Assembly (NCBI GenBank): GCA_029351405.1 | Contig: GCA_029351405.1_4841.1 | Strand: one strand, 5' to 3' | From: Escherichia coli | Lineage (GTDB): Bacteria; Pseudomonadota; Gammaproteobacteria; Enterobacterales; Enterobacteriaceae | DNA length: 64,000 nt | Shown here: positions 1 to 64,000 of the stretch, in pieces | Layout of the letters: the number at the start of each line of letters is the position of its first letter | Position numbering within the stretch: position 1 is the stretch's first letter | The notes under the pieces: generated by a model | Seen by the model: only the letters and a program-made list of their open reading frames with translations | Databases searched by the model: none | Told to the model about the DNA's origin: nothing | Translations under genes and position numbers: made by a program

Positions 1-156
1 AGCGTGTATGAAGAGACCCGCCGTCGTGTCGTCCCAGTCTTCTATATCAGGGAAGGAGACGGATTCGATGATGATATGATGGAACTTTCTCATCTGGACA
101 CAGAAGGTATCATGATTGTCGAAGATGAGCAAGAAATCATCGACGAGGAGGCGTAA
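1..156 (+). CDS. hypothetical protein, 3' end only (truncated by window start)
   Basis: Open frame from window edge to TAA at 154-156; acidic C-terminus; next gene starts at 157. Confidence 0.35.
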   Translation, partial: SVYEETRRRVVPVFYIREGDGFDDDMMELSHLDTEGIMIVEDEQEIIDEEA

Positions 157-789
157 ATGTACAAGTCTAATTTCCTTGCAGTTGCCGACAGCGAAACCCT
201 GGGTCGCTGGGATGATGCAGTCATGTTGTCCTGGGCGCACACCATCGCCGACCTGACCAAGCGTTATACTCTTCAGCAGCTGGTTGAGGAGCGCACGACG
301 TTCATTAAGCTGAATGTCAAAGAGCAACTCGAACTTGGTCGCGTGAAGGACGCTGGGACAGTTGAATGGTGGCTGGGCACGGGCAAGCGCAACCCGTGTG
401 ATGCGGCTCGCGCCGTCAGTCTGTACCCGACTGAGCAGGACATCTCTATCTTCCAGCTGGCCGATGAAATCCGCAAGGGATGTCATCGTCTTGGGGTAGA
501 CCCGCGCTCGGTTGACTGGTGTGACCGTAACTTGTTCGATCTACGCAAGGCTCAACACATCATTGAGGTGACGTGTAAGCAGGACTCCAACGAGCCATGG
601 GATTACCACCACACCTTCGACATCGTGAGCTGGCTGAAGGGTGTTGGGCAACAGGATCGCTACGCTGGCATCAAGGCGTGGGAACTGGAAGGTATGGTCT
701 ATCATGATCCTCGTTATGACGCCGCGCTTGATTGGCTTCGTATTCAGAAGACCATGGAAGATCTGATGGGACTGGAGGTTGTGGGATGA
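157..789 (+). CDS. DnaQ-like 3'-5' exonuclease (DEDDh family, DexA-like)
   Basis: Exo I-like motif AVADSETLG near N-terminus and later H-x3-D motif (YHHTFD); 210 aa. Confidence 0.5.
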   Translation: MYKSNFLAVADSETLGRWDDAVMLSWAHTIADLTKRYTLQQLVEERTTFIKLNVKEQLELGRVKDAGTVEWWLGTGKRNPCDAARAVSLYPTEQDISIFQLADEIRKGCHRLGVDPRSVDWCDRNLFDLRKAQHIIEVTCKQDSNEPWDYHHTFDIVSWLKGVGQQDRYAGIKAWELEGMVYHDPRYDAALDWLRIQKTMEDLMGLEVVG

Positions 790-1088
790 TTGTATTCACT
801 GTCATCGGTGTGATCGTAACAGCTGGGGTGTTCACAGCCATATTGGGCTACCTGTACTTCATGTTCCTTCATCCGTTATTTCAGGCGTTCAGTCTCACGA
901 ATTGGTACTTGGCCTGCCTAAAGGCCGACGGCGGCGTGAACACGGCCTCTCTTCCTTACTGGCGGCTGGTGGCGCATTACTACTCGGTCGGTGGCTGGCC
1001 TGGGGAAAGGACATGGAACTCTATCGGTGAGTGGTATGGAATAGGTCGATGGCGTATATTCCCTGATGAAGATGATCAAGCCCCGTGA
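786..1088 (+). CDS. small membrane protein
   Basis: Internal ATG overlapping upstream stop (ATGA); hydrophobic helix IVFTVIGVIVTAGVFTAILGYLYFMF. Confidence 0.5.
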   Translation: MIVFTVIGVIVTAGVFTAILGYLYFMFLHPLFQAFSLTNWYLACLKADGGVNTASLPYWRLVAHYYSVGGWPGERTWNSIGEWYGIGRWRIFPDEDDQAP

Positions 1089-1098
1089 GGGGCTTTTC
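1080..1098 (+). terminator. rho-independent terminator
   Basis: GCCCC-GTGA-GGGGC stem-loop followed by TTTT, overlapping stop of preceding CDS. Confidence 0.5.
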
Positions 1099-1151
1099 TA
1101 TATCCGGGATAGAGTATCATTGGTTCACCAACGAATCCTCTGGAAACTGTT

Positions 1152-1364
1152 ATGACTACAGCAAGAAGTTACAGAAAGAACTTCAACATCGAAGGGATTG
1201 AGTTCTACCACCATTACGCCCAGGACACACATGGCACTGTATGCAACACATACATGCTTGACGGTCACCCTGTAGGTTCCGATGAGTTCTATCGTGTTCT
1301 GCGCGAGTGTACAGAAGAATCCCTTCCGTACATCATCAACGCCAACGGATTGATTAAACCATGA
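1152..1364 (+). CDS. hypothetical protein (70 aa)
   Basis: ORF in same-strand operon, end overlaps next start. Confidence 0.4.
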   Translation: MTTARSYRKNFNIEGIEFYHHYAQDTHGTVCNTYMLDGHPVGSDEFYRVLRECTEESLPYIINANGLIKP

Positions 1365-2050
1365 TCAACGTATCAATAAACGACCGTGATTTCGTTCGCG
1401 ATGTTATGACAAACAACAAAGACCCTCTTGCGTACAACGGGGAGAAGGTTACTCTGTTCTGGTCAGGCGGTGTGGACAGCACGTACATGCTATTCTGGTT
1501 GTTGGCTCACGGGTACGAAGTTCACACGATCTACTGCGAACTGGAGAACAACTCCTTCAAGGTGAAACGTGAGAACTGGGCGCGCAAGAAGATCAGGGAA
1601 TGGGTGATCACCAATTCGCCAAGGTTGAACGCTCATTGGCATCACAGGGAAACCCCGATCAGCAAAATGAGCATCCAGTCTGGTGGGTTCCGGCCTTGTC
1701 TGGCTCAAGCCCCTGTGTGGTTAGTGAACACCCAATTCGTGGGCGGCCATTTTGATCGAGGACTGCCAAGAACTTATGTGATGGCATACGTCAACGGAGA
1801 CGACGCTCTCCACTGGATTCCAGCCTTCAACAAGATCGTGGAGGGTTATAACATGTTGGCCAAAGACGGGCATGAGATCACCGTTCTCTTCCCTCTCGCC
1901 AGCATGAAGAAGACATGGTTCTACGAAGCCCTGAAACCGATCTATGGCCTGATGACCTGGTGTGAATATCCCGTTCTGAAAAAGAACTGTGATTGCCCCG
2001 CTTGTGTCCGCCACCGTCATGAACTTTCCGTGTTTGAGGGGAAACAATGA
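1361..2050 (+). CDS. PP-loop ATP pyrophosphatase, QueC-like (7-cyano-7-deazaguanine synthase family)
   Basis: N-terminal SGGVDS PP-loop motif (LFWSGGVDSTYML) and C-terminal cysteine cluster C-x9-C-x-C-x2-C resembling the QueC zinc site; 229 aa. Confidence 0.6.
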   Translation: MINVSINDRDFVRDVMTNNKDPLAYNGEKVTLFWSGGVDSTYMLFWLLAHGYEVHTIYCELENNSFKVKRENWARKKIREWVITNSPRLNAHWHHRETPISKMSIQSGGFRPCLAQAPVWLVNTQFVGGHFDRGLPRTYVMAYVNGDDALHWIPAFNKIVEGYNMLAKDGHEITVLFPLASMKKTWFYEALKPIYGLMTWCEYPVLKKNCDCPACVRHRHELSVFEGKQ

Positions 2051-2388
2051 AACCGTCTGTTGTGGTGAACGACATCACGAGATTGATAAACCTTGTCAAA
2101 GATGTGTTTCCACAACAGGTGGATGTCGAGTACGTGGGGAAGAACGGGAAGTGTTACCAGGTTGCTCTGTTGTTGAAGCACGTGTACCCTCAAGCAGAGA
2201 TCCATTACAGTCAGACCGAAGGTCATGTGTATACTCTGATTGATGGGCATTACTACGACATCGACGGCATCCACTTCAGTGTCCCACCGGACACGTGTTT
2301 GCTCGAACACAACAGAGGCCATAAACCCCATCGCTGGCATAAAGGGTTTGTGAACGTACCGATTTTAGAATGGTTGAGGAAACCATAA
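2047..2388 (+). CDS. hypothetical protein
   Basis: ORF in operon, 113 aa, no recognised motif. Confidence 0.45.
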
Positions 2389-2948
2389 TGGCAGGAATTG
2401 TAAAGTATCTGGGCGACACCCACCTTGGGCACAAGAAGATCTTCAATCCCCGTGGGTTCGATACCCAAGAGGCACATGATGCTGCAGTTATCGACAGTAT
2501 CTTTCAGGGGTTGAAGTCCCGAGACGTCCTTGAACTGGCTGGGGACATCTGCTTCATCGGGGCTGAGGGGTTCATTCGCCTGATGCGCGAGGGTGCCAAG
2601 AGGAATATTGATGAGTTCAAGCGCCGCCCAGTTCCCGATGACTGGCGTCCGAACTTTATCATCAGGGTGGCGCAAGGCAACCATGACAGCTTCAAGATGT
2701 TGATGCAGCTGTATCAAGAGGGATGGATTAGCTCCTTTGGTGCGATGTATGAGCGTGATACTCCGGTTGGTCGTGTGTTGACCACTCACGTTCCTTATCA
2801 ATTAGACCGCTGGGCGTATAATATCCATGGTCATCTTCACGAAAATATTCGCGAAGAGCGCGAATACCTGAACTGTAGTTGGGAACAATTCAAGCGCCCT
2901 GTAACCCTGTCTGAGTTGTTATACACCAATCTGGGGATTGAAATATGA
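2388..2948 (+). CDS. calcineurin-like metallophosphoesterase
   Basis: Motifs GDTHLG, GDICFIG, GNHD and HGHLH in canonical order; start taken at internal Met (MAGIV). Confidence 0.65.
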
Positions 2949-3262
2949 AAATTTATTTTCCTGGCCAAAAGGTGCCTTCTGAAGTGCAGAAGGTCACAAT
3001 CACAGGCTACCGGAAAGGGGATCCATATCTGCGCTTCTCCTCTCCATGTATCGTGAAGCAAACTAAAACGGGTTATTATATCAGGCCGATTGTGTTGATG
3101 GGCTGTGTAATGACGTTCAGAGCTTCCTGTGAACACGTTCTTATACAAGGAAGTCCAAACATCGAAGGTGGAGAAACCCACATGAACTGCAAGCCGATTA
3201 TCCCGACATGGTTGATTATTGGTGTGCTTTCCGTTTTAGCTCTGAAAGGAGTATTGTCATGA
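2945..3262 (+). CDS. hypothetical protein with C-terminal transmembrane helix
   Basis: ORF, C-terminal hydrophobic segment [16 protein letters not shown]. Confidence 0.4.
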
Positions 3263-3588
3263 AAAAGCCACGCATCACAGGACATCAACTCTGCGTCCTT
3301 TTAGGAATGTTGAACTTTGAGAAAGGTCATTGCCGTTATGGTGAATGGTACTTTCATCCCAAATCCTGGACCAATGACAAGGGCAACACCGTCTGGACGT
3401 TCCGGGTATGCCCGAACGCTGGTGGTTTCACCTCCGTCAAAGGCAACCCCCGCACAGGGGCTTCCCTGCTCGCCAAGGGGTTGATCGAACCAGCTGGCTC
3501 AATGGTTCATGACGGTTCTTACGTGAACTGGCCGAACACTGAGGTGACGTTCTATCGCCTGACCGAACTCGGTAAATCTTATCTCTGA
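3259..3588 (+). CDS. hypothetical protein
   Basis: ORF from internal Met (MKKPRITG), overlaps upstream stop. Confidence 0.4.
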   Translation: MKKPRITGHQLCVLLGMLNFEKGHCRYGEWYFHPKSWTNDKGNTVWTFRVCPNAGGFTSVKGNPRTGASLLAKGLIEPAGSMVHDGSYVNWPNTEVTFYRLTELGKSYL

Positions 3589-3612
3589 ATAAAGATTCAG
3601 CGGTTATTGAAG

Positions 3613-3644
3613 AAGGGGGAGTATATACTTCCCCTTAGTTTATT
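3613..3644 (+). terminator. putative terminator / stem-loop
   Basis: Near-perfect inverted repeat AAGGGGGAGTATA/TATACTTCCCCTT followed by T-rich tract, between CDS 3259..3588 and 3659..3973. Confidence 0.4.
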
Positions 3645-3658
3645 AAGAGGAACCGGAA

Positions 3659-3973
3659 ATGACCCCATTAAAAGAAATGTATGAGCGCCTGTCTGAACTA
3701 CAGGCGAAGGAAAAGCGCTTCTCAGAAGAAGAGACAGAGCTGTCCGAGCTGAACAACCTGATCGCCACTCGTGAGAAGTACCTGCAGCGCTACATTAATC
3801 ACCCGCCGCGCATGGTAGACCGCGTCAGCACTATCATGGACCTGGATGAAGTTACTCCTGGCAAAGAAATCATTGTCAGGGAAGTCCACCAGATGGTCGC
3901 CATGGGTCAGATCTTTGGTCGTGCAGACCAAGACGACATGATCTTCCTCCTTGAAAAGAAACTGGTGATGTGA
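3659..3973 (+). CDS. hypothetical protein
   Basis: ORF with AGAGGAA ribosome-binding site upstream; predicted helical. Confidence 0.45.
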   Translation: MTPLKEMYERLSELQAKEKRFSEEETELSELNNLIATREKYLQRYINHPPRMVDRVSTIMDLDEVTPGKEIIVREVHQMVAMGQIFGRADQDDMIFLLEKKLVM

Positions 3974-4479
3974 TGGCTATCAAACCCCGTATGTTGTTTG
4001 CGCATATGCGCTCGGCTCATGCATACGCTCTGTCCAGCTATGCACAGCGCCTGAAGGTCGGCTGTGTTATCGTTGACCCGCGTGTTGACCAGCCCCTGTC
4101 TATCGGTTGGAACGGGACTGCTCCTGGCGCTCCTAATGTCTGTGAGAAGGAAGTAGACGGTCAACTGGTATCGGTGGGTGTTATCCACGCCGAGGAGAAT
4201 GCTCTGAGCAAACTCCCCCAGCACACTGAAGACTGTTGTGGCCTGGTGATGTTTGTCACTCATAGCCCATGCCCAGAGTGCACCCGTCGTATTATCGACA
4301 GTGGCAAGATCGCTAAAGTGTTCTATGACCGACCATATCGTATCATAGACGGTATTATTGAAATGCTGGCTGCTGGAATTGAAGTATATCGCATGGTCGA
4401 TCAGTTTGTTGTAGTCCAGCATTCTGTGAAGAACGGCGAACTGGTATCCACCCCTGTTTTAGTGAACCCTGACAAATAA
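3970..4479 (+). CDS. dCMP deaminase (cytidine/deoxycytidylate deaminase family)
   Basis: Zinc-binding signature HAEENA ... SPCPEC (H-x-E / P-C-x2-C). Confidence 0.75.
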   Translation: MMAIKPRMLFAHMRSAHAYALSSYAQRLKVGCVIVDPRVDQPLSIGWNGTAPGAPNVCEKEVDGQLVSVGVIHAEENALSKLPQHTEDCCGLVMFVTHSPCPECTRRIIDSGKIAKVFYDRPYRIIDGIIEMLAAGIEVYRMVDQFVVVQHSVKNGELVSTPVLVNPDK

Positions 4480-4489
4480 GGAATTTATC

Positions 4490-4897
4490 ATGCGTTATGT
4501 AGATCGTATGCTCGGCAAAGACGAGCACGTTATTGCCTTCACCCGCCCGACTTGGTGGAGCGGTTTTTGGATTTACGTTCTGGTTATTTTAACGTTTATC
4601 CCAACATTTGGATTCAGCTTGTTATTTCTGATACCAACAATTTTAAATGTATTGACAACTGAATTCGCTGTGACTAACAAGCGCGTCATCGTCAAACGTG
4701 GTTTCATCCGTCGTGATGCTGATGAGTTGCGCATTGGTAAGGTGGAGACAGTGAAGGTTGATCAGTCCATCACAGGCCGCATCTTGGGCTTCTCAACAAT
4801 CAGCGTGATCGGTACGGGTGGCACCCGCCTGCTGGCCAAGGGTTGTGCTGGTGGTAATGCTTTCCGTCAGAAGATCTACGATCACCTAGAAGACTGA
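4490..4897 (+). CDS. membrane protein with bacterial PH-like domain
   Basis: Two N-terminal transmembrane helices followed by soluble domain of YdbT/DUF304-like layout. Confidence 0.45.
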   Translation: MRYVDRMLGKDEHVIAFTRPTWWSGFWIYVLVILTFIPTFGFSLLFLIPTILNVLTTEFAVTNKRVIVKRGFIRRDADELRIGKVETVKVDQSITGRILGFSTISVIGTGGTRLLAKGCAGGNAFRQKIYDHLED

Positions 4898-4899
4898 TC

Positions 4900-5112
4900 A
4901 TGATCATTTCAGGTTACACTATCGATCTTTATTGTGAATGCTCAGATTGCAAGGCATGCAGTTGGGCTTGGGAAGAGCATCACCCCAAGTGCGGGTTCAA
5001 ACAATACACTGGTGAGACTTGGGGTGAGTGTGTCAAACAGGCGCGAGCAGACGGCTGGCAAATTGGGCGCGACAGGCATACCTGTTACGCCCCTGGCCAC
5101 AAGAGAAGTTAA
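4900..5112 (+). CDS. small cysteine-rich protein
   Basis: 70 aa with CEC-x2-C-x3-C and later Cys/His residues; possible zinc binder. Confidence 0.4.
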   Translation: MIISGYTIDLYCECSDCKACSWAWEEHHPKCGFKQYTGETWGECVKQARADGWQIGRDRHTCYAPGHKRS

Positions 5113-5723
5113 GGTAAGAGTAGTCCATCATCCCGCTCCGTTGGGGCGGGTTTAATCTCCTTCCGCATCTGTTCCTTCAGCACCCTGACACGTTCGGCAT
5201 GTCGGCGATCTTGCATCTCCATATCCCGTTTCTTTTTCGACTTCAATTCGAACTGTTTACGAACATCCGGATCTTCACCTGGAACAAGATGCTCTTCAGT
5301 CCAGATAATGAACTTCCAGTTCTTCTTGGCACACAGTTCGCGGGTGGCCTCCCACTTGGCAGAATTGACCAACCAGGTTCGCATCGCATTGTTGAATGTC
5401 GACTCCTTCATGTTCGGAGTCTTCTTCGGCTGCTTGATCTGGTCTTTGGGCTTGATCTCAATGAGGGTGACCTGTAGTTCATCTTGCCCTTCACGGCGCG
5501 TCCAGACCTTGAGGTCCATGAAGTAACGATGGGTGCGCCCGTCGACTGGGGAAATGTAAGGGATTACGGTCTCCTCACTAGACCACTTCACTATCGCGGA
5601 GTTCATATCACAGAACTTGAAAGCCACCAACTCCAGCGAAGAGCGGAAGATGATGTTATTCACATTCCCCTGATACTTCTTGGGATTAACTGGGGTGTAC
5701 TTCCCCTGAAGATAGTTGCTCAT
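5109..5723 (-). CDS. head completion protein, gp4-like (putative)
   Basis: N-terminal pattern KYTPVNPKKYQGN...IIFRSSLE...WSSEE..IPYISPVDG..HRYF.D...IEIKP recalled as typical of T4 gp4-family proteins; basic C-terminal tail. Confidence 0.45.
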   Translation of the reverse strand: MSNYLQGKYTPVNPKKYQGNVNNIIFRSSLELVAFKFCDMNSAIVKWSSEETVIPYISPVDGRTHRYFMDLKVWTRREGQDELQVTLIEIKPKDQIKQPKKTPNMKESTFNNAMRTWLVNSAKWEATRELCAKKNWKFIIWTEEHLVPGEDPDVRKQFELKSKKKRDMEMQDRRHAERVRVLKEQMRKEIKPAPTERDDGLLLP

Positions 5724-5731
5724 AATCTAGT

Positions 5732-5739
5732 CCTAAATA
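5732..5739 (+). promoter_or_regulatory. late-promoter-like box (CCTAAATA) upstream of baseplate gene
   Basis: TAAATA core 34 nt upstream of ATG at 5774, same spacing as exact TATAAATA boxes elsewhere in window. Confidence 0.35.
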
Positions 5740-5773
5740 GCCATAACACTCTATCTATTTAAGGGCTGAGACC

Positions 5774-6742
5774 ATGGCCGACTTCAAGAAGACAATCGAT
5801 AAGATCAAGGTTCTGAACACGAAGGGATTGTCCCAGGCTCAGAAGCAATTGTCTTATCCCCTGGACGTTACTGGGGGTAAAACCTTGGGACACTATGTCC
5901 TATTCAACATCAACCGCATCTCCGGTTCATCTTATGGCAACACGGCTACTCAGACTATCGAGAACCCAATACAGAACCCTCTGGGGAATACTCCTGTGGT
6001 CTATGGGTCCAAGTCTGGTTCCATCACCAAATATGCATGGGCGCGTCACGTTCGTTCAAACGAATCTATTGTTCTGTGTATGCCGGAGTCCATTACAACC
6101 AACTATGGCGTTGGCTGGAACGGTAGCGAGCTGGGGCTGGCTGGTATGGGGGCACAGTTCCTTTCCCGCGCCGCCCAAGACATGACTCAGTTTAAACTGG
6201 GTGATGCGCTCAACGTCGGGAAGGAGATGGGGAGATTCGCTGCCACCAAGGCTATCCAATCTGCGTCGGAGGCTATTCCATTCCTGCCGAGCATTAACGC
6301 CCATGACACCCTTGAGTTGTTCACAGGCACCATGACCAACCCATATGTGGAGATGATCTTCCAGGGTGTACGCAACCGTGAGATTCCATTTACATTCAAA
6401 TTCACGCCGCGATCTCAGAAGGAAGCCAAGATGGTCCGTGAGATCATCCGCATGTTCAAGATGCACATGTACCCAGAGTACAAGTACAACAAGAACTCCA
6501 GTGCCTTCTATCTGCATCCATCGACCTTTGATATCACGTTCATGGTCAATGGTGAGCGTAACCAATGGCTCCACCGCATCTCCACCTGCGTGCTGTCCAA
6601 CATGTTCGTCAACGAAACGCCGGACAGTTCATATGCAGTACACAAGGATGATGGGATCGTATCTACACAGGTTGACATGACCTTCATCGAACTGGAGCCT
6701 CTGCATAAAGGGCGCTTTGAAACCGAAGGCGATAGCTTCTAA
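5774..6742 (+). CDS. baseplate / tail-tube-associated structural protein (gp48/gp54-like, tentative)
   Basis: 322 aa, first gene of a plus-strand structural operon ending in a tape-measure-like gene; family call tentative. Confidence 0.4.
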   Translation: MADFKKTIDKIKVLNTKGLSQAQKQLSYPLDVTGGKTLGHYVLFNINRISGSSYGNTATQTIENPIQNPLGNTPVVYGSKSGSITKYAWARHVRSNESIVLCMPESITTNYGVGWNGSELGLAGMGAQFLSRAAQDMTQFKLGDALNVGKEMGRFAATKAIQSASEAIPFLPSINAHDTLELFTGTMTNPYVEMIFQGVRNREIPFTFKFTPRSQKEAKMVREIIRMFKMHMYPEYKYNKNSSAFYLHPSTFDITFMVNGERNQWLHRISTCVLSNMFVNETPDSSYAVHKDDGIVSTQVDMTFIELEPLHKGRFETEGDSF

Positions 6743-6753
6743 GAGAGGATGCC

Positions 6754-7308
6754 ATGAAATATTTTGAGAAGTTTCCACTTGTTTGGCATCAATTGCAAGA
6801 TGTCCAAGAGAATGATCAGGTGCTGTTACAGAACTTAACGCGCCGGGTGATGATCTTACAGAAAATTAAGGACATCGAAGGGCTTCTCCTGCCGTATACG
6901 ATCCAAGAGGGGGAAACCCCAAGGTCTTTCGCGGAACGCGTTTACGGATCCTTCGAGTTGTTTTGGATACCTTGTCTGATAAATGGCATCATGGACATCA
7001 ATAAGGACTGGCCGAAACCGGAACGCCGTATTATTGAAGAACTGACTGCAGATTATGGCATCGATGGTATGTGGGATACAGCCTATTATGTCGACCAGTT
7101 CAACAATGTGACCGACGCCCGTGCTATCAAATTTGCATATAACCTAGACCTGGATGAGCCGTCCATAATTGCTAACTATGGCCTGACGGCAGTTTCATAC
7201 CATGATGATGCAATCAGTAAGAATGAAGCCAAACGGAACATCCAAGTACTCGACCCAGATTATGTGTCTTCGTTTGTCAATCAGCTGGAGCAGGAGTTGG
7301 CGAAATGA
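6754..7308 (+). CDS. structural-operon protein (baseplate hub-associated, tentative)
   Basis: 184 aa ORF between baseplate genes; overlapping stop/start with next gene. Confidence 0.35.
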   Translation: MKYFEKFPLVWHQLQDVQENDQVLLQNLTRRVMILQKIKDIEGLLLPYTIQEGETPRSFAERVYGSFELFWIPCLINGIMDINKDWPKPERRIIEELTADYGIDGMWDTAYYVDQFNNVTDARAIKFAYNLDLDEPSIIANYGLTAVSYHDDAISKNEAKRNIQVLDPDYVSSFVNQLEQELAK

Positions 7309-8693
7309 TCGAAAACAGAGAGACCCAAGACGGTATTGTAACACCGTCAACAACATTTGACCTGAAGTATATGGCGATCCTCCCTCATACACCCCAGGGT
7401 GGATCACCAACGCCATATGACCTGACGGCGTTGTTTGAGGAGTTCAACGTCTTCCAGGATCTGGGTCTTGAAGGGAAGTCATCTCCATCACTTACAGCCA
7501 ATGTCTTGATAAAAGAGGGGTGGGACATTCTTGACACAATGCCTATCTTGGGTGGTGAAGAAGTTGTGGTGTCATTCAAGAGTCCGGCGGCCTCGGAATA
7601 CACCACTCTCTCCCTGCGCGTAGCGCGTGTTGGGCGCGTAGCTGATGAGTCCAACAGCTCGTCCAAGAAAGCATTCTGGTTGCACATGGTGACCACCGAT
7701 GCCTATAAGGACAGCATGATCCGCTGCTCCCTCGGTCTTGACGGTTCGTATTCTGACATGGCAAAGGTAATCTTCAATCAGCTGGAGTCGCGCACCAAGT
7801 TCGAAGACATCGACCCGTCGTATGGTATTCAAGAGCGGTTCGCCACCCCGCTCTGGCCTGTGCTGCGATCTATTGATTATATGGCGAGCCGTTCTTATGA
7901 CGAATTGTTCATGCCATTCGTGTTCTATGAAGACTTCAATGGCTATCACTTCAAGAGCCTGACGACGTTGTTCAACCAGGGCAGCCAGTCATTGACAGCA
8001 GAAGAGAAGCAGGAACTAGCTCAGCAGAACAAGTTGTTCCGTGATCCTCAGGACGCGCCGCTCATGCAGGATAACAACTTCAACTCTGAGCGCTTTATGC
8101 GCACGATCATCAAGGCAGAGAAGAAGCTGGCGCGTGACCAGTTCATGGCAAATTACCGTGACGTCCTGGCGGTGAACGAGCGTGTCTACGACTTTGAGAC
8201 CAAGACAGTCACCCCAACACAGCGCATCTATACTGAGTGGTTTGCAGAGACGGCTCACCTTGATCCGTTCCCGATGTTCTCAGATGAATTCAATCGTCAG
8301 AACGTCCGTTACATTGAAGCCCAGCCGGATGGAGCGGAGCAGATTGATTATGCTCGTCGTGTTATCAACTTCAGTCTTGCCAGCACTGTGATGCGCGTGT
8401 TGCTCGTTGGTGATAACCGCCTGAACGTCGGTCAGGTGTTCTACGTCGAAGACCAGTCCAACCGTCCTAAGAAGAACGAAAACCTGGCAGAGTTAAGTAA
8501 GCTATCGACAGGCCACTATATCGTGACCAAAGTGCGTCACAAAATTTCCCGCCTGACCAAAGATTATCAGTGCATCGCTGAGATTGCCAAGGACAGTTTG
8601 CTGGAGCAGGTGCTTCCACCTCAGACCAATCAGACAACTGCTTCCACCACTACTCCTCAGGCGATTGAGAAAGGCCAAGCACAGAAGGTTTAA
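7305..8693 (+). CDS. baseplate hub protein (gp27-like, tentative)
   Basis: 462 aa, precedes tape-measure-like gene; size and position fit hub subunit. Confidence 0.35.
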   Translation: MIENRETQDGIVTPSTTFDLKYMAILPHTPQGGSPTPYDLTALFEEFNVFQDLGLEGKSSPSLTANVLIKEGWDILDTMPILGGEEVVVSFKSPAASEYTTLSLRVARVGRVADESNSSSKKAFWLHMVTTDAYKDSMIRCSLGLDGSYSDMAKVIFNQLESRTKFEDIDPSYGIQERFATPLWPVLRSIDYMASRSYDELFMPFVFYEDFNGYHFKSLTTLFNQGSQSLTAEEKQELAQQNKLFRDPQDAPLMQDNNFNSERFMRTIIKAEKKLARDQFMANYRDVLAVNERVYDFETKTVTPTQRIYTEWFAETAHLDPFPMFSDEFNRQNVRYIEAQPDGAEQIDYARRVINFSLASTVMRVLLVGDNRLNVGQVFYVEDQSNRPKKNENLAELSKLSTGHYIVTKVRHKISRLTKDYQCIAEIAKDSLLEQVLPPQTNQTTASTTTPQAIEKGQAQKV

Positions 8694-8704
8694 CGAGGTG
8701 ACCC

Positions 8705-10651
8705 ATGGCACAGGAAGCAACGAACAATGATGTTGTCAAAGTTCTAGACAAGATCAAGGCGGAGATGATGCAGCGCAAACAACTCCGCGCTCAGAATGAA
8801 ACCAACAGACAGCTTGATCGGATGAACAAGAATCTGGCCAAGCTGGAATCTGCCACTAAACAGGACACCAAGGCCGAGTCCAAGCCATTTGAAATCCGTA
8901 TCCCGACAGTCAATGAGATCGTCATGGGATTCGCTCGCATGTCTCCGATCTTCACCCGCGACTTCAGCGTATGGATGAAGGATACTGTCGATGTGGGTAA
9001 CGAAGGCAATCGGGAACTGGAGAATATCACAGGCAAGATTGACCGCCTCGGTGAGATCACCCGCATGCCAACAGATGACACGTCCCTGGAGTATCTTAAC
9101 CTGATCTCAGACCAGCTGAAGTCTGCCAATGATGACACCCTCAAGCGCATGGACGAGCAGAGTGTGTCTCTGGTCCGCGTGGGATCATTCTTGAACATGA
9201 TCGACGGAGTGATGATCGAGGTTCGTGACGATGTTGCTGAACTGAAAAGGAACTCCGATGACACCCTTACTCGCTTGTCTAGCATTGAAAACAAGATTGG
9301 GCGCACGGGCGGTCATATCGTTGGAGTTCTGACACGCATCTTTGATGAAGACCAGAAGTGGCGTGAGAAGGACGAGATGCGCCGTGGGGAAACCGACAAA
9401 GAAACGGGTGGTCATCCTCAGGCGGGTTCTGTTATACCCAAAGACGATGACCAGAAAGACGATTCCTCCGGTATCGGGGCGGCGGTGGCGGCCATGCTTG
9501 GCCTGAATGCACTGAAGGGCTTCTTGCTCAAGCCGTTCAAGATCATCGGTGGTGTTGTCGGGACTTTCCTCGGCATGTTCTCCAAGCTGGGAGAAGGTAT
9601 CACCAAACTTCTGGGTCCATTTGGGAAGGTGTTCAAGTTCCTGAAAGTCGGCCCACTGGCTCTCCTGTCTATGATCTGGGACTTCGGTAAAGGCTTCATT
9701 GATGCGAAGGAGATCCTGGGTAAAGGTGCTGTCACGATAGTTGACCGAGTACGGGCGGGGATATCAGAACTGGTTGGTGGATTTGGTGATCTATTTGACT
9801 GGGTGTCCAAGATCTTTGGCTTTGATACCAAAGCGGGTGAAACCCTGCGCAAATACACCCTCATGATCACTGAGGCTCCCGCTCGTTGGCTGAATGGTAT
9901 TATCGACTGGATTAGCAACGACTTGTTTGCAGGGATCGGGAGAGACACGTCTCTTACGGATATCCCTGGCAAGTTAGCAGACAACCTACAGTCCGAGTTG
10001 ATGAAGCTGGTAGACTGGATCACAGGGGGTATCAGTAGTGTGATCGACGAGGGCATGGGTGTGGCCAACAAGGTTATTGACGAAATCAAGAAGGGATTTG
10101 CCGAAAATGTGAAGAAACCTTTCTTCAACATGCTGAACACAATCACTAATGCGATGTTCGATATCGTTGACAAGTTCGTCAGCATCATCCCTGACGCTCT
10201 GGGTGGACAGGCTGCGAAGCAGAAGATGGATGAGGCTCGCCAGTCTATGCTGATTGACACTGATGGGAATCCGTCTCCTAATGTGACAGAGACCCAGCAG
10301 CCACAGACGCCAGCACAACCGAACATTGATACACAAACGCTGACTCCAATACCTTCTGGTGTGTCTTCAGATTACAAGAATATGACTAATGACCGCACCT
10401 CTCAGCTGAAAGCTGCGTATGGTTCTATCGGGGGTGGTACTCTGGGCGGGGCCATGCCATCACAAGGGAGGGCGCTGTCTAATATCGAGCAAGTACAAGG
10501 CGGCTATTCACCGCCTCCAGCCAGCGTCGTGATGCCAGTACAGCAGAATGTGGATGCTTCTAAGAGGATCAACACGACCAATAACTTCAACAGCTCATCT
10601 CTTGAGCCTGAGAACAAAACAGATAATTCCCGCATCCTGTGGGAATGGTAA
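8705..10651 (+). CDS. tail tape-measure / baseplate hub protein (gp29-like)
   Basis: 648 aa; N-terminal coiled-coil-rich region, central Gly-rich hydrophobic segment (GIGAAVAAMLGLNALKGFLL...), Q/N/T-rich C-terminus. Confidence 0.5.
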   Translation: MAQEATNNDVVKVLDKIKAEMMQRKQLRAQNETNRQLDRMNKNLAKLESATKQDTKAESKPFEIRIPTVNEIVMGFARMSPIFTRDFSVWMKDTVDVGNEGNRELENITGKIDRLGEITRMPTDDTSLEYLNLISDQLKSANDDTLKRMDEQSVSLVRVGSFLNMIDGVMIEVRDDVAELKRNSDDTLTRLSSIENKIGRTGGHIVGVLTRIFDEDQKWREKDEMRRGETDKETGGHPQAGSVIPKDDDQKDDSSGIGAAVAAMLGLNALKGFLLKPFKIIGGVVGTFLGMFSKLGEGITKLLGPFGKVFKFLKVGPLALLSMIWDFGKGFIDAKEILGKGAVTIVDRVRAGISELVGGFGDLFDWVSKIFGFDTKAGETLRKYTLMITEAPARWLNGIIDWISNDLFAGIGRDTSLTDIPGKLADNLQSELMKLVDWITGGISSVIDEGMGVANKVIDEIKKGFAENVKKPFFNMLNTITNAMFDIVDKFVSIIPDALGGQAAKQKMDEARQSMLIDTDGNPSPNVTETQQPQTPAQPNIDTQTLTPIPSGVSSDYKNMTNDRTSQLKAAYGSIGGGTLGGAMPSQGRALSNIEQVQGGYSPPPASVVMPVQQNVDASKRINTTNNFNSSSLEPENKTDNSRILWEW

Positions 10652-11311
10652 TCAGATTCCGTGGGCTTGTATTAGCTCACGGAGTCTCTGTTTTGAATAT
10701 GTGGTATCCTCATCCGGAACCACAGCATTCGTCTTCCTGAGCAAGAACGCCTCTGAGTTCCAGTAGATGTCATCACGCAGAATCGTATCGTATAGATGAA
10801 TGAAACCAACGATCTTGTTCAGACCGACAAGGAACCAAATCGGGAACTTCTTGATGATGATGTCTGTCAGCAACGGTGGATGGCCTGTACCCGTCCCCTT
10901 GATGTACTCAATGAAGGTGCAGTTGCGCTCCCTTATGGCAGGAATCATCTCCCGCTCGAACTCCTCAAGGAAGTTATATGTGAAGTTCTCGTACAGCTTA
11001 CGGTATTCATCATAATTGGCCTGAGCCTGGCGTGTAAGCAATGTCGTCACCCAGGTCTTGGGTGATTTGATGAAGTTGGCAATGATGTAGTTCTCTACCA
11101 CTTCACCCTGTGTTGACTCGAACCGACGGGCAAGGCGAGCAAACTGTTTGCACACGGCCTCCTTCGCCAAGAACGTCTCGAACTTGTAATTCATCGGTCC
11201 ATACAAGCTGTAATCGAAGTCCTTAGTGGTGAAGTGCAGCTTGATCGCCATGAAGACACAGTAAACGTTGAACGCTCGCTCGAACTCCATCTTCTGCCAC
11301 TCTGTTAGCAT
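10652..11311 (-). CDS. helicase loading protein, gp59-like (putative)
   Basis: 219 aa; residue pattern recalled as similar to T4 gp59 N- and mid-regions (Y.....IK.H...K.D, IIANFIKSPKTW). Confidence 0.45.
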   Translation of the reverse strand: MLTEWQKMEFERAFNVYCVFMAIKLHFTTKDFDYSLYGPMNYKFETFLAKEAVCKQFARLARRFESTQGEVVENYIIANFIKSPKTWVTTLLTRQAQANYDEYRKLYENFTYNFLEEFEREMIPAIRERNCTFIEYIKGTGTGHPPLLTDIIIKKFPIWFLVGLNKIVGFIHLYDTILRDDIYWNSEAFLLRKTNAVVPDEDTTYSKQRLRELIQAHGI

Positions 11312-11559
11312 TTGCGTTCCTCTTCTTTAATAAATTGCAATAACTCTTCCATCAGCCCTTTCTTCTTGATGAACTGTAACACCAGGATGAAGCGACGGAA
11401 GGAGCGGGGGACAACACGATAACCCTTCGCCCAGTAGTTCACAACATTAGAACAATCCAATAAACGAGCCAGCCCAGATTGTGACACCCCGAGGCTCAGC
11501 AGAACCTTGTACATGTACTTCTTGTCATTTACCGGAAGCTCTTTCATTCTTAAACTCAT
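11305..11559 (-). CDS. helix-turn-helix DNA-binding protein
   Basis: Xre-like HTH segment SQSGLARLLDCSNVVNYWAKG. Confidence 0.5.
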   Translation of the reverse strand: MSLRMKELPVNDKKYMYKVLLSLGVSQSGLARLLDCSNVVNYWAKGYRVVPRSFRRFILVLQFIKKKGLMEELLQFIKEEERKC

Positions 11560-11782
11560 GATACTTGTCCGCTAATGTCTTATAATATTTGTTAGGATTA
11601 TACTCCTGTTTGGAATAGTGAAGAGTAAGGGAAGCACTCAGACCTAGGATAATCACGACAACGAGCGCCTTGTGGTTATTGATCTCGGGAATAGCTATCC
11701 ACACCAGCAACAACACAAGCGAGCTGATAATCAAGGACAGCAAGAACGTTAATGTAATCACCAATGCGAATAGCTCGTCCAT
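11525..11782 (-). CDS. small membrane protein
   Basis: Two hydrophobic helices (ALVITLTFLLSLIISSLVLLLVWIAI; LVVVIILGLSASL). Confidence 0.4.
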   Translation of the reverse strand: MDELFALVITLTFLLSLIISSLVLLLVWIAIPEINNHKALVVVIILGLSASLTLHYSKQEYNPNKYYKTLADKYHEFKNERASGK

Positions 11783-11786
11783 CAGA

Positions 11787-12020
11787 TCACACCTCTTTGT
11801 GATTCTTCATCTTGCGAACAGTGCCTACAAACCCAAGATCCTTCCCGCAATGGGTGCAGATAGCGTGGCAAGCATGGTTCTCACGATAGGTGCTGTGTTT
11901 GCAGCGCCATTGCTTGAACGCCGAACGGGCAACTAGGATCACGGCGATCAAGAAGACGATACCGGATATCTGAAGTTCAACCAAGAACTTCGCCCACCAG
12001 AAACTCATATACTCACCCAT
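11787..12020 (-). CDS. small membrane protein with C-x2-C zinc-finger-like motif
   Basis: Start at internal Met just downstream of ligase stop; TM helix then CHAICTHCGK. Confidence 0.35.
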   Translation of the reverse strand: MGEYMSFWWAKFLVELQISGIVFLIAVILVARSAFKQWRCKHSTYRENHACHAICTHCGKDLGFVGTVRKMKNHKEV

Positions 12021-13443
12021 TATCCTTCTCCAACAGGAATGCGATGTTTTCAATGTACGCTTTCTGTATCGCATAGACTTCATCCAGTGTGTTGGCCACT
12101 TTCTTGTCAATGCGGACTTCTACAAGGCGAGGTAGGAACAAAGACTTCATCGCATCATCTGTCTTGTCCTGTACGCCATTGGAGAGCACTGCGGCGATCT
12201 TGCCAATGTAGTCGCCCTGGTTCTCCCACATATGGCGTCTCAGCTCATCTGAGATCCCTGAGACGCCAACAACAAGCAGGCCGTCGGAAGTTTTACAAAT
12301 CAGTGAGCCAAAAGTCTTGGCGTGTTTGCCTTTCTTGTCGGCCTCGTTGAAGCCCACGATTTCAAGGTCACACTCAACCTCCATCTTCAGCTTCAGACCT
12401 TCAGAAGAAGTACCATCTTCCCACGGCATGTCTGCGGCCTTACATATCGTGCCTTCTTCTTTGCGAGCCAGCGCGTCTTTGAAGTGGTCTACGGCTTCGG
12501 CAAATGAGTGAACAACACGAGTTTCCTGAACCTGAACCAGACCGTCGTCTTCATCAAACAGTTGCTGGATGATATCGAAGCGGCGCTCATACGGGGTGTC
12601 CACGCGCTGGGCGTTGAACCAGTTGTCGTACGGGATAACATCCCACACCCGGTAGATCACCCGATAACGATCTTCTAGGGGTTCTCCTGTCTGAATCACG
12701 CTGTTGAGTTTACCGTTACCGACAGCACGAGGCAGGATGGTATTCGACTTGAGGTCAACCACGAGAAGTTCACCATGGAACACACTCTCACCAATCCCCG
12801 CATCGTAGATCAGGTCTTTGAACACCAGTGAAAGGTTATCAACCGAACCACCTGCGATAAGGGAACCGGAGCGAGAGCGAATCTCAGGCTCTTTATTGTA
12901 CCGACATATGATATTGGCGAACATACCGTCTGACTTCAGCTGGCTGTAGACGCCACGCTTGAAGTCCATCTTCTTCAGCAGGTCAATCGTCATGTTGTCA
13001 TAACGATGATACGGAAGAATGTTGATCAGGCGTCCAGTGCCTCCAGCGGCGTTGAATGCAGCGTTGATGCCCTTCTCAGCGATACCCGCCTTGATATCAC
13101 GGTCTAGGATCATCTGAATGAGTTCGTGGTATTGGGGATCCATCTTCAGGGCGACAGAGGCCAACAGGGCGTCAGCCTTTTGGCCACTGACAAGACGCTG
13201 CGCCATCTGGTCGAGGACGTCATAGACTTCGCTGATGTCATCAGTCTTCTCACGGACGAGCATGCGAGGATACGCGCTGAGCTTCAACTCAGTCCGATAG
13301 AACGACGTCATTGGGTCATAGACATACTGCAAGAAGTCTGCCAAGTCTGGGTTGTTCTTGAATGCTTCGGTCAGCACAGCTTTCTTCGCATTGCTGCCTT
13401 TGGTTTCGCGAAGTCGGTGGACTGTTTCAAGGATAGGGATCAT
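12013..13443 (-). CDS. ATP-dependent DNA ligase
   Basis: Adenylation motif I K-S-D-G (QLKSDGMF), 476 aa with nucleotidyltransferase/OB-fold layout. Confidence 0.75.
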   Translation of the reverse strand: MIPILETVHRLRETKGSNAKKAVLTEAFKNNPDLADFLQYVYDPMTSFYRTELKLSAYPRMLVREKTDDISEVYDVLDQMAQRLVSGQKADALLASVALKMDPQYHELIQMILDRDIKAGIAEKGINAAFNAAGGTGRLINILPYHRYDNMTIDLLKKMDFKRGVYSQLKSDGMFANIICRYNKEPEIRSRSGSLIAGGSVDNLSLVFKDLIYDAGIGESVFHGELLVVDLKSNTILPRAVGNGKLNSVIQTGEPLEDRYRVIYRVWDVIPYDNWFNAQRVDTPYERRFDIIQQLFDEDDGLVQVQETRVVHSFAEAVDHFKDALARKEEGTICKAADMPWEDGTSSEGLKLKMEVECDLEIVGFNEADKKGKHAKTFGSLICKTSDGLLVVGVSGISDELRRHMWENQGDYIGKIAAVLSNGVQDKTDDAMKSLFLPRLVEVRIDKKVANTLDEVYAIQKAYIENIAFLLEKDNG

Positions 13444-13452
13444 GTGGTGTCT

Positions 13453-13485
13453 CCAGGGTTATATGTGCTGCTATTATAACCCTGG
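13453..13485 (-). promoter_or_regulatory. 11-bp perfect inverted repeat abutting ligase ribosome-binding site
   Basis: CCAGGGTTATA-N11-TATAACCCTGG; 3' arm overlaps the GGAG Shine-Dalgarno 7 nt upstream of ligase ATG. Confidence 0.5.
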
Positions 13486-13556
13486 GGACTTCAATAGATT
13501 ATTGGCGGGTGTGGGATTTTGCCTGGCCGATAATGAGGTTAGTGTGTAATCTTCAG

Positions 13557-13898
13557 TTATTTCTTCGGGGGTTCAATTGAGGTGAAAGAATCCTTCCAAC
13601 TCTTGAATTTTTCAACCAGGGCTTCTTTACCCAGCTCGTCATTTGACACGCTGTGAATATAGGCGAATGCTCCATAGCCGGATCCTGGCATAGCCTTGCA
13701 GATGCGCAGACTAACCAAAGAATCTCCTACGGAAACAAGATAGTGGTCACGACGATTGTTCAGGGCATAATGGTTGTCGTGAAACTTGTCAACAATAACA
13801 CAGTTCTGAGGTTCGACGTCGATCGGTAGCCCGTTAGCTTCGGATCCACCGCGCCCAAGCACGCAGCCTGGGAATAATGTTTCTACGAGTGTGGTCAT
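13557..13898 (-). CDS. hypothetical protein
   Basis: 113 aa ORF with ribosome-binding site; no recognised motif. Confidence 0.45.
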   Translation of the reverse strand: MTTLVETLFPGCVLGRGGSEANGLPIDVEPQNCVIVDKFHDNHYALNNRRDHYLVSVGDSLVSLRICKAMPGSGYGAFAYIHSVSNDELGKEALVEKFKSWKDSFTSIEPPKK

Positions 13899-14130
13899 GG
13901 TCTGTTCCTTCTGTAAGTTCCCATGTATTATATGGGTGAATAGTTTATTGAATTATTTGTTGTGGAAACCCAGAGCCTTGTGGACTTCTTCGCGATTTAA
14001 TTTCGGCCTGAGACTCTGTGCGATTAATCCGGCGCTCGCCATTCCATTTCAACATCGATCGCATCTATCAGACAACGGATCTCAGCGCATCAGGGGCTTA
14101 CCCAACAGCCAGTTGAAATACTCGCGCATG

Positions 14131-14343
14131 TCACTTCCTCATCAGTGAGAGTAGGTTGACCGTAGCCGGGCGCGCATCAGGGGCGTAGAAGACGTCCTGA
14201 GAGTGCCTCTTACAGCACGGGCAATCCTTCGTGGCGATTACACAGGGAGCCTTGTCCACGGCAAATCCAGCGGCTTCGGCTTCCTTCACAGTGGTGAATG
14301 GCAGGTAAGCACTTGTGCCCTGCCCTCCGCATGAACATTCCAT
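14131..14343 (-). CDS. small cysteine-rich protein
   Basis: 70 aa, CSC ... C ... CPCC pattern. Confidence 0.4.
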   Translation of the reverse strand: MECSCGGQGTSAYLPFTTVKEAEAAGFAVDKAPCVIATKDCPCCKRHSQDVFYAPDARPATVNLLSLMRK

Positions 14344-14543
14344 CAGAAATCCTCCAACGTGATACCATTGACTTCCGACATTAACCCAAGGCGCTTAACC
14401 CGACGAGCGTGGCGGTGCTCCTTCTTGATGCTTTTAGAGCGTTGTGCTTTGGAACGTCGATTCTTGTAAGTGTCAGACGGATACTTGTCATGTCCTGGAC
14501 AACAAGACCCTGGCTCGTACACATCCATGATTTCACGTTTCAT
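14343..14543 (-). CDS. small basic protein
   Basis: 66 aa, Lys/Arg-rich centre, CCPGH motif. Confidence 0.4.
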   Translation of the reverse strand: MKREIMDVYEPGSCCPGHDKYPSDTYKNRRSKAQRSKSIKKEHRHARRVKRLGLMSEVNGITLEDF

Positions 14544-14545
14544 CT

Positions 14546-14659
14546 CTATTTCCTCTTAAAGGGGATGACCAGGGCTATGATGAGAAGCATAGCTGTAATC
14601 ATCCCGCATGCTATCAGACCAAAGGCGAACGACTTCAGAACAAACTCAATCAAATTCAT
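14546..14659 (-). CDS. micro-ORF encoding hydrophobic peptide (about 37 aa)
   Basis: ATG overlaps stop of upstream 408-aa gene (ATGA); GAGGAAA ribosome-binding site; hydrophobic product; not in ORF track (short). Confidence 0.3.
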   Translation of the reverse strand: MNLIEFVLKSFAFGLIACGMITAMLLIIALVIPFKRK

Positions 14660-15849
14660 AATTTCCTCAATTTGGCTCTGGTGACCTGAGTTTGTTTAAC
14701 GCCGTTGTACTCAGTCAGTTCTTTGACACGACCACGGATGATCATATCGCCCTGCAAGAACTCTGTATCCATATAAGAGGTCTTCCAGGTAATTGTATTG
14801 CCTTCTGCTGTTTTGAAAGTAAACAGGTAACTATCACCATATTCATTGGAGAAGAGGAAGGTGCGCTTGTCGAACCTGACTTGCACTTCCAGCATTTCAC
14901 CGACTTCTCCCACCCATTTGTTCTCCACCTTGCGTTCAGTACGAGGACGATGGATGTAATCGTAATACTTCTTGGCACCCCAGCGGACTGTGTTGTTATC
15001 CTTGATGAGGTGATAGCCGGGTTCACACATGCGTTTCAGGCGAACATTGAACTCATTAGATTCGGACAGCGCACTGATGAAAAGCTTCATATGGTACATT
15101 TCCGACTCTGCATCTTCACGGTATTCGTGTGCCTTGTTTACGAAATACTCTTCATCGGAACCTGCTTTTGGTTTCTGGTGAGACCGGACATAGCCCAGTA
15201 CTTTGTCAAACAGTTCAGACTTGATATCCACGCCTGCCAGCATCACTTGGAAGCATGCGCGCAGGTAACTGTGGGTGTCGGTGAAGCGCTCATTTTGGAC
15301 GCGATATATACCCTCTGGGTCGTCCTCGTCTGGCATGAAGAACTCTTGGATTTCCAGATAGTAAGACATAATCGCGTCAAGCGATTTCTGATGAGGTACA
15401 TAATGATGCATACAGGTGCTACCAATCAGCATCTGGGTATGCGTTTCCTCATTTTCAATCACATACGTGTTCTTGCGACGGATGGCTAGATTGCAATGCT
15501 GACACCAAGAGACGTTCTCTGTCTCGAAGCGACGGATGAAGTCAGGATTGATGTTGTCGGACAGGCGGTTAAGAATAACTTTTGGATATTCGTGATTGAA
15601 CTGACCGATGATCTTCCAGCCACCATAAGAGACGGGGCGGTCAATGCCTTCGCCTTCGAGAGTAACAGGTTTCCACCAGTGAGTAAGGATCTCACCAGTG
15701 AAGTCGCGGGTGTGGGTTTTGAAGGGTTCACCATAAGTCACAGTCGGAAACGGAACACCCAACCTTTCGGCAGTGCGCTCGAGCTTCTTCAGTCGCTCAA
15801 CTACCAACCCTTCATTGTCGATCGGAATATTGAATGTTTTGACGTTCAT
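14656..15849 (-). CDS. hypothetical protein with Cys/His cluster
   Basis: Start taken at Met preceded by GAGG (MNVKT); WCQHC ... CMHHY motif; no confident family. Confidence 0.5.
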   Translation of the reverse strand: MNVKTFNIPIDNEGLVVERLKKLERTAERLGVPFPTVTYGEPFKTHTRDFTGEILTHWWKPVTLEGEGIDRPVSYGGWKIIGQFNHEYPKVILNRLSDNINPDFIRRFETENVSWCQHCNLAIRRKNTYVIENEETHTQMLIGSTCMHHYVPHQKSLDAIMSYYLEIQEFFMPDEDDPEGIYRVQNERFTDTHSYLRACFQVMLAGVDIKSELFDKVLGYVRSHQKPKAGSDEEYFVNKAHEYREDAESEMYHMKLFISALSESNEFNVRLKRMCEPGYHLIKDNNTVRWGAKKYYDYIHRPRTERKVENKWVGEVGEMLEVQVRFDKRTFLFSNEYGDSYLFTFKTAEGNTITWKTSYMDTEFLQGDMIIRGRVKELTEYNGVKQTQVTRAKLRKL

Positions 15850-15932
15850 TTCCAGCCTCATGATGTAGTTGTAACTCTTCAATACAGATTAAATATTAGG
15901 CGATTATTTCTTGAAAGTAAAGTTATTGAAGT

Positions 15933-15959
15933 TAAAAAGCCCAGTACTTGACTGGGCTT
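15933..15959 (-). terminator. rho-independent terminator
   Basis: AAGCCCAGT-loop-ACTGGGCTT hairpin followed by TTTTT on minus strand, about 18 nt after stop of 15977..16291. Confidence 0.55.
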
Positions 15960-15976
15960 CTTGGTGTTCTATTGAC

Positions 15977-16291
15977 TTATTCGCCACTGGCATTCGGATC
16001 TCGATCGGGCTTGGCGTTCGGGAATAGAGACTCGTATAAGTCTTGATATTTCTCGCTCGTTTCGATCGTCTTATGGTAAGTTCCATTGGCGCGGTCGGAT
16101 ACAACCTTGCGCAAGTCGCTGGCCTTGATACCCGTGTCTTTCGCCAGCTCGGCCAGAGTCTCAGTAATGAAAGTCTGTTCTGACTTGATGCGGACCTGGG
16201 CGGCACGACAGTTTTCAATTGCACCTATCAGCTTGCGACGGGATTCAGGATCAGATGGTAGTACATAAAAGCCGATTTGTTCTACAGACAT
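15977..16291 (-). CDS. hypothetical protein
   Basis: 104 aa ORF with own terminator. Confidence 0.5.
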   Translation of the reverse strand: MSVEQIGFYVLPSDPESRRKLIGAIENCRAAQVRIKSEQTFITETLAELAKDTGIKASDLRKVVSDRANGTYHKTIETSEKYQDLYESLFPNAKPDRDPNASGE

Positions 16292-16306
16292 TTGGTGTTC
16301 CTCTTG

Positions 16307-16642
16307 TTAAGATCTCATACCTTGTGGGATCAGATTAGTCCCACAACGGCGTAAAAAGAAGTTTACGATTGAGTGATACTGGAACTTCGGGATGATCTCT
16401 ACACCATCTTCCGTCGTATACCATTCCACTGTGTTGGTGCGCACTGGAAGGGGAAATGACGGCAGATCCAGCTGTACGAGTTCACCCTCTTGGCATATCA
16501 TACCAATTCCATATTCCTCCCAGATTTTACGATTGTTGAAGAACTCCAGAGTCTGCTCCGGACTCAGCTCAATCGCTTGTTTGGTGTGGCACACCTGTTT
16601 GGCGGCCTGCACCAGGCCAGCCATAAAATCATTGTGTGACAT
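16307..16642 (-). CDS. hypothetical protein
   Basis: 111 aa ORF; GGAG ribosome-binding site. Confidence 0.5.
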   Translation of the reverse strand: MSHNDFMAGLVQAAKQVCHTKQAIELSPEQTLEFFNNRKIWEEYGIGMICQEGELVQLDLPSFPLPVRTNTVEWYTTEDGVEIIPKFQYHSIVNFFLRRCGTNLIPQGMRS

Positions 16643-16706
16643 GATGTGCTCCTGGTTTACATTCAGATCATAGAATTATACCCTATGACCCGCTTTATTG
16701 AATTGC

Positions 16707-18131
16707 CTAGAATTTCCAATTATTGACCGTTTGGGCTTTCTGCTCATCGCTGGCAGCAGCCCCGGACTTGTTGAGGTCATGTTTGATGTGTACGTTTTCG
16801 ACATATTTGGCCTCAGCCTCAGTCAGGTCCTTCTTAACTTCGTTCCAGTCCAGGTCAAACAGGATCTGTTTGTCTTGGTCCATACCAAACAGGAATGATT
16901 TCAGCTTCTGCTTGTTGGCATAACGGTTCTTGAGTATTGAGGCTCGGGCTTTCTTGACCGCCGCCAGTTCGTCAGGAGCATAGAATGCCATGATGAAGTC
17001 GGCCACCTTCGGAATACCGATAGCATCTGCCAAATCACTGATTCCGCCATCAGTGCTATTCTGATTCTCACGATTGAACTGCATACCAGTCCATACAGGG
17101 ACATCAAACTCAAATCCCAGCGCACGAAACTCACGAGCCACAGACGTGTAATAGACGTTCGTGTTCTGCATCAGGTGGGCAGGCAGGCGCGAGGAAGCAG
17201 CTTCGCCAAGATAGTCAATAACGATAACATCGGGAGCACGACCAGTTGCCTGGATGTACTCAAGGATATCGCGGCGGAATAAACCTGTGTGTCCAGCACC
17301 GGAAGGATATTCCTTGATGACGATATCACCCTTGGGTGCACCATCTTGGCGACTGCGGAGCTTCTCTATCGTTGCAATATACTCGTGCCTTGTGAGTTTC
17401 TCTAAAGACTCAAAGTCACGACGCATGATACGGGCATCAAGACGGTGTCGCCAGACGTTCTCGGCCACTTCAAGGGTGAAGACAAAGACGTTCAGCCCCT
17501 GCTCCGAGTACCCTGCGGTCAGGTCAATCAGCGTTGTGGTCTTACCTGCGTTGATCGCACCTGTTACGATGTTCAGTGTCTTCTTACCAACGCCACCACG
17601 TGTCGCCTTATTGAAGATCTCAACTGCGAACGGGATCTTGGCCTCGTTGGAGTTCATGTGGTCATACTGCTCTGCCGCCATCTCCCAATAGATGTGACCG
17701 AGGTATGAATCAAACCGGATCGCCAGGGCTTCCTGCAACATGGTCGGGATGTTGTTCATCTCGTCCTTGCGCTTCTCGTCACCGTAGATGTTGACGGCGG
17801 TCTTGATTGCGTTGTGTACGGCCTTTTGCCGCGCCCAAGCCTCGGTTTCCTTCGCCAGCCACTCTTCATTGAAGGTGTTGTCGTTGATGTTCTCCAGGGC
17901 AGATACCGCCTGGTCAAACACATATTCGTTCAGCTTTGTCCGTTCAAGAATTATAGATAGTGCTTCGACAGACGGGCGGGCATTGTACTCTGAGGTATAA
18001 CTGTCAATCAGACCAAAGATGACCTTTTCGCCTTCGTTGTCAAAATAATCGGCTTTCAGGTACGGCAGGATCTTTCTTTGGTAATCTTCATTGTAAATCA
18101 ACTGTGAAAGCACGACAGATTCGAGTAACAT
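16707..18131 (-). CDS. DnaB-like replicative DNA helicase (gp41-like)
   Basis: Walker A GAINAGKTT, Walker B-like VIVIDYLGEA, N-terminal DnaB-like helical domain; 474 aa. Confidence 0.8.
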   Translation of the reverse strand: MLLESVVLSQLIYNEDYQRKILPYLKADYFDNEGEKVIFGLIDSYTSEYNARPSVEALSIILERTKLNEYVFDQAVSALENINDNTFNEEWLAKETEAWARQKAVHNAIKTAVNIYGDEKRKDEMNNIPTMLQEALAIRFDSYLGHIYWEMAAEQYDHMNSNEAKIPFAVEIFNKATRGGVGKKTLNIVTGAINAGKTTTLIDLTAGYSEQGLNVFVFTLEVAENVWRHRLDARIMRRDFESLEKLTRHEYIATIEKLRSRQDGAPKGDIVIKEYPSGAGHTGLFRRDILEYIQATGRAPDVIVIDYLGEAASSRLPAHLMQNTNVYYTSVAREFRALGFEFDVPVWTGMQFNRENQNSTDGGISDLADAIGIPKVADFIMAFYAPDELAAVKKARASILKNRYANKQKLKSFLFGMDQDKQILFDLDWNEVKKDLTEAEAKYVENVHIKHDLNKSGAAASDEQKAQTVNNWKF

Positions 18132-18137
18132 TGGCCA

Positions 18138-18467
18138 CTACCCCACCAAAAATTTATTATATTCCTGAGCATTACGCTGCATGAGGTCTACAAGGATATC
18201 CCCTGACACCTCAGTGAACAAGTCATTTTCTTTCAAATTCACAAACATCAGACGCAATGGTTTCTTCAATATATCAGTCACGAAAGACAGGCGGGGTTCG
18301 CCGTCCACTTCGTTGATGGCCACCTTGCCGAACCGGAATTGAACACCACGGAATTTGCCAGAAGTGATCTTGATGATCGCCAGCTGATCAGCACCAGGGT
18401 CGATGATTGTGTAGTTATTGGGGGAGTCTCCTCCCCCTCCACTGTTATTCGCTTGTGTTAATAACAT
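18138..18467 (-). CDS. hypothetical protein
   Basis: ORF from internal Met; Gly-rich N-terminus (NNSGGGGDSP). Confidence 0.4.
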   Translation of the reverse strand: MLLTQANNSGGGGDSPNNYTIIDPGADQLAIIKITSGKFRGVQFRFGKVAINEVDGEPRLSFVTDILKKPLRLMFVNLKENDLFTEVSGDILVDLMQRNAQEYNKFLVG

Positions 18468-19530
18468 GGTCCATTTGCTCCAGCATGTTAGCAGGCATAA
18501 CAGTACCGTTAGAAACACCGAACATTTTCTTCACGTCATCGGCGAAGTTGACATTCTCCAGCAGCGGATACCAGAAATCATCACCCATCTGACGCTTCTG
18601 ATATTTCTTTTCCTTCTCAGGATCGAAACCACCCTTGGCTGTACGCACATACCAGCCGGAAGACGGCATATCAACATAACCCAGAGCACGAGCGATCTCA
18701 AGCAGGCCGCTCCAGCGATCAATACCACCGTTGTACAGTACCGTCACAGGGAGCTTGGCTTTCTCTTTGACATGGCGACCTTTCATGATGCTTATGTTGA
18801 AGTTCCAGCCCAGCAGATCTTTGTCTTCCTTCACCTGAGAACGGGTGATAAACCAGATCAAGTTGGATGATAAGAAGCCCTGCTTGCCGCCTTTGATGTT
18901 AGGCTCGGCATACTGGTTGCCGATCTCATCGTAATAGGAGTTGATCCAAACACACACGAGATTTTTGCTGTTGATTTCAGGAGTCATGACACGCCAGAAG
19001 CTGTTGAGGGCACGGGCGCGGGTCATGTCTTGAGTGTCGTTCCCTTTGATCGCATCTTCAACTTCCTTGGTGGAGGGAAGTTGGCTGATAGAGTCGATGA
19101 AGATTATAACATGGTCGCCTTTCTTGACTTCCTGTAGGATCTGCAGCAAGCGGATCTTGGTCTGTTCAACGTTGTCGATCGGTACGTACAGGACGCGGTC
19201 CATGTCAATGCCCATAGAGGTCCAGTAATCAGCGTTGGCACCCTTTTCCGAGTCAGCAAATACACAGATAGCATCAGGGAACTTGTCCATATAAGCCTTG
19301 ACGTCCACCAGACCGAACATCGTTTTGAAGGTACGGGAATCACCCACCATCATCTTGATACCGGAGATCAGGCCGCCGTCAATACGCCCAGACCATGCGA
19401 TGTCGATCAGGGGAATACCAGTAGAACATATGATAGACGGTTCCAGAGCGTCTGATTGGGACAGTACTGAAGCCTGGTCGTCATGTTTCTTGGCAACCTT
19501 CAGCATGCGGTCCATTAATGAACTGGCCAT
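18445..19530 (-). CDS. uvsX: UvsX / RecA-like recombinase
   Basis: RecA-fold ATPase core with P-loop-like GDSRTFKT and overall UvsX-like layout, 361 aa. Confidence 0.8.
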   Translation of the reverse strand: MASSLMDRMLKVAKKHDDQASVLSQSDALEPSIICSTGIPLIDIAWSGRIDGGLISGIKMMVGDSRTFKTMFGLVDVKAYMDKFPDAICVFADSEKGANADYWTSMGIDMDRVLYVPIDNVEQTKIRLLQILQEVKKGDHVIIFIDSISQLPSTKEVEDAIKGNDTQDMTRARALNSFWRVMTPEINSKNLVCVWINSYYDEIGNQYAEPNIKGGKQGFLSSNLIWFITRSQVKEDKDLLGWNFNISIMKGRHVKEKAKLPVTVLYNGGIDRWSGLLEIARALGYVDMPSSGWYVRTAKGGFDPEKEKKYQKRQMGDDFWYPLLENVNFADDVKKMFGVSNGTVMPANMLEQMDHVINTSE

Positions 19531-20057
19531 TTCACTTCCTCTTTGTTGTTAATCGTCGTTAGTAAGTCTACACCCATAACCTTCTGGGACAAAATGTTAA
19601 CCGCCTCTTGGATGCTCTTCAGGGACATTGTCTCAACAAGCGACGATGCGTCATTATGCCGGTCGGTTAGGTACATATTGCGCAGATTGTTGTAGTTCGT
19701 GCGGTTGATGCACGCAGTGTTCAGTGCTATATTCAGGATATACATTATCTGTTCAATGGTTACATCCTTTGGCATAGCGTGGATGTAATAGATCGAGCCT
19801 TCAAAATAGACGTCTACCAGTTCATCTGGTATCTTGATGCCACCACTGGCATACTCTTCGATCATTCTGAACAGAGACTCTGGTTGCTCGCTGGCGATCT
19901 TATGCGTAACAGTCGCCGAAAGACCGTCGCCCGGTTTAACAGGCCTGTTGTATTCAGTAAGGAATACATTATGGCCGCCGCCGATGATGTGCTCGGCGAA
20001 TTTGGAGGATGCCTGAGCAGCGTTCTCCGCATGGTATGAAACGACGACTGTAAACAT
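19515..20057 (-). CDS. hypothetical protein
   Basis: 180 aa ORF, no recognised motif. Confidence 0.45.
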   Translation of the reverse strand: MFTVVVSYHAENAAQASSKFAEHIIGGGHNVFLTEYNRPVKPGDGLSATVTHKIASEQPESLFRMIEEYASGGIKIPDELVDVYFEGSIYYIHAMPKDVTIEQIMYILNIALNTACINRTNYNNLRNMYLTDRHNDASSLVETMSLKSIQEAVNILSQKVMGVDLLTTINNKEEVKWPVH

Positions 20058-20611
20058 TAGAACTCCAGGGTCAGAGGGGTTTCTGCGGACTTGTCGTAAT
20101 CCGCGCCACCAGAAGCACGCAGACGATTGCGATCGTTCTTGCGCTTGTGCGCCAGTATGTAAGTCTCAATGTCGATCTCCATATAAGAACACGCAGACGA
20201 CAGGAAGAACATGAGAGTCTCAACGCAAGGATCGTTCATGAATTGCCCAAGGCGGTACGTAACATTGCGATGCCTTGCAACACCCAAAGCAGGTGGGGTG
20301 AATTCGCGATTACTGAGGACTTCAAATTCTTCTTCGATCTCGCCTTTGGTGCGGTCCACAAGGATGAAGCACAACATGAAGTGTACCACGTCCACCAGTT
20401 CATAAACTGCGTTCGTATGGTCAAACCCGATGTCGTTGCCATAGACCTTCCAGTCACGGGTGGTTTCATCAAGGAACTCTGCCCACTCACGATAGATAGA
20501 GTTGATGACTGCGTTCTGACTCCATACATTCTTCCACTCTTCCCCAAAGTAGGCCACGTTAGTGGCCTTTTGGAGTTCGAGCAGGCTTTTGATATGCCCT
20601 GCTGTGATCAT
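20057..20611 (-). CDS. all-alpha NTP pyrophosphatase (MazG / dimeric dUTPase-dCTPase-like, putative)
   Basis: Helical protein with acidic E-x2-E / W-containing segments (REWAEFLDETTRDW) typical of all-alpha NTP-PPases. Confidence 0.4.
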   Translation of the reverse strand: MITAGHIKSLLELQKATNVAYFGEEWKNVWSQNAVINSIYREWAEFLDETTRDWKVYGNDIGFDHTNAVYELVDVVHFMLCFILVDRTKGEIEEEFEVLSNREFTPPALGVARHRNVTYRLGQFMNDPCVETLMFFLSSACSYMEIDIETYILAHKRKNDRNRLRASGGADYDKSAETPLTLEF

Positions 20612-21177
20612 TTACGTTCTCCGTAGAATTTAACGAACGGTTCCCAACCATCAAATGGATTGAGGAATTCGTAGTCCACTTTCATTTGGTCAATGAAAGC
20701 CTCTATATCGTCCTCTATGATACCAGCACGATCAGCCTTTGAAATACGGGTGATAGGGCATTTCGTACTCAGCGCCCATTCATATTCCTGAGGGGTACGC
20801 AGATCGCTCACGATATAATGGACGTGGGGGTTCTGCTCTACCAGAGGAAGCTGGAAGCGCTTGAAGAATGCCAGGAACAGATCGGGTTGTACGTAACGCA
20901 AGCCCGTATCGCTGCCTAGATGAAGCCAGATCTGCCGGGGAGTTAAGCCCTTGGGGTTATCAGGGTGCACGTAAGGAACGTCCTTCACGGCATCCTCTAC
21001 CTCCGCTGGTAGCCATGGATAGATGAAGTTGGCAACCCGGCGCAGTTCATCTGAGAACGAAAGGCGCTGGATATCCATATCACCCTGTAGATGGTGATAG
21101 CTGATGAGGGACTCCAAACAGAAGTCCTTACCGGAGCGCTTGCGCCCCGTAAAGAATTCAAGATTTGGGTACATCAT
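20608..21177 (-). CDS. deoxynucleoside monophosphate kinase (T4 gp1-like)
   Basis: N-terminal P-loop variant GRKRSGKD matching the dNMP kinase signature. Confidence 0.6.
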   Translation of the reverse strand: MMYPNLEFFTGRKRSGKDFCLESLISYHHLQGDMDIQRLSFSDELRRVANFIYPWLPAEVEDAVKDVPYVHPDNPKGLTPRQIWLHLGSDTGLRYVQPDLFLAFFKRFQLPLVEQNPHVHYIVSDLRTPQEYEWALSTKCPITRISKADRAGIIEDDIEAFIDQMKVDYEFLNPFDGWEPFVKFYGERK

Positions 21178-22220
21178 ACTACACCTTCCAGGAACTTAGG
21201 ATCAACGATCTTGCGGTCAACCGGGGAATGGGTGAGCGCGGCGTTCAATCCATGATCCTGAATCAGGTCCAGGTTAATGAGCTTGTTATTCAATTTGCAG
21301 TGCAGGCAGTATGCCATCTGCACAATCAGACCGCGATCCGCATCATACTCCTTCAGGAAGGCAACAACAGTTTCCCAAGGACTACCGAAGTCACAATGAA
21401 CAAGCACGCCAGTGAACAGATCGCGGATATGGTTCTGGTTGGTCACGTTCGTGAAGTGGATCATGGAGTTGATGAACCCAGCTTCTACTTTGGTGTCCTT
21501 CGTGATCTTGCCCAGCTGCTTCTGGCTGACTTCATTGTTGTAGTAATGAAGATTGTTGGAGAAGAGCTTGTACTGGCCGACGTCAACATCCAACACCCGA
21601 GCAATCACTTCCTGAAGAATAGAGAACTCAATGAAGTTGATTGAACTCATACCCCACAGAACATCCTGTGAGCGATTGATAACCGTCAGGTTCAGGCGAC
21701 CTTCAACGATGGCGAACAACAGAGCCAGGTTACACACCATGTCCTTGGTCTTTGCTTCGCCACTCTCACTGAACTTCGCCAGACCAGCATCTGAATCCAG
21801 AGCCGGATCATAGATGGTGAGGTACGCCTGGCGAGTGTTTGGATTCTTGCGCAGGCGGTTGATGACGCTATCCAGCTGGCCATGGGCGTACAGACGCGGA
21901 CCATAAGCGGCTCGCCATGTGTGGCCGTTGTCGGAAAAGTTGGCGGCGCGGGGCAACACGCGGGACAGGAAGCGAACGTCATCGCGCCCGGACAGAACCC
22001 AGAAGGTCTCGCCGATGGCGGCGATAGCCGATGAGTTACGACCTTCAACGGATAGCCAGCGGTCACGGATGTCGGCGACGGTTATGGTCACGCCATCAAG
22101 GAAGCGGGTGCTATCAGTATTGATTTCAGCATTACCAGGATCAGATTCGATCCCGAATTCACGGATAGCCAAGACAGCCTGTTTCAGCATGTCATTGTTG
22201 TTTATTGCTTTGATTTCCAT
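21174..22220 (-). CDS. thymidylate synthase-family enzyme (TS or pyrimidine hydroxymethylase)
   Basis: ThyA-family motifs: RQAYLTIYDP, Cys-containing VCN segment, NRSQDVLWGMSSINFIEFSILQ; 348 aa with C-terminal extension. Confidence 0.7.
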   Translation of the reverse strand: MEIKAINNNDMLKQAVLAIREFGIESDPGNAEINTDSTRFLDGVTITVADIRDRWLSVEGRNSSAIAAIGETFWVLSGRDDVRFLSRVLPRAANFSDNGHTWRAAYGPRLYAHGQLDSVINRLRKNPNTRQAYLTIYDPALDSDAGLAKFSESGEAKTKDMVCNLALLFAIVEGRLNLTVINRSQDVLWGMSSINFIEFSILQEVIARVLDVDVGQYKLFSNNLHYYNNEVSQKQLGKITKDTKVEAGFINSMIHFTNVTNQNHIRDLFTGVLVHCDFGSPWETVVAFLKEYDADRGLIVQMAYCLHCKLNNKLINLDLIQDHGLNAALTHSPVDRKIVDPKFLEGVV

Positions 22221-22879
22221 CAGATACTCCCAAAATCACGACAGAGGAATGCCATCACAGCCTGGTCTACTGTTAGGCCGTGAGACTTCATCATACCCGC
22301 AGCCACCGTAGGGAACAAGTCTTTATGTCGTTGACGATGGTCATGAACTCTCTCCCACTTCTCGACCACCAGACTTTCATTGAAATCCACACCGCCGTTG
22401 CGTGATTTAACGCGGGTGATACACGTTTCAAGAGGAGTGTCCATAAAGAGCACAACCAATTCACGTGGTGGGCGTGTCAGGCGGGGGATCCAAGAACTCA
22501 ATAATGTGGATGGAATGATACCTTCGAAAATCACATCATATTTCAAGTATTCTGGTTGGTCAGCAATAGACAACGCGAACAACATCTGCTCAGTGTCCTT
22601 CAGGGAATCAACCCCCTTGGACTTCGACTTGTCATATTTACCGATACAGACCACGTTGAACGAAGGACAGACAGTCAGCATGACCTTGCCGTTATGGGTC
22701 ACGACATACGCCTGAGGATCCCTCTCCGCCAGCTGAGACGGCACAGTGGATTTACCGCTACCATTGGAGCCTTTGACGTAGTAGATTTGCCCTCGTGCTG
22801 GGTATATCCCCTTCACAACAGGTGGTTTAAAGAATGTGTGGACGGGGCGCTTCATCAGCCCCTTCAGGGAGTAGGACAT
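22220..22879 (-). CDS. P-loop kinase (candidate nucleotide / DNA-base kinase)
   Basis: Walker A GSNGSGKST; start at internal ATG with GGAG ribosome-binding site; abuts ThyA-family gene. Confidence 0.5.
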   Translation of the reverse strand: MSYSLKGLMKRPVHTFFKPPVVKGIYPARGQIYYVKGSNGSGKSTVPSQLAERDPQAYVVTHNGKVMLTVCPSFNVVCIGKYDKSKSKGVDSLKDTEQMLFALSIADQPEYLKYDVIFEGIIPSTLLSSWIPRLTRPPRELVVLFMDTPLETCITRVKSRNGGVDFNESLVVEKWERVHDHRQRHKDLFPTVAAGMMKSHGLTVDQAVMAFLCRDFGSI

Positions 22880-22894
22880 AGACTGCTCCAATAA

Positions 22895-22923
22895 ACAAAA
22901 GGAGCTGCTATTATAGCAGCCCC
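22895..22923 (-). terminator. rho-independent terminator
   Basis: GCTGCTA-loop-TAGCAGC hairpin followed by TTTTGTTTATT on minus strand, after stop of 22955..23776. Confidence 0.5.
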
Positions 22924-22954
22924 TTCATCTATTGAACAGTTTCTGAACTTAAAT

Positions 22955-23776
22955 TTACACAGCTTTCGCTTCAGCCAGAGCCTGTGGAAGCCATTCATTG
23001 ATCGCCTTAACCAGAGACTCAGCATCAGACTCTTTGATCTTCTGACGTTTGGTGAAGGACTTGCCGTTTACGTACAGACTGAAGCCCCAGCCACCGGAAA
23101 CGATAGGCGCAACGTCGACATACGTATTGGTGCGGGCGTGAAGGTTTTCAGGGTTAGCCAGTTCGGTGACCGGGAACTGGAACCAACGCATGTCTGGGTT
23201 CACGTAGCTCAGGAACACGCCGGGGACAACACCAGCTTCAATCGCCGCCAAGACCGGACCGTGATTAGAAGCGCGAGCCAAGTCAACCATTTCCTCACGT
23301 TTGGTGTGACGGCGTTTACGCTCTACCAGCGCTGCCTGCGGGGTCAGGGTCTTACCCTTCGATGCTTCTTTCAACATAGAAGACGCCAAGGAGCCGATTT
23401 TCGCGTCGGACGGCTGATTGCCTTCTTCCAGCGCCGCGTTGACTGCATCTTGAACCGCGTCTACTGGGGCTTCACAAGCATCGGCAGAGATCGGTGCTTC
23501 AGCATCAACGGTTTCAGCGACTTTCAGGGATACTTCAGCTTGGGCTTGCTCTTGGGCTTGCGCCAGAGCCTGCTGAGTTTCTTCCTTCTCTTCGGCGCTC
23601 AGACCTTCAATCAGTTCGAAGCCGTTGGCAGCCTGAAGAACACCTTCAACCATACGGCGCAGGGTAACGTTTCCGATGATCAGACCTGCTTCTTTGATTT
23701 CAGCCTGAATAGCAGCAACGTCTTTGCCTTCAATTTCAATTTTGGTTCCAGAATCCACATGAAGAATATATGACAT
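22955..23776 (-). CDS. hypothetical protein with acidic low-complexity centre
   Basis: 273 aa; E/Q/A-rich repeat-like segment (EEKEETQQALAQAQEQAQAE); own promoter and terminator. Confidence 0.5.
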   Translation of the reverse strand: MSYILHVDSGTKIEIEGKDVAAIQAEIKEAGLIIGNVTLRRMVEGVLQAANGFELIEGLSAEEKEETQQALAQAQEQAQAEVSLKVAETVDAEAPISADACEAPVDAVQDAVNAALEEGNQPSDAKIGSLASSMLKEASKGKTLTPQAALVERKRRHTKREEMVDLARASNHGPVLAAIEAGVVPGVFLSYVNPDMRWFQFPVTELANPENLHARTNTYVDVAPIVSGGWGFSLYVNGKSFTKRQKIKESDAESLVKAINEWLPQALAEAKAV

Positions 23777-23844
23777 AATAAAAACCCTTTCGTTATTAAG
23801 ACCGTATCCGCGGCATATTGTTGTTCTGACTGTGTAGTGAGAAC

Positions 23845-23873
23845 ATAATATACTGCATTTTCATAGATGTAAA
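23845..23873 (-). promoter_or_regulatory. sigma70 / T4-early-type promoter
   Basis: Minus-strand TTTACA -35, 17-nt spacer, TATTAT -10, about 65 nt upstream of ATG at 23776. Confidence 0.5.
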
Positions 23874-23965
23874 CTACTTTTTATTGAAAAGAAAGTTAAC
23901 ACCTTAGTGTTATAAGGTGCGCGACCAAGCGGAGCGCGAACTTGCGTGAATATTAACTTTCTACG

Positions 23966-24241
23966 TCAATATAGAAAAACCATTTCCGGTGGCCAACAAT
24001 TTGTTAGCTCGACTTTTGCGAACCGTGGTTGGCAGTACGCATCAACCGACTCATCAAACAGACAGTGTTCTACATTTGCAATCATCAGATCATCATCCAC
24101 CACTTCAACAGAATGGACAATGATCTTGTGGTCATACGTCAGGCAACCGTCTAAATGCATGTTGTCAGCGCGGAGGTGTTGCATGATGAAATACTCTATG
24201 ATCGACTCAAGGACAGTCGTCAGCTTCAGATAACGTTTCAT
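23966..24241 (-). CDS. hypothetical protein (91 aa)
   Basis: ORF with GAGAGGTG ribosome-binding site, co-oriented with neighbours. Confidence 0.4.
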   Translation of the reverse strand: MKRYLKLTTVLESIIEYFIMQHLRADNMHLDGCLTYDHKIIVHSVEVVDDDLMIANVEHCLFDESVDAYCQPRFAKVELTNCWPPEMVFLY

Positions 24242-24261
24242 ACACACCTCTCACATTGGAG

Positions 24262-25011
24262 TTATTTGGACAGATAGAAGTTTGGAACTTCAGGGAAATG
24301 CTCTGGTAGATATCCCACCAGAACATCCTGTTTCACCTTCCCTTCGATATCTTCGCGGATACGACGAATCACATCTTCCTGTTGTTCTGCTGCCATCACT
24401 TCTTCCATGGCTGAGTACAAGTTTTCTAGAATGACACCTACGTAGTTGTGGATGGCACGACAGGAGTTCTGATCATACTCCATATCCGGATGAATCGCCA
24501 GGTCGACCTGATCACGCCCTACCAGCAGATGCCCAGACACCAGATTTATCGGGTATTTGAATACTTCACCAGATTTGACAGCAACTCCGTCGGCTTGCTT
24601 CAGCAGGAATTCGGTTTCAGAGAAGCGTTCAAGTAGTTCCGATGGGAATACCATATCGAGATTCTGATGTTTACGACCAAAGAAGTACAGACAATGCGCC
24701 AGTTTCAGGCATGCATCGGTGGCCATCTTCATGTGTGCTTTAGCGTGTTCATAACCAGCGATCACATCACGGACATAATCGTACAGGTCGGAATGACCAA
24801 AACGGATGTCCTCTTCGAAGCGGATTGCTGTTTCACTGTCCGGTTTCACACCCAGAACATCGAAAATATTTTGTTCACGAACGGATCTGCCGTTTCGATC
24901 GAAACCCAGAACGCAACCGACTTCGAATCCACTCTTTTCAAAATTTGGGAGTTTCATATCAAGGCGAGCTGGGGTAAACTCTAACCCGAACATACGATAA
25001 ATTTGTGACAT
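24262..25011 (-). CDS. hypothetical protein
   Basis: 249 aa ORF, no recognised motif. Confidence 0.5.
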   Translation of the reverse strand: MSQIYRMFGLEFTPARLDMKLPNFEKSGFEVGCVLGFDRNGRSVREQNIFDVLGVKPDSETAIRFEEDIRFGHSDLYDYVRDVIAGYEHAKAHMKMATDACLKLAHCLYFFGRKHQNLDMVFPSELLERFSETEFLLKQADGVAVKSGEVFKYPINLVSGHLLVGRDQVDLAIHPDMEYDQNSCRAIHNYVGVILENLYSAMEEVMAAEQQEDVIRRIREDIEGKVKQDVLVGYLPEHFPEVPNFYLSK

Positions 25012-25073
25012 GTTATAGCCTCATCATTTAGGATTACCTGTTCACGAATTATCCCTCGGAACGGGTTATAGAA

Positions 25074-25778
25074 CTATTTCTTCTTATGCATACGACGTGC
25101 ATCTTTCCACACAGACATCTGGCTCTGTTTCTGGAAGCGGGCAGTGCGCATGAAGAGAACGATCTCCCAGTACTGTGGCTCAATCTCGTAAAGCTGTGAA
25201 CGGAACTGATCGGCGCGGTACAGCTTCACACAGTGATTGTACAGCGGATGGTTGGCGAAGCGCTTCAGGGCTTCCCAGGTGAGCTTCAGACGCGTCTTCG
25301 AGCGGTATGCCCGTTCGTTACGCAACTTGATCAGATCCTCAAACACCAACAGCCTGAGCTTCGGTGGCAGGTAGTGCATGTTGAGTCCCCAGAGGTATGT
25401 CACACCCTTCTCTCCAAAGGTGATACCATCACCCTTGACAAAGTTGAAGAAGAACACCAGAGGGTACATATCCCAGTAGGGTAGTTCATTCTTCGTCAGA
25501 GCATCATATTTGAAATAGAACATACGCCCGACTATATACCGCACACCTTGTACCGGACGTTTATGATCAGCGAATGCCTGTTTCATATGGTTGGGACTCA
25601 GGTTGGCGTCCTTAGACACACGCTCCATGAACCACAAATGCGAACGGCGGATGTTACGCTTCGCCTCTGGGCCGAAGTGTTGACGGTACTTGCGGATGTA
25701 ACGCTTGACCAGCTCGGGGGCGTCCATCTCGGCCGGAAACAGCAACGGATCTTCTTCGCCAGCTGCATTCTTTGCCAT
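25074..25778 (-). CDS. hypothetical protein
   Basis: 234 aa ORF, basic C-terminus, no recognised motif. Confidence 0.5.
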   Translation of the reverse strand: MAKNAAGEEDPLLFPAEMDAPELVKRYIRKYRQHFGPEAKRNIRRSHLWFMERVSKDANLSPNHMKQAFADHKRPVQGVRYIVGRMFYFKYDALTKNELPYWDMYPLVFFFNFVKGDGITFGEKGVTYLWGLNMHYLPPKLRLLVFEDLIKLRNERAYRSKTRLKLTWEALKRFANHPLYNHCVKLYRADQFRSQLYEIEPQYWEIVLFMRTARFQKQSQMSVWKDARRMHKKK

Positions 25779-25789
25779 TTGTCAACTCC

Positions 25790-25798
25790 TATAAATAA
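25790..25798 (+). promoter_or_regulatory. T4-type late promoter (TATAAATA)
   Basis: Exact TATAAATA about 34 nt upstream of GTG start at 25832; GGAG ribosome-binding site between. Confidence 0.6.
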
Positions 25799-25831
25799 TA
25801 ACAGTTATTTTATTTAAGTGGAGTCCTCATC

Positions 25832-26776
25832 GTGGAAGACTATCGCAATTTTATCACACAGATGTTACAGCGGGGCTTGTCGCGCAAGAACCGCTTCAGA
25901 GTGACCATCCCTCTACCACCAGGGATCTTTGATTCCAATGCCACTCTGGCTAATGACGGAAAGGCGTACAGAACCAATTCATCTTTCGGCGACTTGTTTA
26001 AGCAGTCAGCCCGTATTGTAAACGCTTTCTTTGGAGGGACAAACCAGACGTCCCGTTCCCTTCAGATGATGTGTATGGTTGCCTCATTGCCAGGGGTTGG
26101 TATCGACACCACTCCAATGACAAGCAACGGTAATCACATCAAGATGCCGAACAACAAGTCCAACGTCGACCTCGACTTGTCATTCTTATTAGCCAATGAC
26201 TATTATGAGAAGTCTGTGATGGACAAGTGGAAGAGTCTGATCTTTGATCCACACACCACCAAAATGGGATATTACGAAGACTTCGTGACTGACATATGCA
26301 TTGAACAGCTTGACACCGAAGATCAAGTGGTCCACCGCGTCTACATCGTCGAGGCTCACCCAATAAATTTCAGTTCTATTGAGCTGGATAAAGGTGCCAC
26401 AGACCAGTTCAACCAGTACAACATTTCTTTCTCTTACAACAAAGTGCTTTCGGAGACAGAATATGAAACACGCAGCCTTTCCAGCGATTTTCTTCCTCTC
26501 GGCATTGCTGACGCTCTTACCAGTGGTGACTGGGAAACTGCGGCCTCAAAAGCCGGACAACTTTATCGCAAGGTGAAAGAAGGGAACTTCACAGGAGAGG
26601 CTCTCCTGGCTTACAAACAGCTTGACCAACTTGTAAACAACCTGGCTGGGATAAGCATACAGGACTTCGAGCGCATCTCGGTAGGTATCTCTCGTGACAT
26701 CATGGGTAACGATAACCTGACGGCGGCGGAGAAGACAAGCCTGTTGGGGTTATTGAAAGACGTGATGGGAAAATAA
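25832..26776 (+). CDS. late-expressed structural protein (baseplate/tail-tube family, tentative)
   Basis: 314 aa ORF (GTG start) directly downstream of late-promoter box; plus-strand gene in a minus-strand region. Confidence 0.5.
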   Translation: MEDYRNFITQMLQRGLSRKNRFRVTIPLPPGIFDSNATLANDGKAYRTNSSFGDLFKQSARIVNAFFGGTNQTSRSLQMMCMVASLPGVGIDTTPMTSNGNHIKMPNNKSNVDLDLSFLLANDYYEKSVMDKWKSLIFDPHTTKMGYYEDFVTDICIEQLDTEDQVVHRVYIVEAHPINFSSIELDKGATDQFNQYNISFSYNKVLSETEYETRSLSSDFLPLGIADALTSGDWETAASKAGQLYRKVKEGNFTGEALLAYKQLDQLVNNLAGISIQDFERISVGISRDIMGNDNLTAAEKTSLLGLLKDVMGK

Positions 26777-26802
26777 AAAGCCATCCGAAGATGGCTTGTT
26801 GA

Positions 26803-27813
26803 TCAGTTAGACTTGAGATACTGCTCGAATTCGTCAATGGAAGCCGTGTTTCTGGCATTCGGTTGAGCCTGAGCCTGAGACGGCGCGGCCTGTTGCTGTT
26901 TCAGGCTATCTTGAGCAGTTGGCTGATGCGTAGTCTGGGTGCTAGGAGCATGAGCCATCGTGGCTGCACCACCTTCAACCAGAGGCTGGTCATCAGGGAT
27001 TGCCAGAACTTTGCGCAGGCGCTTTTCCAGGGAGTCGTAGTCTTTGAAGTTAGCCGGATTGAAGAATTCAAACAGGCTGTGCTCGCGAGACCAGACGTCT
27101 TCCATATACGCTTCGTCATCACTCAGCGGGGCAGGGTTCTCCCACACCACCTTACTGAAGTTTGCCACCAGACCTTCCCAGTTCCCAAACTTCTTCTGCT
27201 CGCCAAAGAGCTTCAGGTTCAGGTTGGCACCTTCCCACAGATCGAACGGATCGAATTTAGGGTCGGTTGGGAACTTAGGATTCTGCGCCTGATCCAGGAT
27301 TTTCTTGATGGCGTTACCAAATTCCAGCAGGAAGACCTTGCCGTTGTTTTCCGGTACGTTGACATCTTTGATCACCAGAATGTTAGCGTAGTATTTGGTG
27401 TCGGGTAGACGTTTCTTCAGGATGTCCTTCAGCTTTTCGTCGTTCGTTTCTTTCTGCTGCGCCCACAGCGGACGGTCATGGTCGCGCACCGGATCGTCGT
27501 TACCGAACGTCTGAGGTGAGTTCTCAATATACCAACCACCAGGTCCCTGGAACTGATGCTTCATGATCATGGCACAAGGGGTAAGGATCTGATCTTTATC
27601 GATCGTTCCTTCTTCCTGTGCCTTGAGGTCTACCAGCGGGACTGGCAGGAAGCGGATGATGTTCTCAGAGATACCATCTTTGTTCCAAGTCCATTTCCAG
27701 ATGCGAGGATCCTTCTGGAAACCGGACTTCTGACCTTGCTGTGCAAGACGCGCCTGCATAGCTTCAGTTTGCTGGCCACGGGATGCTTTCAGACGATCGA
27801 ATAAATTACCCAT
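26803..27813 (-). CDS. single-stranded DNA-binding protein (gp32-like)
   Basis: gp32-like motifs IIRFLPVP and GGWYIEN in an OB-fold-like core; 336 aa. Confidence 0.8.
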   Translation of the reverse strand: MGNLFDRLKASRGQQTEAMQARLAQQGQKSGFQKDPRIWKWTWNKDGISENIIRFLPVPLVDLKAQEEGTIDKDQILTPCAMIMKHQFQGPGGWYIENSPQTFGNDDPVRDHDRPLWAQQKETNDEKLKDILKKRLPDTKYYANILVIKDVNVPENNGKVFLLEFGNAIKKILDQAQNPKFPTDPKFDPFDLWEGANLNLKLFGEQKKFGNWEGLVANFSKVVWENPAPLSDDEAYMEDVWSREHSLFEFFNPANFKDYDSLEKRLRKVLAIPDDQPLVEGGAATMAHAPSTQTTHQPTAQDSLKQQQAAPSQAQAQPNARNTASIDEFEQYLKSN

Positions 27814-27881
27814 TTCTTAATTTCCTCTGTTTCCGCCCCTCAGGGCTATTCTGTTACATGTATTTTCAGTTTGCTACAAAG

Positions 27882-27899
27882 CGGGGTAATTATACCCCG
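27882..27899 (-). promoter_or_regulatory. GC-clamped hairpin (GGGGTATAATTACCCC) in gp32 leader
   Basis: Stem CGGGG/CCCCG, loop carries TATAAT-like sequence; about 70 nt upstream of gp32 ATG. Confidence 0.4.
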
Positions 27900-27912
27900 A
27901 TCTTACATTGAA

Positions 27913-28152
27913 TTAACCTTTAAGCACTTGATTTGCTGGGTCAATTTCAATAATGTCGAACACGTCCGAAAACGTCTTCTTGCCTTCGTCGTGCGTGTGA
28001 TACTCAACGACATATGAGCGACCATCAGGGGTAACGTAACGAATACGATCCGTCTGGTCGGCATTCTCGTTCAGACTACCCACACGCCAGCGCATTGCGC
28101 CAGGAAGAAACTCGGCAGCTTTCATTGCGCTGTAAATTGATTCTTTGCTCAT
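27913..28152 (-). CDS. hypothetical protein (79 aa)
   Basis: ORF, no motif. Confidence 0.4.
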   Translation of the reverse strand: MSKESIYSAMKAAEFLPGAMRWRVGSLNENADQTDRIRYVTPDGRSYVVEYHTHDEGKKTFSDVFDIIEIDPANQVLKG

Positions 28153-28159
28153 AATAGAC

Positions 28160-28405
28160 CTACACTAATTTCTTAGACTTTAGCGCGTCTTTGATCAGGC
28201 GCGCATCGGAGCACTCAGCTGTCAGTCGTGACAACAATGGTGCTGTAATCATCTTTTTGACTTTGGTCTCGTCTATGTCGTTCTCTTCACAGACAGCTGC
28301 CAGAGTCTCAAGGATAGTATCCTTGGTTTGGGCGGCGCGTAGTAGGACGATTTCAGAAAATAATTCTGGTGTCATCACAAGCGCTGGCTGTTTTTCGTCA
28401 GACAT
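28160..28405 (-). CDS. hypothetical protein (81 aa)
   Basis: ORF, helical, no motif. Confidence 0.4.
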   Translation of the reverse strand: MSDEKQPALVMTPELFSEIVLLRAAQTKDTILETLAAVCEENDIDETKVKKMITAPLLSRLTAECSDARLIKDALKSKKLV

Positions 28406-28643
28406 CGATTGTGTTCCCCTTACCCGAACCCTTCTTTATCGTACGCAAGACGTCCTTGAAGCCGTCTGGAGCTGATTGTGGTCCCTTCACCCCAGAGACA
28501 ATCTTGGGAGCACCCACGATCATACTAATCTCCCCTCCGCACTCAGTGCAGGGGTTGGATTCAGGCTCATGGCGATCTGCAATAGATTTACGCAGTGTCA
28601 TCGCGTTACCACAGCCCTTGCATTGATAATCATACAGCGGCAT
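28398..28643 (-). CDS. FmdB-family zinc-ribbon protein
   Basis: N-terminal MPLYDYQCKGCG ... later C-x2-C (CTECGG) zinc-ribbon pattern. Confidence 0.5.
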   Translation of the reverse strand: MPLYDYQCKGCGNAMTLRKSIADRHEPESNPCTECGGEISMIVGAPKIVSGVKGPQSAPDGFKDVLRTIKKGSGKGNTIDV

Positions 28644-28944
28644 GGAACACCCCCAAGGTTGTCAGCACGAAACGAACCATAATGATAACCAGCAACATCA
28701 CTGTAGAAAACACTACACGCTTGATCATTTTATCGCGCATGTGGATGAACTGATATGAGAGGATAGCCTCGGCCTGTTGATCGGCACGAACGTTCGTGTC
28801 ACGATGTGGGGACAGTGTGTAGAAGTTGATCTGGTACACATACGCATGAACCAGAGTGAAGAACGACTTCACCCAGACCAAGACAACCACTAACAACAAG
28901 GCGAACGTCAGGAAGTTCGCCAACAACCAATAATCGACCATCAT
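28630..28944 (-). CDS. membrane protein
   Basis: Multiple hydrophobic helices (LLANFLTFALLLVVVLVWV; VVFSTVMLLVIIMV). Confidence 0.4.
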   Translation of the reverse strand: MMVDYWLLANFLTFALLLVVVLVWVKSFFTLVHAYVYQINFYTLSPHRDTNVRADQQAEAILSYQFIHMRDKMIKRVVFSTVMLLVIIMVRFVLTTLGVFHAAV

Positions 28945-29531
28945 ACACCTCTGTTGAAGTCTGGATTATTCTCAATGAAGTAAGAGCCACAAGCCATTAT
29001 CGCAAACGAATCCACGAGGTCATCGATTGGCTTGGGATCCTTAACTTCCAACATATCCATTATACCGCGCATGCTAACATTGAACAGTGACTCGAAGTGA
29101 GCGATCATGGCATGTTTATCCGCGTTGCCCTTGTCGGTGAACATCTTCTTCACGTGTGATGGCGTGACGATCTGGAAGTCGAAATTGTTACGGCGCAGGG
29201 CTTGCTTCAACAGTGAGGTATTCTCTGCGGTCTGGCATATGTTGTTGGAGTTCTTAGAGTTGCCCATAGCATACCCTTCAAGAGTGATCGCATCCGGCTT
29301 CTCAGTCAACAGGACAGCCTCAGCCCATTTACAGATGTTATAGAAGCGTTCTTCTGGGGTCTCCCACTTCGGTTGCTTCATGATAAGGATATTCTGACGA
29401 ATCTGAGTGCAGTACTTCTCCACAGTATAATATGCGTAGAAGCGCAGATGATCAAAATCAAGAGGGTCTTTATCATCCCAGAAGCACAGGGATGGACAGC
29501 CATAGGAGTAGTCGATTCCGCAATATTTCAT
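28941..29531 (-). CDS. RuvC-like Holliday junction resolvase
   Basis: RNase H-fold motif order CGIDYS ... DAITLEGYA ... DDLVDSFAIMA matching RuvC catalytic acidic residues. Confidence 0.55.
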   Translation of the reverse strand: MKYCGIDYSYGCPSLCFWDDKDPLDFDHLRFYAYYTVEKYCTQIRQNILIMKQPKWETPEERFYNICKWAEAVLLTEKPDAITLEGYAMGNSKNSNNICQTAENTSLLKQALRRNNFDFQIVTPSHVKKMFTDKGNADKHAMIAHFESLFNVSMRGIMDMLEVKDPKPIDDLVDSFAIMACGSYFIENNPDFNRGV

Positions 29532-29582
29532 GTAAATAGCCCATAACGAAGTTTCATTGGTGTATGGGCTATTTACGCCGGG

Positions 29583-30092
29583 TTAACGGGTGATGATTTT
29601 GCTATCAGGCAGGACCAGACCAGGGTGGTCCAGGTTCTTCTGCATCTGTTGGATACTCTGCAGGATCACGGTAGTGTCAATGTGGCGTTTCACTTTGCGC
29701 GCTTCATCACCGTAGGAGATCTGCCCCTGAGGATCGATGTAGTGGGCTGACACAACCTGCAGATCATAACCACACTTGATCAGGTACTTAGCAATGTTGC
29801 TAACTTCGAGAGACAGGGACTCACCGTCCACACCGATGTTGGCTGAGTAGACGATTACGCCATTTTCTACCGCTTTTGGTTCAAACAAAACCATACCAGC
29901 GATCGTCTGGATCAAAGGAACTCCCTCGGTATCGAAAGCCACCTGATCGAACGCGCCGATGAACTCATCCGGCACTTTACCTTCGGCATCAGAAACTGTG
30001 TGTTTCATAAGGTCCAGGACGTGTTGTTGTACTTCCTCAATCGGAGCACGTTCAACGGGTTTTTCGTTTTGCATTACTTTTCTCCAGTTCAT
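29583..30092 (-). CDS. hypothetical protein
   Basis: ORF from internal Met (MNWRK), no motif. Confidence 0.4.
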   Translation of the reverse strand: MNWRKVMQNEKPVERAPIEEVQQHVLDLMKHTVSDAEGKVPDEFIGAFDQVAFDTEGVPLIQTIAGMVLFEPKAVENGVIVYSANIGVDGESLSLEVSNIAKYLIKCGYDLQVVSAHYIDPQGQISYGDEARKVKRHIDTTVILQSIQQMQKNLDHPGLVLPDSKIITR

Positions 30093-30576
30093 AATCGCGC
30101 TCCACAACGTATTGGTAGACACGCATCTTAATATAGTCAGCACTGCCTGCTGAAGACAGCACCATCCATCCACTACTAAGGGCATTCATCTTATATTGAC
30201 CAACACCCTCTTGAAAATAACTTTTAATCTGTTCCAGCTTTCGCCCACGATGATAATACGAGATGAGTTCACCGATGACAATACAATCTGGATAATGCTT
30301 TTCCAATGTATTGATGTTGCGGTGAACATATACGGGTAGAACTTCTTCATCGTCGATAGGGCTGTAGTATGGGTCTACGATGACCACTTGTAGACCATAA
30401 CGCAGCAGGTCTTTGACACCCAGCCGACAGAACTTATAATCTTCGTGTTTCATTGCCACATGGAGGATATTCTCTTTCTTGGCATAATCGGTCAGGAAGA
30501 TAAAGAAGTCTGTGTTGGGATCGGGATATTGTATAGACAGTTCTTTGCCTATTTCACTAAAACAAAATCCGCGCAT
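30052..30576 (-). CDS. hypothetical protein
   Basis: ORF with GAGGA ribosome-binding site before third-codon Met; no motif. Confidence 0.4.
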   Translation of the reverse strand: MRGFCFSEIGKELSIQYPDPNTDFFIFLTDYAKKENILHVAMKHEDYKFCRLGVKDLLRYGLQVVIVDPYYSPIDDEEVLPVYVHRNINTLEKHYPDCIVIGELISYYHRGRKLEQIKSYFQEGVGQYKMNALSSGWMVLSSAGSADYIKMRVYQYVVERDYELEKSNAKRKTR

Positions 30577-30625
30577 TTTCATTCCTCGTTATAATTACTC
30601 TTACAATATACCGTGGAGATACATT

Positions 30626-31432
30626 ATGAATTTACCATCATTGCCCAGAACAGAAAAGACATATAAAAGCGACTTTTGGCCTACTGTGATCAAATATCGC
30701 GCCTTTACTGCGGGGCAACAAACTTTGTTACTTCAGGTGTCAGATCCGCAAACGCCGATTGAAGAACGCGCAGCCATGATGGAGAGTCTCTTTAGCGAGT
30801 GTGTAAATGCAGGCGCACCTTTCAGCAAACTGCCAATCGGCGTTGTTGAAGAAGTGTTCATCCGCATGCGCATGATCTCCATCGGTGAATTGATGAAGAT
30901 TCGTTATAAGTGCAATAATCAGATTGAAGAAACGATCGATCTGGGAGATGGTCAAGAAAAGCACCAGATGGTTCCCTGTGAGCAGGAACTGACTTTACCT
31001 ATCCCGTTGAACAATGTCAAATGCATTGCTCAGGACGGCTTCCGGGAGACGTTTGACCTGCCAGGTGGATATCACCTCAAAATGCGCCAACCTTCCTTCT
31101 CGGACGCTACGGCACTGTCTGATGCTGCAAGCGTTGAGATGATGCTGGCCACCTTTATCGACTGTCTGTATGATGATGACGGTCAGGTGTGGAAGGTTGA
31201 GAATCCTGAAGAAATCGGAATCACTCCGGAAGAGGCTACTGAGCGCCGCCGTGTGAAAGAAGCGTTTGTTGGGTGGGTGAAGGATAACATCGAATCAGAT
31301 GTTATTGACAGCATTACGAAGAACTTCTTCCATAAAATACCGCGCATCCACTACAAGAGTTCGATCAAGTGTCCGAAATGTGGTAAGGAGCACAAAATCG
31401 AATTCAATAGTATTAATGAAATTTTCATTTAA
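30626..31432 (+). CDS. hypothetical protein with C-terminal C-x2-C zinc-ribbon (possible baseplate assembly protein)
   Basis: Start at internal Met (MNLPSLP) with GGAG ribosome-binding site; CPKCGKEH near C-terminus; lies just upstream of gp5-like gene. Confidence 0.4.
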   Translation: MNLPSLPRTEKTYKSDFWPTVIKYRAFTAGQQTLLLQVSDPQTPIEERAAMMESLFSECVNAGAPFSKLPIGVVEEVFIRMRMISIGELMKIRYKCNNQIEETIDLGDGQEKHQMVPCEQELTLPIPLNNVKCIAQDGFRETFDLPGGYHLKMRQPSFSDATALSDAASVEMMLATFIDCLYDDDGQVWKVENPEEIGITPEEATERRRVKEAFVGWVKDNIESDVIDSITKNFFHKIPRIHYKSSIKCPKCGKEHKIEFNSINEIFI

Positions 31433-31580
31433 TGTTTGAAACTGATTTATTATCCTACTTCGTGATGTGTGATGAATTGAAGTTACACGGCTATAGCATA
31501 TTTGAAATCAACGAGTCGATGCCATGGCATCTTGACTTGTTAACCGAAGCCCTCAAGGTCAGGTTGTCTAAGAAACAGTA

Positions 31581-31603
31581 ATCCCGCTTCGGCGGGATTT
31601 TTA
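31581..31603 (+). terminator. rho-independent terminator
   Basis: ATCCCGC-TTCG-GCGGGAT stem-loop followed by TTTTT. Confidence 0.6.
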
Positions 31604-31903
31604 TTGGCTTAACTGTAAAATCGGTTAACACGCACTCTCTTTACCTGAAATTGCTATAATGGGCTTGTTCCCCGAATCATTTGTTGGTGTTTGTCTGTTT
31701 TGAATCAGATTGTCAGTAAAATACCATTTTTCAAGGAGTGTTCTGGGGTGTACAGTTATTGCCTCGCCCTTATGCCTCCATGGCATTGGAATGGTGCTGC
31801 CCGCATAGGGCGGTTTGATGAGCGAAGCGAATAGGATCGAATAAAACAAATAAAATGAACGGAAGCAGAGCTTCCTATAGTATATAAGGCAAAATCAGCT
31901 GCG

Positions 31904-31911
31904 CATAAATA
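31904..31911 (+). promoter_or_regulatory. late-promoter-like box (cATAAATA)
   Basis: 7 of 8 match to TATAAATA, about 34 nt upstream of ATG at 31946. Confidence 0.45.
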
Positions 31912-31945
31912 CCTTCAAATCCTTGTTTGACAACCGGAACTCAAT

Positions 31946-33556
31946 ATGTTAGACAATATGAGATGGTTTTACGGCACCGTTGAAGATGTCAACGATCCAG
32001 ACCAAAACGGGCGCGTCGCCGTCCGCATCTATGGCGTACACACCGACGATCCCGTCCTCCTGCCTACGGACAAACTCCCATGGGCGAAGGTACTGATGCC
32101 TGCTTCAAACGCCTCCTCTGCTGGTTTAGGTTGGTCTCCAACGGGTATCATTCCTGGTACTGAGGTTATGGGGTTCGCCCTTGACGAAGCATACCAGAAT
32201 TTACGCATCACCTGGACTTGGACTGGTTCAAGTCCTACTGATGGTGCCGACACAAACCCACTGGCTCTCGGGCAGGTCGTTCAATCTGTGGAACGTCAGG
32301 CGTACAACGCCGTCACTGACGTTCCTGTGAAACAAGAAGACGAACCACAACCAGATCCACAACCACCTGTTGGCGGGTATGATCCAGAGAAGTGGATGAC
32401 AATCGCGCGTGGTGAATTGGGTATCAAGGAGTACGCCGGAAAGTTCAACAACAACCCGCGCATTATAGAATATCACAAGACAACCTCCCTTGGTGCTTCT
32501 GAAGATGAAGTGTCGTGGTGTGCGGCGTTCGTGGGTTGGGTTATGATACAGGCTGGATACACGTCTACGCGCTCCGCTCTTGCCCGATCTTACCTTACAT
32601 GGGGTACTGCACTGTCAGCACCACAATATGGCGCTATCGTAGTCTTCCGGCGTGGTAACAACCCCACATTTGGACACGTAGCGTTTGTGCAGAAGTTCGA
32701 TGCAAACTATGTCTGGTGTATTGGTGGCAACCAATCCGATTCAGTGAAGGTTAGTCGTTTCAGACGTTCTTCGGTCTTGGGATATCGTTGGCCTGGTCCT
32801 GCTAACACAGCCACAGCCGCGCCTGCGCAGCAGAATGGTAAATGGTCAGAACCTATCCCAGATCGTACTCCAAAGGAACAACCGACTCCGGCTCCTACTG
32901 GGCGAGTACAGGATATTGACAACACTGGAGAAACCATGGTTCCGGCTGCGGGTGGATCTAAATACCCGTACAATAACGTCATGGTGTCCCGAGCTGGGCA
33001 TATTATGGAAGTGGATGACACCCCTGGCGGTGAACGTCTTCACTGGATGCATAAGTCTGGGTCTTACAAGCAAATGTTGCCGGATGGTGATGTGGTCAAC
33101 AAGTCCGTCAAAGACCACTATGACCTGACGATGTTCAACAAGCGTTATTATGTCGGCGGGGACCACAACCTGACGGTCAAAGGAACTGAAGTTCAGCGCA
33201 AGACAGGTGAGGTCTATCATTTGCATTCCAACAATTACTCCAACGTGGTTGCGGGCACAGCGCTGATGAAATTCAGTGACCTAGCTGAGTTTCAAGCACA
33301 GAATATTCTGCGCATTATCTGCGAGACTCTGGAGGTCGGCGGGACATTGAAGGTTCCTAAGATTCTAACGACTGAGATCATCGCTGACAAACTGACTGTC
33401 GCTCAGACGATCAATGGTAACATCATATATGCCGAAGGTGCTGGTCGCGCTTCTTCTCTGTCGGGTGCAACCCCTGCATCCCCTACGGGTCCGGGTGAGA
33501 TTGACATCAAGGCAGAATTAAAAGACAATGGTGGTAATTTCGGCACCAAAGAGTAA
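31946..33556 (+). CDS. baseplate hub / cell-puncturing protein (gp5-like) with NlpC/P60-type peptidase-like domain
   Basis: N-terminal gp5-type OB-fold signature (WFYGTVEDVNDPDQNGRVAVRIYGVH); central domain (GYDPEKWMTIARGELGIKEYAGKFNNNPRIIEYH ... SWCAAFVGW) resembling TIGR02594-type cell-wall hydrolases; C-terminal beta-helix-like region. Confidence 0.7.
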   Translation: MLDNMRWFYGTVEDVNDPDQNGRVAVRIYGVHTDDPVLLPTDKLPWAKVLMPASNASSAGLGWSPTGIIPGTEVMGFALDEAYQNLRITWTWTGSSPTDGADTNPLALGQVVQSVERQAYNAVTDVPVKQEDEPQPDPQPPVGGYDPEKWMTIARGELGIKEYAGKFNNNPRIIEYHKTTSLGASEDEVSWCAAFVGWVMIQAGYTSTRSALARSYLTWGTALSAPQYGAIVVFRRGNNPTFGHVAFVQKFDANYVWCIGGNQSDSVKVSRFRRSSVLGYRWPGPANTATAAPAQQNGKWSEPIPDRTPKEQPTPAPTGRVQDIDNTGETMVPAAGGSKYPYNNVMVSRAGHIMEVDDTPGGERLHWMHKSGSYKQMLPDGDVVNKSVKDHYDLTMFNKRYYVGGDHNLTVKGTEVQRKTGEVYHLHSNNYSNVVAGTALMKFSDLAEFQAQNILRIICETLEVGGTLKVPKILTTEIIADKLTVAQTINGNIIYAEGAGRASSLSGATPASPTGPGEIDIKAELKDNGGNFGTKE

Positions 33557-33628
33557 GTTGGTATAAGTTTAGTGGCAGAGGGCAGCACGTCTCTCTGCTC
33601 CTTATAGGCATCCTGAGAGGATCGCGAA

Positions 33629-34009
33629 ATGAAAGAGTACAAAGATGTCGATCTGAAGTTCGGCATGCATCCGGTGACCAAAGATGTCACCATGAAATCA
33701 GGTGTATATGCTGTCTTACAATCCGTGCGGAATATCGTCATGTCTTCAGTCGGGGACTGGCCCACTTATCCTGGGATCGGCGCAGGGTTGTATAATCTCC
33801 TCGGAGAGAACACCACCCCAACGATTCAGGTAGATGTGAAGAACAAAGTAGAGGACGCTATCGCCCTGTATGAACCCAGAGCAGAGGTAGAAGAAGTCAC
33901 GGTGAGTCTGTCAGAGGATTACCATTCTCTGGGCGTGACCATCACATTCTATGTGGTCAACAATCCAGATCCAATAACAGACACCGTGTGGTTGAAAAGG
34001 ACGAATTAG
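33629..34009 (+). CDS. baseplate wedge protein, gp25-like
   Basis: 126 aa; pattern SVRNIVMSSVGDWP ... YEPRAEVEEV ... VTITFYVVNNPDP recalled as matching T4 gp25. Confidence 0.7.
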   Translation: MKEYKDVDLKFGMHPVTKDVTMKSGVYAVLQSVRNIVMSSVGDWPTYPGIGAGLYNLLGENTTPTIQVDVKNKVEDAIALYEPRAEVEEVTVSLSEDYHSLGVTITFYVVNNPDPITDTVWLKRTN

Positions 34010-34356
34010 AGTTTCGTCCTGAATGCCGGAGCCACGACTAACATGAAGTGGCTCAATAACCTGAACATTTCTTTGCCGTTGAAGTGGTAGAGGATAATCA
34101 TCGGCCTGACGTCAACCACTGATCCCTCCAGCTTCTTGTTCAACATAAATCTGGAACCGACACTGACCTTCCCGCGCTCTTCGTCTCCTGGTTTGTCGTA
34201 GACCACGCAACTGGTGGCATAACCGATCTGAGATCCATCCTCAGACCGCAAGGGCAGCATATGCCCTTCAGACATCAGATGATGCAGGTTTTGGTATAAA
34301 CCTTTGTCTGGTATGGGGACTGCCAGCTGCATTCTCAACTCTTTGTAATCTTGCAT
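34006..34356 (-). CDS. hypothetical protein
   Basis: 116 aa ORF, no motif. Confidence 0.4.
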   Translation of the reverse strand: MQDYKELRMQLAVPIPDKGLYQNLHHLMSEGHMLPLRSEDGSQIGYATSCVVYDKPGDEERGKVSVGSRFMLNKKLEGSVVDVRPMIILYHFNGKEMFRLLSHFMLVVAPAFRTKL

Positions 34357-34361
34357 GAGGA

Positions 34362-34823
34362 CTACTCCGCCAGGGTGATCACAACCATATTTAAGACTGT
34401 GTCGATAGCTCGGCCTGTTTCCTCTTCATGGAGGGTTTCGGCGCGGAGGTGCACGTCGGTGATGAAATTGTCGATGTGCATTGACGTCAGGTACGGGCGG
34501 TGCTGGCTGACCGGACGGTTGATCAGTACATAGTTACGCAGTGTGTTGAAGTCCTGCTGAGAGCACCCGGTGGTGTCAATGCGCAGGAAGCGTTCATTGT
34601 GGCTTGTCTTCAACTCAGTTACTTTGCCGAGGTAGACCAGAGGTCCATTGCGACCGATACGGAACATAACATCAACAACAGACTTGAAGATTTCGCGTTC
34701 AATCAGTGCGGTGGGTGACCAGCAGATCTCTTCTTTGTCGTCGGCGTACAGGGTGTCGATCACCAGAGGGAGTTGAATGTAACCGAAGTTGTGCAGTGGG
34801 TTGGTGAGTACCTTGTTTGTCAT
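34362..34823 (-). CDS. hypothetical protein
   Basis: Start at Met inside conserved AGGAACTATATCATG cassette; no motif. Confidence 0.45.
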   Translation of the reverse strand: MTNKVLTNPLHNFGYIQLPLVIDTLYADDKEEICWSPTALIEREIFKSVVDVMFRIGRNGPLVYLGKVTELKTSHNERFLRIDTTGCSQQDFNTLRNYVLINRPVSQHRPYLTSMHIDNFITDVHLRAETLHEEETGRAIDTVLNMVVITLAE

Positions 34824-34892
34824 GATATAGTTCCTGCTTTCAATTTGTGGCGAATGCCAATGAATTACTGGGAAGTATAGGGGAGGGCGTTT

Positions 34893-34921
34893 CAAAAGTA
34901 AAGCCCCTCAATGAGGGGCTT
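34893..34921 (-). terminator. rho-independent terminator
   Basis: AAGCCCC-loop-GGGGCTT hairpin followed by TACTTTTGAAA on minus strand, 8 nt after redoxin stop. Confidence 0.5.
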
Positions 34922-34928
34922 TGACAGA

Positions 34929-35153
34929 TCAGCGTTTGAGGCTGGCGGCGAGTCCATTAACGTCGGTCACGGTCTGGTCAGCGAGGACGATTACAGGCAT
35001 CGACACGCGCGGCTTACCCGTCAACTGCTGAAGTTCTTCCAGCCGGTAATCTTTGTCCAGCTTGAGGATCTTGTGTTCCAGCCCTTTCATTTTGCACAGA
35101 TTTTCGGCTGTTACACACTGAGCGCAACCTTGTTTGGAATAGATCGTAATCAT
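34929..35153 (-). CDS. glutaredoxin / NrdH-like redoxin
   Basis: 74 aa thioredoxin-fold protein with CAQC active-site motif, directly downstream of nrdB. Confidence 0.6.
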   Translation of the reverse strand: MITIYSKQGCAQCVTAENLCKMKGLEHKILKLDKDYRLEELQQLTGKPRVSMPVIVLADQTVTDVNGLAASLKR

Positions 35154-35162
35154 TTCTCACCT

Positions 35163-36266
35163 TTAAGCGAATTTGAGGCCATCGGATACCGAACCAGTCA
35201 GTACACCCATCAGATAATCAGGAGCTTCCGCTTCCTGCAACGCGTACTGCATTGCCTTATTATCTAGCCAGTCATTAATCCATGGAACTGGGTTCTCCTT
35301 GCGAGGTTCACCGGGATATGGGTGCCCGATAGCGCCCATCCGGTGGGTTGCCAGCCAGTCTACCATCTGATGAAGGATCTTGGCGTTCAGCCCCAGGATG
35401 GAACCGTCTTTGAACAGGTAGTTCGCCCACTCCTTCTCTTGATGAACCACGTCCAGGAACATCTGGGTCATCTCACCACGCAGTTCCTCACGGATGATTG
35501 CAAAGTCGGGGTCCATACCAGGCAGGCGGTTTAGTAGCGTCTGGGTCAGTATCAGGTGATCCTGCTCATCACGGGCGATCTGTCGAATGATTTTGGCATT
35601 GCCTTCCATCTTCTTCTGGAACTGTGTGAATGCCCAAGAGCACGCAAAGGACACGTAGAAGCGGATGCCTTCCAGTGTGTTGGCAGCAAACAGAGCACGC
35701 CAGAATGCGCGTTTGGCATTCATCAGATCTTCTCGGGTGAAGATGCGTCCGGCCATACGCATGCCACTGTACTGTACCATGTCATCGTAGTACACACTGA
35801 TCTGGTGAGCACAGTCCACGATCTCTGCAACATCCAGTACATGGTCAAACACGATACCTGGATCGTTCACAGTGTTGCGCAAAATGTGGGTGTACGATAA
35901 AGAGTGAATGGCTTCCTGGCGCGTCCATTCAAGGACAGCAAACTGCATTTCAGGGGTAGACGCCCATGGACCAAACGCCTCGAAAGGAGCCGCACCCTGG
36001 ATAGAGTCCAGCATGGTCTGGCGCTTCAGGTTGCTGAAGTAGACATGTTTCTCTGCTTCGTTCAGAGTAGCGAAGTCTGCCTTGTCCTTGGTGATGTCCA
36101 CCTCTTCAGGACGCCAGAATTGACTGAGACCTTTCTCATACCACTTCTGTACGAATGGCCAGGCCACGACATCGTAACGCTGGATGCTCACTGGGTCGCC
36201 GAAGAACGGTAGACCAGTGTTGTCCGAGCTTGGGTCGAATACGGAGAATTGTTTCTGTTCGCTCAT
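35163..36266 (-). CDS. nrdB: ribonucleotide reductase class Ia beta subunit
   Basis: 367 aa; diiron-site helices with conserved E/H ligands (EAIHSLSYTHI, EGIRFYVSFACSWAF) and C-terminal tail. Confidence 0.85.
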   Translation of the reverse strand: MSEQKQFSVFDPSSDNTGLPFFGDPVSIQRYDVVAWPFVQKWYEKGLSQFWRPEEVDITKDKADFATLNEAEKHVYFSNLKRQTMLDSIQGAAPFEAFGPWASTPEMQFAVLEWTRQEAIHSLSYTHILRNTVNDPGIVFDHVLDVAEIVDCAHQISVYYDDMVQYSGMRMAGRIFTREDLMNAKRAFWRALFAANTLEGIRFYVSFACSWAFTQFQKKMEGNAKIIRQIARDEQDHLILTQTLLNRLPGMDPDFAIIREELRGEMTQMFLDVVHQEKEWANYLFKDGSILGLNAKILHQMVDWLATHRMGAIGHPYPGEPRKENPVPWINDWLDNKAMQYALQEAEAPDYLMGVLTGSVSDGLKFA

Positions 36267-36336
36267 GTTTCTTTCCTGATTAATAAGGGGTGATCGCTCA
36301 CCCCTGATGATATAACGGTAGTAGGTTTAGACCAAT

Positions 36337-38619
36337 TTATACAACACAGCTATCGCACTGAGTTTCCTCAGCCTGTTTCAACTCTTCGTCTTCCTTGGCG
36401 TCCTTGTTTGTGTTGTAATACAGAGTCTTGCCACCCCACATATAGAATGACAGGATATCCTGCATCATCTTGGCACGAGGGATCTTGCTGTCAGGGTACT
36501 TCTCTGGGTCATACCACGTGTTGGTACTGATGGACTGGTCAACCCAGCGCTGGATGACAGCAGCGGTCTTCAGGTACTCAATACAGTCCAGATCCCACTT
36601 GAGGTCATACATCGGTCCAAGGGTCTCAACGTCCGGGACGACCTGCTTATAAGTGCCGTCCTTGCTACCCTTGATGCTCACCAAGCCCTTCGGTGGCTCA
36701 ATGCCGTTCGTTGCGTTGAGGACCTGTGAGGAGCTTTCGGTAGGGGCTACTGCCAGCAGGGTAGCGTTGCGGATACCATAGGTCTTCAGATTATCCTTCA
36801 ACTCATCCCAATCCAGCCCATATGCCATGCCTTCCGGCTTCTTGCCATTTGGTAGGATATCAAGTGGAAGAGGCTGAAGGTCGGCGGTGACCTGCCCATT
36901 ATTGTGGATGGTTCCGCGTTTACACGCCCCGAACTTCATAGCCAGACGGTTGGATGCCTTGACCAGATAGAAGTGCAGGTGTGCCATCCACGTATCCAGC
37001 ATTTCAAGACCAGCTGGTGAGCCATAGCCCGTGAAGTTCTTGGCCAAGAAGTGAGCCACGTTCACGATACCAACACCCAGAGGACGATAGTCTTCAACAG
37101 CTTTACGAGCCTGAATCGCTGGATAGTCCTGATATTCCAACAGCATGTCCAGCGCAGACACCAACACGAACGCAACGTCTTCCATTTCCGTAGGATCTTC
37201 GAACGCCGTCAGGTTAAAGGAAGCTAGGGTGCACAGAGCCACGCGCCCGTTTTCATCGTTGTACTGCTCAAACTCACGGGTCGGCAGGGCGATTTCTAAA
37301 CAAAGATTTGAAGAATAAATCGTGTCTAGGTTGAATGGACTGTATTCATTCATGTGATCGACAAATGCGATGTAGATGCGGCCTGTGTCTGAACGCTGGT
37401 CTAACAGCATCTGGAACACCTCTTCTGCCTGCAACTTTTTAGCACGAACCAAACCAGCATCAGCGGCCTTGATCATGTTCTCATACAGAGTACGGAACTT
37501 GTCAACGTCAGCGAAGTATGCTTCATACATTTCGCGGTTGTCTTTCGGGTCGAACAGATACAGAGGCTGCTTGGCAACAAGGCGCTCAAACATCACGCGG
37601 TTGATCTGAATGCCATAGTCGATACGGCGTTCGCGGTTTTCTTCAGTACCACGGTTGTTCTTCAGAACAACGACGTCATCGAACTGGTAATGCCACAGAG
37701 GGATGTATGCTGTTGCTGCACCACCACGAATGCCGCCCTGAGAGCACGATTTGAGTGCCCCAGTGAGATACTTGATGAACGGGATCAGGCCTGTGTGAAC
37801 CATCTCTCCGCCGCGAATAGGACTACCAATCCCACGGATTGCCCCGACGTCGAAGCCGATACCCGCACGTTTGGAGACATAGTCAACGATGGTCTTGGCT
37901 GTTGCGTTGATAGAGTTCAGGGTGTCATCAGTCTTGATTAACACACAGGAACTGAACTGACGAGTAGGAGTACGAACACCTGCCATAATCGGGGTGGGAA
38001 GACTGAACTTGCCTGTGCTGGCATATTCATAGAACTTTTTCACCATCTCCAGGCGGCTGTCTTTGTCCCAGTTAGAGAACAACGCCATGGCTATGCCCAT
38101 GTACATGACCTGTGGGGTTTCGTAGAAGATCTTGCTGTCTTTCTTGGAACGGTCGCGCAACAGGTACTTCTCAGTCAGCTGACCCATGGCCGCCCACGTG
38201 AAGTTCTTATCGCGTTTGTGATTGATGACATCGTTCAGCTCGTTGAACTCTTCGGTCGTGTAGAGATCAAGGAACTCACGATCATACACGCGCTGTTTGA
38301 TGTTCTTGACGAAGATGTCCAGCAGGTGAGGCGGCTTGTACTGACCGTAGACAGCCTTGCGCAGATCATACGACTTCAGACGAGCAGCCACATACTGGTA
38401 ATTGGGTTTGTCTACAGAGATCAGTGAAGCTGCAGCCTGGATGAGGATATCCTGAATGCGATCTGTTCTCATGTTGTCGGTGAACTGAATCTTCGATGCA
38501 GCGATCACCTCTGACATTGACACACCAGACAGGCCATCACATGCGCGGTCTACGACTGCGTGTAGTTTCTCAATATCAAATGGGACAGAAGATCCGTCAC
38601 GTTTTATAACGTTAATCAT
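36337..38619 (-). CDS. nrdA: ribonucleotide reductase class Ia alpha subunit
   Basis: 760 aa; N-terminal ATP-cone (VIKRDGSSVPFDIEKL), catalytic-core Cys-containing motifs, C-terminal CDSC redox pair. Confidence 0.9.
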   Translation of the reverse strand: MINVIKRDGSSVPFDIEKLHAVVDRACDGLSGVSMSEVIAASKIQFTDNMRTDRIQDILIQAAASLISVDKPNYQYVAARLKSYDLRKAVYGQYKPPHLLDIFVKNIKQRVYDREFLDLYTTEEFNELNDVINHKRDKNFTWAAMGQLTEKYLLRDRSKKDSKIFYETPQVMYMGIAMALFSNWDKDSRLEMVKKFYEYASTGKFSLPTPIMAGVRTPTRQFSSCVLIKTDDTLNSINATAKTIVDYVSKRAGIGFDVGAIRGIGSPIRGGEMVHTGLIPFIKYLTGALKSCSQGGIRGGAATAYIPLWHYQFDDVVVLKNNRGTEENRERRIDYGIQINRVMFERLVAKQPLYLFDPKDNREMYEAYFADVDKFRTLYENMIKAADAGLVRAKKLQAEEVFQMLLDQRSDTGRIYIAFVDHMNEYSPFNLDTIYSSNLCLEIALPTREFEQYNDENGRVALCTLASFNLTAFEDPTEMEDVAFVLVSALDMLLEYQDYPAIQARKAVEDYRPLGVGIVNVAHFLAKNFTGYGSPAGLEMLDTWMAHLHFYLVKASNRLAMKFGACKRGTIHNNGQVTADLQPLPLDILPNGKKPEGMAYGLDWDELKDNLKTYGIRNATLLAVAPTESSSQVLNATNGIEPPKGLVSIKGSKDGTYKQVVPDVETLGPMYDLKWDLDCIEYLKTAAVIQRWVDQSISTNTWYDPEKYPDSKIPRAKMMQDILSFYMWGGKTLYYNTNKDAKEDEELKQAEETQCDSCVV

Positions 38620-38702
38620 GGTGTTCCTCGGGTTTGTTTACGCAGGTTTTATTATACGCCGCCCTCATAGATTGAAGGCGGCAGGGAGGGTTGGCGGGTT
38701 AC

Positions 38703-39545
38703 TTAAATGTCGTACAGATCGTTGACTTCCAGCATCAGGCGGGTGAAGTCGCCGCGCCCGTTGCGGTCAGACTTGTCGAACTCGATGACACTGAAAGGCT
38801 GAACCCATTCAGGGTACTCATCGCCGACGCCAACACCATCGATCTTCAGGGTTCCGGCCTCCAGCTTGGCGTTGAAGTCGCGGAAGGAACTGACGTACTT
38901 TTCAAGGGCGCTGTCGCGCAGGCGCTTGTTAGACTGTTTGATGTCACCGTTGACGAAGATGTAAGTCGAGTCGGATGCGCGGGTCAGTAGGTTCTTCAGC
39001 TGCTCCATATCACATTCCTGCGCTTCTTCAATGATCAGGAAGGTGTCGTCGAAGGTCATCCCCTTGATGGTCTCCAGATCCTGGATCTCAATGATCCGCT
39101 TCTCCCACAGATAGTTGAAGAAACCGTCGCTACCTGTGTCAGTCTTCAGCACCTTCTTCAGCGTCTGAATCAGGGGCATCAGATATGGCATCAGCTTTTC
39201 GTATGTGTCGCCAGGGCGGAAGCCTGCAGTCTGGCCTGTTGGCAGCGGAGAGCGCGTGATGACGATCTTGCTGACCACTTTATCGATCAGGAGCTTGGCG
39301 GCGGCTGAGGCACCACAGTACGATTTACCTGTGCCTGCCGGACCGATTGCGATGGTGAGGTTTTCTTCAAGAGCAGATTGATACGCGAGGTTCTGATTTT
39401 CTGAGAGGCCATTGAACGGAGCGATTCTGAAGTCACCTTTAGAGAACTTCATCCAGTCATCTTCTTTCTGAATTGTCTCTTTCTTACGTGCTGACTTGGT
39501 CTTGCCCGCTGGCTTCTTACTTACAACTTTGGTGGCAGATTGCAT
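38703..39545 (-). CDS. phoH: PhoH-like ATPase
   Basis: Walker A GPAGTGKS and PhoH-family layout, 280 aa. Confidence 0.8.
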   Translation of the reverse strand: MQSATKVVSKKPAGKTKSARKKETIQKEDDWMKFSKGDFRIAPFNGLSENQNLAYQSALEENLTIAIGPAGTGKSYCGASAAAKLLIDKVVSKIVITRSPLPTGQTAGFRPGDTYEKLMPYLMPLIQTLKKVLKTDTGSDGFFNYLWEKRIIEIQDLETIKGMTFDDTFLIIEEAQECDMEQLKNLLTRASDSTYIFVNGDIKQSNKRLRDSALEKYVSSFRDFNAKLEAGTLKIDGVGVGDEYPEWVQPFSVIEFDKSDRNGRGDFTRLMLEVNDLYDI

Positions 39546-39647
39546 GGGAACCTTCCTATATCTCAGGGTGTCATCACCTCTAATTAAGGTGACAACCCCA
39601 GCATACCTGAGGATTGGATAAAGAAAAGGCCGTTTCCGGCCTTTGAG

Positions 39648-40442
39648 TTAACTGAAACTCTTGTATGCTGCTGCGAGCTTCGTGTCGTACTGGTTCTTGG
39701 CATACGCCGGACCATTATAGCGCCGCGCAAACTCAGCCCAGTTCTTGTCCTTCAGAGCCTGCCAGAGCTTGGCGTCAGCCTTGATGAACTTCACGAATGC
39801 CATCAAATGAGCACGTTCTCCTGTCAGGAAGTCGTTGAACATCTCCTTGGCGTTGGCATATCCACAGACCTGGCAGTTGAATCCCATGATCTGGAAGAGA
39901 CCGTAAGAGGCGCTCTCGTACGCACAATCCTCGTCGATGTTGATCGCTGCATGAAGTCGATCCAACTCCGCGTCGCCGCCCGTGTACCCGCCTGCGGAAG
40001 GGCTGACCAACGTCGGGTACATATGTCCCATGGCATTCGCCCGAGCCTGTCCGAACTTCGCCATCAGCTTCTTATACATGATGTGGCGCTCAAATAATGT
40101 CTTGATCTTACCTGATTTGGTGAAGCCCGTGCCGCGCGACTCAACCTGATTCACCGCCTTGACAGAGGCAAGGTCAACACCCAGATCGTTAGCAGCATCA
40201 ATCAGGTCTGACTCAGTTAGATGATCCTGATGGGCGTCTCCGGCGTTGCGAATAGCATAGGAGGTCTTTGGACCCACGATACCATCAATGACAAGTCCCG
40301 CACCCGCCTGAACCGTCTTGACGGCGTTCTCTGTTACCTTGCCAAAGATACCATCAGCGACGAGGGTGAAGCCGATTTTGTTGAGGCTATTCTGAAGTGC
40401 CTTCACTTCAGTGCCACGGTTGCCAAGTTTTAGAATGGCCAT
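39648..40442 (-). CDS. endolysin: peptidoglycan-binding domain plus N-acetylmuramidase-like catalytic domain
   Basis: N-terminal PG_binding_1-like repeat (LKLGNRGTEVKALQNSLN ... DGIFGKVTENAV ... DGIVGPKT); C-terminal domain with EYESASYGLFQIMGFN-type motif; start at Met with GGAGG ribosome-binding site. Confidence 0.7.
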   Translation of the reverse strand: MAILKLGNRGTEVKALQNSLNKIGFTLVADGIFGKVTENAVKTVQAGAGLVIDGIVGPKTSYAIRNAGDAHQDHLTESDLIDAANDLGVDLASVKAVNQVESRGTGFTKSGKIKTLFERHIMYKKLMAKFGQARANAMGHMYPTLVSPSAGGYTGGDAELDRLHAAINIDEDCAYESASYGLFQIMGFNCQVCGYANAKEMFNDFLTGERAHLMAFVKFIKADAKLWQALKDKNWAEFARRYNGPAYAKNQYDTKLAAAYKSFS

Positions 40443-40445
40443 AAG

Positions 40446-40479
40446 AAATACCTCCACAATGAATGCAGAGGTATTTAAA
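40446..40479 (-). promoter_or_regulatory. SD-sequestering hairpin overlapped by late-promoter-like box (TTTAAATA)
   Basis: 9-bp perfect stem AAATACCTC / GAGGTATTT with 13-nt loop; 3' arm contains endolysin GGAGG; TAAATA-core box overlaps 5' arm. Confidence 0.5.
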
Positions 40480-40627
40480 GTGAAAGTGAACTACTCGAGA
40501 AACTGAGGGAAAACTTTGTTCGGAATGTGGTCAGCAACCCAGAGAGCGCCTAAAGATGATTGAATGACTGTGATCTCCTCCCAAGACCTGATAGGGGGAG
40601 TTGCCTCCCCTATGTTACACGTCGGGA

Positions 40628-41116
40628 TTAGGCCAGTTTGCTCACCAGAGCTTCAACTGCGTCGGCGCTCAGTTTACCCATTTTGACGTACTGAGCTTTT
40701 GCTTCGCCGCCAACTGCTTTCACGATGTCGGTGTTGTCGTACCCCTTCTTAGGGAAGACCATCACAGAGAAGGAACCGTTGTTCAGCGGGTTCAGCTGGA
40801 TGCGACCTTTACCGACTACGATGGTGCCGTAAGTTTCGGTGTTTGCTTCGACAATGTGGATGTCGTGACCCAGGTTTTTCAGCATACCAACTTTGTCGGC
40901 AGTCTTAGCAACCACAGCTTTGTCAACCACAACCTGCTCTACCAGGGTGAAGCCGTTAGTCGATTTCACTTTACCGTTCAGCAGGTTCATGAAGGAAGTT
41001 TTGCCACCAGTGAAGCCAGCCGCCTGAGCGATGCGGAACATTTCAACTTTAGCAACTTCGGTGTTCAGTTCGAAAGAGATGGTGCCGTTGGTGATCAGAG
41101 TTTTGGTAGTAGCCAT
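40628..41116 (-). CDS. hypothetical protein (Lys/Val/Ala/Thr-rich, likely highly expressed)
   Basis: 162 aa from Met after GAGGAATTACATC; own promoter, leader hairpin and terminator; no Cys; no family recognised. Confidence 0.55.
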   Translation of the reverse strand: MATTKTLITNGTISFELNTEVAKVEMFRIAQAAGFTGGKTSFMNLLNGKVKSTNGFTLVEQVVVDKAVVAKTADKVGMLKNLGHDIHIVEANTETYGTIVVGKGRIQLNPLNNGSFSVMVFPKKGYDNTDIVKAVGGEAKAQYVKMGKLSADAVEALVSKLA

Positions 41117-41189
41117 GATGTAATTCCTCATAATGTAGTTGGTTCATTTCACTTTTCATTCGGCGGTGTGTTGCCGCCCTATGTGAACT

Positions 41190-41218
41190 ATAATAGTGCA
41201 TCATTATTGAAGAGTAAA
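41190..41218 (-). promoter_or_regulatory. sigma70 / T4-early-type promoter
   Basis: Minus-strand TTTACT -35, 17-nt spacer, TATTAT -10, AT-rich upstream tract; about 70 nt upstream of ATG at 41116. Confidence 0.45.
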
Positions 41219-41254
41219 GTCTTTTTCAATAATTTTTTAAAATATTTTTGAAGT

Positions 41255-41283
41255 ATTTTAAAAGGCCTCATTCGACGAGGCCT
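41255..41283 (-). terminator. rho-independent terminator
   Basis: AGGCCTC-loop-GAGGCCT hairpin followed by TTTTTAAAA on minus strand, about 29 nt after stop of 41312..41518. Confidence 0.55.
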
Positions 41284-41311
41284 GGAGGGAGGTGATGTGA
41301 AGTAAAAAGTT

Positions 41312-41518
41312 TTAGCTCGGGCGAAATCTTACAAACTCGCGAGCCAATTCGGCCTGCTCAGCACTGATAGGAACTCCATGGAAGTCCACCTGACCATTCT
41401 TCCAGCCGTGGATGAAACTCGGGGACTCTTCCCCAGATAGGACATACCCCTCACGAGATTTCAAGTACCCCCGCAGGATCTCTCCGTCGTCCAGTTTGTT
41501 CAGTTCTTCTAACGTCAT
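41312..41518 (-). CDS. hypothetical protein (68 aa)
   Basis: ORF overlapping primase stop; own terminator. Confidence 0.4.
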   Translation of the reverse strand: MTLEELNKLDDGEILRGYLKSREGYVLSGEESPSFIHGWKNGQVDFHGVPISAEQAELAREFVRFRPS

Positions 41519-42573
41519 CGCACTTTCCTCAGTTCAGCGAATTGTAATGATGCGGCCATACCTTGGTAAACGTTCTTGGCGATCAGCTTCAGGAGGTCTT
41601 GTATGGACATGTTGCCCTTTGATGGCATGACCATGTCGTTGATATCCTTCCAAGGAACGTCTGGTGGGAACAGTACAACTTTGACACCTTTATCTATCAT
41701 CTTCTGAATACCGTCACACACCTGCGGGTTCCGGTACTGATTATCAGGGATATAAATGTCGCCCTTCACGCTCAGTAGATCAGCATCGGCCGATGCAAGA
41801 CAGTTGGGTAGGAACAGGCTGTCAATCGGACCTTCCACAACCAGCTTGGTCTTGTGAATGTTCACCCGGTCTTCACCATACACCTTAGTGTCTTCATCCT
41901 TGGGCTTGACTGTTGCGTAGCGCAGTGTCGCACTCTTGTCGAATGCACGCCCCTGAACGATCTTCATGCGACCATCCTGAGTCCAGAACGGAATCACCAG
42001 CCGCTCATCGTCGGGGATCTTCAGCTGCTTCTCAGGGTTCGTTTCGAACTGGAGTAGATCCTGGCGGAAGTGCTGTGTGTAATATAGGAGGGTCAAAGTG
42101 CTCTCCGGCAGTCCACGCCACTGTACGTACTGTCGAGCCTTATGGTCAGGCGGTAGCAGATCAAGCCGTAGCATATTGCCGAGGAGGCTCTCGTCGCGTT
42201 TCGCCGCCACTGAGCCAATACGGGCGGTCTGTGTCAGCTTTGGCAACGGCTTCAGGGAAGGAAGTGGTCTGCCCGACGTATCACCCAGCAGACGGAACTT
42301 CTCCATGTTGTACTCTGTTGAGAGGCGTTCGTCGAACTTCTTCAGCCAGAACTCAAATGACCAGCCATTCATCTGGTTGCAGTTGTGGCACTTGAACCGG
42401 AAGCAGTCATTATCTCGATCGAAGAAAAAATAACCGCGTCGCTTATTAGCACTTTTGAGAGAATCTCCACAAAGCGGGCATCTAAAATTTGCGACAGACC
42501 CAACGCGTTCCCACTTGAATTTATCGAGTCTGGGAGCAACGTAATTTATGAATTGTTCATCAAGAAATTTCAT
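41515..42573 (-). CDS. DNA primase (gp61-like, zinc-ribbon plus TOPRIM)
   Basis: Zinc-ribbon CPLCGD ... CHNCN and TOPRIM-like acidic motif VVEGPIDSLFL; start at Met abutting upstream stop. Confidence 0.7.
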   Translation of the reverse strand: MKFLDEQFINYVAPRLDKFKWERVGSVANFRCPLCGDSLKSANKRRGYFFFDRDNDCFRFKCHNCNQMNGWSFEFWLKKFDERLSTEYNMEKFRLLGDTSGRPLPSLKPLPKLTQTARIGSVAAKRDESLLGNMLRLDLLPPDHKARQYVQWRGLPESTLTLLYYTQHFRQDLLQFETNPEKQLKIPDDERLVIPFWTQDGRMKIVQGRAFDKSATLRYATVKPKDEDTKVYGEDRVNIHKTKLVVEGPIDSLFLPNCLASADADLLSVKGDIYIPDNQYRNPQVCDGIQKMIDKGVKVVLFPPDVPWKDINDMVMPSKGNMSIQDLLKLIAKNVYQGMAASLQFAELRKVR

Positions 42574-43184
42574 TAGATCTTCGGCCTCTGGAACACTTCG
42601 GTCACAGTATAGTCTACACCACGACTTTGAGCTATACACAGTTGTCGCCAAGCCCCATACAGGATATTCTGCTCCCCGGCAGTGTTGCGCTCAAAGTGGG
42701 CGAAGCCGTCGAGGAGTTTCATGTAGCTGCGCATAAGCTGGGTAACGGTTCTTCCTCTCTTGATCTGTTCATCAAGGTACTTCTGATAATGCTCTGGTGA
42801 TGACAATGAAGAGTACTTCATGTCTGGCACATGAACTGGCATCAGGGACTTGCGGGGTGTGAAGTAGAACAACCCCCACTTTGGTGGCAGGTCTTCAACC
42901 CTGATCACGTCCTGAGGGCAGACATAAAAGCGGTATGCGCCCATGCCCGTCGTCGGATCCATGCGATGAGGCTTCTTCTTGTCGGTAAGGAAATCAGAGC
43001 GAGACACCTTCACTTCCATCAGGATAGAGCAACCGCCGGAACGGAACCCGATGGCATCAGGTGATTCTTTGTTGTCAAACGAATTTGGCTCGATGAAGAC
43101 AGCGCCGCAGTTCATGCGACCGCGCAGGTAGTTGGCCGCGATTTCACATCCTTCGCGGTGTGACGGGATAAAGATTTTGCTCAT
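42573..43184 (-). CDS. PD-(D/E)XK nuclease-like protein (putative)
   Basis: Candidate catalytic triad PDAIGF ... ILMEVKVS (D ... E-x-K). Confidence 0.4.
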   Translation of the reverse strand: MSKIFIPSHREGCEIAANYLRGRMNCGAVFIEPNSFDNKESPDAIGFRSGGCSILMEVKVSRSDFLTDKKKPHRMDPTTGMGAYRFYVCPQDVIRVEDLPPKWGLFYFTPRKSLMPVHVPDMKYSSLSSPEHYQKYLDEQIKRGRTVTQLMRSYMKLLDGFAHFERNTAGEQNILYGAWRQLCIAQSRGVDYTVTEVFQRPKI

Positions 43185-43241
43185 TGTCCTTTCCTTTTGG
43201 TGAATAATGAGCAAAATTATATGCCTTTATTTCGTATTGAC

Positions 43242-43595
43242 TTACGACAGCTGCTTCAGTTTGTAGATCGTCTGATAGCACAGTGTCTTGATTTCATCAA
43301 GCGTGTTCTGAAGGTGGGAGTCACACTGCTTGTAGATGCCATCGACGTCTATCACCACACTGTTAATATAGGAGATAGGGTCTGGGTTGTAGAGCTTGAT
43401 GTTCTCGAATGATGGAACATACTGACCACCCGCACCGATGTATGCTTCGGTAAACGTGTCCAGCAAGCCCTCCAGTTCCCCGTAGAACTCCCCGAGTGCC
43501 TTGTGCTTGGCATAGGATGTTGTAACGAAGTGCAAGGCATGAGAGTGGGCTATAGCAAGCAGTCCACGGTTGATGAAAATACTCGCATTGACCAT
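43242..43595 (-). CDS. hypothetical protein
   Basis: 117 aa ORF, helical, no motif. Confidence 0.45.
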   Translation of the reverse strand: MVNASIFINRGLLAIAHSHALHFVTTSYAKHKALGEFYGELEGLLDTFTEAYIGAGGQYVPSFENIKLYNPDPISYINSVVIDVDGIYKQCDSHLQNTLDEIKTLCYQTIYKLKQLS

Positions 43596-43688
43596 GATGT
43601 TGTCCTCAGAAAAAGAAATCCCCCTGTATTTAGGGGGATCCAGTTACAGACCAAGTTCTTTCGTCGTGGCGTCGTCTAGTGCAACCTC

Positions 43689-44258
43689 CTAGACAGGCTT
43701 AACACCGAGGAACTTGGCAATGTCAGCAGCCAGGTTTTTACCCTTGCTGATATCATGCTCCTTGCCGTTGCAGGTGACGATCACATACGGGTCATCTTCA
43801 CCACCGAAGTTCACGGTGATCGCCTTGCCGATGCCAGGGATGCCAGAGTATTCGAACTCAGTACGACCACTCTTGCGAGACTTGCCAGCACCCAGTGCTT
43901 TACCGATCATCTTGTCCATGTTCGCCAGTTCCTGAGCATAGGATTCGGTCACCTGGCCTTTGTCGGCAGACTTGCCAAAGAAGAATTCGAAGCCGTCATG
44001 GACAGCAACGACTTCCTGACCTTGGGAAATACCGTGAGTCTGATCCGGAGTCAGCTTCACCTTGATGGTGTTGCCGTTGGTTAACTCCAGGTTGTAGACA
44101 TCCGCCTGATTGTCAGGAGTGATCTGGGTCACGGTAGCGCCGGAACACCACTGGGTGCCGTCAGCTTGCTTGGTGATGGATACGGTCTTACCCTGGACAC
44201 CAGCATGGGTCTGAGGTTTAGCGGCTTGTTCTTTAAAATATTCGATAAACGGTTTCAT
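43689..44258 (-). CDS. late-expressed protein (probable virion component)
   Basis: 189 aa ORF with GAGGAG ribosome-binding site, 25 nt downstream of exact TATAAATA box. Confidence 0.5.
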   Translation of the reverse strand: MKPFIEYFKEQAAKPQTHAGVQGKTVSITKQADGTQWCSGATVTQITPDNQADVYNLELTNGNTIKVKLTPDQTHGISQGQEVVAVHDGFEFFFGKSADKGQVTESYAQELANMDKMIGKALGAGKSRKSGRTEFEYSGIPGIGKAITVNFGGEDDPYVIVTCNGKEHDISKGKNLAADIAKFLGVKPV

Positions 44259-44282
44259 CTTAATCTCCTCGGGGATTTCAGT

Positions 44283-44290
44283 TATTTATA
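44283..44290 (-). promoter_or_regulatory. T4-type late promoter (TATAAATA)
   Basis: Exact TATAAATA on minus strand between GC hairpin and ribosome-binding site of 43689..44258. Confidence 0.55.
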
Positions 44291-44291
44291 A

Positions 44292-44306
44292 GCCCCCGAA
44301 GGGGCT
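44292..44306 (-). terminator. putative terminator hairpin
   Basis: GCCCC-TTCG-GGGGC hairpin 10 nt after stop of 1017-aa gene, followed by TTATAAATAA. Confidence 0.45.
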
Positions 44307-44314
44307 TTCGATGA

Positions 44315-47300
44315 TCAGATCTTAATCTGCATGTTGCCACCCAGGGACTGCTCGTACTCGCTGTATGCGCCTTCCCCGTAGTCTCGTGCCCACTGGTCAG
44401 ACTGCTGGGCGCTATCCAGAGTCATCAGGTTTGGTTCAGTCGGGTTGTAACCCTTGGACTTCGCATCCCGGTACAGAGTCTGCAGGTACTGGTTGGCGCG
44501 GTCAATCTGAGCTTTGAACTCGCGATATGCCCCTTCAGTTGTGTTGCGGCGGAAGGTGATATCCCAGTCCACGTTCAGAGTCTGGCCATCACGGCTTGCA
44601 TAGATCTGCCAATCCAGGTCGCGACCTTTTGGTGCGTTGTCGCGGATGGAGTCGGCGTATGCCGCAAGGTCGACACCAGTCTTCTTCGCAGTACTCGACT
44701 CTTTCTCCAGTCTCTCGGTTTCTTTGGACAGGATACCCAACATAAATTCATTAGTGCGGCGATCCGCCATGTCGTACCCGCGCCAAAGGACTGAACCGTT
44801 GTTGTCAACAGAAATGTCGTCCAAAAATACTTGTTTCGGATTATGCGACGTGCTTTTCAGAGTTTGCATATTCCGAGATATCATTTCCATATTAGAAGAA
44901 ATTTCATCGATCAATGCCTGAACAATGTCTTTCTTCAAAGGAAGTTCATATGTCTTCGGATTGTTCAGCAGCCGCCCTTTCTGGGAGATCATCGGTGTGA
45001 ACGCGACTTTTCCTTTGTCGTAGTAATAGGTCACATTCGTGGTCAATACAGCACCATCATACTTCCCAGTTTTCGGGAAATTGACGCCAGACCAAGTGAT
45101 GGACATACCGTTGACAGTCTCACCAAACACCATGGCGTTGCTTGGCATCTTCAGGGTTCCAGAGTTGACCAGATCAGCGCCTTGGGCATTCAGGTCGATA
45201 GAACCATAGATGGCCCCGGTAATACGATCTTTCAGCATCAGGGTCTTGTCGCCCTTCTCTGGGATGATTTCCAGCGGGTGCTTGCCACGCGGAGGCTCTT
45301 TGATGAGTTCCAGCAGAGCAGTGTTCCCAGGCTTCACACGATTCAGGACAGCGTCGGACACTGTCAGAGTCCAGTTTGCGGTTTCCACATAACCCCAGCC
45401 CCGAGAACGGCGAATGGCTTTGATAGGATATGGAGCGCTTGTTGGAACTGCGCTAATTTCCCATTTGCCAGTGTACTGGGTCTTGGCAACCTCAAAGATG
45501 GACGCAATTACCGCATTGGCGACGTCACGGGCGCTACCTTTGGCCACGCTCTCCTCTTCAGCAATTTCGCTGAAAACTGAGTATTGAACGAAACCAGCGA
45601 GGACGTTTGTGAAGTTGACAACGATAACCAACCCGCCTGCCGTCGTGTAACGACCAGCGCCCACGCGACGGATGTTTTCACCAGGAAGAATAGAAGTGTC
45701 CAGCCCAACGTTGGTATCAATGATACCCAGAACACGAGCGATGAAACCGCTGTCACGTAATTGATCAACACTGGTTGCACCCTCGGTCGAATCCGATGCG
45801 GATTTAGACACTTTGTTCAACTTGATAGAGACAAGAGTTTCCCCGTTGACACCGATGATATCCCATTCAGTACCCTGCTCGTTCGAGATGCGGGCAATCT
45901 TGCGCTTTGAATTGATGGCACCTTCGTAACGCCCGTTTTTGACCACAACAGAGGCAGTAGCAGCATCAGTAGCACTTGCTGCATTTGAAAAGTCTGGGTC
46001 AGAAATACTGATGTCGACGTCACCGTTTTGAGAACGCATGCGAACACCGTTTTTGAATCGTTCCACGTTTACTTCTCGAGCACCAAGTCGTTTGGCATCA
46101 ATAACAGCAGTTCCAGAACCGATAATGTTGGCTGGGTTATTTCTGTCTGAACTGTTTTGAGAACCTTTCCAAAATTTTGTGGACGCTGTGGTGAAATCAT
46201 TCAGGATACTGATAGGGACTTGTGGTAATTTCAACTGACGAGCAATGAAATCAGCACTTTGCCCACGCACAGGTTTCTCATTCATGTATGCGCCAACATA
46301 CACGCCCGGCTCATTGTAGTGGGGAGCGATATTTGCCGTGACTAAGCGACCTTTTTCTTTCCCCGCCCACACTAACATTGGTTGAGTGGCATCGGCTTTT
46401 GTGAGTTTCCAACCGTTGTCATTGCTGGTGTCATTGCTGGTGTCATTGCTGGTGTCAACGTCCACCACCAGAATTATCTGAGCACCTTTCTTGAAAGTGT
46501 ACTGATCGTACATGCCTTTCTTCTGTTTGGTCATGGACGCACCGACCAAGTCTTGGTTGGTGAAGCCGCGCTTCATATTCCAAGATACCTCAGTCCCGTC
46601 TGGATATTTGTCAAAATCATAACCATAGAATGCGGCTACTTCTTTCGAACCGCTTATCAGGCGGACGTAGTTTCCACGAATCGGGTCTCGCCCGCTCTTC
46701 AACTCCAGACCAGTGTCCGAGCTGTTGTACCACTCGCGGTTGACTTCGATTTCAGAAGAACCAGCCCCAACTCCCACATCCGAAGTATTATTCTGAACCG
46801 GAACGTCGCCGACCTTGTCTGGATCATCCCAGGTGATACCCTGCATCTTCGGACCGTCGAATACCTGAGCCGGATCTTTACCCTTGCGGACCAGCCACAC
46901 ATAACCACGGTCAGGGACAGGCGCGTAGGTCAGGTCCATGACATTCAGTTTCTGTTTCAGACCGGACTGGCGGATAATCTTAGGAATCAGGGTCATACCG
47001 CGATCCAGTGCTTTCTTGGAGAAGTTGACAGCAAAGCCATCGATGGTCTTGCCCAGAGGAGTCGCCATGAATTGTTTGGTCGCTTCGATCATGCTGGCAA
47101 TAACGCGCATTGGGTTCTTGAAGCGAGCGATGGCGTCAGGATAGACGGAGCCGCGCTTCTGGCCGATGAAAACCTGACGAACGCTCTTGCCCAGCCCCTG
47201 AGGGGTATAGAACTGAATACGGTATTCCTTTTCATCTTCGTCGACGAAGGTGAAGAACACATCGCCTGCGTTCTTCTTACCCATGGTCAGCTCATACGGA

Positions 47301-47368
47301 GCGGAGTTGAACGCTTCGTCCAACTGATCTCTTTCCTGCATGAACTGGAGGAAACTTAGCTTTGACAT
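44315..47368 (-). CDS. large hypothetical protein (1017 aa; possible virion structural or ejected protein)
   Basis: Long uninterrupted ORF with AGGAG ribosome-binding site; contains DTSN x3 repeat; lies upstream of a late gene; no catalytic motif recognised. Confidence 0.6.
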   Translation of the reverse strand: MSKLSFLQFMQERDQLDEAFNSAPYELTMGKKNAGDVFFTFVDEDEKEYRIQFYTPQGLGKSVRQVFIGQKRGSVYPDAIARFKNPMRVIASMIEATKQFMATPLGKTIDGFAVNFSKKALDRGMTLIPKIIRQSGLKQKLNVMDLTYAPVPDRGYVWLVRKGKDPAQVFDGPKMQGITWDDPDKVGDVPVQNNTSDVGVGAGSSEIEVNREWYNSSDTGLELKSGRDPIRGNYVRLISGSKEVAAFYGYDFDKYPDGTEVSWNMKRGFTNQDLVGASMTKQKKGMYDQYTFKKGAQIILVVDVDTSNDTSNDTSNDNGWKLTKADATQPMLVWAGKEKGRLVTANIAPHYNEPGVYVGAYMNEKPVRGQSADFIARQLKLPQVPISILNDFTTASTKFWKGSQNSSDRNNPANIIGSGTAVIDAKRLGAREVNVERFKNGVRMRSQNGDVDISISDPDFSNAASATDAATASVVVKNGRYEGAINSKRKIARISNEQGTEWDIIGVNGETLVSIKLNKVSKSASDSTEGATSVDQLRDSGFIARVLGIIDTNVGLDTSILPGENIRRVGAGRYTTAGGLVIVVNFTNVLAGFVQYSVFSEIAEEESVAKGSARDVANAVIASIFEVAKTQYTGKWEISAVPTSAPYPIKAIRRSRGWGYVETANWTLTVSDAVLNRVKPGNTALLELIKEPPRGKHPLEIIPEKGDKTLMLKDRITGAIYGSIDLNAQGADLVNSGTLKMPSNAMVFGETVNGMSITWSGVNFPKTGKYDGAVLTTNVTYYYDKGKVAFTPMISQKGRLLNNPKTYELPLKKDIVQALIDEISSNMEMISRNMQTLKSTSHNPKQVFLDDISVDNNGSVLWRGYDMADRRTNEFMLGILSKETERLEKESSTAKKTGVDLAAYADSIRDNAPKGRDLDWQIYASRDGQTLNVDWDITFRRNTTEGAYREFKAQIDRANQYLQTLYRDAKSKGYNPTEPNLMTLDSAQQSDQWARDYGEGAYSEYEQSLGGNMQIKI
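46418..46453 (-). repeat. 12-nt tandem repeat x3 (GTCATTGCTGGT on plus strand) encoding DTSN-DTSN-DTSN
   Basis: Three perfect consecutive copies read directly in sequence, in-frame within the 1017-aa CDS. Confidence 0.8.
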
Positions 47369-47443
47369 TTTATATCTCCTGATTGAATTAACGGCGATTT
47401 CTTCTAATTAGCGAAACCAAAAGGGAGCGTCAGCCCCCTTATC

Positions 47444-47779
47444 TTATTTTTGAACTTGGGCTACAGACATCGCCCAGAGCGGGAGGGTGTGGGGGTCCAG
47501 GGCTTCCAGTAGATATTCGACGCGCTCTGACATGATACCTTCAGGGAAGTTTACTTCTTCTGGTTCGTTGTTGGCCGTCCAACCCAAGGTCAGTCCTTCA
47601 GCGTGATGGATGATATAAACGAAGTCGCCCGATTCGTAGTCCTTTTCCATCAGGTCGAAGAACGCTTCCATTTCTTCGTCGGAGAAGTAGTAGATGCGAG
47701 GTACGGAGCCGTCAGCAAAGTGTTCAGCACCCTGGAAGGCAAACATGTCATCGGCGGTGAAGTTCTTGAGTTGTGTCAT
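47444..47779 (-). CDS. hypothetical protein
   Basis: Start at Met inside AGGAACTATATCATG cassette; acidic; followed by hairpin and T-tract. Confidence 0.45.
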   Translation of the reverse strand: MTQLKNFTADDMFAFQGAEHFADGSVPRIYYFSDEEMEAFFDLMEKDYESGDFVYIIHHAEGLTLGWTANNEPEEVNFPEGIMSERVEYLLEALDPHTLPLWAMSVAQVQK

Positions 47780-47801
47780 GATATAGTTCCTTCGGTTCAA
47801 A

Positions 47802-48077
47802 TTAACGGCGGAAAGGGCGGTTTGCGTTTTCGCGGTTAGACCAATTCTTTTCAGCCCGAGCGATAGCCGCTGGACTCCATTCGCGCTCCCACTCTTTGTC
47901 TACTTCAGCCTGGTTGGCAGGCTCTACCATTTCAACGCCAGGGAAGTCGCATGACATGATTTCGCGCAGCTGGGCAGCTGGGGCGGTCTGGGCGTGGATC
48001 AATTCTTCGCCGTCGTAAACCTTGGCCATCAGGTATTTCTGACCGTGGCGGATATATGCGTCGAGGATAATTTTCAT
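47802..48077 (-). CDS. hypothetical protein
   Basis: Start at Met inside AGGAACTACACCATG cassette. Confidence 0.45.
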   Translation of the reverse strand: MKIILDAYIRHGQKYLMAKVYDGEELIHAQTAPAAQLREIMSCDFPGVEMVEPANQAEVDKEWEREWSPAAIARAEKNWSNRENANRPFRR

Positions 48078-48192
48078 GGTGTAGTTCCTGCTTTTCAAGT
48101 TGGTGTTGTACTGCTTATGGAATGAAGTATAGGGAAGGATATTGAAGAAGTAAAGGGGCGAAAGCCCCTTTTATTGAATTATTTTTACGGCG

Positions 48193-48822
48193 TCAGCTCA
48201 CAACCGGAATGTGGGATCGAATACCTGCGATGATGTCCTTCAGCTGAGGCTTCCATCCACCCACCAAACGGGGTAGAGCGATAGCACCAGGCTGGACCAA
48301 AATGATGTCGCTGCCTGTGATATTGTGCTGAGGGAACTGGGCGAGGTACTGCTCCATTGTGACACCCTCATCAATCAGAACCGCACCGACGTCAGACGAT
48401 GCGTAGGTTGCACCCAGACCGTCAACGCCCCATGCCAAGATGCCCCAGTCAGGGATGTTGGCTTCAGATGTGATGGTGAATCCAAACACGGTGTTCAGCG
48501 ATGTAAAGGAGTAGACATCGTGGGTGAGGTCATGCACCAGATACCCCTTGGCCAGCATATCGGCAAAGATCGCGTCTGTATCGCCAGCAGCCGGAGTCGG
48601 CACAGTAAACAACAGCTCACCCTCAGGAGGAGCAGGGTATGTTCTGAGGGCATAGAGGCACCATGCGTCAATACACTTCTTGATAAATGCCTCTGGTGCG
48701 ACATAATCGGCAAGGCGAACCGTGCCTGAGTACTCGGATACGATGATGCCTTCCTTCGCGCCCTGTAGAGCGATGAAGACCAAGATATGTTCATATCCGG
48801 TCTGAGATGGAGTGATGTTCAT
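48193..48822 (-). CDS. hypothetical protein
   Basis: Start at internal Met (MNITPSQ) overlapping upstream stop; no motif. Confidence 0.45.
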   Translation of the reverse strand: MNITPSQTGYEHILVFIALQGAKEGIIVSEYSGTVRLADYVAPEAFIKKCIDAWCLYALRTYPAPPEGELLFTVPTPAAGDTDAIFADMLAKGYLVHDLTHDVYSFTSLNTVFGFTITSEANIPDWGILAWGVDGLGATYASSDVGAVLIDEGVTMEQYLAQFPQHNITGSDIILVQPGAIALPRLVGGWKPQLKDIIAGIRSHIPVVS

Positions 48823-49436
48823 TATCTTGTCCTCTTCAGTTTCTCTATCGTGTGCTTGTTCATGGCGATCACCCGAGGATCTACCTCGGAGATGGTCCGG
48901 CCTTTGAAGGACACACATTTCTGAAGATATTTAGCTTTCTTCACGACGTCAGCGGCATAAGCGTTCGATGCAGGATTACGGGCAAAGCCAGCATTGTAAG
49001 AGGAGAGGGATTTGCGGATATTCTGATTGTGATAGGTCAGCCAGAACTGCATCTCATCGAGGGCGGCTTGCGCGGCATATTCTTGGTCGGTCAGCAACTT
49101 TATGGCGACATTGGCATAGCACTTGCGATTCTTACAACCTTCGCGATCACCAACTGTCTTCACCTTGTTCTGAAAGGCTCCCATGTTGGCCGCCTTGAGG
49201 CCGTATCGCATTGACACTACATCTTCGCCAGCGCGGCTCTCACGCCAAGATATGGCGGCCAGAGTGTAGCCAAGATCTTGTGTCTTGCCCACGTGATAGG
49301 CGGTTGCCATCGTATTAAGTTGTTGCTCGGAGAAATTATAAACACATTGGCTTGTATTTTGGGAAGCGTGCACATTCCCGCTGGCAATGGTAAAGGTCAC
49401 GGACAAGGCCATGGCCTTCAACGTTGTCATCGTCAT
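48822..49436 (-). CDS. exported lytic transglycosylase (SLT-domain) with signal peptide
   Basis: N-terminal signal peptide (MTMTTLKAMALSVTFTIASGNVHA); SLT catalytic motif AISWRESRAGEDVVS ... GAFQ and later YNAG motif. Confidence 0.55.
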   Translation of the reverse strand: MTMTTLKAMALSVTFTIASGNVHASQNTSQCVYNFSEQQLNTMATAYHVGKTQDLGYTLAAISWRESRAGEDVVSMRYGLKAANMGAFQNKVKTVGDREGCKNRKCYANVAIKLLTDQEYAAQAALDEMQFWLTYHNQNIRKSLSSYNAGFARNPASNAYAADVVKKAKYLQKCVSFKGRTISEVDPRVIAMNKHTIEKLKRTR

Positions 49437-49534
49437 GATGGCGTTCCTTATGTTTTGTCGACTTGCAGCTCGCTTGAGCCTCCTGACAGGGGGTTAAAAG
49501 ATAAAGGGCACGTGATATTTAGTGCCCTTCAGCC

Positions 49535-49819
49535 TCATTCGTAGATGAGGTGGTAGGATTCCTCGATACACTCCAGCCAGCCGTAGACGAACTGTAGAGG
49601 GTCATCCCATGCCGTCTTGGTCGCGACGGTAAAGTTGCCGTCCAGGATCTGCATATCTTGGTACTTGTTGAAAGCGAGTACAGCATCAACCACAATCAGA
49701 CCGCCCTGCTCAAGATAACGATTCGGAGTGACGGTCACTTGGTAATGAGGATTCCTGCGATTCCATATCTCCACAGCAATGTCACAGGATTCCTGAATTT
49801 CATCTTTGTTTTCTGACAT
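49535..49819 (-). CDS. hypothetical protein
   Basis: 94 aa ORF. Confidence 0.4.
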   Translation of the reverse strand: MSENKDEIQESCDIAVEIWNRRNPHYQVTVTPNRYLEQGGLIVVDAVLAFNKYQDMQILDGNFTVATKTAWDDPLQFVYGWLECIEESYHLIYE

Positions 49820-50129
49820 ACGTTTGTCTCAGATGTTCGGTAAAGGATTTACCCAGCTTGCGGAATAGTTTAATACGACCAATGACTTTGACGTAAACAT
49901 CTCCGTGGCAGGGGCGCGGCTTACACCAGCACCCCAATACCTTCCCGTCAAGATCAAGGAGTTCATCCTCAGTGATATCCCCTTCAATCAGGCGCACATA
50001 CAGGTCGTCCTCAAACAGTTCGATACAGACGCCTCGTCCATGGTCTTTGACCTCAAACGGGTTTCCCCATTTACCAGGCCGACCAATGTAGACGTCATAT
50101 GGCTCCTTCTTGAAGTGGACGACTTTCAT
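49800..50129 (-). CDS. DUF4326-like conserved protein
   Basis: Pattern YIGRPGKWGNPF ... GCWCKPRPCHGD recalled as characteristic of DUF4326. Confidence 0.45.
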   Translation of the reverse strand: MKVVHFKKEPYDVYIGRPGKWGNPFEVKDHGRGVCIELFEDDLYVRLIEGDITEDELLDLDGKVLGCWCKPRPCHGDVYVKVIGRIKLFRKLGKSFTEHLRQTYVRKQR

Positions 50130-50290
50130 TTCAGGATTTGACCTGCAAGTAGATAACAGAACCAGACAGAGAACCCGAGATACCCCAGTGCTTTCAGGTA
50201 GTTTTTCCTTTCGACTTCACGAGAAAACGCAACGATGTCAATGATGCATGCAAAGACCAGGATTGCGAGTTTAATTTGTTCGTAGTTCAT
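50127..50290 (-). CDS. micro-ORF encoding small membrane peptide (about 52 aa)
   Basis: ATG with AAGGA ribosome-binding site just after gp46 stop; hydrophobic product; stop overlaps next start; not in ORF track. Confidence 0.3.
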
Positions 50291-50292
50291 GA

Positions 50293-52638
50293 TCAATCCT
50301 TATTGATAACTTCGGTCAGGCCGTTGCGCAGGCCATAGCGAATATTGTGTTGGAAGTATTCCTGGAACTCCTGCTCACGCTGGCTGATGACAAACAGGTT
50401 GTTCCCGCCGAACTTATGCTTCAACATCTCAACCGATTCCTGCACCCCGCGCTCGCTCATGTTCTCAAGGATCTCGTCCAGCACGAACAGGTTACATTGT
50501 ACAGACGCCTTGAGGTTAGCCACATCGCGCAGGGCTAATGTCACAGCCAGGTTCAGACGACTGCGCTGACCAGTAGACAGGGAGAAGATACTCTGTCCTT
50601 TGCGGCCTGCTGCGCTCATGGTGATCTCAAAGGTATCGTCAACAACGATGTCCAAGAACATGTTGAGGGCTTCAAGATACTCGTTGATCTTGCTATTGAG
50701 GAATGGCAGATACAGGGCGATGATACGCGCCTTGGTCTGGTCATCTTTCAAGAAGAACAGCAGGTGCTGTAAGTCCTGGAGTTCCTGGTCGGCATCCTCG
50801 CGGCGCTGGTATAGATCCTCCAGTTCACCCTCCAACGCAGCGATAGAGTTCTCTAGGTCGGTGGTAGGTGTTGGCTGTACAGCCAGTTTACGCTCCAGAT
50901 CGGCAATAGACGCCACGAGAGGAGCACGACGGGCTTTCAGCTCGGCGATCTTATCATCGACGGCTTTAATCCCGCTGACGGCATTCTCTCGCGTTTGTTG
51001 TAGTGACGCAGTGATGTCTTCAAAACGAACGTTCAGTGCCTTGCGGATGTCAAGGATCTTCTGTTGGCATTCACGGTTCAGCGAATTACACTCAATCGTG
51101 GCGGCATCATGAAAACCTTGAATATCACGGCGCAGCTGCTTGATGTTGTCAACGATTTCGTCGGCCTGCTTGCGCATTGCATCCAGTTCAGCATCCAACA
51201 CAGCAATGTCAGCAACCAGCTTGTCGTCCTGGGCTTTGTGGTCATCGATCAGGACATTGATATCGGCGGTAACTTTGTCCAGTTGATCTAACTTCGACTG
51301 CAGTTCCTGGATCTGAGGATTGTACTCGCTTTCAATACGCGCCTTGGTGTCATCAGACACTAGTTGGGTACATGTTGGGCAAGTCCCCATGTCGTGGAAG
51401 CGCTTGATGGCCGACTGATGCCCATCCATTTCGGTCTGGAACTTGATACGGAAGTTTTCACCCTGTTGACGGCGCTGGATAGCAGCGTTCAGGGCGTCCA
51501 GGTTTGTGTTGCGCTCGGTGAGCAGAGTGTTCTTGCGTTCGGCCACTGTAAAGGCGCGGTCACGCAAGACCTGAAGATCATGCTCCGCAGTAGACACTTC
51601 GATGCGCTCATAATCGTCAGCCTTGTCCTGCGCGGCGTCCTTCACCGCCTGGATCTTGGTATCAAAGTCTTTCTTGACAGCCTCGATCTCCACCATGGAT
51701 TCATCATGCAGGCGGCTTTCTACCGTCTTCATTTCCTGGCTGGCTTCGAACTCAACCGCAGCGAGACGGGTGCGCTCTTCATTCTGGGAAGCGATGTCAG
51801 CATCCAGGGCATTCAGGGCTTCCTGTTGCTGTACAAGGATATCGGCCGACTGCTGTTGGATCAGGGCGTTGGATTGCTCGATCTGCTGAAGCTGCGTCTT
51901 CTTGTTGGTGTGGTCAACAACCTTCAGTGCGCATTCGTTAGATATAGAGTCCAGAGTTGCATTTGTCCTTTTGATGGCGGCCTTGACATCTTCGTTCATC
52001 AGGCTGAAGAAGCCCAAGTCCCAGATAGTCTCCACCATCGCGCGGCGGTCGGCTGTGTACATCTCCGTGAACGGAATGAACTTCTCTTTACCCAGCACCA
52101 GAGAGTTCTCAAACATCTTCTGGTCCACGCCGATGAGATTCACGATGTACTTGTTCATGTCGGCTTTGGCTGCTTCGTTATCGATCTGCAACCACTTGCC
52201 GTCCACCATCTGGTAGACTTCAACAAAGTCAGGTTTAATGCCACGGCGAACCTTCCATTCGCTACCACGGCAGGCAAACTCCACCTCACCCACACATTCC
52301 TTGCGGCTTTGTGAGTTAACCAGGCCTGCCTTCTTCTCCTTCTTGCTGTATGTGTCGTTGTACAGTACGAAAAACAGCAGCCATACCAACATCGTGGATT
52401 TACCCGCGCCGTTGTCATCAGACGTGACAAGGGTGGCCGGGTTGCGCTGATAATCAATCTCCATGAACTGATTGCCGATGGAGCGGAAGTTCTTGGCGCG
52501 GCCTTTGCGGAAGGTCAGTTTGTGTGTAACAACGTTACGCACTTCAAATGGGACTTCAACCTCGACCGGGGCGTCGGCTTCCTTCAAAAGATTACCAAAT
52601 TTGGTCAAGATATCTGTGCTCTGAGTCATGTTATGCAT
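50293..52638 (-). CDS. recombination endonuclease subunit (gp46 / SbcC / Rad50-like ATPase)
   Basis: Walker A GAGKST, long coiled coils with CPTC zinc hook, ABC signature LSTGQRSRL, Walker B LFVLDE. Confidence 0.8.
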   Translation of the reverse strand: MHNMTQSTDILTKFGNLLKEADAPVEVEVPFEVRNVVTHKLTFRKGRAKNFRSIGNQFMEIDYQRNPATLVTSDDNGAGKSTMLVWLLFFVLYNDTYSKKEKKAGLVNSQSRKECVGEVEFACRGSEWKVRRGIKPDFVEVYQMVDGKWLQIDNEAAKADMNKYIVNLIGVDQKMFENSLVLGKEKFIPFTEMYTADRRAMVETIWDLGFFSLMNEDVKAAIKRTNATLDSISNECALKVVDHTNKKTQLQQIEQSNALIQQQSADILVQQQEALNALDADIASQNEERTRLAAVEFEASQEMKTVESRLHDESMVEIEAVKKDFDTKIQAVKDAAQDKADDYERIEVSTAEHDLQVLRDRAFTVAERKNTLLTERNTNLDALNAAIQRRQQGENFRIKFQTEMDGHQSAIKRFHDMGTCPTCTQLVSDDTKARIESEYNPQIQELQSKLDQLDKVTADINVLIDDHKAQDDKLVADIAVLDAELDAMRKQADEIVDNIKQLRRDIQGFHDAATIECNSLNRECQQKILDIRKALNVRFEDITASLQQTRENAVSGIKAVDDKIAELKARRAPLVASIADLERKLAVQPTPTTDLENSIAALEGELEDLYQRREDADQELQDLQHLLFFLKDDQTKARIIALYLPFLNSKINEYLEALNMFLDIVVDDTFEITMSAAGRKGQSIFSLSTGQRSRLNLAVTLALRDVANLKASVQCNLFVLDEILENMSERGVQESVEMLKHKFGGNNLFVISQREQEFQEYFQHNIRYGLRNGLTEVINKD

Positions 52639-53746
52639 CCAGTTTGTTCAGGCGTTGTTGGGCAGCATTATAGAAGTGCTCTGCCAGTTTACAGACGTTG
52701 TCGGGGCGCTGAATGTTGTTCCCGGCGCGGATATCCTTCTTCAGGACTTCCACCGCATCGGTCGCCACCATCTCTTCGGTGACCTCAACCTTCTCGGCAG
52801 CAACAGTAATCGTCCGGTCGATGAAGTTGTAGTCAATACACTTGCATCGCTTCATGGCATCACAGAACTTTTCATAATGCTTAGCATTGTCACGGTTCTG
52901 TACAATAACCTTAACGATTTGCCCTTCAATACCCAAGCCTGTGTTCAACCATTCCGGGTCGATCCAATTACCTTCTTCATCAGAGGACAACTTGGTGTAA
53001 TCATATTCCACATAGCGGAACAGCGTCTGGTGCTCGGCGTTCGGGATAAAGATCTCACCACCACGCATGTCGTCTACATAGAAGCCACGATTGGTCCCGT
53101 CTTTGTAGTCTTCCCAGTTCAGGTGATACGGAGTCCCAATATATTGAATGTTACCTTCCATCGAACGGGTATGGAAATGCCCCGTGTCGACCCTGGTAAA
53201 CTTGGAAAGCAGCGCAACGTCGATCTGACCGTGATCACAAGTAGAAGACTGGTACATTTTGAACCCCGCCAGCTCCAGATGCGCAAAACAGTACTCGGCG
53301 TCTGTATCCTGTATCGCTTTAATAGACGCATCATAGTTCTCCTTGTTGATCCAAGGCAGCAGCAGAGTCTTGACACCCTCGATCATCACTTCGGTCGGTT
53401 CGCTGTAATAGCAGTACACATCCGGGTCGAGTTCGTTCAGGTAGGATGGCCAGTTGATGCGGTTGGACTCTTCCAGGGTGATGTCATGGTTGCCCACGAT
53501 GCCATTCCACTTGATACCAGCCGCTTTCAACGCAGGGGTGAGTTCATCCTTCAGCCAGTCTTTGTCGCGCCCGTACATGAATTTGCGGACATCAAACGTA
53601 TCACCGAACTGCCAGACCTCTTTGATATCAGAGTCGGCAAGTTCAGGAATGAAATAATTGATGAGATAGTTCTTGATGAAGTCGCGAACGTATCGAGAAC
53701 CATTACGGCTCCCGATATGCAGATCGCCAATTTTAGCAATCGCCAT
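52631..53746 (-). CDS. recombination endonuclease subunit (gp47 / SbcD / Mre11-like nuclease)
   Basis: Metallophosphoesterase motifs GDLHIG, GDTFD, GNHD and HFH in Mre11 order; overlaps gp46-like start. Confidence 0.8.
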   Translation of the reverse strand: MAIAKIGDLHIGSRNGSRYVRDFIKNYLINYFIPELADSDIKEVWQFGDTFDVRKFMYGRDKDWLKDELTPALKAAGIKWNGIVGNHDITLEESNRINWPSYLNELDPDVYCYYSEPTEVMIEGVKTLLLPWINKENYDASIKAIQDTDAEYCFAHLELAGFKMYQSSTCDHGQIDVALLSKFTRVDTGHFHTRSMEGNIQYIGTPYHLNWEDYKDGTNRGFYVDDMRGGEIFIPNAEHQTLFRYVEYDYTKLSSDEEGNWIDPEWLNTGLGIEGQIVKVIVQNRDNAKHYEKFCDAMKRCKCIDYNFIDRTITVAAEKVEVTEEMVATDAVEVLKKDIRAGNNIQRPDNVCKLAEHFYNAAQQRLNKLDA

Positions 53747-54524
53747 TGTTCTTTTTCTCCCGTTCTTCTAATCTTTGTTTGAGGGCTTCCCAATCTGGTT
53801 CCATCGCACAGATATCATCTTCCAGATTGAATTGGGTTTTGCCAAAGTCCTGATCTGAATTGTCTTCGGCCTGCGCTGTTACCGTATTCTTAGCCTGCGC
53901 CATGTATTGAAGTATGCCTTTCGCAATCTTTTTATTCGATTCTGCGAGACGAGCCGCCTCCACCTTCTCTCGTTCCTTTTGCCTTTGAGCGTCCTTTTTG
54001 TTCTCAAAGTTGCCGATACGTTCACGGAAGTCCATGCCAATTCCTGTAGCATCAACAAAGACCTCTTGTTGGAAGTCGGGATCGTCTGCCAGGCCTGCGA
54101 ACCCACCCGCCTCTTCAAATGAGCGCAATTTAATGTACGTGTGCTCTTCTTCGATGTTCAGTTTACGAGCAAATGATCGATCAGCACACATGGTCACCCA
54201 AGAGAAGAAGTTGATCTTCCCTTTCTTTCCAATGTGTTCGACGTCAAATGTGTGGAGGTAGCGCAAGATGTTGACTATTGCTTCAGAGACCATGTCTTCA
54301 CGGAAGGGATAGTCGCGATAGTTGTAGCGGGTGCTCATCTTGGTGATGATGCGCTGGACCTGTAGAGCAACATAGTTGGGGATCTTTGGAAGCCTGGTGC
54401 CTTCAGCTAGAGCCTTCTTACGAGCAGGGATCCAATCACGCAGGATGCTGATGACACGCTCGTTATCTTCGTCTGTGAAATATTTGACGACATTCTCCCC
54501 TCTGTCCACGAAGTTCATTCCCAT
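53733..54524 (-). CDS. late-transcription sigma factor, gp55-like
   Basis: Segments MVSEAIVNILRYLHTFD and KINFFSWVTMCADRSFARK align by pattern with recalled T4 gp55 regions; sits next to gp47/gp46 as in T4. Confidence 0.7.
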   Translation of the reverse strand: MGMNFVDRGENVVKYFTDEDNERVISILRDWIPARKKALAEGTRLPKIPNYVALQVQRIITKMSTRYNYRDYPFREDMVSEAIVNILRYLHTFDVEHIGKKGKINFFSWVTMCADRSFARKLNIEEEHTYIKLRSFEEAGGFAGLADDPDFQQEVFVDATGIGMDFRERIGNFENKKDAQRQKEREKVEAARLAESNKKIAKGILQYMAQAKNTVTAQAEDNSDQDFGKTQFNLEDDICAMEPDWEALKQRLEEREKKNNGDC

Positions 54525-54535
54525 TATGATAGCCC

Positions 54536-55063
54536 TCAGATACCGATAAATTCATCAAAAGATCCAACAACCTTCTTCACCGAGATATTGTCATTCTCAA
54601 TCAGGAAGTTGCTGTCGTTTTTGGCTGCTGTGGCCCAGTCATCGGCAAGTTCGTTGCCTTCGTGCCCCGCATGACCCTTAACCCATTTTAGTTCAACATC
54701 ACAAATTGAACAAACGAGATCATAGATTCTGAACAGATCTTTGATGAGTTCAACGTTCTTTTCTGGAAACCCCTGATACTCCCACTTCGCTCGCCATTCG
54801 GTGACGCTCTTGATGGCATATTGGCTGTCAGACCAAATTGTTGCCTTTGGTATTCTGCGCTCACCCTTTCCTGAGAATGCCCACAGTAGCTTCAATGCGT
54901 TGGTCACACCCAACAACTCGGCGATATTGTTAGTGGACGGGGGAGGTAGATGACCGAAGAACACCTTCCATTGCATACCCGTTATTGGCCTGATGACAAA
55001 TGCCCATCCTGCGGCCTGGTTGGTCTTCGGGTTAGAACCCCCGTCAGAATAAATTTCTATCAT
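54536..55063 (-). CDS. rnhA: ribonuclease HI (cellular RnhA type)
   Basis: RNase H1 motifs IYSDGGSNP, GWAFV, TNNIAELLG, VKGHAGHEGNELAD; start at internal Met (MIEIYSDGG). Confidence 0.75.
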   Translation of the reverse strand: MIEIYSDGGSNPKTNQAAGWAFVIRPITGMQWKVFFGHLPPPSTNNIAELLGVTNALKLLWAFSGKGERRIPKATIWSDSQYAIKSVTEWRAKWEYQGFPEKNVELIKDLFRIYDLVCSICDVELKWVKGHAGHEGNELADDWATAAKNDSNFLIENDNISVKKVVGSFDEFIGI

Positions 55064-55065
55064 GA

Positions 55066-55073
55066 TATAAATA
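55066..55073 (+). promoter_or_regulatory. T4-type late promoter (TATAAATA)
   Basis: Exact TATAAATA about 35 nt upstream of ATG at 55109; AAGAGGA ribosome-binding site between; adjacent to divergent RNase HI start. Confidence 0.55.
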
Positions 55074-55108
55074 TCCCAAACTGGTTTTATAGAAAGAGGA
55101 ATGAAACT

Positions 55109-55876
55109 ATGGCACCCCGCGCATATCGTTTCAGTCTCACCGCCCCGCAGATTGAGCAATTGCTCCTCTCTATCTATGATGCTATCAAGTCAGAAGATAT
55201 CATCTATGATTATGCTGCAGGTGGGACTGCTGGACAAGTCGCAGCAGCGTCTGCTGTCAAGAACATGTGGTTGAAGCTCAACGAGATGGTGACAGGCCAA
55301 GGTCTCAAAGATGCCATCAACGATGCAGAAGACAGCAACGTGTTCACCGACTATTATAAGTCTTTACTGGATCGCGAAGGCTGGAAATTTATTGGATCTC
55401 CAGCAGATGAACTTCAGCGAGGCGACATCGATACCTCGAACTTCAAAGGTGGTGAGGTCATTCTACTTCAGAAGAACGCTTCGGGCAACCCAGAATTCCA
55501 ATACTGGAAGCGAACCCCTGTTGCTGGGGGTGATCCTACCTTTGCATGGGCTTCGGTCTATGAAGGGAACTCCAATGATTCCAGCATAGAGATTCCCGTG
55601 GTTGGCACCAGCGTACTCAAGGACATCCCCAAGGCACTCTTCCATATGATCGAGTTCAGAGTGCATGTCTACGATGAGACACTGGGTCATTGGCAAGACA
55701 CCGATGGGAAGGTAGGGTATCGTGGCGAGGATCTGATCTACAGTGTCTATAACCATATTCAGACCAAACCTCTCGCCACCATTGACTTCAGCCAAGATAC
55801 GGACAATATGACGGTTTCTGTGACGTCGTTGGAACCGAATGTCAAATGTCATCTGTCCTTCGTTGCGGGTTACTAA
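55109..55876 (+). CDS. late-expressed protein (probable virion component)
   Basis: 255 aa ORF downstream of late box; plus-strand gene in minus-strand block. Confidence 0.5.
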   Translation: MAPRAYRFSLTAPQIEQLLLSIYDAIKSEDIIYDYAAGGTAGQVAAASAVKNMWLKLNEMVTGQGLKDAINDAEDSNVFTDYYKSLLDREGWKFIGSPADELQRGDIDTSNFKGGEVILLQKNASGNPEFQYWKRTPVAGGDPTFAWASVYEGNSNDSSIEIPVVGTSVLKDIPKALFHMIEFRVHVYDETLGHWQDTDGKVGYRGEDLIYSVYNHIQTKPLATIDFSQDTDNMTVSVTSLEPNVKCHLSFVAGY

Positions 55877-57591
55877 ACCTCAAACACGGCATCAGTGAAC
55901 CAAGCGGGGAAGAACTCTGGGTTGCGCATCATCAGTGATTCAAAAGAAGAATCAAGGATGTACGTCGCAGCCCAGTCATTCACGCCCCTGACCGAACGCC
56001 CACACATCTGAACGATACGCAGTACCGCCATCCTGAAGTACGCCGATGGGTCCACACTGTTGACGTGGGCCACCAGAGGATCACCAAGGTAATCGTATGG
56101 CACCTTGATCAAGATCTGAAATCGACTATAATCGCCTTTGAAGTCATACCCCTCTTCCATGGCCGGACTGGCGATGACACAAGGCGTCTTCGTCCTGAAC
56201 GCGTGTTCCATGATGTCCATCAGAGCCTTACGGGTACGAGGAACGTGAATCATATTCCGGTACTTACTGAACTTTTGTAGAGCCAGGGCGCGGTCATAAC
56301 TCACGGTGTGGATGATACCAGACTGCCCAGGGTGGAATGCGATGATTTCATCCACGTATTCGGCCAGCTTCTTCATCTCATAGTCACCCATGTTCGCCGT
56401 CATCTTCATGATGGGCATGTAGTTGACTTTCCGGTTCTCAATCGGGATAGGATTGCCGATCTGTATCTTGTGGTACTCACCCTCACGGATACCCAGTGAC
56501 CGGGCGTACGAGTCAATCCCACAAATGGTCGCCGACATGTGAACGTGGTAGTCACCCTTGCGGAACAGACCGAACTGGGATACATCAGAGGCGATGACAG
56601 GCTTGAACTGAATCATACCCTTGTCCTTCTCCTGTACGATGAAAGTGCTGGCGTTGGTCTGCCCCATGATACCACAGTAGTCGCTGAGGTTGTGAAGAGT
56701 ATCAATAATATCAGACAGCTTCATCACCTGGGCTTCAGTCAGGCGCTCGTCTTCTACCAGTTCCTCAAGAGTTTCCAGCAGGGATTCAACCTTGCCGTGT
56801 AGTTCATCAAATATCGCATGCATCTCACCAGACAGGGAATACAGCTTGCCCAATTCATAGTTCTCTGTGCGCCTGATGATATCCTTGATGGTCTCCACGA
56901 TAGGCACTCCCTCGGGGATCGTAAGCAGCCCTTCCACAGCCTTTGTGCTGTATTCCATGATAGTATGCTCTAGGAGCGTAGAGGGCATTTTATGACACTC
57001 GTCAAGGATCAGCATATCGGCGCGGTTTTCCGGCTTCATACAGATCGTCGTGCACATCTCCACCATCATGGCGGCGTTGGTGCAGCGCAAGGAGGAGACG
57101 TCGGTCCACTGTCGACGCGCCTGAACATATGGGCAACGATTCTTACTACAGTGGCCATCACGGCATGCCATACGACACTGAATGGCGTTGTAGTATAGGT
57201 CGGGACTGATGTGGCAACGATAGTTCTTCTTGCCCTTCAGGATGTCTATCGCCACGGCTTTCTCTGCTGCATACTGATCCTGTAAACCTTTGGTCGGCGT
57301 CGTGATAGACGTGCGAAACTGACCATACGGGTTGTGCTCAAGAACCAAATGGCGAAGCACGTTATGGATGGTAGTGCCGATGAGGGATTTACCCACACCA
57401 GTCGGAGCCTCGATGATCACGTGTTTGAATTTCTTATTCACAAGGGCATCAATGGCTTCAACGATGCACTCCATCTGGCCGGGGTTGGCGGTGTCATACG
57501 GGAAGAACTCAGTGGCAAGAGACTTGATGCGGTCTATGCTGACTGGTCCGACGCCGTCAAGCGCCTTGGTATATTGGTTGAATGCTGTCAC
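55873..57591 (-). CDS. DinG/XPD-like ATP-dependent helicase with Fe-S cluster domain
   Basis: Walker A APTGVGKS, DEAH-type LILDECH, four-Cys cluster (C-x8-C-x3-C-x4-C region YRCHISPDLYYNAIQCRMACRDGHC); GTG start with GGAGG ribosome-binding site. Confidence 0.7.
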   Translation of the reverse strand: MTAFNQYTKALDGVGPVSIDRIKSLATEFFPYDTANPGQMECIVEAIDALVNKKFKHVIIEAPTGVGKSLIGTTIHNVLRHLVLEHNPYGQFRTSITTPTKGLQDQYAAEKAVAIDILKGKKNYRCHISPDLYYNAIQCRMACRDGHCSKNRCPYVQARRQWTDVSSLRCTNAAMMVEMCTTICMKPENRADMLILDECHKMPSTLLEHTIMEYSTKAVEGLLTIPEGVPIVETIKDIIRRTENYELGKLYSLSGEMHAIFDELHGKVESLLETLEELVEDERLTEAQVMKLSDIIDTLHNLSDYCGIMGQTNASTFIVQEKDKGMIQFKPVIASDVSQFGLFRKGDYHVHMSATICGIDSYARSLGIREGEYHKIQIGNPIPIENRKVNYMPIMKMTANMGDYEMKKLAEYVDEIIAFHPGQSGIIHTVSYDRALALQKFSKYRNMIHVPRTRKALMDIMEHAFRTKTPCVIASPAMEEGYDFKGDYSRFQILIKVPYDYLGDPLVAHVNSVDPSAYFRMAVLRIVQMCGRSVRGVNDWAATYILDSSFESLMMRNPEFFPAWFTDAVFEV

Positions 57592-57640
57592 TTTCTTCCT
57601 CCTATGGGATTCGCCTATAGTTTACCCGATCCCCAAGAAC

Positions 57641-57677
57641 GAAAAAGCCGGAGTACAATGCTCCGGCTTTCTCTTTT
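57641..57677. terminator. bidirectional rho-independent terminator
   Basis: AGCCGGAG-loop-CTCCGGCT hairpin flanked by A-tract upstream and T-tract downstream on plus strand; about 43 nt after HU-like gene stop. Confidence 0.55.
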
Positions 57678-57719
57678 GCCATGCCCTGATTACAGAGCCT
57701 GGCCGCGCGTCAGATAGAA

Positions 57720-57998
57720 TTACTTGCCGTTGGCAGCGTTCTTCAGACCTTCGCCCACTTTGAATTTCACAACGTTTTTCGCCGCGATCTGAATGGTCTG
57801 GCCGTTCAGAGGGTTGCGACCTTCACGCGCTTCTTGGTGTTTCACTTCGAACGCACCGAAGCCGACCAGCTGTACAGATGCGCCTGCAGCAACTGCAGTC
57901 TTAACACCGTCGATAAAGGATGCCACTACTTTCTCCGCTTCGCCTTTGGTGATATTCTGGGTCGAAGCAATGTGGGCAACAAATTCAGTACGATTCAT
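57720..57998 (-). CDS. HU/IHF-family DNA-binding protein
   Basis: 92 aa with HU signature (GFGAFEVKHQEAREGRNPLNGQTIQI). Confidence 0.8.
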   Translation of the reverse strand: MNRTEFVAHIASTQNITKGEAEKVVASFIDGVKTAVAAGASVQLVGFGAFEVKHQEAREGRNPLNGQTIQIAAKNVVKFKVGEGLKNAANGK

Positions 57999-58091
57999 CT
58001 AGATTTCTCCGTTGGGTTAATGTTTACTTTCATGTTCACTACAAGAGGACTACAGCTTACCTAACAAAACATATTGAATAAAGCGAAATTA

Positions 58092-58340
58092 TTAGCCTTT
58101 CACCACGTCTTCAGTCGTTATCGTGCCATAACATCCACAGCGTTCACAAATCACTCTGACGCAAGGCTTAAAAGTCTGAATATTAGACACAGGAACGTTC
58201 ACCGCCTTTGAAGAAACCTGCATTTCGCGGACTTTAACCCGTTGTTCGGCCAGGCGCTCATCGTCCAAGAAGGTGATCGTCTTGTGAGGACAACGCATTG
58301 ACGATTCACCAACCCAGATTATTGCCATGTTGGGACTCAT
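58092..58340 (-). CDS. small zinc-ribbon-like protein
   Basis: 82 aa, CPH ... CVRVICERCGC cysteine pattern. Confidence 0.4.
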   Translation of the reverse strand: MSPNMAIIWVGESSMRCPHKTITFLDDERLAEQRVKVREMQVSSKAVNVPVSNIQTFKPCVRVICERCGCYGTITTEDVVKG

Positions 58341-58615
58341 GATTTGACCTCCGATTTGGAGATTAACGATTCCATCTCCTGACGACCAATGACAGTCTCA
58401 ACTTTGTCTTCTTCAACCATCATTTCATTCAGAAGATCGTACCCCAGGACTTGTACACCAAAAGACTTTTTGTTCAGTTCTGCCTCAATATTGAGAACTC
58501 GCTGAACCGTCAGGCCACCGGAAGAGGACGGTACTGGATAGAAGGCGGAACGCACTTGAACACACCCATTTACGCTGTAACGAACCAGCAAGACATCACA
58601 CCATACACCAGCCAT
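58337..58615 (-). CDS. hypothetical protein
   Basis: 92 aa ORF overlapping neighbour. Confidence 0.4.
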   Translation of the reverse strand: MAGVWCDVLLVRYSVNGCVQVRSAFYPVPSSSGGLTVQRVLNIEAELNKKSFGVQVLGYDLLNEMMVEEDKVETVIGRQEMESLISKSEVKS

Positions 58616-58616
58616 G

Positions 58617-59279
58617 TTACACCTCCACCGCGTGAGACTTCAGGAGTTCATCAATCTCTTTCTGTCCCATGTATGAGAACGGGGTGCGCTGGTAGAACGC
58701 CCAGAGTACTAACTGGACAACAGCACGGGAACGGGTTTCGGCCGTCATCACCAGGCCACTGAAATGAGGAGACTCAGCTGTCCATTGTATCTCTTCGCCC
58801 AGGTCTTGATTACAGGTCACCGAGATGCGGAACTTGTTGCACAGATTGTCGACTTCTTTGTACGCATCGGTAGACACACGAAGTTGTTCCGCATGTGCCC
58901 ACGGAGTTGTGACGATTCTTTCACCCATCACTTTATCAGAGATAAACCAATCAATACATTCGGTAAACTCACTAAAATGGTCGATACGATAAATGCAGTC
59001 TCCCCCTTCCATAGAACGCATGGCATGATAGCGAGCGTCGATTTCGTTGTTGTGCATCGCGTTGAAGTCGATGAACACGCGACGCGCCAGCACAACATCT
59101 TCTGGTTGAAGTGCCAGGAAATCGTTCAGGCGGCTATAATGGAGGACATTGGAACCGTCGTGGCCACGTGTGCAATATGCGTAATGGCTACCGATACGGG
59201 CGTGGGCAATATAAGACAACGGGGCGAAGAATAATCCGTCAGGATCAGGACCGACGATAATAGAATAAAGTTTTTCCAT
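58617..59279 (-). CDS. hypothetical protein
   Basis: Start at Met inside ACTATATCATG cassette; no motif. Confidence 0.45.
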   Translation of the reverse strand: MEKLYSIIVGPDPDGLFFAPLSYIAHARIGSHYAYCTRGHDGSNVLHYSRLNDFLALQPEDVVLARRVFIDFNAMHNNEIDARYHAMRSMEGGDCIYRIDHFSEFTECIDWFISDKVMGERIVTTPWAHAEQLRVSTDAYKEVDNLCNKFRISVTCNQDLGEEIQWTAESPHFSGLVMTAETRSRAVVQLVLWAFYQRTPFSYMGQKEIDELLKSHAVEV

Positions 59280-59335
59280 GATATAGTCACTCAAATGAAA
59301 GGGCAGCTTTATGATAAGCCGCCCGAGGTTATTGA

Positions 59336-60205
59336 TTATTGGAAATCGCCAACATACATGTTCAGCTTGTCGTCCCAATTCAGAACGACACGGATCGTTC
59401 CGGTATCTTCTGGGAAGGTCAGTTTGTCACACATGGCGCGATTAACATAAGTCCCGCTCTGGTTGACGTTGTAGTCCTTGCCTTGCATGATACCAAAACG
59501 CTTGAAGTCGCGAGTGACCATCATGTTCAACGTGGTCCACGGAATGATGTCACGCAAGGCTTTGCACAGGACGATCTTGCCATCCGACCTGAACGACACA
59601 AACAGCTCGTTGGCGATACGACGGCGAGTAGGCGGTTCAAGTTCACGCAGGGAAATGAATTGTGAATTCTTTACCTTTTCTGCCAGCGCCTGTACTTCTG
59701 CTGGATCCGGCTTGAACGGCTCCACTGAAGAGTCAGACTTCATCACAACATCACCCTTGCGCTTCTCAACCAATTGCTTCACAGCCTTTTGACTCACGGG
59801 CGGGAGGTATTTGGACTTAGGAACAACCGCTGGCTTGATGACAGGGCTTGCATCTGGTTTCGCCTTTGGGGTACTCCGAGCCGCACGCAGCTTTTCCTGG
59901 GCTTGTAGAATGCGCTCTTGACGAGAAAGCGGAGCCTTTGGGGTGATCTTCGTACTGAAGTCAGAAACTCCGACCCAGTCACCCTGGTCGTTGCGCTTGG
60001 CGACCAGAGTCAGTTTGTGGATGATACCCTGAAGTTTGCTCTCACGTAAGTTGTCGGCATACCAGAACTTCGCGCCCATCTCGAACTTCTCGGCGAAGAT
60101 CACGCGAGCGTCTTCGTGTACCAACATAACTTTGGCTGCGTTGGGGGCAAAAGCCTTATTCTTTTCGATAATCGCCGCAGCGATTGTTTTGGTCAGGAGC
60201 ATCAC
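59336..60205 (-). CDS. hypothetical protein
   Basis: 289 aa ORF with Pro/Lys-rich linker. Confidence 0.45.
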   Translation of the reverse strand: MMLLTKTIAAAIIEKNKAFAPNAAKVMLVHEDARVIFAEKFEMGAKFWYADNLRESKLQGIIHKLTLVAKRNDQGDWVGVSDFSTKITPKAPLSRQERILQAQEKLRAARSTPKAKPDASPVIKPAVVPKSKYLPPVSQKAVKQLVEKRKGDVVMKSDSSVEPFKPDPAEVQALAEKVKNSQFISLRELEPPTRRRIANELFVSFRSDGKIVLCKALRDIIPWTTLNMMVTRDFKRFGIMQGKDYNVNQSGTYVNRAMCDKLTFPEDTGTIRVVLNWDDKLNMYVGDFQ

Positions 60206-60241
60206 AGTGTATTCCTTCAGTTCACAATGTAGGGCTAAATT

Positions 60242-60571
60242 TTAACCCGAAACTTTATTTTGAAATCCGACAAAGTCCTGGGCAATTCCCCGGCAATACA
60301 TCAGGTCTTTCTTCGTTTGTGCACTGTTGTCAGCCGCAGTCAGCATCATGGGAAGGTCCAGCGCATTCTCTATCTGATCAACACTGAACAGATCAAGGCG
60401 CTTCAGCTCTCCCTCGAAGTCAGACAGTAGGATAGATGTGTCTTTGTCATCTGGGTGGAACTGCTGATACGTCTCCATCCATGCCACACATGTGTTCAGT
60501 TTGGACGGTGGCGCAGCGTTTACACACCCGGCTATCAGTACCAACAAGAGCAGGATTTTACATTTCATCAC
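60242..60571 (-). CDS. lipoprotein
   Basis: Signal peptide with lipobox (MKCKILLLLVLIAGC). Confidence 0.55.
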   Translation of the reverse strand: MMKCKILLLLVLIAGCVNAAPPSKLNTCVAWMETYQQFHPDDKDTSILLSDFEGELKRLDLFSVDQIENALDLPMMLTAADNSAQTKKDLMYCRGIAQDFVGFQNKVSG

Positions 60572-61254
60572 TCGTTCTCCTTCATCATATTGTCGCAGTC
60601 AACGCGAGTCTGCTGGAGTTCGCGTGACATGCGAGGATCATCAAGGTTCACGCTCAGATTCGTGGCCAGGTCTTTCAGACCGTTCTGAACCCTGTCTTCA
60701 AAGTAATAATCGTTCTCAACCAACCAGGCTCTGAGACCGAGAGCGCGAGTGCGCCATTCCTTCTTCAGGACGCGATCAGAGGTCTGCGTAGCGCTGTATT
60801 CGAATACTTTGATGCACTGGTTGCCATCGTTGATAAGGTTCAGGTGGCGGCGACCAACCTGCACACCCTTCTGTAATGCCGGAGAAGGGAGCGAACGACA
60901 CTGTCTTACGGTCATTCGGCCTTGGGTGCCCATACGCCCAGTCATGATTAAATCGCCAGCCTCCATGCCTCCACGGTTAAATTCGTCGTCATTGAGGTAG
61001 CCCTTGAGGTTATAGGCTCCCTGTTTGTAACGGTTGAACTCAATTCCGGCATTGACGACAGCAGTGGAGACGTTGCCTGTGTTCCAGAGTTCAGCGAAGT
61101 TCTCTATGGAACCAGACTTGTCGATGGCAACCGCCTGGGAGAACCCAGCACAATAGGAAAGGTCGGACCACAGTTTATCACCTGTGGAGTTCAGATTGGC
61201 AGCGGCGGGTAATGCCAGACCAGCCAGCACAACCCCGAGGATTAAACGTTTCAT
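60568..61254 (-). CDS. exported (periplasmic) protein
   Basis: Start at Met with AAGGAG ribosome-binding site; cleavable signal peptide MKRLILGVVLAGLALPAAA. Confidence 0.5.
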   Translation of the reverse strand: MKRLILGVVLAGLALPAAANLNSTGDKLWSDLSYCAGFSQAVAIDKSGSIENFAELWNTGNVSTAVVNAGIEFNRYKQGAYNLKGYLNDDEFNRGGMEAGDLIMTGRMGTQGRMTVRQCRSLPSPALQKGVQVGRRHLNLINDGNQCIKVFEYSATQTSDRVLKKEWRTRALGLRAWLVENDYYFEDRVQNGLKDLATNLSVNLDDPRMSRELQQTRVDCDNMMKENE

Positions 61255-61333
61255 GGTGATTCTCCTTATTTCATTGGATGAAATGATAGGCGGCTCACCA
61301 TGTTGAGTAAAGGGTTTCAATAAACTATCGTAT

Positions 61334-61783
61334 TCAGAAACGGGTATCGCTGACCGTTCTGTATCGCACACCCTGAAACTGTTTAGCGAGTTTAACAAAT
61401 TCCATCGCTGGTAAATCAACTTTGTAGACCTTCATGCGCTGTTTGCCGTCCATGTTCAACGCAGCGACAAATCGGTGTGAGCCGTCAACAACGTAATTGT
61501 CAGAAGACACCCAAACCCGACCCATAGGTTTCTTATTTCTGATGTTCTTCATGATCTTCCAGACCTTCATCTTGTTGATTTCGTTCTGGGTAAGACGAAG
61601 CATTTTGATGGGCACTTGCGCAGCATCTATGGACACGCCGTTGTCTTCAAGATATTTGTGAAAATCTTCTTGTTTGTCGGCATCGATTTGCGGCATAGAA
61701 GAACGAGAAAGCCCGAGGTTCCCAACAGGAATCCTCAGGCCGTTAATGATGTTCAACCAGTCAATAAAAGATGTAAGGAACAT
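61334..61783 (-). CDS. ParB/Srx-like nuclease-domain protein (putative)
   Basis: DGSHRFVAA motif resembling the DG-x-HR signature of ParB N-terminal / sulfiredoxin-fold domains. Confidence 0.4.
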   Translation of the reverse strand: MFLTSFIDWLNIINGLRIPVGNLGLSRSSMPQIDADKQEDFHKYLEDNGVSIDAAQVPIKMLRLTQNEINKMKVWKIMKNIRNKKPMGRVWVSSDNYVVDGSHRFVAALNMDGKQRMKVYKVDLPAMEFVKLAKQFQGVRYRTVSDTRF

Positions 61784-61815
61784 GACACACCTCGGGATAT
61801 AGGGTTATCCCTTAG

Positions 61816-62007
61816 TTAGCGCATCCATCGATCCTTTCTCTCTTTCTCCTTGCGTTCGCGACGTTTCTGGTCGGATCGGAATAACCAATAGAAGAAGTTC
61901 CCACCCAAGATGAAAACCACCGCGATTATTACTAGGACACCCTTCACAATTTCCCAAACCAATTCTTTATCCAAATTACACCTCGTCTTCTTCAGGTCCA
62001 CCGTCAA
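61816..62007 (-). CDS. small membrane protein
   Basis: 63 aa, one TM helix (VLVIIAVVFILGGNFFYWLF) then basic tail. Confidence 0.35.
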   Translation of the reverse strand: MTVDLKKTRCNLDKELVWEIVKGVLVIIAVVFILGGNFFYWLFRSDQKRRERKEKERKDRWMR

Positions 62008-62263
62008 TCAGGATACGAGCGGTGTCGAAAGTTTCCCCACCCGTGTTCAACAGCTTGGTTAGATCATCAAGAGTACCGACAGGACCAAGATCAGCCTGGC
62101 GGAGAACGAACTCTAGAAGCCCGTAGAGCGCTGATTGGAAACGGGAGTTGTCGATATCGTTCTTGACTTCCATCAGGCGGACAACATTGGCAGACTGGAC
62201 ATAACTCAGCTGAGTCTTACCTTTTGCCATGTCTTTCACGGAACGGCGTTGTTCAGGCGTCAT
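61976..62263 (-). CDS. hypothetical protein
   Basis: 95 aa ORF. Confidence 0.4.
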   Translation of the reverse strand: MTPEQRRSVKDMAKGKTQLSYVQSANVVRLMEVKNDIDNSRFQSALYGLLEFVLRQADLGPVGTLDDLTKLLNTGGETFDTARILIDGGPEEDEV

Positions 62264-62637
62264 AATGTTCCACCCCCGACAGAGATCAAGAACTCTTCTT
62301 GCATGGTCTTGACCGGGTGGTGGTTTCGGATTTCGATCATGAAGCCCCAGCCGCCGTCGGCGACGTTGCCAAAGGTCTTGACGCCAAAGGACTTCGTCCC
62401 GTTGGAGCAGGAATAGATGTCCAGGACGTATGGGCTACCCTGATTGTCGATCCCACGATTCACGTCTTCTGATACGCAGCGCTCAATCATCTTCCCGTTC
62501 TTATACAGAACGAGGTCTTGGCCATACGCCTTGAAAGCATAAACACCGTTGGTAGACACTCCGGTGATGACAGGAGGGGCGGAAACAGCAGCAAAGGAAG
62601 CGCCTAGCAGGGCAACAGCGAGGATTAACTTTTTCAT
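62260..62637 (-). CDS. exported small protein
   Basis: Start at Met in AGAGACTATATCATG cassette; signal peptide MKKLILAVALLGASFAAVSA. Confidence 0.5.
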   Translation of the reverse strand: MKKLILAVALLGASFAAVSAPPVITGVSTNGVYAFKAYGQDLVLYKNGKMIERCVSEDVNRGIDNQGSPYVLDIYSCSNGTKSFGVKTFGNVADGGWGFMIEIRNHHPVKTMQEEFLISVGGGTL

Positions 62638-62655
62638 GATATAGTCTCTTGGTTT

Positions 62656-62677
62656 CAAATGGGCGGGGTATGATTAC
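62656..62677 (-). promoter_or_regulatory. GC-clamped hairpin (GGCGGGG-loop-CCCCGCC) upstream of initiation cassette
   Basis: Perfect 7-bp stem with 8-nt loop immediately 5' of TTGAAA-N3-AGAGACTATATCATG. Confidence 0.4.
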
Positions 62678-62689
62678 CCCGCCGTGGGT

Positions 62690-63196
62690 TTATAGAGTAA
62701 CAAGTGATACGGTAAAAACCATCGTCCCGTCTGTTGCCATTTTTCTTGAAACTGGTATGACGCGAGGCTGGCAGAATATCCATTCTTTCTCCATGGACGC
62801 CAAGTCCAGCATATCCATTTCTGATTCATCGCCTTTGTTCACAAATTTTTCTAGAGAACCATAGACATTAAGCCCCTCCGGGAGTCCGTTTCGATGTTTG
62901 TAACAAATGCGGGCAACAGCTTTGGTTCCGTACGATTTAGAAAATTGTTTGGCCACATGCTTCAGTTCACTGAAGCTAAGACAAGAATCCCATGTCTGGA
63001 ACATGTCGCCTCGTTCAAACATCATCTCTAAACGCGCAACGTCCTCTTTAGGCAGCCCGCGATAAAGTGTGGTCGTCTGTGGTTCGCGTAATTCTTGCAC
63101 CAGATCACGGACGGCAGGGGAAACAGTACCGGGGCGCATTATGTGGGACTTATCATGGACGAGGTAAAATAAATCTTGAATTTGTTGATCGGTCAT
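62690..63196 (-). CDS. hypothetical protein
   Basis: Start at Met in AGGAACTATACCATG cassette; no motif. Confidence 0.45.
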   Translation of the reverse strand: MTDQQIQDLFYLVHDKSHIMRPGTVSPAVRDLVQELREPQTTTLYRGLPKEDVARLEMMFERGDMFQTWDSCLSFSELKHVAKQFSKSYGTKAVARICYKHRNGLPEGLNVYGSLEKFVNKGDESEMDMLDLASMEKEWIFCQPRVIPVSRKMATDGTMVFTVSLVTL

Positions 63197-63218
63197 GGTA
63201 TAGTTCCTGCATTTCAAA

Positions 63219-63241
63219 TAGACGGGGTAATCATACCCCGC
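63219..63241 (-). promoter_or_regulatory. GC-clamped hairpin (GGGGTA-loop-TACCCC) upstream of initiation cassette
   Basis: Same stem as hairpin at 62656..62677 with loop inverted; immediately 5' of the cassette for 62690..63196. Confidence 0.4.
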
Positions 63242-63302
63242 CCAAAGTTATAGAATTAACTGATGTGCTTCAGAAGAGCGAAGAGGATCGCGGCCTTGGC
63301 CT

Positions 63303-63494
63303 TTACCTTTCCCACGATACCTGTCTCGACATCAACTTCTTCAGCAACCCACTCTTTCCCTTCTTGCTGATGATAACGTCACGACGCTGTGCGTAGACTT
63401 CTTTGGTCGCATACACACGACGGAACCCTTTAGCGCGGAGCAAGCCCCAATTGCGATCAATTTCTACTGAGGTTTCTACCATTTTGTTCTTCAT
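63303..63494 (-). CDS. small basic protein
   Basis: 63 aa ORF preceded by TTGAAA-N3-AAGATTATAACATG; a second frame continues past its stop. Confidence 0.35.
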   Translation of the reverse strand: MKNKMVETSVEIDRNWGLLRAKGFRRVYATKEVYAQRRDVIISKKGKSGLLKKLMSRQVSWER

Positions 63495-63585
63495 GTTATA
63501 ATCTTACCTTTCAACCCGGTGAACCCATCGTTCGCCAGTTATTGAATAATAGGACATTCCTTAGAGGAAGTAAACCCCTAAAAGT

Positions 63586-63610
63586 AAAAATCCCCAACGT
63601 TTGTTGGGGA
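63586..63610 (-). terminator. rho-independent terminator
   Basis: TCCCCAAC-loop-GTTGGGGA hairpin followed by TTTTTACTTTT on minus strand, just after ACP-like gene stop. Confidence 0.5.
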
Positions 63611-63616
63611 CTTCTG

Positions 63617-63940
63617 TTATTTGCGCAGGGCAACTACGAGTTCAGCGAGTTCACCCATGGTCGGGTCATCACCTTTACTGCCCAGCCAACCATCGTCGAT
63701 TTCGACCTGAAACTCTTCTTCGAGGTCCATTACAATTTCGATAGCGTCCAGTTCATCACCGCCGAGGTCTTTCTTGGTACGGAGGCCAGCCAGCTTGTCC
63801 AGGGCGTCCTCGTTCTGAGATGCCACGTCGTCCAGCAATTTGCGCTTGTCATCGTCACGCCACAGATCCAAGTTCAGATTGTCAGTGGCGTACTGAGCCA
63901 GATGACGCATGACTTCAACATATGTTGGTTTGCTGCTCAT
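63617..63940 (-). CDS. acyl carrier protein-like protein
   Basis: C-terminal half matches ACP helix II region (LGGDELDAIEIVMDLEEEFQVEIDD) but has Glu where the phosphopantetheine-attachment Ser of DSL is expected. Confidence 0.55.
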   Translation of the reverse strand: MSSKPTYVEVMRHLAQYATDNLNLDLWRDDDKRKLLDDVASQNEDALDKLAGLRTKKDLGGDELDAIEIVMDLEEEFQVEIDDGWLGSKGDDPTMGELAELVVALRK

Positions 63941-64000
63941 GCTACTTCTCCCAAAGAATGGCGGGTTGCCCCGCCCGTTGGATTAGATTTTGATTTCTTT

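What the first reader, a model, noticed from the sequence alone, without database searches (positions are those of the whole stretch)
31946..33556. gp5-like hub protein carrying a peptidase-like rather than lysozyme-like cell-wall domain
The N-terminus has the gp5-type OB-fold signature and the C-terminus is beta-helix-like, but the central domain (GYDPEKWMTIARGELGIKEYAGKFNNNPRIIEYH ... SWCAAFVGW) resembles TIGR02594/NlpC-P60-type hydrolases, not the T4 gp5 lysozyme domain. This suggests a swapped peptidoglycan-cleaving module on the puncturing device.
Basis: partly seen in the sequence, partly recalled or inferred. Interest (0 to 1): 0.5.

Follow-up and report, generated by a model that had tools for sequence, protein, structure and literature searches.

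The report
Phage tail spike carrying a cysteine peptidase
This gene encodes the central needle protein of a Vi1-like (Ackermannviridae) phage tail, and where phage T4's needle carries a lysozyme it carries a papain-like cell-wall peptidase; the reading is correct, but the protein is already in the databases and such enzyme swaps on phage needles are common.

Summary

- **N-terminus:** residues 1-95 are a gp5-type OB domain.
- **C-terminus:** residues 337-430 are homologous to the start of the T4 gp5 needle. The last 106 residues match nothing, and T4-type 8-residue repeats are not detectable.

Cys192, His244 and Asn262/Gln263 are invariant. The peptidase domain is the most conserved part of the protein across 23 ortholog clusters.

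The window is an Agtrevirus-like Ackermannviridae genome. It is 98.8% identical in DNA to phage AV101, and the protein is 99.6% identical to that of phage RPN242. About 280 phage records carry full-length orthologs, usually labelled "tail lysozyme", which is a misnomer.

Among 107 diverse gp5-OB proteins, the cell-wall module varies widely: lysozyme, M15, M23, amidase, GH19 and CHAP. The swap is therefore real but ordinary.

The enzyme activity and the bond it cleaves are untested, and I found no paper describing this domain. Interest is low to moderate.

The parts
31946..33556 (+). gp5-like baseplate central spike (hub) protein, 536 aa plus stop codon
   Evidence: ORF. [quoted passage not shown] 99.6% identical to the annotated protein of Escherichia phage vB_EcoM-RPN242. 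The AV101 ortholog is annotated 'baseplate hub protein (T4-like gp5)'.
31946..32230 (+). N-terminal gp5-type OB domain (residues 1-95)
   Evidence: Pfam Gp5_OB, E 1.9e-12. Aligns to T4 gp5 residues 6-101. Model pLDDT is about 85 with beta strands.
32231..32392 (+). Linker 1 (residues 96-149), including a predicted helix at 105-121 and a Pro/Glu/Asp-rich stretch
   Evidence: No family hit. Low pLDDT. 64% mean pairwise identity among orthologs.
32393..32791 (+). TIGR02594 / CHAP papain-like cysteine peptidase domain (residues 150-282), the predicted peptidoglycan-cleaving module
32519..32521 (+). Codon of Cys192, the predicted catalytic nucleophile (motif SWCAAF)
   Evidence: Invariant in alignments A1 (37 sequences) and A2 (23 sequences). 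Codon TGT. Its role is inferred from the CHAP and NlpC/P60 family pattern.
32675..32677 (+). Codon of His244, the predicted catalytic base (motif FGHVAF)
   Evidence: Invariant in A1 and A2. Codon CAC. Role inferred.
32729..32734 (+). Codons of Asn262-Gln263 (motif GGNQ), candidates for the third polar residue of the catalytic site
   Evidence: Invariant in A1 and A2. The CHAP profile match ends at residue 262. Assignment inferred, not verified in 3D.
32792..32953 (+). Linker 2 (residues 283-336), Pro-rich, containing the conserved WSEPIPDRTP motif
   Evidence: Pro303 is invariant even across distant gp5 relatives that carry other middle modules. Low pLDDT. It corresponds in position to the T4 gp5 linker that is cut during assembly (established T4 knowledge); cutting here is untested.
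32954..33235 (+). gp5C-homologous segment (residues 337-430), start of the membrane-piercing needle
   Evidence: Aligns to T4 gp5 residues 385-475, domain E 2.6e-13, and to the KP1 spike 9f4a. pLDDT 74-90. The full-length model's best PDB matches are T4 gp5 and 9f4a, E about 1e-13.
33236..33553 (+). Distal C-terminal segment (residues 431-536): presumed continuation and tip of the needle, no detectable family
   Evidence: No Pfam hit at E <= 1. No 8-residue periodicity. Confident extended chain to about residue 470, then low confidence. Conserved DNGGNF near the end.
31904..31911 (+). CATAAATA, a one-mismatch copy of the T4 late-promoter box TATAAATA, 35 nt upstream of the start codon
   Evidence: Sequence. 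Exact TATAAATA occurs 3 times in the window against 0.52 expected. Function inferred only.
31580..31606 (+). Intrinsic-terminator-like hairpin plus T-run ending the upstream gp26/gp51-like transcription unit
   Evidence: Scan hit with 8 pairs, 5 of them G-C, followed by TTTATT. The homologous stretch in LIMEstone1 carries an annotated terminator.
30626..31432 (+). gp26-like baseplate hub subunit (upstream neighbour)
   Evidence: Pfam T4_baseplate, E 8.8e-46. PHROG 150 'baseplate hub'. AV101 annotation 'T4-like gp26'.
31432..31582 (+). 49-aa ORF, possibly a gp51-like hub assembly factor
   Evidence: PHROG 9633, E 2.9e-39 (unknown function). Weak hit to PHROG 634 'baseplate hub assembly catalyst', E 4.4e-4.
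33629..34009 (+). gp25-like baseplate wedge subunit (downstream neighbour)
   Evidence: Pfam GPW_gp25, E 6.6e-9. PHROG 261, E 2.6e-33.
7305..8693 (+). 462-aa tail protein, candidate gp27-like hub partner of the spike, lying between a gp53-like wedge gene and a tape-measure-like gene
   Evidence: PHROG 350 'tail protein', E 8.9e-98. No Pfam hit. The gp27 role is inferred from gene order only.

Best explanation
This is the central spike (T4 gp5 equivalent) of an Agtrevirus-like Ackermannviridae myovirus.

By analogy with T4, three copies form the needle at the centre of the baseplate. The N-terminal OB domains dock under the hub. The C-terminal parts intertwine into the rigid membrane-piercing needle. 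The three central enzyme domains sit around its base. When the sheath contracts, the needle is driven through the outer membrane and carries the enzyme domains into the periplasm. There they locally open the peptidoglycan so that the tail tube can reach the inner membrane.

The enzyme differs from T4's. Instead of a GH24 lysozyme that cuts the glycan strand, it is a TIGR02594-type papain-like cysteine peptidase of the NlpC/P60-CHAP superfamily, with Cys192 as nucleophile, His244 as base and Asn262/Gln263 as supporting polar residues. It should therefore cut the peptide part of the peptidoglycan. The most likely bond is gamma-D-Glu-meso-DAP in the stem, as in its closest structural relatives.

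Shown here: the domain architecture, the fold, invariance of the catalytic residues, family-wide conservation, baseplate gene context, and (for a related phage) presence in virions.

Inferred: trimer assembly, delivery into the periplasm, catalytic activity, bond specificity, and any proteolytic maturation in linker 2.
For: Architecture:
- Gp5_OB plus CHAP, and TIGR02594 over its full length, well above the cutoff.
- T4 gp5 structures align only to residues 3-93 and 338-430.
- PHROG 430, E 2.3e-154.
- The full-length model's best PDB matches are T4 gp5 (1k28) and the KP1 central spike (9f4a), E about 1e-13.

Fold:
- The central-domain model has pLDDT 88 and pTM 0.85.
- The Foldseek top hits are likewise NlpC/P60 and CHAP enzymes.

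Active site: W191-C192, G243-H244 and G260-G261-N262-Q263 are invariant.

Selection: the peptidase domain is the most conserved segment among 23 ortholog clusters, with 82% pairwise identity against 56-72% for the other segments.

Context:
- The gene lies between gp26-like and gp25-like baseplate genes.
- The phage has a separate endolysin of a different type, PG_binding_1 plus Muramidase PF11860, at 39651-40442 on the - strand.

Virion presence: the 'tail associated lysozyme' of the Vi01-like phage Sajous1 was detected in virion mass spectrometry with 20 spectra (PMC10892097).

Module exchange is common: among 107 gp5-OB proteins, Pfam finds Phage_lysozyme2 in 9, Peptidase_M15_3 in 6, VgrG3-like_C in 4, M15_4 in 3, CHAP in 3, Amidase_2 in 2, GH19 in 2, M23 in 1 and Hydrolase_2 in 1.
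Against: - No enzyme assay exists for this protein or, as far as I could find, for any TIGR02594 member. No solved structure matches the TIGR02594 part of the profile at E < 0.1.
- CHAP-type domains can be amidases rather than endopeptidases, so the bond is a guess from structural neighbours with only 17-22% identity.
- The distal 106 residues have no detectable family and no T4-type octad periodicity, so the needle may differ from T4's.
- The full-length monomer model is poor overall (pLDDT 54), and no trimer model could be made.
- The gp27-like partner is assigned only by gene order.
Confidence: 0.85

Rival explanations
1. Same spike architecture, but the central domain acts as an N-acetylmuramoyl-L-alanine amidase, or as a DD-endopeptidase on mDAP-D-Ala cross-links, rather than as a gamma-D-Glu-mDAP DL-endopeptidase.
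Against: The highest-scoring structural neighbours are mostly described as, or known as, DL-endopeptidases: Acd24020, LytE, CwlO and a T. thermophilus D,L-endopeptidase. At 17-22% identity this is weak guidance.
Confidence: 0.3
2. The central domain is catalytically inactive. It serves only as a peptidoglycan-binding or structural spacer domain on the spike.
For: No activity data exist. A single active-site cysteine exposed on an extracellular virion could be prone to oxidation.
Against: The Cys, His and GGNQ motifs are strictly invariant across 23 ortholog clusters down to 59% identity and across 37 distant family members. The domain is the most conserved part of the protein. The same domain occurs in endolysin-type and T6SS-effector contexts, where catalysis is the point.
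Confidence: 0.04
3. The protein is not a virion spike. It is a soluble lysis enzyme (endolysin) that happens to carry gp5-like flanks.
For: Free-standing TIGR02594 proteins are annotated as endolysins in several phages. ICP1 gp207, labelled 'gp5', is actually PG_binding_1 plus CHAP.
Against: - OB and gp5C homology to the T4 spike flanks the enzyme.
- The gene sits among baseplate genes.
- A related phage's ortholog is found in virions.
- The phage has its own muramidase-type endolysin.
Confidence: 0.02

Closest known systems
Bacteriophage T4 gp5 tail-associated lysozyme / cell-puncturing device (PDB 1K28, 1PDL); also the T4-like Klebsiella phage KP1 central spike (9F4A)
   Same: - N-terminal OB domain: residues 3-93 align to T4 6-101.
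- Start of the C-terminal needle: residues 338-430 align to T4 385-475.
- Three-part layout of OB, enzyme and needle.
- Neighbourhood of gp26-like and gp25-like baseplate genes.
- Best whole-model PDB matches.
   Different: - The GH24 lysozyme domain is replaced by a TIGR02594/CHAP cysteine peptidase. Nothing in residues 94-336 aligns to T4 gp5.
- No Gp5_C repeats and no octad periodicity were detected in the distal C-terminus.
- In T4 the tail enzyme is a paralog of the endolysin. Here the endolysin is an unrelated muramidase.
TIGR02594 family proteins in other settings: phage endolysin-type proteins (e.g. Vibrio phage ICP1 gp207, Pseudomonas phage ZC01_075) and VgrG-associated type VI secretion effectors of Stenotrophomonas
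   Same: The same catalytic module. Identity over the domain reaches 57% to bacterial or prophage proteins and 42% to ICP1 gp207. The W-C, G-H and GGNQ motifs are invariant.
   Different: Those proteins are free-standing or fused to PG_binding_1, LysM or GH108 modules. They are released by lysis or by T6SS (PMC5418858; PMC13055248). They are not built into a spike between an OB domain and a needle.
Hub or spike proteins of contractile machines that carry NlpC/P60 or CHAP domains: diffocin Hub-Hydrolase CD1368 (8V3W_H), Staphylococcus phage phi812 hub protein (9EUF_E, 9EUM_A), phage Andhra tail tip lysin (8EJ5)
   Different: They target Gram-positive walls, use different scaffold proteins (no gp5 OB plus gp5C frame) and show no significant sequence similarity. 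The best profile E-value is 0.1, to 9eum_A.
NlpC/P60 (MEROPS C40) peptidoglycan DL-endopeptidases: C. difficile Acd24020 (7CFL), B. subtilis LytE (8I2F) and CwlO (8WT3), E. coli MepS (7V6S)
   Different: Only 17-22% identity. Pfam NLPC_P60 (PF00877) is not matched; CHAP and TIGR02594 are. They are cellular autolysins, not virion parts.
Rhizobium phage RHph_Y68 (Pootjesviridae) gp022 and metagenomic proteins P0024 and P0025
   Same: The same Gp5_OB plus TIGR02594/CHAP fusion. RHph_Y68 shows 36.8% identity over residues 3-283 in one continuous alignment.
   Different: They are 255-333 aa long and stop after the peptidase domain, with no gp5C-like needle. The needle must be supplied separately or be absent.

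Membership tests
T4 gp5-type central spike (tail-associated lysozyme family) | N-terminal gp5 OB domain | tested here: met
   Pfam Gp5_OB, 48 bits against a cutoff of 25. Aligns to T4 gp5 residues 6-101, E 9e-15.
T4 gp5-type central spike (tail-associated lysozyme family) | Central T4-lysozyme-like (GH24) domain | tested here: not met
   No lysozyme family in Pfam or NCBIfam. T4 gp5 does not align to residues 94-336. No lysozyme among the fold-search hits.
T4 gp5-type central spike (tail-associated lysozyme family) | C-terminal triple-stranded beta-helix needle (Gp5_C repeats) | tested here: inconclusive
   Residues 338-430 are homologous to T4 gp5 385-475, with a confident extended chain to about residue 470. 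But there is no Gp5_C or Gp5_trimer_C hit and no 8-residue periodicity. A trimer could not be modelled.
T4 gp5-type central spike (tail-associated lysozyme family) | Structural component of the baseplate centre, bound to a gp27-like hub | not testable with these tools
   Indirect evidence only: baseplate gene context and virion mass-spectrometry detection of the ortholog in phage Sajous1 (PMC10892097).
TIGR02594 (NCBIfam subfamily) | Full-length match above the curated cutoff | tested here: met
   129.3 bits against 70.55; profile positions 2-132 of 132; residues 150-282.
CHAP domain (Pfam PF05257; papain-like Cys/His amidohydrolase-peptidase) | Profile match above the gathering score, with conserved Cys and His | tested here: met
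   43.1 bits against 26. Cys192 and His244 are invariant in A1 and A2.
CHAP domain (Pfam PF05257; papain-like Cys/His amidohydrolase-peptidase) | Peptidoglycan amidase or endopeptidase activity | not testable with these tools
   Needs a biochemical assay. No published assay of a TIGR02594 protein was found.
NlpC/P60 superfamily (structural) | Papain-like alpha+beta fold with Cys at a helix N-terminus and His on a beta strand | tested here: met
Ackermannviridae gp5 orthologs (PHROG 430) | Full-length similarity and conserved genomic position | tested here: met
   PHROG 430, E 2.3e-154. 280 phage records have orthologs covering at least 80% of the query. Co-linear at 98.8% identity with AV101 over 6 kb.

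The most novel reading that the evidence does not exclude
Replacing the lysozyme with a stem-peptide peptidase could be adaptive rather than neutral. It would make the spike insensitive to defences and barriers aimed at glycan-cleaving enzymes: periplasmic lysozyme inhibitors of enterobacteria such as Ivy, MliC and PliC, Spackle-type superinfection exclusion as in T4, and peptidoglycan O-acetylation. It would then imply a dedicated, still unknown phage or host inhibitor of the TIGR02594 domain. My evidence neither supports nor excludes this reading. It rests only on the fixed, highly conserved peptidase module in a family that infects Enterobacterales and on the use of the same module as a T6SS toxin paired with an immunity protein (PMC13055248).
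Probability: 0.1. Interest if true: 0.5.

Novelty: already known. Interest (0 to 1): 0.22.

Why it matters
The practical point is annotation. Roughly 280 Ackermannviridae genomes label this protein "tail lysozyme". It almost certainly is not a lysozyme. The label has even been copied onto a free-standing PG_binding_1 plus CHAP protein in Vibrio phage ICP1.

The biological point is modest. Ackermannviridae phages are widely used in biocontrol and phage therapy of Salmonella, E. coli O157, Klebsiella and Dickeya. They enter through a wall opened by a cysteine peptidase rather than a glycosidase.

A 2017 review states that endopeptidase-type virion lysins had been demonstrated for only one Gram-negative phage, phi6 (PMC5380687). 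A direct assay of this domain would therefore fill a small experimental gap. It would also give the first biochemical and structural characterisation of the TIGR02594 family that I could find, a family also used as endolysins and T6SS toxins.

It does not reveal a new kind of system.

Tried and rejected
- **Octad repeats.** I looked for T4-type 8-residue repeats in residues 400-500 after seeing an apparent pattern by eye. The autocorrelation at lag 8 is 0.04, and 1701 of 5000 shuffles reach it. I therefore withdrew the beta-helix repeat claim for the distal part.
- **Pfam on the C-terminus.** A scan of residues 336-536 alone at E <= 1 found nothing.
- **OB-only word-index search.** A protein search with the OB domain alone returned a single fragment and was wasted. 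The exhaustive representative search replaced it, giving 2877 hits.
- **Profile search of PDB with alignment A1.** It was dominated by the GH108 flanks of some members. For the peptidase part the best hit was only E 0.1, to the phi812 hub. No solved TIGR02594 relative was found by sequence.
- **Full-length AlphaFold model.** Using a mixed alignment gave a poor middle domain, because aligned relatives carry different modules. I used the domain-only model instead.
- **Upstream spacer.** I checked the 363-nt spacer for an RNA element. There is no Rfam hit in the whole window, and folding is not better than shuffles, z = -0.71.
- **Literature.** Searches for a description of this domain in Vi1-like or Ackermannviridae phages found none in the held library.
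- **Alternative readings considered and rejected.** The endolysin reading and the dead-domain reading are treated under the rival explanations.

Full report
**What is there**

An ATG-to-TAA ORF occupies exactly 31946..33556 on the + strand and encodes 536 aa.

The window is an Ackermannviridae genome of the Agtrevirus/Aglimvirinae type.
- The 6 kb around the gene is 98.8% identical to Escherichia phage AV101 and 93% identical to Shigella phage Ag3.
- About 280 phage records encode orthologs covering at least 80% of the query. Most are 80-90% identical and come from Salmonella Kuttervirus phages.
- In AV101 the gene is annotated "baseplate hub protein (T4-like gp5)". It lies between a gp26-like hub gene and a gp25-like wedge gene, which I confirmed for the window.

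**Domain anatomy**

| Segment | Residues | Evidence |
|---|---|---|
| gp5 OB domain | 1-95 | Pfam Gp5_OB, E 1.9e-12. Aligns to T4 gp5 residues 6-101. |
| Linker 1 | 96-149 | No family hit. Rich in Pro, Glu and Asp. |
| TIGR02594 / CHAP peptidase | 150-282 | Covers the whole TIGR02594 profile, 129.3 bits against a cutoff of 70.55. Includes a Pfam CHAP match, 43 bits against 26. |
| Linker 2 | 283-336 | Pro-rich. Its WSEP motif is conserved even in distant gp5 relatives that carry other enzyme modules; Pro303 is invariant. |
| gp5C-homologous | 337-430 | Aligns to T4 gp5 residues 385-475, the beginning of the gp5C needle, domain E 2.6e-13. |
| Distal C-terminus | 431-536 | No detectable family. 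|

Solved T4 gp5 structures match only the two flanks and never the middle. No lysozyme family is found.

An apparent 8-residue pattern in the C-terminus did not survive a shuffle test. "Beta-helix-like" is therefore supported only by homology to the first part of gp5C and by a confident extended chain in the monomer model up to about residue 470. The full-length model's best PDB matches are T4 gp5 and the T4-like KP1 spike, followed by other central spikes and VgrG.

**The central domain**

I modelled residues 140-300 with an alignment of 37 diverse relatives. The model has pLDDT 88 and pTM 0.85.
- Foldseek against the PDB returns NlpC/P60 autolysins, MepS and CHAP lysins.
- By sequence, nothing solved matches the TIGR02594 part better than E 0.1.

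Trp191-Cys192, Gly243-His244 and Gly260-Gly261-Asn262-Gln263 are invariant, both in the 37 diverse family members and in 23 full-length ortholog clusters down to 59% identity. Among those orthologs the peptidase domain is the most conserved segment. Its mean pairwise identity is 82% with 45% invariant columns, against 68% for the OB domain, 72% for the gp5C-like part and 56% for the distal part. This pattern is what purifying selection on an active enzyme would produce.

**How common the swap is**

An exhaustive search with the OB domain found 2877 cluster representatives at E <= 0.001. Pfam scans of 107 of the best hits showed Gp5_OB in all of them, joined to many different wall-degrading modules:

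| Module | Members (of 107) |
|---|---|
| Phage_lysozyme2 | 9 |
| Peptidase_M15_3 | 6 |
| VgrG3-like C-terminal | 4 |
| Peptidase_M15_4 | 3 |
| CHAP | 3 |
| Amidase_2 | 2 |
| Glyco_hydro_19 | 2 |
| Peptidase_M23 | 1 |
| Hydrolase_2 | 1 |

The same OB plus TIGR02594 fusion, without a needle, occurs in Rhizobium phage RHph_Y68 (Pootjesviridae; 36.8% identity over residues 3-283) and in metagenomic proteins. One relative carries OB plus NlpC_P60.

The closest relatives of the peptidase module outside spikes are bacterial or prophage proteins, up to 57% identical, fused to PG_binding_1, LysM or GH108. The same family is annotated as an endolysin in Pseudomonas phage ZC01 (PMC5418858) and as a VgrG-linked T6SS effector in Stenotrophomonas (PMC13055248).

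Module exchange on the puncturing device is thus real here, and it is a general habit of this protein class.

**Mechanism**

By analogy with T4 (established knowledge of the gp5-gp27 complex), a trimer forms the central needle. Sheath contraction drives it through the outer membrane, and the three enzyme domains open the peptidoglycan locally.

The enzyme should cut peptide bonds rather than glycan bonds. The most likely bond is gamma-D-Glu-mDAP, judging from the structural neighbours. An amidase or DD-endopeptidase activity is a serious alternative, to which I give about 0.3.

The phage's own endolysin is an unrelated PG_binding_1 plus muramidase protein at 39651-40442 on the - strand. Entry and exit therefore attack different bonds, unlike T4, where gp5 and the endolysin are paralogous lysozymes.

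Virion mass spectrometry of the Vi01-like phage Sajous1 detected its "tail associated lysozyme" with 20 spectra, which supports a structural role (PMC10892097).

Activity, bond specificity, trimer structure and any maturation cleavage in linker 2 are all inferred.

**Novelty**

The sequence, its family (PHROG 430) and its Pfam architecture (PF06714 plus PF05257, precomputed in the protein collection) are already in public databases. Some records even name it "TIGR02594 family protein" or "cell wall-associated hydrolase".

Papain-like peptidases on hubs of contractile machines are structurally documented for Gram-positive systems. I found no paper that discusses this domain in Ackermannviridae. 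A 2017 review notes that endopeptidase virion lysins had been shown for only one Gram-negative phage, phi6 (PMC5380687). What remains open is experimental characterisation, not discovery.

**Verdict**

The feature is already known and of low to moderate interest.

Noticed in passing
window 31583-31945: A 363-nt non-coding spacer lies between the gp26/gp51-like unit and gp5. It starts with a terminator-like hairpin (31580-31599 plus a T-run) and ends with CATAAATA 35 nt before the ATG. It is conserved in 270 Ackermannviridae records (about 72% identity to Kuttervirus over positions 17-303) and is mostly unannotated. There is no Rfam hit, and RNA folding is no better than shuffles (z = -0.71). 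The - strand ORF 31625-31849 (74 aa, TTG start) inside it is not annotated in relatives.
   Followed up: partly
L003 2752-3468 (Vibrio phage ICP1 gp207, MW794173.1): [quoted passage not shown] Pfam shows PG_binding_1 plus CHAP in 238 aa with no OB domain, and the gene lies next to nrdAB and phoH. This looks like an annotation carried over from the Vi1-like gp5 through the shared TIGR02594 domain. It is more likely an endolysin-type enzyme.
   Followed up: partly
alignment A2, columns 546-629 (orthologs P0014-P0020, P0022, P0023): Orthologs from Serratia and Erwinia phages, plus unnamed relatives (605-617 aa), carry an extra C-terminal extension of about 70-80 aa. It has a Ser/Thr/Ala-rich stretch and a conserved end motif (..VIILRQxGSKPxMxxSNGxxWE..) that is absent from the window protein. 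Its function is unknown; it may be an extra tip domain.
   Followed up: no
window 39651-40442 (-): The phage endolysin candidate is PG_binding_1 plus Muramidase (PF11860, E 2.7e-59). AV101 annotates it only as 'putative peptidoglycan binding protein'.
   Followed up: partly
window 31432-31582 (+): A 49-aa ORF directly after the gp26-like gene belongs to PHROG 9633 (unknown function). It has a weak hit (E 4.4e-4) to 'baseplate hub assembly catalyst' (gp51-like). If real, this reproduces the T4 26-51-25 gene neighbourhood with gp5 inserted.
   Followed up: partly
window 7305-8693 (+) and 8705-10651 (+): A 462-aa 'tail protein' (PHROG 350, E 8.9e-98) has no Pfam hit. It sits between a gp53-like wedge gene and a 648-aa tape-measure-like protein (PHROG 3799). 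By position it is the candidate gp27-like hub partner of the spike, but sequence does not show it.
   Followed up: partly
window 25790, 44283 (-), 55066: The exact T4 late-promoter box TATAAATA occurs 3 times against 0.52 expected by shuffling (0 of 100 shuffles reach 3). This is consistent with T4-like late transcription; gp33- and gp55-like genes are annotated in AV101.
   Followed up: no
hit H64, OR844944.1 'Enterococcus phage Efm 3-10' 14557-14837: A 38.5-kb record labelled as an Enterococcus phage matches the Ackermannviridae gp5-upstream spacer at 72.9% identity over 285 nt. This suggests a mislabelled or contaminated record.
   Followed up: no

What the first reader, a model, noticed from the sequence alone, without database searches (positions are those of the whole stretch)
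40439..40484. Endolysin ribosome-binding site locked in a hairpin whose 5' arm overlaps a late-promoter-like box
Directly upstream of the endolysin start, the mRNA-sense strand reads TTTAAATACCTC-loop-GAGGTATTT-CTT-ATG. A perfect 9-bp stem (AAATACCTC / GAGGTATTT) places the GGAGG Shine-Dalgarno in the 3' arm. The 5' arm is overlapped by TTTAAATA, which shares the TAAATA core of the exact TATAAATA late boxes in this window. A transcript initiated a few nucleotides past that box would lack the 5' arm and leave the Shine-Dalgarno free, while read-through transcripts would be translationally silent. This mirrors the known control of T4 lysozyme gene e.
Basis: partly seen in the sequence, partly recalled or inferred. 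Interest (0 to 1): 0.65.

Follow-up and report, generated by a model that had tools for sequence, protein, structure and literature searches.

The report
Late-promoter hairpin masking the endolysin ribosome site
Upstream of this phage's cell-wall-degrading enzyme gene, a conserved RNA hairpin pairs the late promoter with the ribosome-binding site, so probably only late-started transcripts are translated, as in phage T4.

Summary
On the minus strand the endolysin leader reads TT-TAAATA-CCTCTGCA-TTCAT-TGTGGAGGTATTT-CTT-ATG. The stem has 13 bp, not 9 (−16.1 kcal/mol, z −6.3). It buries the GGAGGU Shine-Dalgarno.

The window is an Ackermannviridae phage and encodes gp55-like and gp33-like late-transcription proteins. 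TAAATA is the family's positional late box. The T4 spacing rule puts +1 at about 40466, which removes 10 of the 13 nucleotides of the 5' arm. The Shine-Dalgarno is fully paired in read-through RNA (P unpaired 0.00) and partly free in the late transcript (0.37).

All 16 relatives from four genera keep the hairpin. Loops vary freely, and four base pairs change on both sides in Miltonvirus. The T4 gene e leader has nearly the same arms, although the two enzymes are unrelated. The same box-to-RBS design recurs at other late genes, including the RuvC resolvase gene in this window.

One caveat: some GenBank records call this hairpin a terminator. It is borderline terminator-like, so it may also attenuate transcription.

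There is no experimental mapping and nothing was found in print. Verdict: a new member of a known kind, of moderate interest.

The parts
40472..40479 (-). Late-promoter-like box TTTAAATA. The core TAAATA is at 40477-40472, taken as -11 to -6.
   Evidence: Read directly from the sequence. TAAATA is positionally specific: 9 of 17 copies in the window and 29 of 54 in LIMEstone1 lie 26-55 nt before an SD+ATG gene start. The homologous box is annotated as a putative late promoter in NC_019925. The T at 40477 lies outside the stem yet is invariant in 16 relatives.
40464..40476 (-). 5' arm of the hairpin, AAAUACCUCUGCA. It contains an anti-SD-like ACCUC.
   Evidence: Fold results. Pair table.
40459..40463 (-). 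Loop UUCAU.
   Evidence: The loop varies freely among relatives (UUCAU, UACAU, AACAU, AUCAC, UAAAU; 8-9 nt in Miltonvirus) while the stems stay paired.
40446..40458 (-). 3' arm UGUGGAGGUAUUU. It holds the Shine-Dalgarno GGAGGU (40455-40450).
   Evidence: P(unpaired) of the SD is 0.00 in read-through RNAs and 0.37 in RNAs that start at 40468-40462.
40466..40466 (-). Predicted late transcription start (G), the 6th nt after the box. This gives a 24-nt leader.
   Evidence: Inference from the T4 late-promoter geometry, box at -13 to -6 (PMC2988020). Not mapped.
39648..40442 (-). Endolysin gene (264 aa, ATG 40442-40440). N-terminal peptidoglycan-binding domain plus N-acetylmuramidase.
   Evidence: Pfam PF11860 at 2.7e-59 and PF01471 at 1.3e-14. 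PHROG endolysin families. The start matches the annotated relatives.
39625..39644 (-). Intrinsic-terminator-like hairpin plus U tract that closes the endolysin transcription unit.
   Evidence: score +24.
40628..41131 (-). Co-oriented upstream ORF (167 aa, unknown function, phrog_3764). It is the likely source of read-through transcripts.
   Evidence: Sigma-70-like sites lie at 41229-41190, upstream of it. The homologous site in LIMEstone1 is annotated as a putative middle promoter. The scan found no terminator-like site between this ORF and the hairpin.
53733..54524 (-). gp55-like late sigma factor, the trans-acting factor presumed to read the box.
   Evidence: phrog_234 at 3.2e-52.
28160..28405 (-). 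gp33-like late-transcription coactivator.
   Evidence: PF16805 at 6.9e-18 and phrog_254.
29532..29576 (-). Second instance of the same design, in the leader of the RuvC-like resolvase. A 14-bp hairpin joins the late box (29575-29570) to the bases that abut AUG 29531.
   Evidence: -20.9 kcal/mol, duplex p = 0.000. It carries a compensatory G:C base-pair insertion relative to LIMEstone1.

Best explanation
This is a T4 gene-e-type switch in which the transcription start point decides whether the mRNA is translated.

- **Read-through RNA.** Transcripts that enter from the co-oriented upstream gene (early or middle, or any upstream promoter) contain both arms. They fold into the 13-bp hairpin and hide the GGAGGU Shine-Dalgarno, so the endolysin is not translated. 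In most relatives the hairpin plus its U-rich tail probably also terminates part of these transcripts.
- **Late RNA.** Late in infection, host RNA polymerase carrying the phage gp55-like sigma (with gp33 and the clamp) should recognise the TAAATA box that forms the base of the 5' arm. It would then start about 6 nt downstream (about 40466). That RNA lacks 10 of the 13 nucleotides of the 5' arm, cannot form the hairpin, has a 24-nt leader with a free SD, and is translated.

What is shown: the sequence anatomy, the thermodynamic stability, the conservation and covariation, the presence of the late machinery, and the positional specificity of TAAATA. What is inferred: promoter activity, the start point, the existence of read-through RNA, and the translational effect.
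For: 1. **Anatomy and stability.** The stem is 13 bp at -16.1 kcal/mol, z = -6.3. The SD is fully paired in every read-through construct and opens when the RNA starts at 40468-40462.
2. **Conservation.** All 16 relatives keep the hairpin. They come from Limestonevirus and other Aglimvirinae, Kuttervirus, Taipeivirus and Miltonvirus. The sequence further upstream is unrelated between lineages.
3. **Covariation.** Loop positions vary freely. Stem changes within the main group are all pair-preserving transitions. Miltonvirus has changes on both sides at four pairs, positions +3, +4, +6 and +7 after the box.
4. **Strand specificity.** G.U pairs make the mRNA-sense strand fold better than its complement: -16.1 against -10.5, and -18.0 against -13.6 in LIMEstone1. 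This points to an RNA of that sense rather than a DNA palindrome.
5. **The box is conserved beyond its pairing role.** The T at 40477 is unpaired yet invariant. In Miltonvirus the box stays TAAATA even though its U partner is lost.
6. **TAAATA is a positional motif.** 53-54% of copies lie 26-55 nt before gene starts, against 3-29% for same-composition hexamers. Exact TATAAATA boxes are enriched.
7. **Late machinery.** gp55-like and gp33-like genes are in the window.
8. **T4 precedent.** The T4 gene e leader folds the same way with nearly the same arms. Its mechanism is established (PMC3014915).
9. **Recurrence.** In LIMEstone1, 6 of 27 late leaders pair the box region with the RBS at p <= 0.01: a tail protein, a tail spike, ORF173, ORF191, the HNH endonuclease I-LimII and the endolysin. 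RuvC is a seventh: it scores p = 0.043 at the annotated LIMEstone1 start and was not recomputed at the corrected one, but its homologue in the window gives p = 0.000. The hairpins disappear when folding starts at the predicted +1. The window has the endolysin and RuvC cases. RuvC, the HNH endonuclease and the endolysin are functional analogues of T4 genes 49, I-TevI and e, which use this control.
Against: - No 5'-end mapping, transcriptome or expression data for any Ackermannviridae phage turned up. Promoter activity of the box is prediction only.
- The segment after the box is C-rich, whereas T4 late promoters tend to be AT-rich there (PMC2988020).
- The AUG itself is outside the stem.
- SD accessibility in the late RNA is only 0.37, not 1.
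- Some hairpin-bearing paralogues follow other late genes, where a temporal lock makes less obvious sense.
- All seven strongest hairpins in LIMEstone1 sit behind co-oriented genes, but this association is only a trend (7 of 19 against 0 of 8, one-sided Fisher about 0.06, my count).
- Two GenBank records annotate the same hairpin as a terminator.
Confidence: 0.62

Rival explanations
1. The hairpin is mainly an intrinsic (rho-independent) terminator or insulator. It stops early or middle transcription from the upstream ORF just before the endolysin AUG. The late promoter embedded in its 5' arm produces RNA that cannot form the terminator. On this view, sequestration of the SD is a by-product of packing a promoter, a terminator and an RBS into 40 nt. 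This overlaps with the best explanation, and both effects could operate.
For: - The Marshall and Magnus GenBank records annotate exactly this hairpin as a terminator overlapping the RBS.
- A U-rich tail always follows: UAUUUUCUU in most relatives and UUUUUCAUU in Miltonvirus.
- A d'Aubenton-Carafa-type score is positive in LIMEstone1 (+11) and Magnus (+12) and about 0 in KNP4.
- The window has a clear example of a late box inside a good terminator, at 43640-43617 with score +18. Promoter-in-terminator insulation therefore exists in this genome.
Against: - In this window the score is below threshold (-6), because one T of the tail is missing. True terminators here score +18 and +24.
- The tool's own terminator scan did not call it.
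- The paralogous box-RBS hairpins (RuvC, ORF160, ORF159) and T4 gene e score -24 to -36 and have no U tract. RBS pairing, not termination, is what these hairpins share.
- The scoring formula was recalled from memory and used modern energies, so only the ranking is meaningful.
Confidence: 0.25
2. The hairpin is a constitutive translational attenuator. All endolysin transcripts start upstream of the hairpin, for example from the conserved TTCACTTTCACTT region or from the upstream operon. The stem then simply keeps endolysin translation low, or makes it depend on a helicase, an RNase cut or another factor. The TAAATA would be conserved only as the complement of UAUUU.
For: - An invariant block (40490-40478) upstream of the box is unexplained.
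- Promoter activity of the box is untested.
Against: - No other TAAATA lies within 150 nt upstream, and the sigma-70 scan found no promoter-like site there.
- The unpaired T of the box is invariant, and the box survives loss of pairing in Miltonvirus.
- TAAATA is strongly position-specific before late genes.
- In Miltonvirus the bases upstream of the box are the coding end of the previous ORF.
Confidence: 0.08
3. The hairpin is a chance or by-product palindrome with no function. Possibilities are a remnant of back-to-back late promoters, as at 5734/5761 and 25792/25816, or a DNA-level protein-binding palindrome.
For: - Perfect 9-bp hairpins occur by chance at about 3.7 seeds per 64 kb.
- Divergent late-box pairs do create palindromes elsewhere in the window.
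Against: - The complement of the 3' arm reads GAAATA or AAAATA, not TAAATA, and no plus-strand gene lies downstream.
- The G.U pairs become A.C mismatches on the other strand and in DNA.
- The hairpin is conserved across four genera, with compensatory changes and free loops.
Confidence: 0.05

Closest known systems
Bacteriophage T4 lysozyme gene e leader (McPheeters et al. 1986; reviewed in PMC3014915)
   Same: - The late -10 box forms the 5' arm and the GGAGGU SD lies in the 3' arm.
- The arms are nearly identical in sequence: T4 TAAATACCTTC / GGAGGTATT against window TAAATACCTCT / GGAGGTATT. LIMEstone1 has exactly TAAATACCTTC.
- The controlled gene is the endolysin.
- The phage uses gp55/gp33-type late transcription.
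- A co-oriented upstream gene can read through.
   Different: - The enzymes are unrelated (PF11860 muramidase plus PG_binding_1 here, against T4 lysozyme). The similarity of the leaders is therefore most simply a forced convergence: TAAATA paired next to GGAGG can hardly be written any other way.
- The phage belongs to a different family, Ackermannviridae rather than Straboviridae.
- There is one late box, not two.
- The loop is 5 nt, against 8 nt in T4, where the loop holds the second promoter.
- The stem is longer and more stable (13 bp, -16 kcal/mol, against about -10 to -15).
- The AUG is outside the stem.
- The tail is more terminator-like.
- The T4 case is proven experimentally. This one is not.
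T4 genes 49 (endonuclease VII), soc and I-TevI, and Aeh1 mobE: RBS-sequestering hairpins relieved by late-promoter starts (PMC3014915)
   Same: - The same logic is applied to several genes in one genome.
- Here it recurs at the RuvC-like resolvase gene (window 29576-29532) and, in LIMEstone1, at the HNH endonuclease I-LimII inside the DNA polymerase gene, and at several structural genes.
   Different: - The genes are non-orthologous: a RuvC-family resolvase against T4 endonuclease VII, and different homing endonucleases.
- In this family many of the 5' arms share a TAAATACCCC consensus paired to GGGGUAUUU.
Intrinsic terminators with an embedded or adjacent promoter (insulator arrangement)
   Same: - It is a stem-loop with a U-rich tail downstream of a gene.
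- Annotation pipelines call it a terminator.
- A clear promoter-in-terminator-loop example lies nearby, at 43640-43617.
   Different: - The U tract is interrupted (UAUUUCUU) and the score in this window is below threshold.
- The 3' arm is the RBS of the next gene.

Membership tests
T4 gene-e-type late-promoter/RBS-hairpin switch | The phage has T4-type late transcription (gp55 late sigma and gp33 coactivator). | tested here: met
   A gp55-like ORF lies at 53733-54524 (phrog_234, 3.2e-52). A gp33-like ORF lies at 28160-28405 (PF16805, 6.9e-18).
T4 gene-e-type late-promoter/RBS-hairpin switch | A late-promoter -10 box lies in the 5' arm (or loop) of the hairpin, so that late transcripts lack the 5' arm. 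| tested here: met
   TAAATA at 40477-40472 forms the base of the 5' arm. The motif is position-specific for gene starts and is annotated as a putative late promoter in NC_019925. The predicted +1 at 40466 leaves 3 of 13 arm nucleotides. Promoter activity itself was not tested.
T4 gene-e-type late-promoter/RBS-hairpin switch | [quoted passage not shown] | tested here: met
   GGAGGU at 40455-40450 is fully paired, with P(unpaired) 0.00 in read-through RNA. The AUG is not in the stem.
T4 gene-e-type late-promoter/RBS-hairpin switch | The structure is under selection (conserved, with pair-preserving or compensatory changes). | tested here: met
   All 16 relatives keep it. Four pairs carry changes on both sides in Miltonvirus, and the loops vary.
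T4 gene-e-type late-promoter/RBS-hairpin switch | Early or middle transcripts from upstream read into the gene. | tested here: inconclusive
   The upstream ORF is co-oriented, has sigma-70-like sites before it, and no terminator-like site lies in between. No RNA data exist, and the hairpin itself may terminate some transcripts.
T4 gene-e-type late-promoter/RBS-hairpin switch | There are two classes of 5' ends, and only the short, late RNA is translated. | not testable with these tools
   This needs 5'-end mapping and translation assays. No transcriptome of any Ackermannviridae phage was found.
T4 gene-e-type late-promoter/RBS-hairpin switch | The controlled gene is homologous to T4 e (needed only for orthology of the whole locus). 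| tested here: not met
   The protein is PF11860 plus PF01471, with no match to any other Pfam family such as a T4-type lysozyme domain. The element works like the T4 e leader but is not an orthologous locus.
Intrinsic (rho-independent) terminator | A G+C-rich stem-loop is followed immediately by a run of U. | tested here: inconclusive
   The stem is present. The tail is UAUUUCUUAUG. The consensus scan did not call it. The score is -6 here and +11 or +12 in LIMEstone1 and Magnus, against +18 and +24 for clear terminators. Two GenBank records annotate it as a terminator.
Intrinsic (rho-independent) terminator | RNA 3' ends map to the U tract. | not testable with these tools
   This needs Term-seq or 3'-RACE.
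Any curated Rfam RNA family | A match at the family's gathering score. | tested here: not met
   The only match is a chance-level one (PsrR1, 20 bits against a gathering score of 42, E = 0.27).

The most novel reading that the evidence does not exclude
The endolysin hairpin may be one instance of a family-wide regulatory code in Ackermannviridae. Under this code, the bases just downstream of the late -10 box (TAAATA-CCYC/CCCC) act as a built-in anti-Shine-Dalgarno. About a quarter of late genes would then be translated only from their own late promoter and be shielded from read-through.

The set includes functional analogues of three of the four classical T4 cases (e, 49 and I-TevI; no soc counterpart was looked for), on non-homologous genes. 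At the endolysin, the same 40 nt would also act as a partial terminator. That would make it a three-in-one promoter, terminator and RBS lock that travels with gp55-type transcription rather than with any particular gene.
Probability: 0.4. Interest if true: 0.55.

Novelty: new member of a known kind. Interest (0 to 1): 0.42.

Why it matters
- **Evolution of the control logic.** If confirmed, the classical T4 lysozyme control (translation allowed only from late-promoter transcripts) is not a peculiarity of T-even phages. It would be a recurrent solution wherever gp55-type late promoters are used, re-created on an unrelated endolysin and on several other genes in a different phage family.
- **Annotation.** It reconciles conflicting GenBank annotations of the same 40 nt ("late promoter" in one record, "terminator" plus RBS in others). 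It also gives a simple rule for annotating late promoters and true start codons in Ackermannviridae; the LIMEstone1 RuvC start is one example.
- **Applied use.** Ackermannviridae are widely used as biocontrol and therapy phages. The rule tells engineers that moving or expressing these endolysin and late genes together with their native leaders will give silent constructs.

Tried and rejected
- **Long-range helix.** In the window, the invariant upstream TTCACTTTCACTT is predicted to pair with codons 9-13. I rejected this as an explanation of its conservation, because the downstream partner is not conserved in Kuttervirus or Taipeivirus.
- **Divergent-promoter palindrome.** Rejected. The complement of the 3' arm is not a TAAATA box and there is no plus-strand gene.
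- **Sigma-70 promoter inside the conserved block.** The scan called none there, and manual inspection of the sequence found no usable -35/-10 pair.
- **Rfam.** No family matched.
- **Distant endolysin homologue outside the family** (L010, 47% identity). Its aligned upstream region shows no TAAATA box and no similarity to the leader; it was not folded. The leader appears to go with the phage family, not with the enzyme family.
- **Orientation test.** I asked whether the strong hairpins sit only behind co-oriented genes. The result is 7 of 19 against 0 of 8, a trend only (p about 0.06), so I did not use it as strong evidence.
- **Literature searches.** Searches for Ackermannviridae transcriptomes, TSS maps or any description of this hairpin found nothing. 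McPheeters 1986 (PMC311593) is not held in the library, so I cite the T4 mechanism through the review PMC3014915.
- **Pair counting.** MAFFT put the Miltonvirus 3' arm out of register, so I did not use the count of structure pairs. Pairs were tabulated by anchoring on the promoter box instead.
Full report
**What is in the sequence.**

The endolysin gene is on the minus strand (ATG 40442-40440, stop at 39648). Its product has an N-terminal peptidoglycan-binding domain and an N-acetylmuramidase domain (PF01471 and PF11860; PHROG endolysin families). In mRNA sense, the 45 nt before it read cacTT-TAAATA-CCTCTGCA-TTCAT-TGTGGAGGTATTT-CTT-ATG.

The helix continues through U.G, G.U, C-G and A-U pairs to 13 bp, closed by a 5-nt loop. 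The hairpin alone folds at -16.1 kcal/mol, z = -6.3 against dinucleotide shuffles. The GGAGGU Shine-Dalgarno (40455-40450, 8 nt before the AUG) lies in the middle of the 3' arm. The TAAATA box (40477-40472) forms the base of the 5' arm.

A 9-bp perfect hairpin is not rare in itself. The window has 14 seeds at about 8 loci, against 3.7 seeds per shuffled window. The case for function therefore rests on position and conservation, not on the repeat alone.

**Which genome this is.**

The region is 98.7% identical to Escherichia phage AV101. It also matches more than 220 Ackermannviridae genomes from Aglimvirinae, Kuttervirus, Taipeivirus and Miltonvirus. These phages have T4-type late transcription. 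The window itself encodes a gp55-like late sigma (53733-54524) and a gp33-like coactivator (28160-28405). The family papers report gp55, gp33 and gp45 homologues (PMC3184105, PMC3121705).

**Is the box a late promoter?**

No late promoter of this family has been mapped experimentally. CBA120's authors state that the recognised sequence was not yet identified. The AG3 and LIMEstone1 papers predicted late promoters by similarity to T4. The LIMEstone1 GenBank record marks the TAAATA homologous to 40477-40472 as the -10 of a "putative late promoter".

I tested the motif independently:
- 29 of 54 TAAATA copies in LIMEstone1 lie 26-55 nt upstream of an SD+ATG gene start.
- 9 of 17 copies in the window do the same.
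- Hexamers of the same composition score 4-18% in LIMEstone1 and 0-29% in the window.

The three exact TATAAATA boxes in the window (0.5 expected) precede structural-gene homologues. The two bases before TAAATA vary among the predicted promoters, as they do at T4 positions -13 and -12 (PMC2988020). TTTAAATA is therefore as good a match as most.

Two details argue that the endolysin box is conserved for its own sake and not only as the complement of UAUUU:
- Its first T is unpaired yet invariant in all 16 relatives.
- In Miltonvirus the box is unchanged although the partner of its U has mutated away.

**Geometry of the switch.**

With the T4 numbering (box at -13 to -6), +1 falls at G 40466. 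Such an RNA keeps only GCA of the 13-nt 5' arm and has a 24-nt leader. Partition-function folding gives the following:

| Transcript start | Mean P(unpaired) of the SD |
|---|---|
| 40640, 40560, 40500 or 40480 (read-through) | 0.00 |
| 40468 to 40462 (late start) | 0.37 |

The AUG is mostly open in both cases.

**Source of read-through.**

A co-oriented 167-aa ORF (41131-40628) lies upstream, preceded by sigma-70-like sites. The homologous site in LIMEstone1 is annotated as a putative middle promoter. The scan found no terminator-like site between this ORF and the hairpin. A good terminator closes the unit after the endolysin, at 39644-39625.

**Comparative evidence.**

All 16 leaders examined fold into the hairpin, at -13 to -18 kcal/mol. 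The sequence further upstream is unrelated between lineages, and many relatives carry two extra small ORFs there.

Within the main group:
- Three of the five loop positions vary.
- The stem shows only transitions that keep pairing (C-G to U.G, and G.U to G-C).

Miltonvirus phages (KNP4, 3M, Kevin) have a different stem, ACCCUCUG/CAGAGGGU. Anchored on the box, it differs from the window's stem by changes on both sides at positions +3, +4, +6 and +7, with no broken pair there.

Because of the G.U pairs, the mRNA-sense strand folds 4-6 kcal/mol better than its complement. This argues for a sense RNA structure rather than a DNA palindrome.

**The T4 precedent, checked directly.**

The T4 gene e leader (NC_000866) reads TATAAATACCTTCTATAAATACTTAGGAGGTATTATG. 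It folds with TAAATACCUUC pairing to GGAGGUAUU. LIMEstone1's 5' arm is identical to T4's over 11 nt. The window differs by the CT/TC swap.

The review PMC3014915 states the mechanism. Longer early transcripts form the inhibitory structure, which it credits with reducing lysozyme synthesis about 100-fold. Transcripts from the late promoters lack the 5' part of the structure and are well translated. T4 genes soc, 49 and I-TevI use the same control.

The two endolysins are unrelated, so the similarity of the leaders is most simply a forced convergence. A hairpin that pairs TAAATA with the bases next to GGAGG has to look like this.

**The design recurs in the same genomes.**

I took 27 LIMEstone1 late leaders and scored pairing between the box region and the 20 nt before the AUG. 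Six reach p <= 0.01 against shuffles:
- the tail protein ORF160 (-23 kcal/mol);
- ORF173;
- the endolysin;
- the tail spike ORF159;
- the small membrane protein ORF191;
- the HNH endonuclease I-LimII, which sits inside the DNA polymerase gene.

RuvC is a seventh case. It scores p = 0.043 at the annotated LIMEstone1 start and was not recomputed at the corrected start. In every case the structure vanishes when folding starts at the predicted +1. Many of these leaders share the form TAAATACCCC...GGGGUAUUU.

In the window, the RuvC-like resolvase leader (29576-29532) has a 14-bp stem at -20.9 kcal/mol that abuts its AUG, and scores p = 0.000. Relative to LIMEstone1, it carries an inserted G in the 5' arm matched by an inserted C in the 3' arm. 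That same insertion puts LIMEstone1's annotated RuvC start out of frame in the window.

Endolysin, resolvase and intron-type endonuclease are the functional counterparts of T4 e, 49 and I-TevI.

All seven strongest hairpins lie directly behind co-oriented genes (7 of 19 such contexts, against 0 of 8 divergent ones). This is only a trend, p about 0.06.

**The main rival.**

The Marshall and Magnus records annotate this same hairpin as a terminator overlapping the RBS. A U-rich tail always follows it.

I scored terminator-likeness with a d'Aubenton-Carafa-type formula. The formula was recalled from memory and used modern energies, so only the ranking should be trusted.

| Hairpin | Score |
|---|---|
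| Window endolysin leader (one T of the tail missing) | -6 |
| LIMEstone1 endolysin leader | +11 |
| Magnus endolysin leader | +12 |
| KNP4 endolysin leader | about 0 |
| Two clear terminators in the window | +18 and +24 |
| T4 gene e leader | -36 |
| RuvC, ORF160 and ORF159 hairpins | -24 to -35 |

The feature shared by all members of this hairpin class is therefore RBS pairing. The endolysin version may in addition attenuate transcription. Both effects point the same way: no endolysin from upstream transcripts. I treat termination as a likely accessory, not as a replacement.

A constitutive attenuator with an upstream start, or a functionless palindrome, fits the data poorly. The evidence is the invariance of the box beyond its pairing role, the strand asymmetry, the covariation, and the absence of any other box upstream.

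**What is not shown.**

Nothing here demonstrates promoter activity, the start site, read-through RNA or a translational effect. I found no transcriptome or TSS map for any Ackermannviridae phage, and no paper that describes this leader. The invariant TTCACTTTCACTT just upstream of the box (40490-40478) remains unexplained.

**Verdict.**

This is a new member of a well-known kind of control, the T4 gene e type, in another phage family and on an unrelated endolysin. It is probably part of a wider box-to-RBS design in that family. Interest is moderate.

Noticed in passing
window 29532-29576 (- strand): The RuvC-like Holliday-junction resolvase gene (ATG 29531) has the same architecture. A 14-bp hairpin, GUAAAUAGCCCAUA/UAUGGGCUAUUUAC at -20.9 kcal/mol, joins a late TAAATA box to the bases that abut the AUG. 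Relative to LIMEstone1 it has a compensatory G:C base-pair insertion. It is the functional analogue of T4 gene 49, which is controlled this way.
   Followed up: partly
L011 (LIMEstone1 NC_019925) 41988 versus window 29531: LIMEstone1's annotated RuvC start (ATG inside GTTATGGGT) is probably 12 nt too far upstream. In the window, the extra C puts that ATG out of frame, whereas the downstream ATG (TTTACATGAAA) is shared by both.
   Followed up: partly
window 43617-43640 (- strand): A late TAAATA box sits in the loop of a terminator-like hairpin (GAUCCCCCU-AAAUAC-AGGGGGAUU followed by UCUUUUUC, score +18). It lies upstream of a structural-protein homologue. This is a promoter-inside-terminator arrangement.
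   Followed up: partly
window 5734/5761 and 25792/25816: Back-to-back late boxes on opposite strands form palindromic intergenic regions between divergent late genes (gp48-like with its neighbour, and tail-tube-like with gp2-like). Here the inverted repeat is a by-product of two promoters.
   Followed up: partly
window 40478-40490 (- strand): TTCACTTTCACTT, directly upstream of the endolysin late box, is invariant in Aglimvirinae, Kuttervirus and Taipeivirus, although T4-type late promoters need no upstream element. A predicted pairing with codons 9-13 is not conserved. Several other late boxes are preceded by CAC. This remains unexplained.
   Followed up: partly
window 40505-40627: This phage, like AV101, A221 and fGh-Ecl02, lacks the two small ORFs (LIMEstone1 ORF072 and ORF071) that separate the 167-aa ORF from the endolysin in most relatives. 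The 120-nt spacer contains a GC-rich hairpin (about 40612-40590) with no U tract.
   Followed up: no
window 41203-41233 and 41235-41263: Two adjacent AT-rich perfect 9-10-bp palindromes overlap the sigma-70-like promoter sites upstream of the 167-aa ORF. They could be an operator or a bidirectional terminator.
   Followed up: no
L013 (LIMEstone1) 139325-139362 and 147905-147941: The HNH endonuclease I-LimII, which sits inside the DNA polymerase gene, also carries a late-box/RBS hairpin. So does a 55-aa membrane protein (ORF191, a possible lysis protein). The first parallels T4 I-TevI.
   Followed up: partly
GenBank records KF669653 (Marshall), NC_049462 (Magnus) and NC_019925 (LIMEstone1): The same 40-nt element is annotated inconsistently. 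Two records call it "terminator" plus RBS, and a third calls it a "putative late promoter" -10. LIMEstone1 also places a "terminator" across the endolysin start codon.
   Followed up: yes

What the first reader, a model, noticed from the sequence alone, without database searches (positions are those of the whole stretch)
40458..41283. Self-contained expression unit: early-type promoter, leader hairpin, 162-aa K/V/A/T-rich protein, terminator
Promoter (TTTACT-N17-TATTAT with an AT-rich upstream tract), a GC hairpin in the leader, a coding region without Cys, and GC hairpins on both sides make this an autonomous, probably highly expressed early gene. The promoter is almost identical in form to the one driving 22955..23776. 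The product has no recognisable family; an abundant early protein of this composition could be a DNA-binding or host-takeover factor.
Basis: inference. Interest (0 to 1): 0.5.

Follow-up and report, generated by a model that had tools for sequence, protein, structure and literature searches.

The report
Highly expressed orphan core phage gene
This is a real, self-contained gene of a ViI-like (Ackermannviridae) phage, built for very high expression before the late phase; its 162-residue protein is conserved across the whole phage family, but its function is still unknown.

Summary
On the minus strand there is a terminator hairpin of the upstream primase operon, an AT-rich tract, TTTACT-N17-TATTAT, a 5' leader hairpin, a GAGGA ribosome site, a 162-codon ORF without Cys (41116..40628) and a 3' hairpin.

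The window is an Agtrevirus-like Ackermannviridae phage, 98.6% identical to phage AV101 here. The gene is the ortholog of AG3 orf100, LIMEstone1 ORF073 and CBA120 orf104 (phrog_3764, function unknown). The AG3 paper of 2011 already predicted the promoter and both hairpins.

New here:
- It has the highest codon adaptation of 88 window ORFs (0.668; median 0.317).
- Its promoter and leader are more conserved than its coding sequence.
- The same cassette layout recurs in an Aeromonas phage at 43% protein identity.
- It has no T4-type late promoter and was absent from the 39-protein LIMEstone1 virion proteome.
- The protein is basic (pI 9.4) and has two domains.
- Its N-domain is shared with the 273-aa gene at 22955..23776, which carries the sister promoter.

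Best guess, inferred only: an abundant intracellular nucleic-acid-binding protein made before the late phase.

The parts
41260..41283 (-). GC hairpin AGGCCTC-GTCGAAT-GAGGCCT plus a U-run. It is the intrinsic terminator of the upstream primase/orf68 operon and insulates this unit from it.
   Evidence: Folds at -13.6 kcal/mol, z = -4.2. Listed as Torf101 in the AG3 paper and as a terminator in the LIMEstone1 record. Conserved across genera.
41219..41259 (-). AT-rich tract resembling an UP element (AAAATACTTCAAAAATATTTTAAAAAATTATTGAAAAAGAC).
   Evidence: 88% A+T in the 25 nt upstream of the -35 hexamer. Nearly invariant in Agtrevirus, Limestonevirus, Kuttervirus and Taipeivirus, and an analogous tract is present in Aeromonas phage phiA8-29. 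The UP-element reading rests on the known consensus and is an inference.
41213..41218 (-). -35 hexamer TTTACT.
   Evidence: TTTAC is invariant in all 7 aligned genera.
41190..41195 (-). -10 hexamer TATTAT, 17 nt downstream of the -35 hexamer. The transcript start is predicted near 41184-41182.
   Evidence: TAT..T is invariant in alignment A3. The start site is an inference.
41157..41183 (-). Stem-loop at the very 5' end of the predicted mRNA (core GGCGG/CCGCC). Probably an mRNA-stabilising 5' hairpin.
   Evidence: -11.3 kcal/mol, z = -3.4. The stem is invariant while loop length varies by 4 nt between genera. There is no compensatory change, so no covariation proof. No Rfam family matches.
41125..41129 (-). 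Shine-Dalgarno sequence GAGGA, 8 nt before the ATG.
   Evidence: Read directly from the sequence. Conserved.
40628..41116 (-). CDS of 162 aa (17.2 kDa, pI 9.4), a member of phrog_3764. N-domain is residues 1-64 (40925-41116), a flexible linker spans residues 65-74, and the C-domain is residues 75-162 (40631-40894).
40591..40613 (-). 3' hairpin GGGGAG-GCAA-CTCCCC starting 15 nt after the stop codon. It has no U-run here, so it is a weak terminator and/or a barrier to 3' exonucleases.
   Evidence: A hairpin sits at the same place in 7 genera with differing sequences. Listed as Torf100 in the AG3 paper.
22955..23776 (-). Paralog of 273 aa (phrog_3905, pI 4.9) that shares the ~60-aa N-domain. It is driven by the sister promoter TTTACA-N17-TATTAT (23873-23845).

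Best explanation
This is an insulated, monocistronic gene read by the host sigma-70 RNA polymerase before the late phase and built for very high output. The expression design combines an UP-like AT tract, TTTACT-N17-TATTAT, a 5'-terminal stem-loop, a long A-rich conserved leader, a GAGGA ribosome site, the best codon adaptation in the window, and a 3' hairpin.

The product is a soluble, basic, two-domain protein that is core to Ackermannviridae and their relatives and is not a detectable virion component.

Shown: the sequence elements, their conservation, the family membership and the two-domain model.
Inferred: the timing, the abundance, and the roles of the hairpins as stabiliser and terminator.

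Most likely mechanism, inferred only: the protein acts stoichiometrically inside the infected cell by binding nucleic acid, most probably phage or host DNA, as an architectural or transcription-modulating factor. Its ~60-residue N-domain would be a shared adaptor, reused in the paralogous 273-aa protein. The strongly conserved polar and basic face of the C-domain (TETYGT, GRxQxNP, FPKKG, KxQY) would be the binding surface.
For: Expression:
- The promoter pattern is found twice against 0.03 expected by chance.
- The same promoter class recurs at 23873, 34902, 48154, 61311 and 63574. This promoter and the paralog's have the most AT-rich upstream tracts.
- The cassette layout is conserved from Agtrevirus to an Aeromonas Tedavirus.
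- Against Klebsiella phage May, the upstream 150 nt are 85% identical, the CDS 76%, and third codon positions 56%.
- CAI is 0.668, rank 1 of 88 ORFs (median 0.317). It exceeds the gp32 homolog (0.476) and the ORF behind the late promoter at 44290 (0.548).
- No TATAAATA-type late promoter lies upstream, although such motifs precede baseplate-hub genes elsewhere in the window.
- The AG3 authors list the promoter as early.

Not a virion protein:
- ORF073 is absent from the 39 proteins of the LIMEstone1 virion proteome.

Core status:
- Homologs occur in 355 phage records covering the Ackermannviridae genera and relatives.
- Identity to CBA120 is 94%, against 78% for primase.
- No relatives turned up in the scan of bacterial and archaeal genomes.

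Nucleic-acid binding (weak evidence):
- pI is 9.4 in both domains.
- The invariant residues are mostly T, S, Q, Y, K and R.
- The N-domain occurs fused to other C-terminal modules, one matching DUF3489 at E = 3e-5, below Pfam's cutoff.
- ViI-like phages lack MotA, AsiA, Alt and ModA, so the regulators of their pre-late transcription are unidentified.
- The paralog sits directly upstream of the 5-hmdU DNA kinase.
Against: - There are no transcript or intracellular protein data for any ortholog; the paper searches found none.
- There is no Pfam hit for the protein itself, and only sub-threshold NCBIfam matches (E = 6e-4 at 18.8 bits against a 450-bit cutoff) and PDB sequence matches (best E about 0.04-0.06).
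- hhalign against T4 MotA gives about 1% probability.
- The paralog that shares the N-domain is acidic (pI 4.9), which argues against the N-domain being a simple DNA binder.
- High codon adaptation is also typical of structural proteins.
- LIMEstone1's annotators class the promoter as 'middle'.
Confidence: 0.4

Rival explanations
1. Host-takeover or anti-defence factor that works by binding a host protein. The abundant early protein would titrate or remodel an abundant host target such as RecA, an RNA polymerase subunit, a nucleoid protein or a defence effector, through a non-catalytic UBC/UEV-like or PsiB/chaperone-like C-domain.
For: - Very early, very strong expression is typical of takeover and anti-defence proteins (established knowledge, e.g. 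T7 Ocr).
- The protein has no Cys, so it is not a catalytic E2.
- The paralog pair has opposite charges.
- Family members duplicate and shuffle domains.
Against: - Anti-defence genes are usually variable accessory genes. This gene is present in 355 phage records covering the Ackermannviridae genera and is as conserved as the primase.
- No PADLOC match.
- A basic protein cannot be a DNA mimic.
Confidence: 0.27
2. Translation or RNA-directed takeover factor.
For: - The composition (K/V/A/G/T-rich, pI 9.4, no Cys or Trp) and the very high CAI resemble ribosomal proteins.
- The only, sub-threshold, PDB sequence matches are to ribosomal proteins: uL10/P0 at E = 0.06 and uL23 at E about 1.
Against: - Those E-values are not significant and probably reflect composition.
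- No RNA-binding domain was recognised.
Confidence: 0.1
3. Morphogenetic protein: a scaffold, assembly chaperone, decoration protein or internal virion protein made in large amounts.
For: - High codon adaptation and a V/K/A/T/G-rich composition are typical of major structural proteins.
- Baseplate genes are interspersed in this genome region.
Against: - Absent from the LIMEstone1 virion proteome of 39 proteins, which did detect trace proteins such as PhoH and ligase.
- Not among the gel bands identified in AG3 virions.
- It has a sigma-70-type promoter and no TATAAATA late promoter, unlike structural genes in the window.
- It sits among replication and nucleotide-metabolism genes.
Confidence: 0.08

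Closest known systems
AG3 orf100, LIMEstone1 ORF073, CBA120 orf104, AV101 WJJ54057 (phrog_3764, hypothetical proteins)
   Same: These are orthologs, 92-100% identical in Agtrevirus, Limestonevirus and Kuttervirus, in the same position between the primase operon and the endolysin. The promoter (Porf100) and both hairpins (Torf101, Torf100) were already predicted for AG3. A promoter and the upstream terminator are annotated in the LIMEstone1 record.
   Different: This phage and AV101 lack the one or two small ORFs that follow the gene in the other genera. None of the orthologs has an assigned function, and the published annotations disagree on whether the promoter is early or middle.
T4 early promoters and early gene cassettes
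   Same: They are built from elements read by unmodified host sigma-70 polymerase: an UP-like A/T tract, a -35 hexamer, a 17-nt spacer and a good -10 hexamer. The T4 early class is described that way in the review read. The TTTAC-type -35 is what I recall for T4 early promoters (from my own knowledge).
   Different: There is no TGn extended -10 here. ViI-like phages lack Alt and ModA, which modulate UP-dependent promoters in T4, so shut-off of this promoter, if there is any, must work differently. Activity has not been measured.
T4 MotA (activator of middle transcription)
   Different: There is no sequence relationship: no Pfam hit, and hhalign probability about 1%. The N-domain has a beta-beta-alpha-alpha-beta order, not the five-helix MotA N-terminal domain. 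No AsiA is present in ViI-like phages. The protein is 162 aa against 211 aa for MotA.
SPO1 TF1 (abundant HU-type protein that prefers 5-hmU DNA)
   Same: Functional analogy only: an abundant, basic protein of a phage whose DNA carries hmU-derived bases. The properties of TF1 are from my own knowledge; the hmU dependence of SPO1 middle transcription is mentioned in the paper read.
   Different: There is no HU/IHF fold or sequence signal. DNA binding by this protein is untested.
Non-catalytic UBC/UEV/RWD-like domains and PsiB

Membership tests
phrog_3764 (Ackermannviridae hypothetical protein family) | Full-length match to the family profile | tested here: met
   E = 1.1e-91, residues 1-162 of 162. 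61 close homologs. Homologs in 355 phage records.
Sigma-70-type (T4-early-like) promoter | -35 and -10 hexamers with a 16-18 nt spacer, more frequent than chance, and conserved | tested here: met
   TTTACT-N17-TATTAT. Found twice against 0.03 expected. The hexamers are invariant in 7 genera.
Sigma-70-type (T4-early-like) promoter | A/T-rich UP element upstream of the -35 hexamer | tested here: met
   88% A+T in the 25 nt upstream, the highest of all promoter-like sites in the window. Conserved. Assignment as an UP element is by resemblance only.
Sigma-70-type (T4-early-like) promoter | Transcription immediately after infection, without phage protein synthesis | not testable with these tools
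   No transcriptome of any Ackermannviridae phage was found in the paper library.
Intrinsic (factor-independent) terminator, downstream element | GC-rich hairpin directly followed by a U-run | tested here: not met
   The hairpin is present but is followed by UAUCAGG. The scan did not call it. Orthologs in CBA120 and IME250 do have T-rich tails.
T4 MotA family | Sequence membership (Pfam families for the MotA N- and C-terminal domains) | tested here: not met
   No Pfam hit even at E up to 10. hhalign probability 0.3-1.2% against T4 MotA.
T4 MotA family | Double-wing fold of the DNA-binding C-terminal domain | tested here: inconclusive
T4 MotA family | All-helical N-terminal domain that binds sigma-70, with AsiA as partner | tested here: not met
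UBC/E2 superfamily | Catalytic cysteine | tested here: not met
Virion structural protein under late control | Detected in purified virions | tested here: not met
   By literature only: ORF073 is not among the 39 LIMEstone1 virion proteins, and the ortholog is not among the AG3 gel bands.
Virion structural protein under late control | T4-type late promoter (TATAAATA) upstream | tested here: not met
   No match with up to one mismatch lies upstream of the gene, while matches precede baseplate-hub genes at 25790, 30590 and 31904, and another lies at 44290.
Known anti-phage-defence or counter-defence families (PADLOC) | Profile match | tested here: not met
   No hit at E up to 1.

The most novel reading that the evidence does not exclude
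The 162-aa protein, perhaps together with its 273-aa paralog, may be the missing regulator of pre-late (middle-mode) transcription, or a DNA-architecture protein specific for modified DNA, in ViI-like phages.

In this reading it is a MotA-like design reached with unrelated domains. A shared ~60-residue N-domain would dock onto the host transcription machinery or onto a common partner. A saddle-like C-domain would read DNA whose major groove carries 5-NeOmdU or 5-hmdU, where helix-turn-helix recognition is hindered.

That would give a new DNA-binding protein family and an entry point to the unsolved early-to-middle switch of Ackermannviridae.
Probability: 0.1. Interest if true: 0.75.

Novelty: already known. 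Interest (0 to 1): 0.35.

Why it matters
Ackermannviridae (ViI-like) phages are widely used in biocontrol and typing. Yet how they take over the host and time their pre-late genes is unknown. They lack the T4 regulators MotA, AsiA, Alt and ModA, and only a handful of sigma-70 promoters were recognised in them.

This gene and its paralog carry the two strongest such promoters in this 64-kb window. This gene is also the most codon-optimised ORF in the window, more so than the gp32 homolog, and it is core to the family. That makes it one of the best single candidates for a major intracellular effector of early infection.

If it turns out to bind hypermodified DNA or RNA polymerase, it would make the early-to-middle switch directly testable. 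If not, it is simply a well-expressed orphan protein. As a sequence feature it is ordinary and already annotated.

Tried and rejected
- **Function-annotated libraries.** Pfam gave no hit for the protein even at E up to 10, and PADLOC none at E up to 1. NCBIfam gave only sub-threshold matches (best E = 6e-4, 18.8 bits against a 450-bit cutoff).
- **PDB sequence-profile searches** with the close and the broad alignment gave only non-significant ribosomal-protein and other matches.
- **Foldseek against viral models** returned only uncharacterised homologs.
- **The AlphaFold-database library was not available**.
- **hhalign against T4 MotA:** about 1% probability.
- **Large protein collection searched with an N-domain-only profile,** to find informative domain fusions: one short hit only.
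- **DUF3489.** A literature check and a PDB search of the fused module in P0096 were uninformative.
- **Scan of 185,579 bacterial and archaeal species genomes:** no relatives (the broad alignment could not be used).
- **Rfam on the unit and its flanks:** nothing.
- **Delftia phage PhiW-14, first 50 kb:** no homolog. The remaining 107 kb were not examined.
- **Literature searches** for Ackermannviridae transcriptomes or time-resolved proteomes found none.
- **PhiPD10.3 virion proteome:** it is shown only in a figure that is not held, so it could not be checked.
- **The 216-aa plus-strand ORF (40601..41251)** was rejected as an antisense artefact. Homologs, codon adaptation and third-position divergence all fit the minus frame.
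- **The alternative hexamer pair TTGAAA-N18-AATGAT,** close to the one chosen by the AG3 authors, was rejected as the main promoter. It is not conserved in phiA8-29 or 2050H1, whereas TTTAC...TAT..T is.

Full report
**What is there**

Reading 5' to 3':

- A GC hairpin at 41283-41263 followed by UUUU (-13.6 kcal/mol, z = -4.2).
- A 40-nt tract of almost pure A/T.
- TTTACT (41218-41213), a 17-nt spacer and TATTAT (41195-41190).
- A stem-loop at 41183-41157, at the very start of the predicted transcript. It folds at -11.3 kcal/mol with z = -3.4 locally, but only z = -1.7 when the whole leader is folded.
- A long A-rich leader, then GAGGA 8 nt before the ATG at 41116.
- 162 codons ending in TAA at 40630-40628.
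- A second hairpin at 40613-40591, starting 15 nt after the stop.

The promoter pattern occurs twice in the window against 0.03 expected by chance. The protein has no Cys or Trp, weighs 17.2 kDa and has pI 9.4.

The upstream hairpin terminates the preceding primase/orf68 operon rather than belonging to this unit. The downstream hairpin has no U-run in this phage, and the simple terminator scan called neither hairpin.

**Where the window comes from**

The region is 98.6% identical to Escherichia phage AV101 and to Enterobacter phage fGh-Ecl02. It is 91-97% identical to many Agtrevirus, Limestonevirus and Kuttervirus genomes.

The gene lies in the order primase, 68-aa ORF, this gene, endolysin, PhoH, NrdA, all on one strand. 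It is the ortholog of LIMEstone1 ORF073, CBA120 orf104 and AG3 orf100. All of these are annotated as hypothetical.

The expression signals are not a new observation. The AG3 paper of 2011 lists an early promoter Porf100, a terminator Torf100 after the gene and Torf101 before it. The LIMEstone1 record annotates the same -10 hexamer as a 'putative middle promoter'.

**Evidence that the unit is autonomous, pre-late and strongly expressed**

1. *A recurring promoter class.* The form TTTAC(T/A)-N17-TATNNT recurs in intergenic positions on the same strand at 23873, 34902, 48154, 61311 and 63574. At 34902 and 48154 it follows a terminator hairpin directly. The promoters of this gene and of 22955..23776 have the most A/T-rich upstream tracts, 88% and 80%.

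2. *Conservation of the layout.* An alignment of seven genera shows TTTAC and TAT..T invariant. The whole promoter-leader segment is almost unchanged among Agtrevirus, Limestonevirus, Kuttervirus and Taipeivirus. In Aeromonas phage phiA8-29 (43% protein identity) the layout is the same: terminator hairpin, TTTTTGAAAAATATTTTT, TTTACT-N16-TATAAT, gene, hairpin.

3. *Non-coding sequence under selection.* Against Klebsiella phage May the 150 nt upstream are 85% identical. The coding sequence is 76% identical and its third codon positions 56%. The non-coding part is therefore under purifying selection.

4. *The hairpins.* The leader hairpin keeps its stem while the loop gains 4 nt in three genera. 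There is no compensatory change, so this is not covariation proof. The 3' hairpin is present in all seven genera with different sequences.

This is rank 1 of 88 ORFs, against a median of 0.317 and an sd of 0.085. It exceeds the gp32 homolog (0.476) and the ORF behind the late promoter at 44290 (0.548). The paralog ranks fourth.

6. *No late promoter.* No TATAAATA-type late promoter precedes the gene. Such motifs do precede baseplate-hub genes at 25790, 30590 and 31904, and another lies at 44290.

7. *Not found in virions.* ORF073 is not among the 39 proteins detected in LIMEstone1 virions, a list that includes trace proteins such as PhoH and ligase.

What is not shown is the actual timing and amount. 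I found no transcriptome or intracellular proteome for any member of the family.

**The protein**

It matches phrog_3764 (unknown function) end to end, at E = 1e-91. It has no Pfam or PADLOC hit, and only sub-threshold NCBIfam matches.

Homologs are in 355 phage records: Salmonella, Escherichia, Klebsiella, Dickeya, Serratia, Erwinia, Vibrio and Aeromonas Ackermannviridae, plus Pseudomonas phage Cygsa01. No relatives turned up in a scan of bacterial and archaeal genomes. Conservation is like that of core enzymes: 94% identity to CBA120, against 78% for primase and 85% for endolysin.

An exhaustive profile search found only 38 representatives. Some are 200-266-aa forms in which a Pro/Ala-rich linker separates the two conserved parts.

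AlphaFold2 gives a confident two-domain model (pLDDT 84). The N-domain, residues 1-64, runs beta-beta-alpha-alpha-beta. Residues 66-70 are disordered. The C-domain, residues 75-162, runs alpha-beta4-alpha-beta-alpha. The N-domain modelled alone reaches pLDDT 87.5. Invariant residues cluster in GF-GGKTSF-NL (N-domain) and in TETYGT, GRxQxNP, FPKKG and QY (C-domain).

**A paralog in the same window**

A profile of the N-domain, built without the 273-aa ORF at 22955..23776, finds that ORF at E = 6.5e-5 over nearly the full domain. Metagenomic proteins bridge the two PHROGs: P0084 and P0096 match both phrog_3764 and phrog_3905.

The paralog has the same phyletic spread, 345 records. It is acidic, pI 4.9, and carries the sister promoter. 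It sits immediately upstream of the 5-hmdU DNA kinase (PF18748, E = 1.6e-108) and the thymidylate-synthase-like gene of the DNA-hypermodification pathway.

The N-domain also occurs with other C-terminal modules. One of these matches DUF3489 at E = 3e-5, below Pfam's cutoff. The family also duplicates: Cygsa01 has two tandem copies next to its primase.

**Fold comparisons**

- UBC/UEV/RWD-like folds: Atg3 6.0, Tsg101 4.9, GCN2 4.8.
- PsiB at 5.3.
- The T4 MotA C-terminal double-wing domain at 5.2 over 83 residues, and the E. coli YdcD double-wing domain at 4.1.
- Type III secretion chaperones and immunity proteins.

**Most likely mechanism**

- *The expression unit (confidence about 0.8).* It is an insulated, monocistronic, sigma-70-read cassette optimised at every level. 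The promoter has an UP-like tract. A 5' stem-loop and a 3' hairpin should stabilise the mRNA. An unstructured A-rich leader carries a good ribosome site, and the codons are optimal.
- *The protein (inference only).* High abundance, core conservation, a basic charge in both domains and a conserved surface rich in T, S, Q, Y, K and R make stoichiometric nucleic-acid binding the single most likely mode. DNA is the favoured ligand, with an architectural or transcription-modulating role. The context adds plausibility. ViI-like phages replace about 40% of thymidine with 5-NeOmdU. They lack MotA, AsiA, Alt and ModA, so their pre-late regulators are unknown. In T4 a double-wing domain is used because major-groove modification hinders helix-turn-helix read-out.
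- *Overall.* I put this explanation as a whole at 0.4.

The rivals are:

- A host-protein-binding takeover or anti-defence factor (0.27). It fits the PsiB and UEV-like neighbours, but is disfavoured by the gene's core status.
- A ribosome- or RNA-directed factor (0.1).
- A morphogenetic protein (0.08). It is disfavoured by the virion proteome and the promoter type.

**Comparison with known systems, and novelty**

As a sequence feature this is already known. The window's protein is 100% identical to that of phage LHE287. The family is catalogued, and the promoter and terminators were predicted in 2011-2012. It fails the sequence-level membership tests for MotA and for every function-annotated family tried.

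This analysis adds five points:

- The top codon-adaptation rank in the window.
- Selection on the promoter and leader.
- Conservation of the cassette layout across genera.
- The two-domain model.
- The N-domain shared with the second strongly promoted gene.

**Interest**

Interest is moderate to low (0.35). Nothing here would surprise a specialist. The gene is nevertheless a well-justified candidate for the unknown early-to-middle control, or for DNA handling, in Ackermannviridae. The most novel reading still open is a MotA-like-by-design regulator for hypermodified DNA. I give it a probability of about 0.1.

Noticed in passing
window 22955-23776 (-), promoter 23873-23845; neighbours 22223-22879 (-) and 21177-22220 (-): The 273-aa acidic protein (phrog_3905) shares the ~60-aa N-domain with the 162-aa protein and has the sister promoter TTTACA-N17-TATTAT. 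It lies directly upstream of the 5-hmdU DNA kinase (PF18748, E = 1.6e-108) and a thymidylate-synthase-like gene, at the head of the thymidine-hypermodification block.
   Followed up: partly
window 40458-40590 (-), relic at 40584-40575: This phage, like AV101, lacks the one or two small ORFs that sit between this gene and the endolysin in LIMEstone1, CBA120 and Taipeivirus. A ribosome-site relic TTGGGAGGAG remains without a start codon, leaving about 170 nt of non-coding spacer.
   Followed up: partly
window 40446-40480 (-), endolysin ATG at 40442: A 13-bp hairpin (-16.1 kcal/mol, z = -2.9) buries the endolysin Shine-Dalgarno sequence GGAGG. A late-promoter-like TTTAAATA overlaps its 5' arm. 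Read-through transcripts would therefore be terminated or untranslatable, while late transcripts would lack the 5' arm. This resembles the control of the T4 lysozyme gene e (resemblance recalled from my own knowledge). The AG3 paper lists the hairpin as terminator Torf098.
   Followed up: partly
window 34902-34874, 48154-48126, 61311-61283, 63574-63546 (all -): Further TTTACT-N17-TATNNT promoter-like sites. At 34902 and 48154 each directly follows a GC terminator hairpin, and their leaders share the sequence TTGAAA(A)GCAGGAACTAyAyCATG. This looks like the phage's own class of sigma-70 promoters. The CBA120 authors said they could not identify potential early promoters by informatics.
   Followed up: partly
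window 25790 (+), 30590 (+), 31904 (+), 44290 (-), 55066 (+): T4-type late-promoter motifs (TATAAATA, or one mismatch). Those at 25790, 30590 and 31904 precede baseplate-hub genes. The one at 44290 precedes the high-CAI 189-aa ORF 43689-44258 (CAI 0.548, rank 3).
   Followed up: no
L006 (Pseudomonas phage Cygsa01) 3641-4273 and 4541-5365; L007 (Vibrio phage K469) 4987-5646: Family expansion. Cygsa01 has two tandem full-length paralogs with long linkers, directly upstream of its primase. In Vibrio phage K469 a nearby gene carries only the C-domain. BFVD lists two paralogs in Vibrio phage YC.
   Followed up: partly
GenBank OR844944.1 'Enterococcus phage Efm 3-10' 24415-24900: A 38.5-kb record labelled as an Enterococcus phage carries a 94%-identical copy of this Ackermannviridae gene. 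The record is probably mislabelled or contaminated.
   Followed up: no
window 57720-57998 (-): A 92-aa ORF has the second-highest codon adaptation in the window (0.576). It was not examined further.
   Followed up: no
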